Positions 1-29,887 of a DNA stretch of 29,887 nucleotides are shown piece by piece. The stretch lies in assembly GCA_025459035.1 (NCBI GenBank), contig JALORJ010000006.1, forward strand, positions 1 to 29,887, given 5' to 3'. The notes under the pieces were generated by a model. The model saw only the letters and a program-made list of their open reading frames with translations, did not search any database and had not been told where the DNA came from. Within the stretch, counting starts at the first letter, position 1. Each line of letters starts with the position of its first letter. The translations under genes were made by a program, and so were the position numbers. The stretch comes from Burkholderiales bacterium (GTDB lineage: Bacteria; Pseudomonadota; Gammaproteobacteria; Burkholderiales; Ga0077523).

Positions 1-1
1 G

Positions 2-547
2 CGCCTGACGGAAGCGTTCGAGAGTTTCGGCCACCGGCCACAGTTCTTCATGGAGGCGCTTGGTCACGCGTTGAGCCCCCTGGTCGACCTGAAGGGCGCG
101 CGGTTCGAGGACGCAGTGCTGGATGCCGCGCGCCGGCGACAGCAGGAGGACGAGACGCAGATGGACTCCGACTACCTCGCGCTGCGACCGCTGGAGCAGG
201 CCGTGCTCTGGCGCCTGCTGGAGCAGGGGCCGAGGTTCCGTCCGTACGACGGCGAGGCACTCGCCTTCTATCGCGACAAGGTCGCGGATCGCGTGACGCC
301 CCAGCAGGCGCAGCGAGCCCTCGAAGCGTTGCGTGCCCGCAACCCGGCCCTCGTCTGGAAGTCGGCGCGCGGCGAGTACGCCGTCGAGGACGCCGCGATG
401 CACCGGTGGTTCGAGCAGCGGGTGGAGGCGGGGCACTGGCCGCCGGTCGATCCGCAGCCGGGATCGGAAGCGGTTGAAGAAGCGCACCGCGGCACGTCCG
501 CATCGGGTGGTCGACCCACGAGACGCAGGCGAAGGACGGCGACCTGA
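2..547 (+). CDS. C-terminal part of a putative ATPase with a C-terminal winged-helix domain (5'-truncated by window edge)
   Basis: Frame is open from base 2 (RLTEAFESFGHRPQFFMEALG...). C-terminal pattern AQRALEALRARNPALVWKSARGEYAVEDAAMHRWF resembles the wHTH tail of archaeal-type/AAA ATPases. The ATPase motifs themselves are outside the window. Confidence 0.5.
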   Translation, partial: RLTEAFESFGHRPQFFMEALGHALSPLVDLKGARFEDAVLDAARRRQQEDETQMDSDYLALRPLEQAVLWRLLEQGPRFRPYDGEALAFYRDKVADRVTPQQAQRALEALRARNPALVWKSARGEYAVEDAAMHRWFEQRVEAGHWPPVDPQPGSEAVEEAHRGTSASGGRPTRRRRRTAT

Positions 548-580
548 GGCTGGCCGCCACCAGCGGTAGCGAGCCACATG

Positions 581-622
581 AAAAAACACGGCTCTGGACG
601 GTCGCCGCCGTCCAGGGCCGTG
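581..622 (-). terminator. Rho-independent terminator (minus strand)
   Basis: 15-bp stem CACGGCTCTGGACGG (587-601) / CCGTCCAGGGCCGTG (608-622) with one imperfect pair. A6 at 581-586 gives a U6 tract on the minus strand, downstream of the antitoxin/toxin genes. Confidence 0.8.
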
Positions 623-699
623 CCTGCTGCGTTGGTCAGTCCTGGTCACCGGCCTCGGGGCGGCCCTTCGGATCCCCGTGCTCGAGCGGGGGGCCTTCT

Positions 700-853
700 C
701 TAGATCGCCCCCGCTTCGGTAGACACATGCGAGCCTACGACCGTGCAGACGGCGAGGAGGTCACGCTTGTCCCCGGAGACGATCAGGTCCGCCCGAGCCG
801 CGACTGCTGACGCGAGCACGTGGTCGTCGGTTGGTATCGAGGACGAGCCGCAC
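700..853 (-). pseudogene. PIN-domain toxin (VapC-like) remnant with internal deletion and frameshift
   Basis: GTG at 853 gives VRLVLDTN, a PIN N-terminal motif. After one extra base, the frame from 828 reads DDHVLASAVAARADLIVSGDKRDLLAV... to TAG at 700, a PIN C-terminal motif. The middle of the domain is absent. Confidence 0.8.
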
Positions 854-865
854 GCGGCCGCTCGA

Positions 866-1108
866 TCAAGCGCCTCTCTGCGCCCGCCGCTCAGCCCGTG
901 CCGCCTGGATCTCCTCCTCCACCTCTTCTTCGGTCAGCGGCGGAAGGTTCAGGGCGTCGATCTTCGCGAGCGCTTCGCCCGGTCGCCCACCGGCTTCCGC
1001 GCGTTCTTCACACGCAGCAAGGAAATCGACGAAGTCGACCACCTCCGCCACCCGCTCCGCGGACAGGTGGCGAAGTCGTTCGAGAATCCGCGCTTCGAGT
1101 GCGGTCAT
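866..1108 (-). CDS. Putative antitoxin (DUF2281-like), 80 aa
   Basis: MTALEARILERLRHLSAERVAEVVDFVDFL...LPPLTEEEVEEEIQAARAERR, with a GGAG RBS upstream, directly upstream of the PIN remnant. Confidence 0.7.
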   Translation of the reverse strand: MTALEARILERLRHLSAERVAEVVDFVDFLAACEERAEAGGRPGEALAKIDALNLPPLTEEEVEEEIQAARAERRAQRGA

Positions 1109-1182
1109 GGCGGTCTCCGGGTCGGCAGCGGGATGTTCGCTCCGTCGGGCAACGATGGGAACGTCCCGCTCGGCCGATCGAT

Positions 1183-6948
<5,766 letters not shown>

Positions 6949-7137
6949 GGGCGGGGCGGGCGCTCGGAAAAAGCGAAGCGCCACGCGAGACGGGCGTGGC
7001 GCGGACGACAGGGTGGGGGGACGAGCTTCGACGCGATCGCGAATCGAGTCCAGCATCGCGAACGCGCCGCCTCATCGACCGTCGAAGCGCCGTCGCGTTC
7101 GCTTCTCCATCCCTTCCTCACGAGCCTTGCCACCGCC

Positions 7138-7620
7138 ATGACCGACACCGTCCACAGCTTCTCGATCACGACCCTCGACGGTCGCCCGCTGGCCTTCGCC
7201 GATCACGCCGGCAAGGTGCTGCTGCTGGTCAACACCGCGAGCCGCTGCGGCTACACGCCGCAGTACAAGGGCCTCGAGGCGCTGTGGCAGGCCCTCGGCC
7301 CGAAGGGCCTCGTCGTCGTGGGCTTTCCGTGCAACCAGTTCGGCGCGCAGGAGCCCGGCAGCGCGACCGAGATCGCGAGCTTCTGCGAGAAGAACTACGG
7401 CGTGAGCTTCCCGCTGACCGAGAAGATCGACGTCAACGGCCCGGCGGCGCACCCGCTGTGGAAGCACCTGATCGACACCGCGCCCGGCCCCGAGCAGGGC
7501 AAGCCGATCGGCTGGAACTTCGCCAAGTTTCTCGTCGGCAAGGACGGCCGGGTCGTCGAGCGGTTCGGGTCGGGCGCGACGCCCGAGAGCCTGGCGCCGA
7601 AGATCGAGGCGCTGCTGTGA
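7138..7620 (+). CDS. Glutathione peroxidase family protein (Cys type)
   Basis: Motifs NTASRCGYTPQY, GFPCNQFGAQEPG and WNFAKFLV. Confidence 0.95.
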   Translation: MTDTVHSFSITTLDGRPLAFADHAGKVLLLVNTASRCGYTPQYKGLEALWQALGPKGLVVVGFPCNQFGAQEPGSATEIASFCEKNYGVSFPLTEKIDVNGPAAHPLWKHLIDTAPGPEQGKPIGWNFAKFLVGKDGRVVERFGSGATPESLAPKIEALL

Positions 7621-7952
7621 TCGTCCGCTTCGACAGCAAGGTCGGCACGTTCGTGATGTTCGGTGATGTCGCCGTGCGGCTGCTGAAGCTGATGGGGCAC
7701 AGCGGCACGGTGCCGAGTGCGCTGCTGGCGGCCGACGTGGCGGCGGCGCTCGCGAAACTGCGCGCCGGGCTCGCGTCGCCGGCGGCGCTGGCCGAGATGC
7801 AGGCGGCCGACGCCGCGTCGCCCGACGACGGCCGCGGGCGCGAACCGGCGGTGCCGCTCGCACGGCGGGCCTGGCCGCTGGTCGACCTGCTCGAGCGCGC
7901 CGCGAAGAAGCGCTGCGACGTCGGCTGGGACGTCGAGAACTCGCCGGTCTGA
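7617..7952 (+). CDS. DUF1840 family protein
   Basis: GTG overlaps the peroxidase stop (GTGA). The sequence MFGDVAVRLLKLMGHSGTVPSAL...RRAWPLVDLLERA matches my recollection of DUF1840. Confidence 0.75.
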   Translation: MIVRFDSKVGTFVMFGDVAVRLLKLMGHSGTVPSALLAADVAAALAKLRAGLASPAALAEMQAADAASPDDGRGREPAVPLARRAWPLVDLLERAAKKRCDVGWDVENSPV

Positions 7953-7973
7953 CGCGTCGGGGCGCCGCAACGA

Positions 7974-7999
7974 CACGGCCGACCCGAGTGTCGGCCGTG
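7974..7999. terminator. Hairpin between convergent genes (probable bidirectional terminator)
   Basis: 10-bp perfect stem CACGGCCGAC/GTCGGCCGTG with a 6-nt loop; no U tract. Confidence 0.5.
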
Positions 8000-8019
8000 C
8001 GCGCCCTGTGCGCGGTCGC

Positions 8020-8214
8020 TCAGCCGGGTTTCGCGTCCGACCAGAGCTTTCCCGCCGTCGCCCAGTCGTGCTTCTCGACGTCCTCGAAGATCACGTCGAC
8101 CGAGTCGGGCGTGCTGCCGAGATCGGCCACTGCGGCGCGGGTGATCGATTCGGCGAAGGCGCGCTTCTGCTCGACCGTGCGGCCGGCGAACAAGGTGACG
8201 CGGATGGTCGGCAT
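8020..8214 (-). CDS. 4-oxalocrotonate tautomerase family protein, 64 aa
   Basis: Pro after Met (catalytic Pro1), GRTVEQKR motif, VDVIFEDV...W..AG. Confidence 0.92.
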   Translation of the reverse strand: MPTIRVTLFAGRTVEQKRAFAESITRAAVADLGSTPDSVDVIFEDVEKHDWATAGKLWSDAKPG

Positions 8215-8222
8215 CGCGTGTC

Positions 8223-8822
8223 TCAGAAGGTGTAGTTCACGGACAGCGTGAGCAGGTTGACCGGCTTGAAGCCGTCCGAGTCGGTCTGGAAGCGTTCGTA
8301 CTCGGCGCGGAACTTGAGTCCGAGCAGGCCGGCCTGCACCCCGATGCCGCCCGCGGGCGACCACTCGTTCGCGTCCTGCCGCACGACGACGCCCGAAAAC
8401 GCTCCCGAGCCGGTCGCGTCGACCTTGCCGTCCCAGCGCACGAGACCGAGCTTGCCGATGAACTCGACAGGCGTGAGCGGGATACCCAGCGTGAGCGTGC
8501 CGAACCCGCCGAAGGCCGTCATCTTGATGGACGAACTCGCCACGGTCCCGGCGCCGCCGCCGGCGTCCACCTTGCCGAAGTCGTAGTAGCCGCCTTCGAC
8601 CCCGAACAGGATCGGCGACTTCCAGCCGCCGTAGAGCTTCCACGCGTTGCCGTTGCCTTCGGCGGAGTACGCCGCAGCGCCGCCTTGCGCGACGACGTTC
8701 TCGACTTCGAGCCGCGAGCGGCCGAAGCCGCCGCCGACATAGAACCCGTCCGCGAACGCAGGGACGGACGAGCACAACGCGGCGGCGAGCGCGGCGCGCA
8801 TCAGAGGGCTTTTCAAGGACAT
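8223..8822 (-). CDS. Outer-membrane beta-barrel protein (OmpA-like transmembrane domain), 199 aa
   Basis: Signal peptide ending AFA, FYVGGGFG, WKLYGGW, GVEGGYYDFG, RAEYERF, and a C-terminal Phe (VNYTF). Confidence 0.85.
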   Translation of the reverse strand: MSLKSPLMRAALAAALCSSVPAFADGFYVGGGFGRSRLEVENVVAQGGAAAYSAEGNGNAWKLYGGWKSPILFGVEGGYYDFGKVDAGGGAGTVASSSIKMTAFGGFGTLTLGIPLTPVEFIGKLGLVRWDGKVDATGSGAFSGVVVRQDANEWSPAGGIGVQAGLLGLKFRAEYERFQTDSDGFKPVNLLTLSVNYTF

Positions 8823-8962
8823 GGCAAGGCTCCGCGCGAGAGGGGGGAATCGGACGTGCCGTCGTCGAAAGACGACGTGCACCAAGGATGCCCGAGCCTC
8901 GCGGTGGCAGATAGCGCCGACGGCGCGGTCCGCGGTGCAGGCTGCGGCCGGCGCTGCCGGCA

Positions 8963-9769
8963 TCACACCCCGCGCGACAGCTCCGTGCCGAGGTCGGGCG
9001 GACCCGCGCGCGGGGCGACCGCGGGCTTGCGGTCGCGGGCGCGCCGCAGCTCGTGGAAATCGTCGAGCTCCCACGGCCGCATCGCCAGCAGCAGCGTGAC
9101 CGACCGACGCTCGCCCAGCGGCAGGCGCTTCTGGTCCTCGTGGATCTCCGCGAACTCGTTGGCCAGGCGCCGCAGCTTCGACTGCACCAGCGACGCCGCA
9201 CCGTCGGTCAGCATGCCGTTGACCAGCAGCATCGCCTCGTTCTGGCCGCCGAACTGCGTGCGGAAGTACTCGTTCTGCGCCTTGGCCTTGAAGTACTGCT
9301 GGATCGGCCCGTTGGCGATCCATTCGAAGGTGTGGGTGACCTTGAGCCGGATGCGGTTGTCGGGCAGCAGCTCGAGGAAGCGGATGCGCTCGAGCTGCAG
9401 CAGCAGGCGCACGCAGTCGGCCTTGGTGAGGTCGTAGATGGCGACGATCTCGTCGATGCGCAGATGGTTGAGCGCGCAGACGGCGACCAGCAGCAGGCGC
9501 ACGTCCTTCATGATCGCCAGCTCCTGCTCCATCGACAGCTGCGACACGGCGTCGAGCGTGCGGTCGGACTCCTTCGCCAGCTCGGTCATCGACACCCCGG
9601 CCAGCGCGCAGACCTCCTCGAAGCGCTCGAGGGTGAATCCGCCCTTGCTGAAGAGGCGCTTCACGCTCGCCTCGGACAGATCGAGCTTCATCGCCACGTC
9701 GCGGTAGCCCAGACGCCGCGCCTTCAGCGCGCGCTTGAGGCCTTCCACCATCGAAGCCGTCGCCGACAT
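8963..9769 (-). CDS. Cro/C1 (XRE)-type HTH transcriptional regulator with a large C-terminal domain, 268 aa
   Basis: N-terminal LKRALKARRLGYRDVAMKLDLSEASVKRLFS...TLERFEEVC HTH pattern. Confidence 0.8.
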   Translation of the reverse strand: MSATASMVEGLKRALKARRLGYRDVAMKLDLSEASVKRLFSKGGFTLERFEEVCALAGVSMTELAKESDRTLDAVSQLSMEQELAIMKDVRLLLVAVCALNHLRIDEIVAIYDLTKADCVRLLLQLERIRFLELLPDNRIRLKVTHTFEWIANGPIQQYFKAKAQNEYFRTQFGGQNEAMLLVNGMLTDGAASLVQSKLRRLANEFAEIHEDQKRLPLGERRSVTLLLAMRPWELDDFHELRRARDRKPAVAPRAGPPDLGTELSRGV

Positions 9770-9804
9770 CCGCAACCCCCCCGAGTCACCGAGTGCGGTT
9801 CGAA

Positions 9805-9823
9805 GGTAGCGCAGTCCGCTACC
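9805..9823. promoter_or_regulatory. Palindromic candidate operator GGTAGCG-N5-CGCTACC
   Basis: Perfect 7-bp inverted repeat 36 bp upstream of the HTH gene start, in the divergent intergenic region. Confidence 0.5.
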
Positions 9824-9924
9824 GCGCAGCACGTCGGCATGCACATCGGCCGACACCGGCGGCCCCGACGGGCCGCGCCGGGACGATCGGGCCATCGCAT
9901 CCCCGACGCGCCCGGAGGCCCCCG

Positions 9925-10134
9925 ATGTCGACCACGACCCTCGAAGCGGCCTATCGCGCCGCGCTGGCCGCCCGCAACCAGGCCCGCGATGCCCTGCGCG
10001 ACGAGGCGGCGCTGCTGCTGGGCCGGCTCGCGCTGCGCGGCGAACTCGACCGCCGCAACCGTGCCGCCGCCATCGCGGCCGAGCGCGAGGCGGCCGTGGC
10101 TCGGGCGGCGAGCGCCGCGCGCCGCGCCGCCTGA
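9925..10134 (+). CDS. Small Ala/Arg-rich hypothetical protein, 69 aa
   Basis: GGAGG RBS before the ATG, GC-rich codon usage, divergent from the HTH regulator; no recognised family. Confidence 0.6.
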   Translation: MSTTTLEAAYRAALAARNQARDALRDEAALLLGRLALRGELDRRNRAAAIAAEREAAVARAASAARRAA

Positions 10135-10292
10135 GAACCTGTGAAGCCATCCCCACACCCGCTCGAACGCGCCTGACGGCGCCGCTCGGCGTTGCGAATG
10201 CTCACCGTGGAGCCCGCCACGGCTGCGCTTCGCGCCTTGATCGACACCGCCAGTCGCGCTCGCTCGGGCGCGGCGAACGGCTTCACAGGTTC
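10135..10292. mobile_element. MITE-like non-autonomous element, 158 bp
   Basis: Perfect 14-bp terminal inverted repeats GAACCTGTGAAGCC (10135-10148) / GGCTTCACAGGTTC (10279-10292). Flanks are TGA and CGA. Internal hairpin CCGTGG-N6-CCACGG; no transposase. Confidence 0.7.
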
Positions 10293-10305
10293 CGAGGCGC
10301 CAGCG

Positions 10306-10713
10306 CTACGGAGCGCGCGCCGCGAGGGCGGCGCGGATGTCCTCGATGCGCCGGCGGTTGACCCCGAAGTCGCTCGTCCCCAGCCGCGAGGCCGAGCGCA
10401 CGTGCACGACGCCCGGCTCCGGCGCCAGCACGAACTCGACGTCGTCGACGTAGCCCATCAGCGCCGAGGTGAATTCGGCGTACAGGTAGTCGTGGGTCTG
10501 CGTGACGATCAGCGTGCGCGGCATCGCGCGCACGATCGTCGCCAGCTCGGCGATCACCTGCTCGCGCGGCAACCGGGTGCGCAGCGGCTCGACGAACCCG
10601 GCCGATCCCGCCGGGGCCTGGCTGCCCACTGCATTCGGCGACGCCGGCAGCGCCTTCAGCCGCCCGTCGCGCACCCCCAGGTCGGCCGGCCGGCGGCCCG
10701 TGAACCATCCCAT
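10306..10713 (-). CDS. DUF1499 family protein
   Basis: LPASPNAVGSQ, YLYAEFTSALMGYVDDVEF and VHVRSASRLGTSDFGVNRRRIEDIR. Confidence 0.88.
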   Translation of the reverse strand: MGWFTGRRPADLGVRDGRLKALPASPNAVGSQAPAGSAGFVEPLRTRLPREQVIAELATIVRAMPRTLIVTQTHDYLYAEFTSALMGYVDDVEFVLAPEPGVVHVRSASRLGTSDFGVNRRRIEDIRAALAARAP

Positions 10714-10847
10714 CGCGCGTTCTCCCGTCGGTCGAAGGCCCGAGCATGCCTGCGCAGCGCGCGGCGTTCAGCCGGCCGACAGGCGGTCCGTTGGTATGTT
10801 CGACGGATTGCGCGCCCGCCGCGCACGGCTTCAAGGACCGTTGCCTC

Positions 10848-11450
10848 GTGCCTCCCGTCACTCAGGCCCTGCTGGGCATCAACATCATCTGCTACGCGAT
10901 CTCGCAGATGCTCGGCTACGGCATCACCGTCGAGTTCGGCCTGTGGCCCCTCGACTCGCCGGCGTACGGCGACGCATCGCCGTTCCGCTTCTGGCAGCTG
11001 ATCACCTACGGCTTCCTGCACGGCAGCCTCGCGCATCTGCTGTTCAACATGCTCGGCCTGTACATGCTGGGCGCACAGGTGGAGCAGGTCTTCGGCAGCC
11101 AGCGCTACCTGCAGTACTACCTGACGTCGGTCTTCTCGGCGGCGGTCGCGCAGCTGCTGGTCACGCAGATGCTGGGGGGCGACCCCGTGCCCACCGTCGG
11201 CGCCTCGGGCGGGGTCTTCGGCCTGCTGCTCGCCTACGGCATGCTGTTTCCCAACCGCACGCTGATGCTGCTGATCCCGCCGATCCCGATGAAGGCCCGC
11301 ACGTTCGTGCTGGGCTACGGCGCGATCGAACTGGTGCTGGGGCTCATGCAGCCGACCGGCGGGGTTGCGCACTTCGCGCATCTGGGCGGTGCGGCCGGCG
11401 GCTTCCTGCTGCTGCAGTACTGGCGCGGCCGCTGGCCGTTCGCGCGCTGA
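10848..11450 (+). CDS. Rhomboid family intramembrane serine protease
   Basis: WQLITYGFLH, HLLFNM, VGASGG (catalytic Ser), AHFAHLGG (catalytic His). Start placed at GTG 10848. Confidence 0.93.
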   Translation: MPPVTQALLGINIICYAISQMLGYGITVEFGLWPLDSPAYGDASPFRFWQLITYGFLHGSLAHLLFNMLGLYMLGAQVEQVFGSQRYLQYYLTSVFSAAVAQLLVTQMLGGDPVPTVGASGGVFGLLLAYGMLFPNRTLMLLIPPIPMKARTFVLGYGAIELVLGLMQPTGGVAHFAHLGGAAGGFLLLQYWRGRWPFAR

Positions 11451-11457
11451 CCCCGCA

Positions 11458-11489
11458 CGGGCTCGCGCCTGCGCTGCGGCGCGAGCCCG
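11458..11489. terminator. Hairpin between convergent genes (probable bidirectional terminator)
   Basis: 12-bp perfect stem CGGGCTCGCGCC/GGCGCGAGCCCG; no U tract. Confidence 0.55.
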
Positions 11490-11507
11490 CGCCGGCCGCG
11501 CCGACCG

Positions 11508-12995
11508 TCAGCGCCCCATGCGGATGAAGCGCGTGTCGGGGCCGAGCCGCTGCCACGGAAACTCCGCCGGATCGGCCAGCATCGGACCCGGTGCCTTGCA
11601 GACCAGGATCTCCTCGGCGATCGGGGCGAAGTCGGCGCGGAAGTGCACCGAGCTCTTGTTGACGAGGATCGCCTCGGCGGTCGGCTCGATGCCGATGAAG
11701 CGGTACATCTCCTGATCGGCGAGCTGCGGCTTCTCGCAGCTGACGATCACGCGCACGCCGCCGATGCGCAGGCACGCGCACGGGCCCAGCTGCATGCGCG
11801 CGCCGCGATAGAACGGCCCGGTCCCGACCAGTCGCCCGTCGGACAGGCGCTCGACCACCCACGGCGCTTCCAGCGGGGCGTCGCCTGGCACCTTCGACTT
11901 GCCGCCGAGCGGCAGCGTGAGCGTGGCACCGACGCCGGCCGCGTGCGCGGCACGCGCGACCTCGGGGTCGGCCATCAGCCCCAGCGACGCGCGCGGCGCT
12001 CGGGCGTCGAGCAGCGCGCGCAGCATGCCGGTGGTGTTCGAGTCGCCGCCGGCGCCCGGGTTGTCCTGCGCGTCGGCGATCACGGTCGGTCGGGTCGCGC
12101 CGGCCGCGGCGGTGCGCAGCGCGCGCTGCACCCCGGCTTCGGGGCTCAGCACTTCGAGCACGAAGTCACGCTCGATGGCGGCGACGTCGTGCGCGAGCTG
12201 CCGCGCGGCGCGCTCGGCCGCGTCGCGGGTGTCGGCCACGGCGATCGCGACCGGGCCGCACTCGGGAAAGTCCGCGGCCGGAAAGCCGGGCGTGAACGAC
12301 ACCGACCACACGCCGCTACCTTCGCGCGCGGGCAGGCTCGCGTACAGCGACGCGAGCGGTTCGAGCATCGTGCACTGGCTCACGAGCGGGATCAGGAACG
12401 GGATGCGCACGTGCGCCATCGCGGGTCGTGGCGCGCCGTCGCGCAGCATCCGCTCGAGCAGCGCCGCGGCGGCGGCGCCGGTGTCGGCCATGTCGACGTG
12501 CGGGTAGGTGCGGTACGCGACGAAGGCGTCGGCGTTGGCGATCATCCGCGCCGTGACGTTGGCGTGCAGATCCAGGCTCGCGACGATCGGCACCCGCGGC
12601 CCGGTCACGGCGCGGATGCGCGCGAGCAGCTCGCCCTCGCCGTCGTCGAGGTGCTCGGTGACCATCGCGCCGTGCAGGTCGAGGTAGACGGCATCGGGGC
12701 GCGCGGCGGCGATGTCGCCGACGATCATCGCGGCGATGCGCTCGTACGCGTCGCGCGTCACGTGCGCCGACGGGCTCGCCGCGGCCCAGGCGGTCGGCAC
12801 CAGCTGGTCACGCCGCGCCCGCATCGCGTCGACGAAGCCCGTGATCGGCAGATTGATGCCGGCCACGCCGTCGAACAGGTCGGCCCCGCGCTGCAGCGGC
12901 GGCCAGCCACCGCCGCGCGCGAAGTCGTCCCAGGTCGCGGGGCTCGGCGCGAACGTGTTGGTCTCGTGCTGGAAGCCGCCGATGCAGATCTTCAT
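11508..12995 (-). CDS. M81 family metallopeptidase (MlrC-like), 495 aa
   Basis: GGFQHETNTF, YLDLHGAM, DLHAN, YRTYPHVD, DAQDNPGAGG and NKSSVHFRADF. Confidence 0.93.
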   Translation of the reverse strand: MKICIGGFQHETNTFAPSPATWDDFARGGGWPPLQRGADLFDGVAGINLPITGFVDAMRARRDQLVPTAWAAASPSAHVTRDAYERIAAMIVGDIAAARPDAVYLDLHGAMVTEHLDDGEGELLARIRAVTGPRVPIVASLDLHANVTARMIANADAFVAYRTYPHVDMADTGAAAAALLERMLRDGAPRPAMAHVRIPFLIPLVSQCTMLEPLASLYASLPAREGSGVWSVSFTPGFPAADFPECGPVAIAVADTRDAAERAARQLAHDVAAIERDFVLEVLSPEAGVQRALRTAAAGATRPTVIADAQDNPGAGGDSNTTGMLRALLDARAPRASLGLMADPEVARAAHAAGVGATLTLPLGGKSKVPGDAPLEAPWVVERLSDGRLVGTGPFYRGARMQLGPCACLRIGGVRVIVSCEKPQLADQEMYRFIGIEPTAEAILVNKSSVHFRADFAPIAEEILVCKAPGPMLADPAEFPWQRLGPDTRFIRMGR

Positions 12996-13136
12996 GTGGG
13001 CCGGTTCGTCGAGTGGGCAGGGGAGCGTGTCATTGTCCCGACCGGCGCCGCGCCGCGCAAAGGCCCGTCGCGACCGGGTCGCACCGGCAAGGCGCTGCGC
13101 TACCCTCGATCGCTTTCCAGCTGCGGGAACTTGTCC

Positions 13137-13919
13137 ATGCTGAAAGGCAGGAACGCCATCGTCACCGGATCGACCAGCGGCATCGGCGCGGGCATCGCCA
13201 CCGCGCTCGCGAAGGAGGGCGTGAACGTCGTGCTGAACGGCTTCGGTGACGCGGCCGAGATCGAGGCCCTGCGGGCCGGGCTGGCGGCGGCGCACGGCGT
13301 GCAGGTGCGCTTCGACGGCGCCGACATGACCGACCCGGCGGCGATCGAGCGCATGGTCCGCGACACCGAGGCGGCGTTCGGCAGCGTCGACGTGCTCGTC
13401 AACAACGCCGGCATCCAGCACGTCGCGCCGGTCGACGCCTTCCCGCTGGCGCAGTGGGACCGGATCATCGCGATCAACCTGAACTCGAACTTCCACACGA
13501 TCCGCGCGGCGCTGCCGGGCATGAAGGCGCGCGGCTTCGGGCGCATCGTCAACATCGCCTCGGCCCACGGGCTGGTCGCGTCCCCCTTCAAGTCGGCCTA
13601 CGTCGCGGCCAAGCACGGCGTGGTCGGGCTCACGAAGGCCGTGGCGCTCGAGGTCGCACGCCAGTCGATCACCTGCAACGCGGTGTGTCCCGGCTACGTG
13701 CTGACACCGCTGGTGGAGAAGCAGATCGACGACCAGGCGAAGGTGCACGGCATCGATCGCGACGCCGTGGTCGAACGCGTGATCCTCGAGAAGCAGCCGT
13801 CGAAGCGTTTCGTCGGCATCGACGAGGTCGCCGCGCTGACGTTGTTCCTGTGCGGTGACGCGGCGGCTGGCATCACCGGCGCCGCGTACTCGATCGACGG
13901 TGGCTGGTGCGCGCAGTGA
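13137..13919 (+). CDS. bdhA: D-3-hydroxybutyrate dehydrogenase (SDR)
   Basis: TGSTSGIG, NNAGIQHVAP, IASAHGLVASPFKSAYVAAKHG and CPGYVLTPLVEKQI. Confidence 0.93.
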   Translation: MLKGRNAIVTGSTSGIGAGIATALAKEGVNVVLNGFGDAAEIEALRAGLAAAHGVQVRFDGADMTDPAAIERMVRDTEAAFGSVDVLVNNAGIQHVAPVDAFPLAQWDRIIAINLNSNFHTIRAALPGMKARGFGRIVNIASAHGLVASPFKSAYVAAKHGVVGLTKAVALEVARQSITCNAVCPGYVLTPLVEKQIDDQAKVHGIDRDAVVERVILEKQPSKRFVGIDEVAALTLFLCGDAAAGITGAAYSIDGGWCAQ

Positions 13920-14581
13920 CGTCGCGTACGCACACCTTCAAGGGCCGGCTGATCACGGTCACCTTCGATGTCGGGCGCTGCATGCACGCGGCGCACTGCG
14001 TCAAGGGGCTGCCGGCCGTGTTCGATCGCGACCGCAAGCCGTGGGTCGACCCCGATCAGGCCAGTGCGACCGCGCTGATGGGCGTGATCGAGCGCTGTCC
14101 GTCGGGCGCGCTGAAGGCGCAGCTGGGTAGCGGCGGACGCTCCGCCGAGCGTCCGCAGCGCACGAACACGGTCCAGGTCGTCGCCGACGGCCCGCTGTAC
14201 CTGCGCGGCCAGATCACGCTGGTCGCCGACGGCGCCCCCGAGCCGCTTGCCGAGGACGTGCGCCTCGCGCTGTGTCGCTGCGGGCGCTCGAAGCGCGCGC
14301 CGTTCTGCGACGCGAGTCACGTCAAGGCGGGTTTTCGCGACCCGGGCGTCTTCACCGCTCCGGTCGACAAGCCCGACGACGCCTTCGTCGGGGGCCCTAG
14401 ACTGACCGTCGAGGTGAAGCCGGGCGGGCCGTTGCGCGCGACCGGCGACCTGCAGCTGCTCGATGCCGCCGGCAAGCCGGCGGGGTCGGCCAAGGGCGCA
14501 GTGCTGTGTCGCTGCGGCCGTTCGAAGTCGAAGCCGTTCTGCGACGGCTCGCACCGGGAGACCGCCTCGGGTTCATCCTGA
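13916..14581 (+). CDS. Fe-S protein: divergent 4Fe-4S (Fer4_19-like) domain plus two CDGSH domains
   Basis: RCMHAAHCVKGLPAVFD...KPWVDPD...CPSGAL, then LCRCGRSKRAPFCDASH and LCRCGRSKSKPFCDGSH. GTG overlaps the bdhA stop; an alternative ATG is at 13907. Confidence 0.88.
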   Translation: MTSRTHTFKGRLITVTFDVGRCMHAAHCVKGLPAVFDRDRKPWVDPDQASATALMGVIERCPSGALKAQLGSGGRSAERPQRTNTVQVVADGPLYLRGQITLVADGAPEPLAEDVRLALCRCGRSKRAPFCDASHVKAGFRDPGVFTAPVDKPDDAFVGGPRLTVEVKPGGPLRATGDLQLLDAAGKPAGSAKGAVLCRCGRSKSKPFCDGSHRETASGSS

Positions 14582-14633
14582 GGCCGTCGCGATCCCGGGC
14601 GAGACCCGCGCGGGCTTGCCGGAGGAGGATGCG

Positions 14634-16079
14634 ATGCGGTGGATGACCCTCGGGCGCGCGCTGCGTCCACGCGGGGCCGCGGCGATGGTCGCCGCGGCGG
14701 TGGCGGTCGCGGCGGCGGTCGGCATCGCGCAGACCGTGGACCCGGTCGACGACGCGCAGCTGTCGGCCGGACGCTTCACGCTGGCGCGCTTCGACGAGCA
14801 CGCGTTTTCCGAGCCGGCGCCGTTCCTGACCTACAAGGAGCGCCAGCGCTTCCTGCGCGGGCGGGTGCACTTCAACCAGCGCTGGGTGCAGTTCCCGTCG
14901 CTCGGCGGTGACTGGGGACTCGGCCCGACGTTCATCACCAACCGCTGCAGCGCGTGCCATGTCGGCGGCGGCCGCGGCGCGCCCCCCGAGGCTGCGGACG
15001 AGAAGCCGATCGCGCTGCTCGCGCGCCTCTCGGTCCCCGGCGTCGGCCCGCACGGCGAACCGAAGCCGCACCCGGTCTACGGTGACCAGATCCAGAACTT
15101 CGGGCTGATGGGGCAGGACCGCGACGACACCTTCCTCGGTGATCGTGTGCCGCCGGAGATCGACTGGTACGTCGACTGGATCACCCACACCGAGACGCTG
15201 GCCGACGGCACCGTGGTCGAACTGCGCCGGCCGCAGGTGCGCTTCGCGAAGTTCTGGTTCGGCCCGCTCGGTGACGACACGATGATCTCGCTGCGGCTCG
15301 CACAGCCGAACTTCGGCCTCGGGCTGCTCGAAGCGATCCCGGACAGCGCCCTCGAGCAGGTCGCCGCGATGCAGGCCGCGCACGGCATGCAGGGCCGGCG
15401 CAACGTCGTGCGCGACGACATCGCGGGCGGCACCGCGCTCGGCCGTTTCGGGTGGAAGGCCAACGTGCCGACGATCCGGCAGCAGCTCGCGGCGGCCTTC
15501 GCCGGAGACCTCGGCGTGACCTCGGCGCTGTACCCGGAGATGAACTGCCCGGGCCCGCAGACCGACTGCATGGGACAGCCGCCGGGCAACCAGCCCGAAC
15601 TGATCGACGACGACTGGAACAACCTGACCTTCTGGACGCAGGCGCTGGCGGTGCCGGCGCGCCGCAACACGACCGATCCGCGCTTCAGGCAGGGCGAGCG
15701 GCTGTTCGCACAGGCGAAGTGCGCCGTGTGTCACGTCCCGGAACTGAAGACCGGACCGTATCCCGCGCTACCGGCCGCCGAGGGACAGATCGTGCGCGCG
15801 TACACCGACCTGATGCTCCACGACATGGGGCCCGCACTGTCCGACGGGCGCCCCGACTTTCTCGCCGGCCCGCAGGACTGGCGCACGCCGCCCCTCTGGG
15901 GCCTGGGCCTGTCGCAGACGGTGTCGAAGACAACCGCGATGCTGCACGACGGGCGTGCGCGCAATGTCACGGAGGCCATCCTGTGGCACGGGGGCGAGGC
16001 GGCCCCGGCGCGCGATGCGTTCAGGCAGCTGCGCAAGGCCGATCGCGATACGCTGCTGTTCTTCCTCGAGTCGATCTGA
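14634..16079 (+). CDS. Di-heme oxidoreductase (DHOR-like) family c-type cytochrome, exported
   Basis: Two CxxCH motifs (CSACH, CAVCH), GLGPTF, GLGLLEAIP, GRFGWKA, WRTPPLWGLG and LHDGRAR. GGAGGAGG RBS and a signal-like N-terminus. Confidence 0.88.
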   Translation: MRWMTLGRALRPRGAAAMVAAAVAVAAAVGIAQTVDPVDDAQLSAGRFTLARFDEHAFSEPAPFLTYKERQRFLRGRVHFNQRWVQFPSLGGDWGLGPTFITNRCSACHVGGGRGAPPEAADEKPIALLARLSVPGVGPHGEPKPHPVYGDQIQNFGLMGQDRDDTFLGDRVPPEIDWYVDWITHTETLADGTVVELRRPQVRFAKFWFGPLGDDTMISLRLAQPNFGLGLLEAIPDSALEQVAAMQAAHGMQGRRNVVRDDIAGGTALGRFGWKANVPTIRQQLAAAFAGDLGVTSALYPEMNCPGPQTDCMGQPPGNQPELIDDDWNNLTFWTQALAVPARRNTTDPRFRQGERLFAQAKCAVCHVPELKTGPYPALPAAEGQIVRAYTDLMLHDMGPALSDGRPDFLAGPQDWRTPPLWGLGLSQTVSKTTAMLHDGRARNVTEAILWHGGEAAPARDAFRQLRKADRDTLLFFLESI

Positions 16080-16094
16080 GCGCGCCTGGGCGCG

Positions 16095-17321
16095 TCAGGT
16101 CGGGCGCGGGATGCGCTGCGAGATCAGCGCGCCGGCCGCGATCAGCACGGCCGAGGCCGCGACGGCGGGGCGAAAGGAGCCCACGTGGTCGGCCAGCAGT
16201 CCCGCCAGCAGCGGCCCGACCATCTGCCCGGCCGCGAAGCCGATCGTCAGCAGCCCGCCGACGCGCTGCGGGCGTGCCGGGTCGAAGCGCGGTGCGAGCG
16301 TCATGATCAGCATCGACACGCCCATGACCGTCGAGCCGAGCAGCGCCGACGAGACGTAGGCCGCCGCGACCGATCCGGGCAGCACGGCGATGGCCGCGAT
16401 GCCGACGGTCTGCATCCAGAAGCCCTGCGTGATGCGACGCAGCTGCTGCGCGTCGCTGGCGGGGCGGGTCCACCACCGCAGCGACAGGATCGCGGTGATG
16501 CCGGTCACGAGCCACGCGCCGGCCGCGGTCGCGAAGCTGCCCTGCGCCTGGCGGATGATCGTGACGACGAAGGTCGCGTTGACGATGTAGCCCAGCCCCT
16601 CGAGCGAGTACGCGGCGATCATCAGGTTGCGACCGGCCAGCGGTGTGGCGGCACGCACGCCGTCGGCCGGTGCCACCACGACCGAGCGCGCCGGCAGCAG
16701 CGGCAGCGAGATGGCCATCGCGACCGCGGAGGCCACGCCTAGCGCCCACCAGATCGGGCCGCTCGTCGGATGCGGGTCGAGCAGCGCGAGCGTCGAGCTG
16801 CCGATCATCCCGGTGCCCAGACCGCCGAACATCCAGCCCGCCCACAGCGCCTTGCCCTGCGCGCGCAGATGGGTCGCGACGAGCGTGGCCGCGATCACCA
16901 GCACCCACGCGGCGGCGACTCCGGACACGAAGCGCAGCCACATCCAGTGCGAGACGACGTGCGTCGCGCCCATCGCGCACGTGGTGACGACGCTCGCGAT
17001 CGCGGCCAGTGCCAGCGGCCAGCGCGTGTCGCGGTCGGAGCGCCACAGCGTGACCGTGAGCGAGCCGACGAAGTAGCCGAAGAAGTTGGCGCTCGCGAGT
17101 GCGCCCGCGACCGCGGGGCCGAAGCCGGCCTCGGCCTGCATCAGCGGCAGCACCAGCGTGTACGCGAAACGCCCGATCCCCATCACGACGGTGATGCACA
17201 GCAGCCCGGCGAAGACGAGATCGAGCGGTGGGCGCGGACGCTCGGGGGCCGGGGCATCGAGCGCCGGGGCGGCCGGCGCCGGCGTGCGCGTCGCGCTCGG
17301 GGCTGCGGCGGGGGCGTTCAC
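16095..17321 (-). CDS. MFS transporter, YbfB/YjiJ-like
   Basis: MGIGRFAYTLVLPLM...LASANFFGYFVG and multiple hydrophobic helices. Start at GTG 17321 is tentative. Confidence 0.85.
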   Translation of the reverse strand: MNAPAAAPSATRTPAPAAPALDAPAPERPRPPLDLVFAGLLCITVVMGIGRFAYTLVLPLMQAEAGFGPAVAGALASANFFGYFVGSLTVTLWRSDRDTRWPLALAAIASVVTTCAMGATHVVSHWMWLRFVSGVAAAWVLVIAATLVATHLRAQGKALWAGWMFGGLGTGMIGSSTLALLDPHPTSGPIWWALGVASAVAMAISLPLLPARSVVVAPADGVRAATPLAGRNLMIAAYSLEGLGYIVNATFVVTIIRQAQGSFATAAGAWLVTGITAILSLRWWTRPASDAQQLRRITQGFWMQTVGIAAIAVLPGSVAAAYVSSALLGSTVMGVSMLIMTLAPRFDPARPQRVGGLLTIGFAAGQMVGPLLAGLLADHVGSFRPAVAASAVLIAAGALISQRIPRPT

Positions 17322-17418
17322 CCGGACCGCGGCCGACCGACGACCGCGGGCGCGGTCGCCGCGGCGGGCGACTTCTCGGTCGGCGTCGGTGCAGCCGCGC
17401 CCGTCGACACGGGCGGTG

Positions 17419-18813
17419 TCAGAGCGTGAAGATCTTGCCGGGGTTGAGGATGCCGTGCGGGTCGAGCGCACGCTTGATGTCGCGCATCACGCTCACCGCC
17501 TCGCCGTGTTCGGCGGTGAGGAACTTCATCTTGCCCAGGCCGATGCCGTGTTCGCCGGTGCAGGTGCCGTCCATCGCGATCGCGCGCATCACCAGACGGT
17601 CGTTCAGGCGCTCGGCCTCGGCGACCTCGGAGGGGTTGTTGCGGTCGATCACGAAGCCCAGATGGAAGTTGCCGTCGCCGACGTGGCCGACCAGCGGCGC
17701 GATCAGGAAGCTCTGCGCGAGATCGGCCTTGGTCTCGACGATGCACTCGGCCAGCCGCGAGATCGGCACGCACACGTCGGTGGCCCAGATCTCGCAGCCG
17801 GGCCGCAGTGCCTTGTTCGCGTAGGTGACGTCGTGGCGCGCGGTCCACAGCGCCGTGCGCTCCTCGGGTCGCGACGCCCAGCGGAAGCTGCCGCCGCCGT
17901 TCTCGCCGGCGATCGACTCGACCAGTTCGGCCTGCTCCTTCACGCCGGCCTCGGTGCCGTGGAACTCGACGAACAGCGTGTTCTGCACCGGATAGTCGAG
18001 CTTCGAGAAGCGGTTGACCGCGTCCATCTGCACGTCGTCGAGCAGTTCGATGCGCGCCACCGGCACGCCGAGCTGGATCGTCTGGATCACGGCGTTGACG
18101 GCGCCTTCGAGCGAATCGAACGAGCACACCGCGGCGGCCATCGCCTCCGGAATGCCGTAGAGGCGCAGCGTGACCTCGGTGATGATCCCCAGCGTGCCTT
18201 CCGAACCCACGAACAGCCGCGTGAGGTCGTAGCCCGCGGCGGACTTCCGCGCCCGGCGCGACGTGCGGATCACGCGGCCGTCGGCCAGCACGACCGTGAG
18301 TGCCAGCACGTTCTCGCGCATCGTGCCGTAGCGCACGGCGTTGGTGCCCGACGCGCGGGTGGCGGCCATGCCGCCCAGCGACGCGTCGGCGCCCGGGTCG
18401 ATCGGGAAGAACAGCCCGCGGTCGCGGATGAAGTCGTTCAGCTGCTTGCGGGTCACGCGCGCCTGCACGGTCACGTCGAGGTCGTCCGCGTTGACCTGCA
18501 GCACCTGGTCCATGTGCATGAGGTCGATCACGACGCCGCCGTGCTCGGGGATCACGGCGCCTTCGAGCGAGGTGCCGGTGCCGTACGCGACCACCGGCGT
18601 GCGGTGCGCCGCACAGATGCGGACGATCTCGGCGACTTCCTCGGTGCTGGTCGGGAACACGACCGCATCGGGGCGGTGCGGGACGTGCCACGACTCGTCC
18701 TTGGCATGGTGGTCGCGCACGCCGCTGCTGGTCGACAGGCGTTCGCCGAAGCGCGCGCGCAGCAGGTCGATCGCGGTCTGGACGTGGGCGGGGGCGGTGA
18801 CGGCTTGCTGCAT
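17419..18813 (-). CDS. FAD-linked oxidase/dehydrogenase (D-lactate dehydrogenase/GlcD-like)
   Basis: YGTGTSLEG, FFPIDPGADASLGGMAATRASGTNAVRYG, GHVGDGNFH, GEHGIGLGK and LNPGKIF. Confidence 0.93.
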   Translation of the reverse strand: MQQAVTAPAHVQTAIDLLRARFGERLSTSSGVRDHHAKDESWHVPHRPDAVVFPTSTEEVAEIVRICAAHRTPVVAYGTGTSLEGAVIPEHGGVVIDLMHMDQVLQVNADDLDVTVQARVTRKQLNDFIRDRGLFFPIDPGADASLGGMAATRASGTNAVRYGTMRENVLALTVVLADGRVIRTSRRARKSAAGYDLTRLFVGSEGTLGIITEVTLRLYGIPEAMAAAVCSFDSLEGAVNAVIQTIQLGVPVARIELLDDVQMDAVNRFSKLDYPVQNTLFVEFHGTEAGVKEQAELVESIAGENGGGSFRWASRPEERTALWTARHDVTYANKALRPGCEIWATDVCVPISRLAECIVETKADLAQSFLIAPLVGHVGDGNFHLGFVIDRNNPSEVAEAERLNDRLVMRAIAMDGTCTGEHGIGLGKMKFLTAEHGEAVSVMRDIKRALDPHGILNPGKIFTL

Positions 18814-18987
18814 GGCGACCTCGGTCGAAGCGGGGTGTCGAGACCCCGGAGCCTAAAGGAGCGCGTGCCCCGGCGCAGCGACGGCGTGCGCTTGCGACCG
18901 CCTGTCGACGGCGTTGGCGACCGGGCGTCGCCGCAGCGCGACGGCGCGCTGCCACGGGCGCACCGCGCCACAACCTCCGGAGACGCC

Positions 18988-19959
18988 ATGCCCCCGCTGC
19001 CGACCGGCGCGACCCCGCGCCCTGCCACCGATGTCATCGTGCGTGCGCACGGCGACGGACTCGAGCTCGAGCAGCCGCGATCCGGCCGCCGCTTCGTCCT
19101 CGACGCGGCCGACGCCCGACTGTGGCGTGCCCTCGACGGCAGGCGCGGCGTGCAGGCCCTGGCCGCCGACCTTGGCGTATCTGCCGAAAGCCTCTGGCGT
19201 GCGCTCGACGCACTGGCCGATGCGGGCCTGCTCGACGCGCGCGCTGCGCCGCCGACCGGCGGGGCCGTCGCGGGCGGGATGCGGCGGCGGTTCCTGAGCC
19301 GGGCGATGCCGGTGCTGGCGGCGGCGGCGGCCCCGGGGCTTGCGCGCGCTCGCACCAACGGCGACGACGAGGACGACCGCGGTGAGAGCAATTCGAAAAA
19401 AAGCATCGAGAGGAATGACAAGAGAGACGCCGAGGCAAAGGACAAGAGGGACGCCGACGCGATCGACAAGATCGCAGAGAGGGAAGAGAGGGACAGGAAA
19501 CAGCAGGAGCAAGGAGACAAGCAGGCCGCGGCCGCCCCCAAGGAGCAGGGCGACAAGCACGTGGCCGAAGCCCAGGACAAGGGCGAGCGCGAAACCAAGA
19601 CCAGCAACAGCAACGAGCGGATCCGCAAGCAGCTCGAGACGGACGTCAAGGGCGCCGAGACCCGGTTCAAGGAAGCGGGCGGGAAGAACCCGGCCGAACA
19701 GGCCACCAAGAACGCGGCGGAAGCGCTTGCAAGGAACAACGCGACCGAGCAGGCCGCCAAGAACGTCGGGGAACTGATGGGCAAGGGTGGCGGTGGCGGC
19801 GTCGGGCCGGTGATCCCCGAGCCCTCCACGATCGTCGTGCTGGGCCTCGGCATGGCCGGGCTGGCCGCGAAGCGGCTGCGCGCCGACCGTCCTGCCGGGC
19901 CGGTCGGATCGCCCGACGCCGGCGCAGCCACCGAAGACGAGGACCCGACCGCGCCGTGA
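18988..19959 (+). CDS. PEP-CTERM protein with N-terminal PqqD/RRE-like domain, twin-arginine-like segment and ExxxK repeats, 323 aa
   Basis: GGAG RBS. Residues about 11-83 follow a PqqD-like pattern (F.LD...ARLWRALDG..GV..LAADL....LWRAL..LADAGLL). RRRFL plus a hydrophobic stretch ending ARA, 15 ExxxK motifs, then IPEPSTIVVLGLGMAGLAAKRLR. Confidence 0.8.
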   Translation: MPPLPTGATPRPATDVIVRAHGDGLELEQPRSGRRFVLDAADARLWRALDGRRGVQALAADLGVSAESLWRALDALADAGLLDARAAPPTGGAVAGGMRRRFLSRAMPVLAAAAAPGLARARTNGDDEDDRGESNSKKSIERNDKRDAEAKDKRDADAIDKIAEREERDRKQQEQGDKQAAAAPKEQGDKHVAEAQDKGERETKTSNSNERIRKQLETDVKGAETRFKEAGGKNPAEQATKNAAEALARNNATEQAAKNVGELMGKGGGGGVGPVIPEPSTIVVLGLGMAGLAAKRLRADRPAGPVGSPDAGAATEDEDPTAP

Positions 19960-20372
19960 CGTGCTGAACGCGTCGCGGCCGCGTCACGGCGCCGGCCGCG
20001 GCGTCGGGCCGGGGCGGATCGACGGCCCGCGCACAGCGCCCGGGGCGTCGCAGCGGTCGGTGCGCCGGCCGACGAACACGACAGCCAAGGTCGCACGGAT
20101 CCGCGACGCGGCGACGCCGCGCGTCGACGTCCTGTCGCAGTTCCGCGGCTGCGGAGCCCGCACCGTGATTTTCGGCAGTGGCACGCCCGGCCGGCCCTTG
20201 CCCTGAAGCGATCGACAGCTTCCCGTGCGCGGCGCGCTTGTGACCGGTCGATCGTGGCGCTACGGTTCGCGCGACTCGGTTCGGCAGCACAGTGCGGCTG
20301 CGAAACCCCTCGCGCCTCGGAGACCCTCTCTCATGACCCACCGCTCTGCCACGCCTCCGCAGCGCTGCCCGG

Positions 20373-21455
20373 ATGTCGACACCGAGCCTCGTGTGGCGCG
20401 CGCTCGACGTCCTGGCCGACGCCGGCTTGCTCGCGCGACGCGTCGCCCCGCCAGCGGCGGGGACGCGCCGGCATTTCCTGCGACGGGCGCTTCCGGGCCT
20501 CGCGGCCGTGGCGGTTCCAGGCGCGGCGTTCGCGCGCCCGGTGTCCGGCGGCGACGACGGCGGCGGCGGGGACACAGTCGCCGAGGCGCAGGCCAAGGAG
20601 GGCAACGCCAAGGAGCAGTTCGACAAGACCGCCGAGCGCCAGGGCAAGCAGGTCGCCGAGACACAGGCCAAAGGCGAGCAGTCGGCGAAGGCGGGCGAGC
20701 GCGAGGCCAAGATCGCAGCCGAGCGCGACGCGAAGCAGGCGAGCGAGCAGTCGACCAAGGCCGGCGAGCAGGAGGCCAAACAGGGCGTCGAGTCCCAGCG
20801 CAAGGGCGAGGCGTCCGCGAAGGTCGGCGAGCGCGACGCCAAGCAGGCGCAGGAAAAGGACGAGAAGCAGGGCGCGGAGTCTCGGCAGAAGGGAGAGCAG
20901 TCCGCGAAGACCGGCGAGCGCGAGGAGAAGACGGCCGCCGAGCGGGACGCGAAGCAGGCCGAGGAATCGCAGCAGAAGGGCGAGAAGTCCGCGAAGACCG
21001 GCGAGCGCGACGCGAAGCAGGCCGAGGAGTCGCAGCGCAAGGGCGAGCAGTCGGCCAAGGTCGCCGAGCGCGAGGCGAAGACGGCGGCCGAGCGGGACGC
21101 AAAACAGGCCGAGGAGTCGCAGCAGAAGGGCGAACGGTCGGCAAAGGCCGACGAACGCGACTCGAAGACCATGGCGGAGCGGGCGACCAAGACCGGCGAG
21201 ATCGCAGGCAAGGAGGTCACGCAGAAGTCGCCCGCCGAGCAGATCGCGAAGAACACGGGCGAACTGATGAACAAGGGCGACCGCGGTGGCGTCGGTCCGA
21301 TTCCCGAGCCTTCGACCGTGTTGCTGCTCGGGCTGGGCGTCGCCGGGGTCGCGGCGCGTCGGATCCTGGCGGACCGCAAGGCCGCTGACGGCCCGCGGGC
21401 CGCGGACGCCGACGCAGCGGCCGACGGCGACACCCCCACCGGACCGACGCCCTGA
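20373..21455 (+). CDS. Paralogous PEP-CTERM ExxxK-repeat protein with truncated RRE (possibly a frameshifted pseudogene starting at 20333)
   Basis: LVWRALDVLADAGLL, RRHFLRR plus a hydrophobic stretch ending AFA, 33 ExxxK motifs, IPEPSTVLLLGLGVAGVAARR. The RBS-linked ATG at 20333 is in a different frame. Confidence 0.75.
   Translation: MSTPSLVWRALDVLADAGLLARRVAPPAAGTRRHFLRRALPGLAAVAVPGAAFARPVSGGDDGGGGDTVAEAQAKEGNAKEQFDKTAERQGKQVAETQAKGEQSAKAGEREAKIAAERDAKQASEQSTKAGEQEAKQGVESQRKGEASAKVGERDAKQAQEKDEKQGAESRQKGEQSAKTGEREEKTAAERDAKQAEESQQKGEKSAKTGERDAKQAEESQRKGEQSAKVAEREAKTAAERDAKQAEESQQKGERSAKADERDSKTMAERATKTGEIAGKEVTQKSPAEQIAKNTGELMNKGDRGGVGPIPEPSTVLLLGLGVAGVAARRILADRKAADGPRAADADAAADGDTPTGPTP
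20877..21140 (+). repeat. Coding tandem repeat with 87-nt and 63-nt units
   Basis: Units start at 20877, 20964, 21027 and 21114 (spacings 87, 63, 87 nt), each beginning ES(R/Q)(Q/R)KGExSAK. Confidence 0.85.
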
Positions 21456-21554
21456 TGACCTGCGCCGGGCGCGCAGCGCCGGTGGCGATCCCCGTCTCGT
21501 GCGCGGTCAGGCGGCGGGGTCGCGGCCCGCGCGGCCCGCGCTTCGCATGACGCG

Positions 21555-22754
21555 TTGAGCCCCGCGGTCGCCATCCCCGTCGCGCGGCTGGCGGCGACGC
21601 CGCGCTTCGACGTGCTGCCGCCGCTGTCGCTGTACGTCCACATCCCGTGGTGCGTGCGCAAGTGCCCGTACTGCGACTTCAACTCGCACGAGGCACGCGG
21701 CGACGTGCCCGAGGCGCGCTACGTCGACGCGCTGATCGCGGATCTGGAACACGCGCTGCCGCAGGTGTACGGCCGCGAAATCCACACCGTGTTCTTCGGC
21801 GGGGGCACCCCCAGCCTGTTCTCGCCGGAAGCCATCGACCGCTTCCTGTGCGCGGCGCGCGCGCGCCTGCCGATCCGGCCCGATGCCGAGATCACGCTCG
21901 AAGCCAACCCCGGCACGTTCGAGCAGGCGAAGTTCGCGGCCTTCCGCGCGGCCGGCATCGACCGGCTGTCGATCGGGATCCAGAGCTTCGACGCGCGCCA
22001 CCTTGCGGCGCTGGGGCGCGTGCACGATGCGGCGCAGGCCCACCGCGCCGTCGAGATCGCGGAGCGCAGCTTCGACAACTTCAACCTCGACCTGATGTAT
22101 GCGCTGCCCGGGCAGACCCCGGACGAAGCCGCCGCCGACGTCGCGACCGCGGTCGCCACCGGCGCGCCGCATCTGTCGCTGTACCACCTGACGCTCGAAC
22201 CGAACACGCTGTTCCACAAGCGCCCGCCGCCCGGGCTGCCGGACGACGACGCGGCGGCGTCGATGCAGGACGCGCTGGAGGCCACACTGGCGGCGGCCGG
22301 CTATCGACACTACGAGACCTCTGCGTTCGCCCGGCCGGGGCGCGAGTGCCGTCACAACCTCGGTTACTGGACCTTCGGTGACTACCTCGGGATCGGCGCC
22401 GGAGCGCACGGCAAGGTGTCGCAGCGCGAGCGCATCGTGCGCGAGATGCGCTGGAAGCATCCGCGCGAGTACGTCGAGCGCACGCTCGCCGGAGAACCGG
22501 TGCAGACGACGCACGATGTCGCGGTCGCCGACCTGCCGTTCGAGTTCCTGATGAACGCGCTGCGCCTGGTCGACGGTGTCGACGCGACCCTCTACGCGGC
22601 GCGCTGCGGCATGCCGATGCCCGCGGCCGTGCGGGCGACGCTCGATGCCGCCGAGGCGCGCGGCCTGCTGACGCGGGATCATCTGCGGCTCGGCCCGACG
22701 GCGCTGGGTCGGCGCTTTCTCAACGATCTGCTGGAGATGTTCCTCGACGCCTGA
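21555..22754 (+). CDS. hemW: Radical SAM heme chaperone HemW (HemN-like)
   Basis: LSLYVHIPWCVRKCPYCDFNSH (CxxxCxxC), FFGGGTPS, EITLEANPG, RLSIGIQSF and HNLGYW. TTG start is tentative. Confidence 0.9.
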   Translation: MSPAVAIPVARLAATPRFDVLPPLSLYVHIPWCVRKCPYCDFNSHEARGDVPEARYVDALIADLEHALPQVYGREIHTVFFGGGTPSLFSPEAIDRFLCAARARLPIRPDAEITLEANPGTFEQAKFAAFRAAGIDRLSIGIQSFDARHLAALGRVHDAAQAHRAVEIAERSFDNFNLDLMYALPGQTPDEAAADVATAVATGAPHLSLYHLTLEPNTLFHKRPPPGLPDDDAAASMQDALEATLAAAGYRHYETSAFARPGRECRHNLGYWTFGDYLGIGAGAHGKVSQRERIVREMRWKHPREYVERTLAGEPVQTTHDVAVADLPFEFLMNALRLVDGVDATLYAARCGMPMPAAVRATLDAAEARGLLTRDHLRLGPTALGRRFLNDLLEMFLDA

Positions 22755-22798
22755 ACCCGGGGCATGTCGCGAACGCCCGCCCGGGCGACGGCAAACGT

Positions 22799-22826
22799 CA
22801 CGACGGCGCCGTCAGGCGCCGTCGTG
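22799..22826. terminator. Hairpin between convergent hemW and PEP-CTERM gene
   Basis: 12-bp perfect stem CACGACGGCGCC/GGCGCCGTCGTG with a 4-nt loop; short T run nearby on the minus strand. Confidence 0.6.
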
Positions 22827-22849
22827 TGCAGCGGTGCAGCAGTGACGCC

Positions 22850-23431
22850 TTACGCGGCCTTGCGCCGGCGCGCGATCGCGCCGACACCGACCAGACCCAG
22901 CGCCATCAACGCGTAGGTCGACGGCTCCGGCACGGCCTGCGTGAAGACGCGGACGTGGTCGCCCGGATCCGACGCGACCCACTTGAACGTCAGCACGTTG
23001 CCGACGAACGACGCCGAGTCGGGGCCGGGTCGGCGCGCGGTGCCCAGTTCGAGGCCGGTCAGGTTGTCGCTCAGGTACGAGACCAGCGGGTTGCCCCAGG
23101 TCGCGTTGCCGGCGAGCACCGCGGCGGTGGTCTTGTCCAGACCGATGATCGGCAGGTCGAACGTGATCGTGCCGGTCGCCGGGTCGCTGCCCTTCGGGTC
23201 GAAGAAGATCAGCCACGACTGCACGTTGCCGATCTGCTTCTCCTTGATGAAGTACATCGCGTCGTTGTCGACCTTGCCGTCACCGACGCCGACGCCGTTG
23301 GCGAAGTCGGTGGTGGTGAGGTAGTCGCTGAACGACCAGCCCTGGACGATCGAGGCGACCGGGTCGGCGGCCAGCGCGGGCGTGGAGAGCGCGGCGGCCG
23401 TGAGTGCGGCGGACAGCAGGGACAGCTTCAT
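22850..23431 (-). CDS. PEP-CTERM sorting-domain protein, 193 aa
   Basis: AAGGAG RBS, Sec-type signal MKLSLLSAALTAAALSTPALA, C-terminal VPEPSTYALMALGLVGVGAIARRRKAA. Confidence 0.92.
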   Translation of the reverse strand: MKLSLLSAALTAAALSTPALAADPVASIVQGWSFSDYLTTTDFANGVGVGDGKVDNDAMYFIKEKQIGNVQSWLIFFDPKGSDPATGTITFDLPIIGLDKTTAAVLAGNATWGNPLVSYLSDNLTGLELGTARRPGPDSASFVGNVLTFKWVASDPGDHVRVFTQAVPEPSTYALMALGLVGVGAIARRRKAA

Positions 23432-23676
23432 GAGGGGAGTCTCCTTGTGGCGGCGGGACACCGTGTCCCCCGCCGCCAGCCCCGTTCGCACGCTTCGGGC
23501 CTGCCGTTTCGAGCGGTTTCGAGGCCGTTGCCCTGACGTCCTGCGGCACTTCGTGTCGACCGGCGTTCCGCGCGTCCGACGCGTCGGGGGGCGGCCCGGG
23601 GTCGCGCAGTCGGGCAAGCGCGACGACGCGGCGGGCGACGACGCCTGACGCGCCGTCCGCTGTGGCAGGCCGCGGC

Positions 23677-25122
23677 CTAGCCGGCGCGGTAGAAGAACTG
23701 CGCGAGCACGGTCTTGTGCCCGCGCTGCACGTCGACCGACAGATGATCGGCGTGCGTGTCGGGGCTGCCGTCGTCGAGGTAGTTGAACCACCACACCAGC
23801 GTGCCCGCCCGCGGGGCGACGTCGACCGGGGCGGGCCGGGCGTTCGGAAAGCGGGTCTCGCCGCCCGCCTCGGGCGTCTCGAGGTAGAGCAGCGCGGTCG
23901 CCACCAGCCGATGGCCGTCGATCACGTACTGGTCGCCATGCAGTGGATGCCCGTCGCCGGGCGCGTAGCGGCGTAGCCGCAGCGTGGTTCCGAGCGCGTT
24001 GTCGACGCCGACGACCTGCGCCATCCCGGCCGCGATGTCGGCCAGTCGCGCGTCGTGGGCCAGCGGCAGTTCGGCATGCAATCCGGTGCGGTCGCGCGCC
24101 CATTCGATGCCGGCGGAGTCGAGCGCCTCGGGCCGTGCGAGTGCTGCCAGCGCAGCGCATTCGTCGGCGCCGCGCCAGTCGACGAGCTGGCGCAACCGCG
24201 GGCGCTCGCACAGTGCTTCACCGAGCGTCGATGGCGGTGGCAACGCCGCAGGCGCCACCGGCGCCGCGGCACCGAGCCGCACCGCCTTGTCGATCAGATG
24301 GTCGACCATCGCCTGCGACACCGGCACGCCGCCGACGGTCTCGGCGTGCGCGTGGTACAGCGGGAAGTTCGACTCGAGCAGGTAGACGCGCCCGCTCTCG
24401 TGGACCAGCAGGTCGACACCGCCCAGCTCCAGGCGCTGCACTTGCACGGCCGCGATCGCGACCTCGGCCAGCTCGGGCGGCACGTCGGCCGTGACTTCGC
24501 CGGGGTCGCTCGTACCCGAGGTGCGGAAGTCGCCGTCGTCCACCGGATTGACGTAGCCGGCGACGGCGCGGTCGCCGACCACCACCACGCGCCAGTGCAC
24601 AGCGGGCGCCACCATCGCCATCACGCGCGCGAACGGGTGATTGGCCTGCAGGAAGTCGACCAGCGACCGCAGCGCGCCCAGGCTGTCGGCGCGCATCACG
24701 CCGATCCCGCGTGACGATCCGGGCACCTTCACCACGACCGGCAGCCCGCCCAGATGCTCGATCAGGTCGGGCAGGTCGGCGTGGGCGAGCCCGGCGACCT
24801 CGACGCTGCGTGGCACCGGCAGTCCGGCCTGCTCGAAGCGCAGTTGCGCGTTCGCGCACGGGAAGAATGGGCCGTCGGGGTCGCCGTGGAAGGTGGCGAC
24901 GCCGGGCACCCAGAGCTGTTGCTCGAGGCGGGTGCAGGCATACGAGATGCCGGGCTTGTAGAGCAGATCGCCCGGTGCGCATGCGGTCTCCGGCGGCGCG
25001 CCGTCGGGCCGGCGGGTCCGCCCGTCGTGCACGACCGTGGCGACGCCGCGGCGTGCCGCGGCGGCCGTCAGCAGCGCGATCGTCTCGCGCGGGACGCCGT
25101 CTTCGACGAGATGCAGCTTCAT
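23677..25122 (-). CDS. Fusion of a RimK-like ATP-grasp ligase and a prolyl-4-hydroxylase-like 2OG-Fe(II) oxygenase, 481 aa
   Basis: N-part has [33 protein letters not shown] and LLESN. C-part has LRRYAPG..HPLHGD (HxD), TALLYL, GGETRFP, ADH and GHKTVL. The ATG overlaps the trmB stop (ATGA). Confidence 0.78.
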
Positions 25123-25889
25123 GCCGCGGGCCGCGTGGCGACCGCGCTGTCGCGGCGGCGGTTGAACACCAGATCGAACACCGCATGCCCGAGCCCGAGT
25201 CCGCGTCGCTCGAAACGCGTCTCGGGCCGCCACGCCGGCCGCGGCGCGAAGCCCGTCACCGCGCTGTTGACGAGCGTCGGTTCGGCGCCGAGCACGTCGA
25301 GCATCTGCTGCGCGTACTCGGCCCAGTCGGTCGCGAGGTGCAGGTAGCCGCCCGGGGCGAGCCGCGAGGCGGCAAGGGCCACGAACGCCGGCTGGATCAG
25401 GCGCCGCTTGTGATGGCGCTTCTTCGGCCACGGATCGGGGAACCAGATGTGCAGCGCGGCCAGCGACGCCGGCGCGACCATCTGCGTCAGCACCTCGACG
25501 GCGTCGTGGCGCACGACGCGCACGTTGGTCAGGTCGTCCGCGTCGATGTGCTTGAGCAGGTTGCCGACGCCGGGCAGGTGGACCTCGATGCCGACGAAGT
25601 CGACGTCGGGTCGCGCGGCGGCGACGCGCGCCGTCTCGTCGCCCATGCCGAAGCCGATCTCGACCACGACCGGCGCCGTGCGCCCGAACACGGCCGCGAA
25701 GTCGATCGGCTGTCCGGTCCACGCGAGCCCGAAGCGCGGCAGCAGTGCATCGAAGGCGCGGCGCTGTGCATCGGAGGTCCGGCTCTGGCGCAGCACGAAG
25801 CTGCGCACCGGGCGCTGCGCCGGATCGTCGACCCGGACCGTGACGGCGCCGGTCGGGCTGTCGCGGTCCGGCAGGGTGCGGTGCTTCAA
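25119..25889 (-). CDS. trmB: tRNA (guanine-N7)-methyltransferase
   Basis: [53 protein letters not shown] and [10 protein letters not shown]. The TTG start overlapping the thiG stop is tentative. Confidence 0.95.
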
Positions 25890-26701
25890 GCGGCGCGCGG
25901 CGCGGCCGTCGTCGGCGCGATCGTGCCGTCGACCGGCGAGCTCGGACTGGCCTGGTACTCCTTGCGCGGCATGCGCCCGGCAAGAAAGGCGTCGCGCCCG
26001 GCCTGCACCGCGAGCCCCATCGCGCGCGCCATGCGCACCGGGTCGCGCGCCGCGGCGATCGCGGTGTTCATCAGCACCCCGTCGCAGCCGAGTTCCATCG
26101 CGATCGCGGCGTCGGAGGCTGTGCCGACGCCGGCGTCGACGAGCACCGGCACCTTCGCACGGTCGATGATGATCCGCAGGTTCCACGGGTTCAGGATGCC
26201 CATGCCCGAGCCGATCAGCGACGCGAGCGGCATCACCGCGGCCGCGCCGGCCTCCTCGAGCTGGCGCGCGACGATCGGGTCGTCGGACGTGTAGACCATC
26301 ACGTCGAAGCCTTCGCGCACCAGCGTGTGCGTCGCGGCGAGCGTCTGCGCGACGTCGGGGAACAACGTCTGCGGATCGCCCAGCACTTCGAGCTTGACCA
26401 GGTTGTGACCGTCGAGCAGCTCGCGCGCGAGGCGCAGCGTGCGCACCGCGTCGTCGGCGGTGTAGCAGCCTGCGGTGTTGGGCAGCAGCGTGAAGCGCGA
26501 CGGCGGCACCGCGTCGAGCAGGCTCGGCTCGTCGGCGCGCTGACCGATGTTGGTGCGACGGATCGCGACAGTGACGATCTCGGCGCCGGACGCGTCGAGG
26601 GCCTCGCGGGTCTGGGCGAAGTCGCGGTACTTGCCGGTGCCGACCAGCAGGCGGGAGGTGAAGCGACGGGCGCCGATCTGCAGCGTGTCGGAAGGGGGCA
26701 T
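25886..26701 (-). CDS. thiG: Thiazole synthase
   Basis: [46 protein letters not shown] and VLMNTAIA. Confidence 0.97.
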
Positions 26702-26724
26702 CGGGGTCTCGCGAGGAAACGCGA

Positions 26725-26928
26725 TCAGCCGCCGCCGACGGCGGCGACGATCTCGAGGCGGTCGCCGTCGGCGACCGCGGTGTGGGGGTGGCGGCTGCGC
26801 GGCACGATCTCGCCGTTCAGCTCCACGGCCAGACGACGATCGGCCAGCGCGAGGCGTTCGAGCAGCGTGGCAATCGAGACAGGCGCATCGAGCGGATGCG
26901 GTGTCCCGTTCAGCAGGACGGCGATCAC
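26725..26928 (-). CDS. thiS: Sulfur carrier protein ThiS
   Basis: [29 protein letters not shown] (C-terminal GG); upstream of thiG. Confidence 0.93.
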
Positions 26929-27069
26929 GGCAGCGGGCGGAGCGGGCGACGGGGTCGGGGTGCGATTGCAGCACATCACGACGGGGGCGACATGTGCGCC
27001 GGCGCAGGCGCGGTCGGACGGATCGCGCAGCCGGCGAGCGTGGCCCGCCGGGCGGCGGCAGGGCGTCGG

Positions 27070-27099
27070 TTGCGGCGCGGCCGAGTCGCCCTCTAGACT
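27070..27099 (+). promoter_or_regulatory. Candidate sigma-70 promoter for tRNA-Gly
   Basis: TTGCGG-N18-TAGACT followed by a GC-rich discriminator (CGCCGCGCGCC) just before the tRNA. Confidence 0.45.
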
Positions 27100-27110
27100 C
27101 GCCGCGCGCC

Positions 27111-27184
27111 GCGGGTGTAGTTCAATGGCAGAACGAAAGCTTCCCAAGCTCTAGACGTGGGTTCGATTCCCATCACCCGCTCCA
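27111..27184 (+). tRNA. tRNA-Gly (CCC)
   Basis: Acceptor stem GCGGGTG/CACCCGC, D arm GTTC/GAAC, anticodon loop TTCCCAA, TTCGA T-loop, U73 discriminator and encoded CCA. Confidence 0.97.
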
Positions 27185-27250
27185 CCGTCATGGCCGGCCG
27201 CGGTCCGGCCGGGTGATCACCGCGAGGTCGCCGGGTCACGGAGAGCCCCG

Positions 27251-29299
27251 ATGAGCGTTGCGCCGGACCCCGCCCCCATCGCACTCTCGGCCCGCATCGA
27301 CGCCGCCGAGCACAACGCGCTGTTTCGCCAGATCGTCGAGCGCACGCCGGACGCGGTCTTCGTCCACCTCGACGGGCGCCTCATCTACGTGAACCAGGCG
27401 GCGGTGCGCATGCTGGGGGTCGCCTCCGCGGACGCGCTGATCGATCGCAGCGCCTATGAACTCGTCCACCCGGACGACCGACCGAAGTCGACTGCGCGCG
27501 TCGAACGGCTGCATGCCGGCGACGTGCTGCCGCGGGCGTTCCAGCGGCTGGTGCGTGCCGACGGCTCCGTGTTCCTCGGCGAAGTCGAGTCGTATCTCGT
27601 GCCGTGGGTCGGCACGACGGCGGTGGCCGCGTTCATCCGCGACGTGACCCAGCACCATGCAATGCTCGAGACGCTGCGGCGCACGCATGCCGCTCTGAAC
27701 ACCGGGCCCGATCCCGTGTTCATCACCGATGCCGACCGCATGCGGCACGTGGAGGTCAACGACGCGGCCTGCCGGCTGCTGGGCTACACGGCCGACGAAC
27801 TGCTCGCGATCGGGCCGGTGGAGGTGAGCGTCGGCCGCGACCACGCCTCGTTCGAGGCCATGTACGCGGACCTCGAAGCCCGCGGCGAAGGCGTCCCCGT
27901 CGACGAACAGCGGCTGCGCCGTCTGCGATGCAAGGACGGACGCGAGGTGCCGGTGGAGATCCGCCGCAGCTTCCTGCACTCGGGCGGACGGCGGCTCGTG
28001 ATGACCTCGGTGCGCGATGTCACCGAGCGGCTCGCGAGCGAGGGCGCGCTCGCGCGCTTCCGTGCCGCGCTCGACATCGCGGCCGACGGCATCTTCCTGG
28101 TCGATCGCGCGACGATGCGGTTCGTCGACGTCAACGAGACCGCCTGCCGCATGCTTGGTTACACGCGCGACGAGCTGCTGCGCATCGGGCCGGTCGAGAT
28201 CAACGACGCGATCACGCGCGCGGACCTCGAGCGCATGTTCGACGAGGCCCTGAACGCGCAGCCCGGGGCGATCTCGGTCGAGGGCCTGCGCTGGGTGCCG
28301 CGCAAGGACGGCACGCGCATTCCGATGGATGTCCGGCGCACCGCGCGCACGATCGACGGCCGCGTCGTCATCGCGACCATCTGCCGCGACGCGACCGAGC
28401 GCCTGCTGGCCGAGGAGACGCTGCGGCTGGGCAAGAGCGCGCTCGAGGCGGCGAGCAACCCGATCCTGATCCTCGACGTGCGTGACACGCCCGACCGCAT
28501 CGTCTACGCCAATCCGGCCTTCGAGAAGCTGACCGGCCATGCAGCCGATGCCATCGCCGGGCAGTCGTGGTCGCTGCTGTACGGCCACGACACCGAGCAG
28601 CCGGCGCTGCCGGGTCTGATCGCCGCGATCGCCGCACGCACGGCCGGCAAGGGCGAGATCCGCAACTACCGGCGCGACGGCACGCTCTTCTGGAACGACA
28701 TCGAGGTCTCGCCGGTGCGCGACGACACCGGCACCGTCACGCACTGCGTGCTGGTCGGCGACGACGTCACCGACGAGCATCTGCACCAGGACGAGCTCGA
28801 GCACCGCGCGACCCACGACGCGCTGACCGGGCTCGCCAACCGGCGCCTGCTCGACGACCGGCTCGCGATGGCGCTCGCGTCTGCGCAGCGCCATCAGCGC
28901 GTGCTCGCGGTCGTGTTCATCGATCTCGATCACTTCAAGGAGGTCAACGACTCGCTCGGGCACGCCGCCGGCGATCAGCTGCTGCGCTCGGTCGCGTCGC
29001 GGCTGCTCGCGTGCGTGCGCGAGGGCGACACGGTGTCGCGTCAGGGCGGCGACGAGTTCGTGCTGCTGCTGACCGACCAGGCCGACCGCGGCTCGATCGA
29101 GCTCGTGCTCACGCGCATCCGCGATGCGGTGAGCCGCCCGCACGAGGTCGACGGTCGCCCGCTCGCGATCGGCTGCTCGCTCGGCGCGAGCCTGTACCCC
29201 GCGCACGGCGACGACGCGGCCGACCTGATCCGCGCCGCGGACCGCGCGATGTACGCGGCGAAGCAGGCCGGGCGCAACACCTGGCGCATCGCGGACTGA
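27251..29299 (+). CDS. Diguanylate cyclase with four PAS domains
   Basis: Four PAS-like repeats (YVNQAA, VEVNDAAC, VDVNETAC, YANPAF), HDALTGLANR, DLDHFKEVNDSLGH, RxxD I-site (REGD) and an intact GGDEF; no EAL domain. Confidence 0.93.
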   Translation: MSVAPDPAPIALSARIDAAEHNALFRQIVERTPDAVFVHLDGRLIYVNQAAVRMLGVASADALIDRSAYELVHPDDRPKSTARVERLHAGDVLPRAFQRLVRADGSVFLGEVESYLVPWVGTTAVAAFIRDVTQHHAMLETLRRTHAALNTGPDPVFITDADRMRHVEVNDAACRLLGYTADELLAIGPVEVSVGRDHASFEAMYADLEARGEGVPVDEQRLRRLRCKDGREVPVEIRRSFLHSGGRRLVMTSVRDVTERLASEGALARFRAALDIAADGIFLVDRATMRFVDVNETACRMLGYTRDELLRIGPVEINDAITRADLERMFDEALNAQPGAISVEGLRWVPRKDGTRIPMDVRRTARTIDGRVVIATICRDATERLLAEETLRLGKSALEAASNPILILDVRDTPDRIVYANPAFEKLTGHAADAIAGQSWSLLYGHDTEQPALPGLIAAIAARTAGKGEIRNYRRDGTLFWNDIEVSPVRDDTGTVTHCVLVGDDVTDEHLHQDELEHRATHDALTGLANRRLLDDRLAMALASAQRHQRVLAVVFIDLDHFKEVNDSLGHAAGDQLLRSVASRLLACVREGDTVSRQGGDEFVLLLTDQADRGSIELVLTRIRDAVSRPHEVDGRPLAIGCSLGASLYPAHGDDAADLIRAADRAMYAAKQAGRNTWRIAD

Positions 29300-29331
29300 G
29301 CGCCGTCGGGATCACCGCGCCCGCCGTCGAC

Positions 29332-29887
29332 GTGCCGCCGTTCGCGGCACGCGTCGTCGCATGGCAGCGCCGTCACGGTCGCCACGACCTGCCGTGGCAG
29401 CGCACGCGCGACGCGTGGCCGCTGTGGGTCTCCGAGATCATGCTGCAGCAGACGCAGGTCGCGGCCGTGGTGCCGTACTTCGAGGCCTTCATCGCGCGCT
29501 TTCCCGACGTGCAGGCGCTCGCGGCGGCCGAACCCGACGCCGTGCTCGCGCACTGGGCGGGGCTGGGCTACTACGCACGCGCGCGGCTGCTGCACCGGGC
29601 CGCGCGCGAGGTCGTCGCGCATCACGGCGGGGTCGTGCCGACCGACGCCGCGACGCTGGCGACGCTGCCCGGCATCGGGCGCTCGACCGCGGCGGCGATC
29701 GCGGCCTTCGCGGCCGGCGAGCGCGGCGCGATCCTCGACGGCAACGTCAAGCGCGTGCTCGCACGTCACGCCGGCATCGACGGCTGGCCGGGGCGCCCGG
29801 CGGTCGAGCGGGCGCTGTGGGCACGCGCCGAGGCGTGCCTGCCGCCGCATCCCGCTGCCGGCGAGATCGAGGCCTACACCCAGGGAC
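29332..29887 (+). CDS. mutY: A/G-specific adenine glycosylase MutY (3'-truncated by window edge)
   Basis: HGRHDLPWQ, VSEIMLQQTQV, WAGLGYYARAR, LPGIGRSTA and ILDGNVKRVL. GTG start is tentative. Confidence 0.95.
   Translation, partial: MPPFAARVVAWQRRHGRHDLPWQRTRDAWPLWVSEIMLQQTQVAAVVPYFEAFIARFPDVQALAAAEPDAVLAHWAGLGYYARARLLHRAAREVVAHHGGVVPTDAATLATLPGIGRSTAAAIAAFAAGERGAILDGNVKRVLARHAGIDGWPGRPAVERALWARAEACLPPHPAAGEIEAYTQG

Follow-up and report, generated by a model that had tools for sequence, protein, structure and literature searches.

The gene at positions 18988-19959 (forward strand) of the 29,887-nucleotide stretch of Burkholderiales DNA analysed here by computational means, hereafter called the window, encodes a protein of 323 amino acids (P0001, the first of two tandem copies) in which a domain of the PqqD/RRE type, a Tat-type signal, an array of ExxxK motifs, a PEP-CTERM sorting domain and an acidic tail are combined in a single chain. 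The locus raises the question of whether this protein is the substrate of a modifying enzyme, which enzyme that would be, and what the product would look like once it has left the cytoplasm.

Architecture of P0001

The preliminary description of this stretch had divided the open reading frame into four parts, and all of them were found at the positions given there. The window is GC-rich and spurious long frames are plentiful in it; the reading frame of P0001 is backed by homology, since a family profile matches residues 4-119 in the 18988-19959 frame, and a GGAGA sequence is found five bases 5' of the ATG. The same description knew of no family with this architecture, and none was found in Pfam, NCBIfam or the literature searched, where papers describing an ExxxK/RRE/ATP-grasp family were likewise not found. 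The enzyme-substrate family presented here, consisting of an RRE-ExxxK protein and an ATP-grasp/oxygenase enzyme, is thus undescribed.

A modelled RRE fold at the N-terminus

The N-terminal domain (residues ~11-85; 19018-19242, forward strand) was delimited by AlphaFold2 modelling, Foldseek and a PDB profile search. The PqqD model PF05402 scored below its Pfam cut-off on P0001 (E 0.11, 13.3 bits against a gathering score of 23.4), and the weak NCBIfam matches of the domain were to RRE-bearing proteins, i.e. the daptide protease N-terminus, ApyI and ScmD. When a profile of 70 N-domain sequences was compared to the PDB, PqqD, TbiB1 and TfuB1 ranked at the top (E 3e-3 to 0.12), PqqD chains being reached by the family profile only at E 3e-3. 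The AlphaFold2 model built on the 70-sequence alignment comprised three strands followed by three helices, with a pLDDT of about 97 for the domain and of 94-98 over residues 11-80; DSSP assigned the strands to residues 17-21, 24-29 and 34-38 and the helices to residues 40-48, 55-62 and 66-78. The best Foldseek match of this model in the PDB was TbiB1 with its leader peptide (E 6.5e-5, 27-29% identity). TbiB1, TfuB1, PqqD and the PbtF RRE made up the top eight matches, with target-normalised TM-scores of 0.59-0.75, and the next ranks were held by the RRE domains of LynD, SuiB, CteB and MccB. With RREs ranking first, and Lrp/AsnC-type regulators giving only partial alignments (45-55 columns, E ~0.2 or worse), the modelled structure confirms the RRE fold, and with it the winged-helix, PqqD/RRE-like N-terminus that had been proposed from the sequence.

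Directly after helix 3 follows an R-x-x-P-P segment (19240-19254, forward strand), part of the motif G-L-L-x-x-R-x-x-P-P, where conservation across the family is highest. Both prolines (P88 and P89) are the same in all 70 aligned sequences, and R85 in almost all of them. DSSP of the model places a short strand at residues 82-84, just before the segment. To our knowledge, RREs are either separate proteins or fused to enzymes, and bind the leader of the precursor. The discrete lasso-peptide RREs (TbiB1, TfuB1) and PqqD have the same fold as the P0001 domain, with 19-29% identity, whereas the RRE of P0001 is part of the presumed substrate and is located upstream of its signal peptide.

An internal Tat-type signal

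An S/T-R-R-x-F-L-K motif, a mildly hydrophobic stretch and then AxA are the marks of a Tat signal peptide. Residues 98-121 of P0001 (19279-19350, forward strand) contain M-RRRFL-S-R, an Ala-rich hydrophobic stretch and A119-R-A121. Across the 70 aligned sequences, R99 and R100 hardly vary. Among 94 array-bearing members (cluster copies included), the signal has the consensus S-R-R-x-[LF]-L-R and an uncharged run of modest hydrophobicity with a median length of 19.5 residues, and AxA is found within the following 12-40 residues in 88. The internal RRRFL-hydrophobic-ARA segment noted earlier is thus present, and its reading could be refined, from the consensus and the AxA, to a Tat-type signal. 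It is not N-terminal but begins at residue 98, behind a folded domain of 95 residues; we know of no precedent for a Tat signal 97 residues from the N-terminus. The Tat pathway accepts substrates folded or modified in the cytoplasm, and the predicted use of general export machinery fits the absence of any conserved protease or exporter gene from the loci described below. TatC was not found in the window's own genome, a 79%-complete MAG, and is present in four of four near-complete congeners.

The ExxxK array

The region from residue 133 to 266 (19384-19785, forward strand) holds 15 E-x-x-x-K motifs, the number given in the preliminary description, against a mean of 2.6 in shuffled sequences; none of 20,000 same-residue shuffles reached 15, and other E-to-K spacings were at background level. 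The inner positions of the motif are variable, with Gln favoured at +1, and the units are irregularly spaced, 5, 7, 8, 9, 11 or more residues apart. Some members of the family contain Gly-rich units, e.g. EDGGK and EHGNK. The array is predicted to be mostly helical, appearing as long helices of moderate confidence in a full-length model, so that residues i and i+4 would share one face.

The composition of the motif is strict. In the 94 array-bearing members (cluster copies included), Glu is found at position -4 of 979 of the 1306 array lysines (75%) and Asp at 35, and the residue at +4 of Glu is Lys in 979 cases versus Arg in 56. Such a strong preference for Lys over Arg and for Glu over Asp points to chemistry that requires a primary amine and, on the acid side, a carboxylate of Glu length.

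The PEP-CTERM domain and C-terminal tail

Residues 276-298 (19813-19881, forward strand) form a PEP-CTERM sorting domain that scores above the cut-offs of both PF07589 (24.1 bits against 20.7) and TIGR02595 (19.6 against 16). The genome of the window also encodes an EpsH exosortase (199.6 bits), in agreement with the anchor assigned in the preliminary description. P0001 has a PEP motif, a membrane helix, a basic cluster and an exosortase in common with PEP-CTERM/exosortase surface proteins such as the floc protein PepA. Typical PEP-CTERM proteins, however, start with a Sec signal and stop directly behind the basic cluster, whereas in P0001 a folded domain precedes the Tat-type signal and the basic cluster is followed by a 25-residue acidic, Pro-rich tail (19882-19956, forward strand). 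A PEP motif near the C-terminus was counted by regular expression in only ~17 of 151 family proteins, so that the anchor is a lineage-specific addition. The acidic Pro-rich tail recurs in the PEP-CTERM members of the family and is unusual among PEP-CTERM proteins.

Homologues are paired with an ATP-grasp/oxygenase enzyme

A word-indexed homologue search returned one relative only, because the query is low in complexity, and an exhaustive search with residues 1-125 was needed; with HMMER (E<=1e-3) this identified 175 representative proteins (clusters) from several phyla. The first two homologue contigs inspected for gene context were shorter than 2 kb. In all seven long contigs with ExxxK-type homologues, a gene for a RimK-type ATP-grasp protein is located immediately downstream in convergent orientation, accompanied in six of the seven by a 2OG oxygenase (PF13640), fused or adjacent. 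The oxygenase is fused to the ATP-grasp domain in the Viridibacterium curvum contig and adjacent to it in that of Psychrosphaera; the Nannocystis pusilla contig encodes the ATP-grasp protein alone, and in four metagenome contigs the oxygenase is fused in three and adjacent in one.

The pairing was also found in the opposite direction. A search with an alignment of five ligases, using one genome per species, gave 54 loci from Myxococcota, Acidobacteriota, Alpha-, Beta- and Gammaproteobacteria, Planctomycetota, Binatia and others, in 38 of which the N-domain profile detected an RRE gene within ~2.5 kb of the ligase. Among the other loci, three are truncated at the end of a contig, one has an ORF with ExxxK repeats but no RRE, and two encode a Tat signal, a few motifs and a globular end. 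An oxygenase was detected, fused or adjacent, in ~30 of the 54 loci, about half of the loci being without one. It is mostly N-terminal to the ligase and is C-terminal in the window and in Viridibacterium, the fusion thus occurring in both orders depending on lineage. Clustering of all ORFs in the enzyme loci revealed no further conserved neighbour. An enzyme co-occurring with the homologues, which the preliminary description had expected of a modified protein, is accordingly present, and the locus has what is looked for in a graspetide, namely a precursor beside an ATP-grasp enzyme with conserved acid and Lys partners. Cys-rich relatives that share the RRE-Tat arrangement have different neighbours and no ATP-grasp gene; the enzyme link is therefore specific to the ExxxK branch, and the Cys-rich branch was set aside.

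The predicted modifying enzyme of the window

A PF08443 search of the window's own genome identified the corresponding enzyme at 23677-25122 (reverse strand), a 481-residue fusion of a RimK-type ATP-grasp domain and a 2OG-Fe(II) oxygenase that is predicted to be the modifier. Both domains score above their cut-offs (PF08443, 55.3 bits; PF13640, 28.9 bits against a cut-off of 27), and the start of the gene overlaps the trmB stop codon (ATGA). The catalytic residues are kept in both: the ATP-grasp domain (residues ~1-285; 24268-25122, reverse strand) retains the ATP-/metal-binding set of the ligase (Lys132, Asp237, Glu250 and Asn252), and the oxygenase domain (residues ~300-481; 23680-24225, reverse strand) the HxD...H...K set (H395-x-D397, H461 and K470). 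The top PDB sequence matches were RimK for the ligase (5zct, 4iwx; E 5e-16) and prolyl 4-hydroxylases for the oxygenase.

Among the RimK-related models, only the broad Pfam model PF08443 is passed by the ligase domain, which scored below the cut-offs of TIGR00768 (54.3 bits against 143.4) and PRK10446 (58.3 against 331). The graspetide-synthetase model TIGR04187 gave 30.9 bits against a cut-off of 350, and the MvdD model matched a relative (E 1e-3) and not the window enzyme. As the NCBIfam matches (rimK_fam, LysX, TIGR04187) are all far below their cut-offs, the ligase represents a separate clade, outside that of the graspetide synthetases (TIGR04187/MvdC/MvdD). Sequence identity of the oxygenase domain to a Myxococcota oxygenase reaches 36% (E 2e-27); the gene for the latter overlaps with the beginning of a gene for a TIGR04187-type ligase, which shows that the same type of oxygenase also partners classical graspetide synthetases.

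A second substrate copy and the history of the locus

A second copy of the substrate gene (20373-21455, forward strand; 360 amino acids) encodes only the last RRE helix, an RRHFL signal, 33 ExxxK motifs (5.7 expected from shuffles) and a PEP-CTERM domain. DNA homology between the copies begins at this last helix, and an ATG further upstream, which has a ribosome-binding site, is not in frame, so that copy 2 may be impaired or dependent on copy 1. Since copy 2 lacks most of the RRE, and some loci lack an RRE altogether, either the RRE is not strictly required or such copies are unmodified.

In the window, the enzyme gene is not adjacent to the substrate genes but 2.2 kb away, with hemW and another gene in between. 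A search of 24 congeners and 36 further genomes of the order did not find the enzyme, nor did the N-domain profile detect a true homologue of the substrate in these 60 relatives, its four weak matches being inside frames of 700-900 aa that are of a different kind. The genes hemW and trmB lie next to each other in congeners, in one case only 29 bp apart, so that positions 22755-25118 of the window are an insertion downstream of trmB. This 2.4-kb insertion contains the enzyme and an ordinary PEP-CTERM protein with a Sec-type signal (193 amino acids; 22850-23431, reverse strand), which may be only a passenger. Positions 18815-21577, including both substrate copies, have no counterpart in four congeners. 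The substrate and enzyme insertions flank hemW, and this comparison of gene order indicates that substrates and enzyme were gained together in the lineage, with hemW now between them. HemW itself was considered as a maturase and rejected, being a housekeeping gene that adjoins trmB in congeners.

Comparison to characterized systems

Characterised members of the RimK clade (RimK, LysX) add free amino acids to protein carboxylates. They are the best sequence matches to the ligase domain and act on Glu carboxylates of proteins, as is proposed for P0001; they differ in that the addition is made at a C-terminal Glu, whereas the motif studied here recurs inside the chain, and the ligase carries a fused oxygenase and scores below the cut-offs of the family models. 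Microviridin-type graspetides (MdnB/MvdC) resemble the proposed system in that an ATP-grasp enzyme forms a side-chain lactam between Lys and Glu or Asp in a ribosomal precursor. These are, however, small peptides with short linear leaders that are bound directly by the ligase, in contrast to the protein-sized, RRE-bearing P0001; they have no RRE, oxygenase, Tat signal or PEP-CTERM signal, and their ligase belongs to a different family.

The closest known system is corallotide from Corallococcus exercitus (CorA, CorB, CorC), a member of graspetide group 15 (Carter et al., ACS Chem Biol 2026; PMC13097080). The 22-kDa precursor CorA combines a folded N-terminal domain with five KxxxD units, in each of which the ATP-grasp enzyme CorB forms a Lys-Asp i,i+4 isopeptide, after which the PF13640 oxygenase CorC hydroxylates C5 of the cross-linked lysine (PMC13097080). 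CorB requires and binds CorC, the leader domain binds the enzymes, and the cluster has been reported only from Corallococcus (PMC13097080). The two systems thus share a large precursor that begins with a folded leader domain, repeated five-residue units pairing an acid with Lys in i,i+4 geometry, and an ATP-grasp enzyme together with a PF13640 oxygenase, which form a complex in corallotide and are fused in the window.

There are also differences. The corallotide motif has Lys first and Asp as the acid (KxxxD), whereas Glu comes first in ExxxK; CorB, to which as to CorC the comparison was made by published description, is a TIGR04187-type graspetide synthetase and not a RimK-type ligase; and the leader domain of CorA is helical, in contrast to the RRE fold of P0001. 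Corallotide lacks the Tat signal and PEP-CTERM domain that P0001 carries, and has five repeats compared to 15-43 in the ExxxK family, which is spread across many phyla rather than confined to Corallococcus. Its beta-lactamase partner CorD is not conserved in the ExxxK loci; a CorD-like protein was considered as a further partner there and rejected, as it occurs in only 2-3 loci. PF08443, PF05402 and PF07589 do not appear in the co-occurrence tables of the corallotide paper, and three accessions of the ExxxK family are absent from the part of its data that was searched (PMC13097080). The corallotide cluster was not found in 400 Myxococcota genomes searched, where the same search returned one 2OG and TIGR04187 pair with another gene order and one unrelated K/D-repeat precursor. 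The best explanation is that the ExxxK cassette is analogous to corallotide but evolutionarily distinct from it.

Proposed pathway and alternative explanations

We propose, with moderate confidence, a two-gene modification cassette whose protein-sized substrate is P0001 and in which the ATP-grasp/oxygenase enzyme staples the array and the product follows a Tat and exosortase route. As relatives in many phyla adjoin one ATP-grasp/oxygenase enzyme, P0001 is probably cross-linked at each ExxxK before export. The Glu-Lys isopeptide suggested for these motifs in the preliminary description has a close experimental precedent in the KxxxD cross-link of corallotide (PMC13097080), and the interpretation given there is on the whole supported. 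From the domains, motifs and gene pairing described above we infer the following order of steps. In the cytoplasm, the RRE-fold domain would act as a leader built into the substrate and recruit the enzyme in cis. The ATP-grasp domain would then activate the side chain of the motif Glu and join it to the Lys four residues on, so that the bond at each ExxxK unit would be an isopeptide and the product one small macrolactam, or staple, per unit. Subsequently, the 2OG oxygenase would hydroxylate the cross-linked unit, most likely on the lysine. The modified protein would leave by the Tat pathway via its internal RRxFL signal, and a signal peptidase cut after AxA would remove RRE and signal together. 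Processing of the PEP-CTERM end by exosortase would finally place a stapled, helical and protease-resistant protein at the cell surface or in the matrix.

The main rival to this proposal involves the same gene pair but a different reaction, the RimK/LysX-like ligation of a free amino acid, e.g. glutamate, onto the side chains of the motif Glu residues; Lys would then serve for recognition only, or as a separate hydroxylation site, and the product would be branched or glutamylated and unstapled. The affinities of the ligase speak for such a reaction, as its best matches are RimK structures and the rimK_fam and LysX models, and its match to graspetide maturases is much weaker. The ligase is, however, under the cut-off of every RimK or LysX model, and the only characterised ATP-grasp/PF13640 oxygenase pair that acts on a repeat protein produces i,i+4 lactams (PMC13097080). 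Furthermore, a strict i,i+4 spacing of Glu and Lys from which Arg and Asp are nearly excluded suits two reacting partners better than a recognition motif, and we consider amino acid addition to be unlikely.

The array could also be read as an unmodified structural element, either a charged helical stalk held by salt bridges or a hydrophilic spacer, with the neighbouring enzyme acting elsewhere. Salt bridges between Glu(i) and Lys(i+4) stabilise single helices, the array is predicted to be helical, and the window enzyme is not adjacent to its presumed substrate, all of which would agree with a stalk. In helices of this kind (ER/K single alpha-helices), however, Arg and Lys as well as Asp and Glu are freely interchangeable, which is at odds with a Lys to Arg ratio of 979 to 56 and a Glu to Asp ratio of 979 to 35. 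The Gly-rich units disfavour a helix, the spacing of the units is irregular, and the pairing of substrate and enzyme genes is kept across phyla in both search directions, making this explanation very improbable. Least probable of all, to the point that we give it hardly any weight, is a DNA-binding winged helix at the N-terminus of a membrane-tethered regulator or anti-sigma-like sensor, in which the RR-hydrophobic segment would stay uncleaved as the anchor and the array would do the sensing in the periplasm: the layout of cytoplasmic domain, membrane segment and outer region is similar, and weak Pfam matches to GntR, Crp and AsnC HTH models were obtained (E 0.003 to 0.09), but the best whole-domain structural matches are RREs, strands first and helices second is the order seen in RREs, nearly all array-bearing members have AxA behind the hydrophobic stretch, and the conserved partner is an enzyme and not a sigma factor or target operon.

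Implications

Beyond this locus, the stapling pathway may define a new multi-phylum class of ribosomal "stapled proteins", characterised by an RRE on the substrate, a RimK-clade ATP-grasp enzyme with a 2OG oxygenase, and the use of Tat and signal peptidase, a generalisation that we put forward tentatively and as somewhat short of an even chance. Side-chain lactam stapling has so far been described for small graspetides and one Corallococcus protein; if the proposal is true, it would extend to whole secreted proteins of Myxococcota, Acidobacteriota, Proteobacteria, Planctomycetota and other phyla, with helical arrays that bear (hydroxy)Glu-Lys lactam staples by the tens. P0001 and its relatives would then provide the first RRE carried by a substrate, and the ligase would be a RimK-clade enzyme with a new reaction. 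RiPP-type maturation would be linked to Tat export and exosortase sorting, with Tat and signal peptidase replacing the dedicated protease and exporter of classical RiPP pathways. Such a natural, genetically encoded route to multiply stapled helices would be of interest for protein engineering. For the organisms themselves, the result would be surface or extracellular-matrix proteins stiffened by covalent bonds, which would assign a role to proteins now annotated as "hypothetical" or "PEP-CTERM" and may matter for floc and biofilm matrices.

Genomic setting of the enzyme and its proposed substrates

The hemW and trmB genes are neighbours in congeners, with a gap of 29 bp in one of these genomes (G014, contig C47). 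In the window, an insertion between them (22755-25118) carries the gene for the RimK-type ATP-grasp ligase fused to a 2OG-Fe(II) oxygenase (the enzyme) together with a plain PEP-CTERM gene. As the ATG of the enzyme gene overlaps the trmB stop codon, the enzyme gene is probably transcribed along with trmB. Both substrate genes, copies 1 and 2, are found at a synteny break (18815-21577) on the opposite side of hemW from the enzyme.

The start region of copy 2 (20300-20440) contains two ATGs, at 20334 and 20373. A ribosome-binding site has been retained together with the first, from which the reading frame differs from that of the copy 2 protein; the second is in frame and has no clear ribosome-binding site. 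Similarity to copy 1 begins only at the last RRE helix, at about 20388. The second copy is possibly a duplicate that has been damaged. Elsewhere in the window, a 1957-residue ORF (1183-7056, minus strand), about twice the normal length of UvrA, encodes UvrA interaction and DNA-binding domains as well as several ABC ATPase modules.

Proposed enzyme-substrate cassettes at other loci

At locus L051, a fused oxygenase-ligase gene adjoins an ExxxK/QQQE-rich ORF (1119-1997, plus strand) with 14 motifs, lacking both the RRE and the RR signal, which suggests that what constantly accompanies the enzyme is the repeat rather than the RRE. In a Myxococcota MAG, a single 12-kb locus (L059) combines two ligase genes with three substrate genes that carry an RRE.

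In Myxococcota locus L106 (6795-8475, plus strand), the gene for a homologous 2OG oxygenase of 234 residues extends into the start of an ATP-grasp gene of the TIGR04187 type, and no repeat precursor was recognised near this pair. An open frame of repeated K-x-L-K-[DE]-V-x-L-D-G-P units in L107 (5206-6477, plus strand) continues uninterrupted into an ATP-grasp-like region, and may represent either a fusion of precursor and ligase or a pair of separate genes spanned by one open GC-rich frame. A PF00144 beta-lactamase-family gene near the cassette, reminiscent of corallotide CorD, is not conserved and occurs in a few loci (L109, 1580-2764, plus strand; L032; L014).

A cysteine-rich sister branch

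A sister branch (P0033, P0048, P0059, P0069, P0091, P0099, P0126 and P0141; loci L072-L074) shares the RRE domain and RR signal of the ExxxK branch, with a C-terminal part that is instead Cys-rich (7-30 Cys, frequently including a CCCC run). Its gene neighbours encode a PF14907 nucleotidyltransferase, a MauE/thioredoxin protein or a methyltransferase, with no ATP-grasp among them. The RRE-plus-signal module may be used by several maturation systems.
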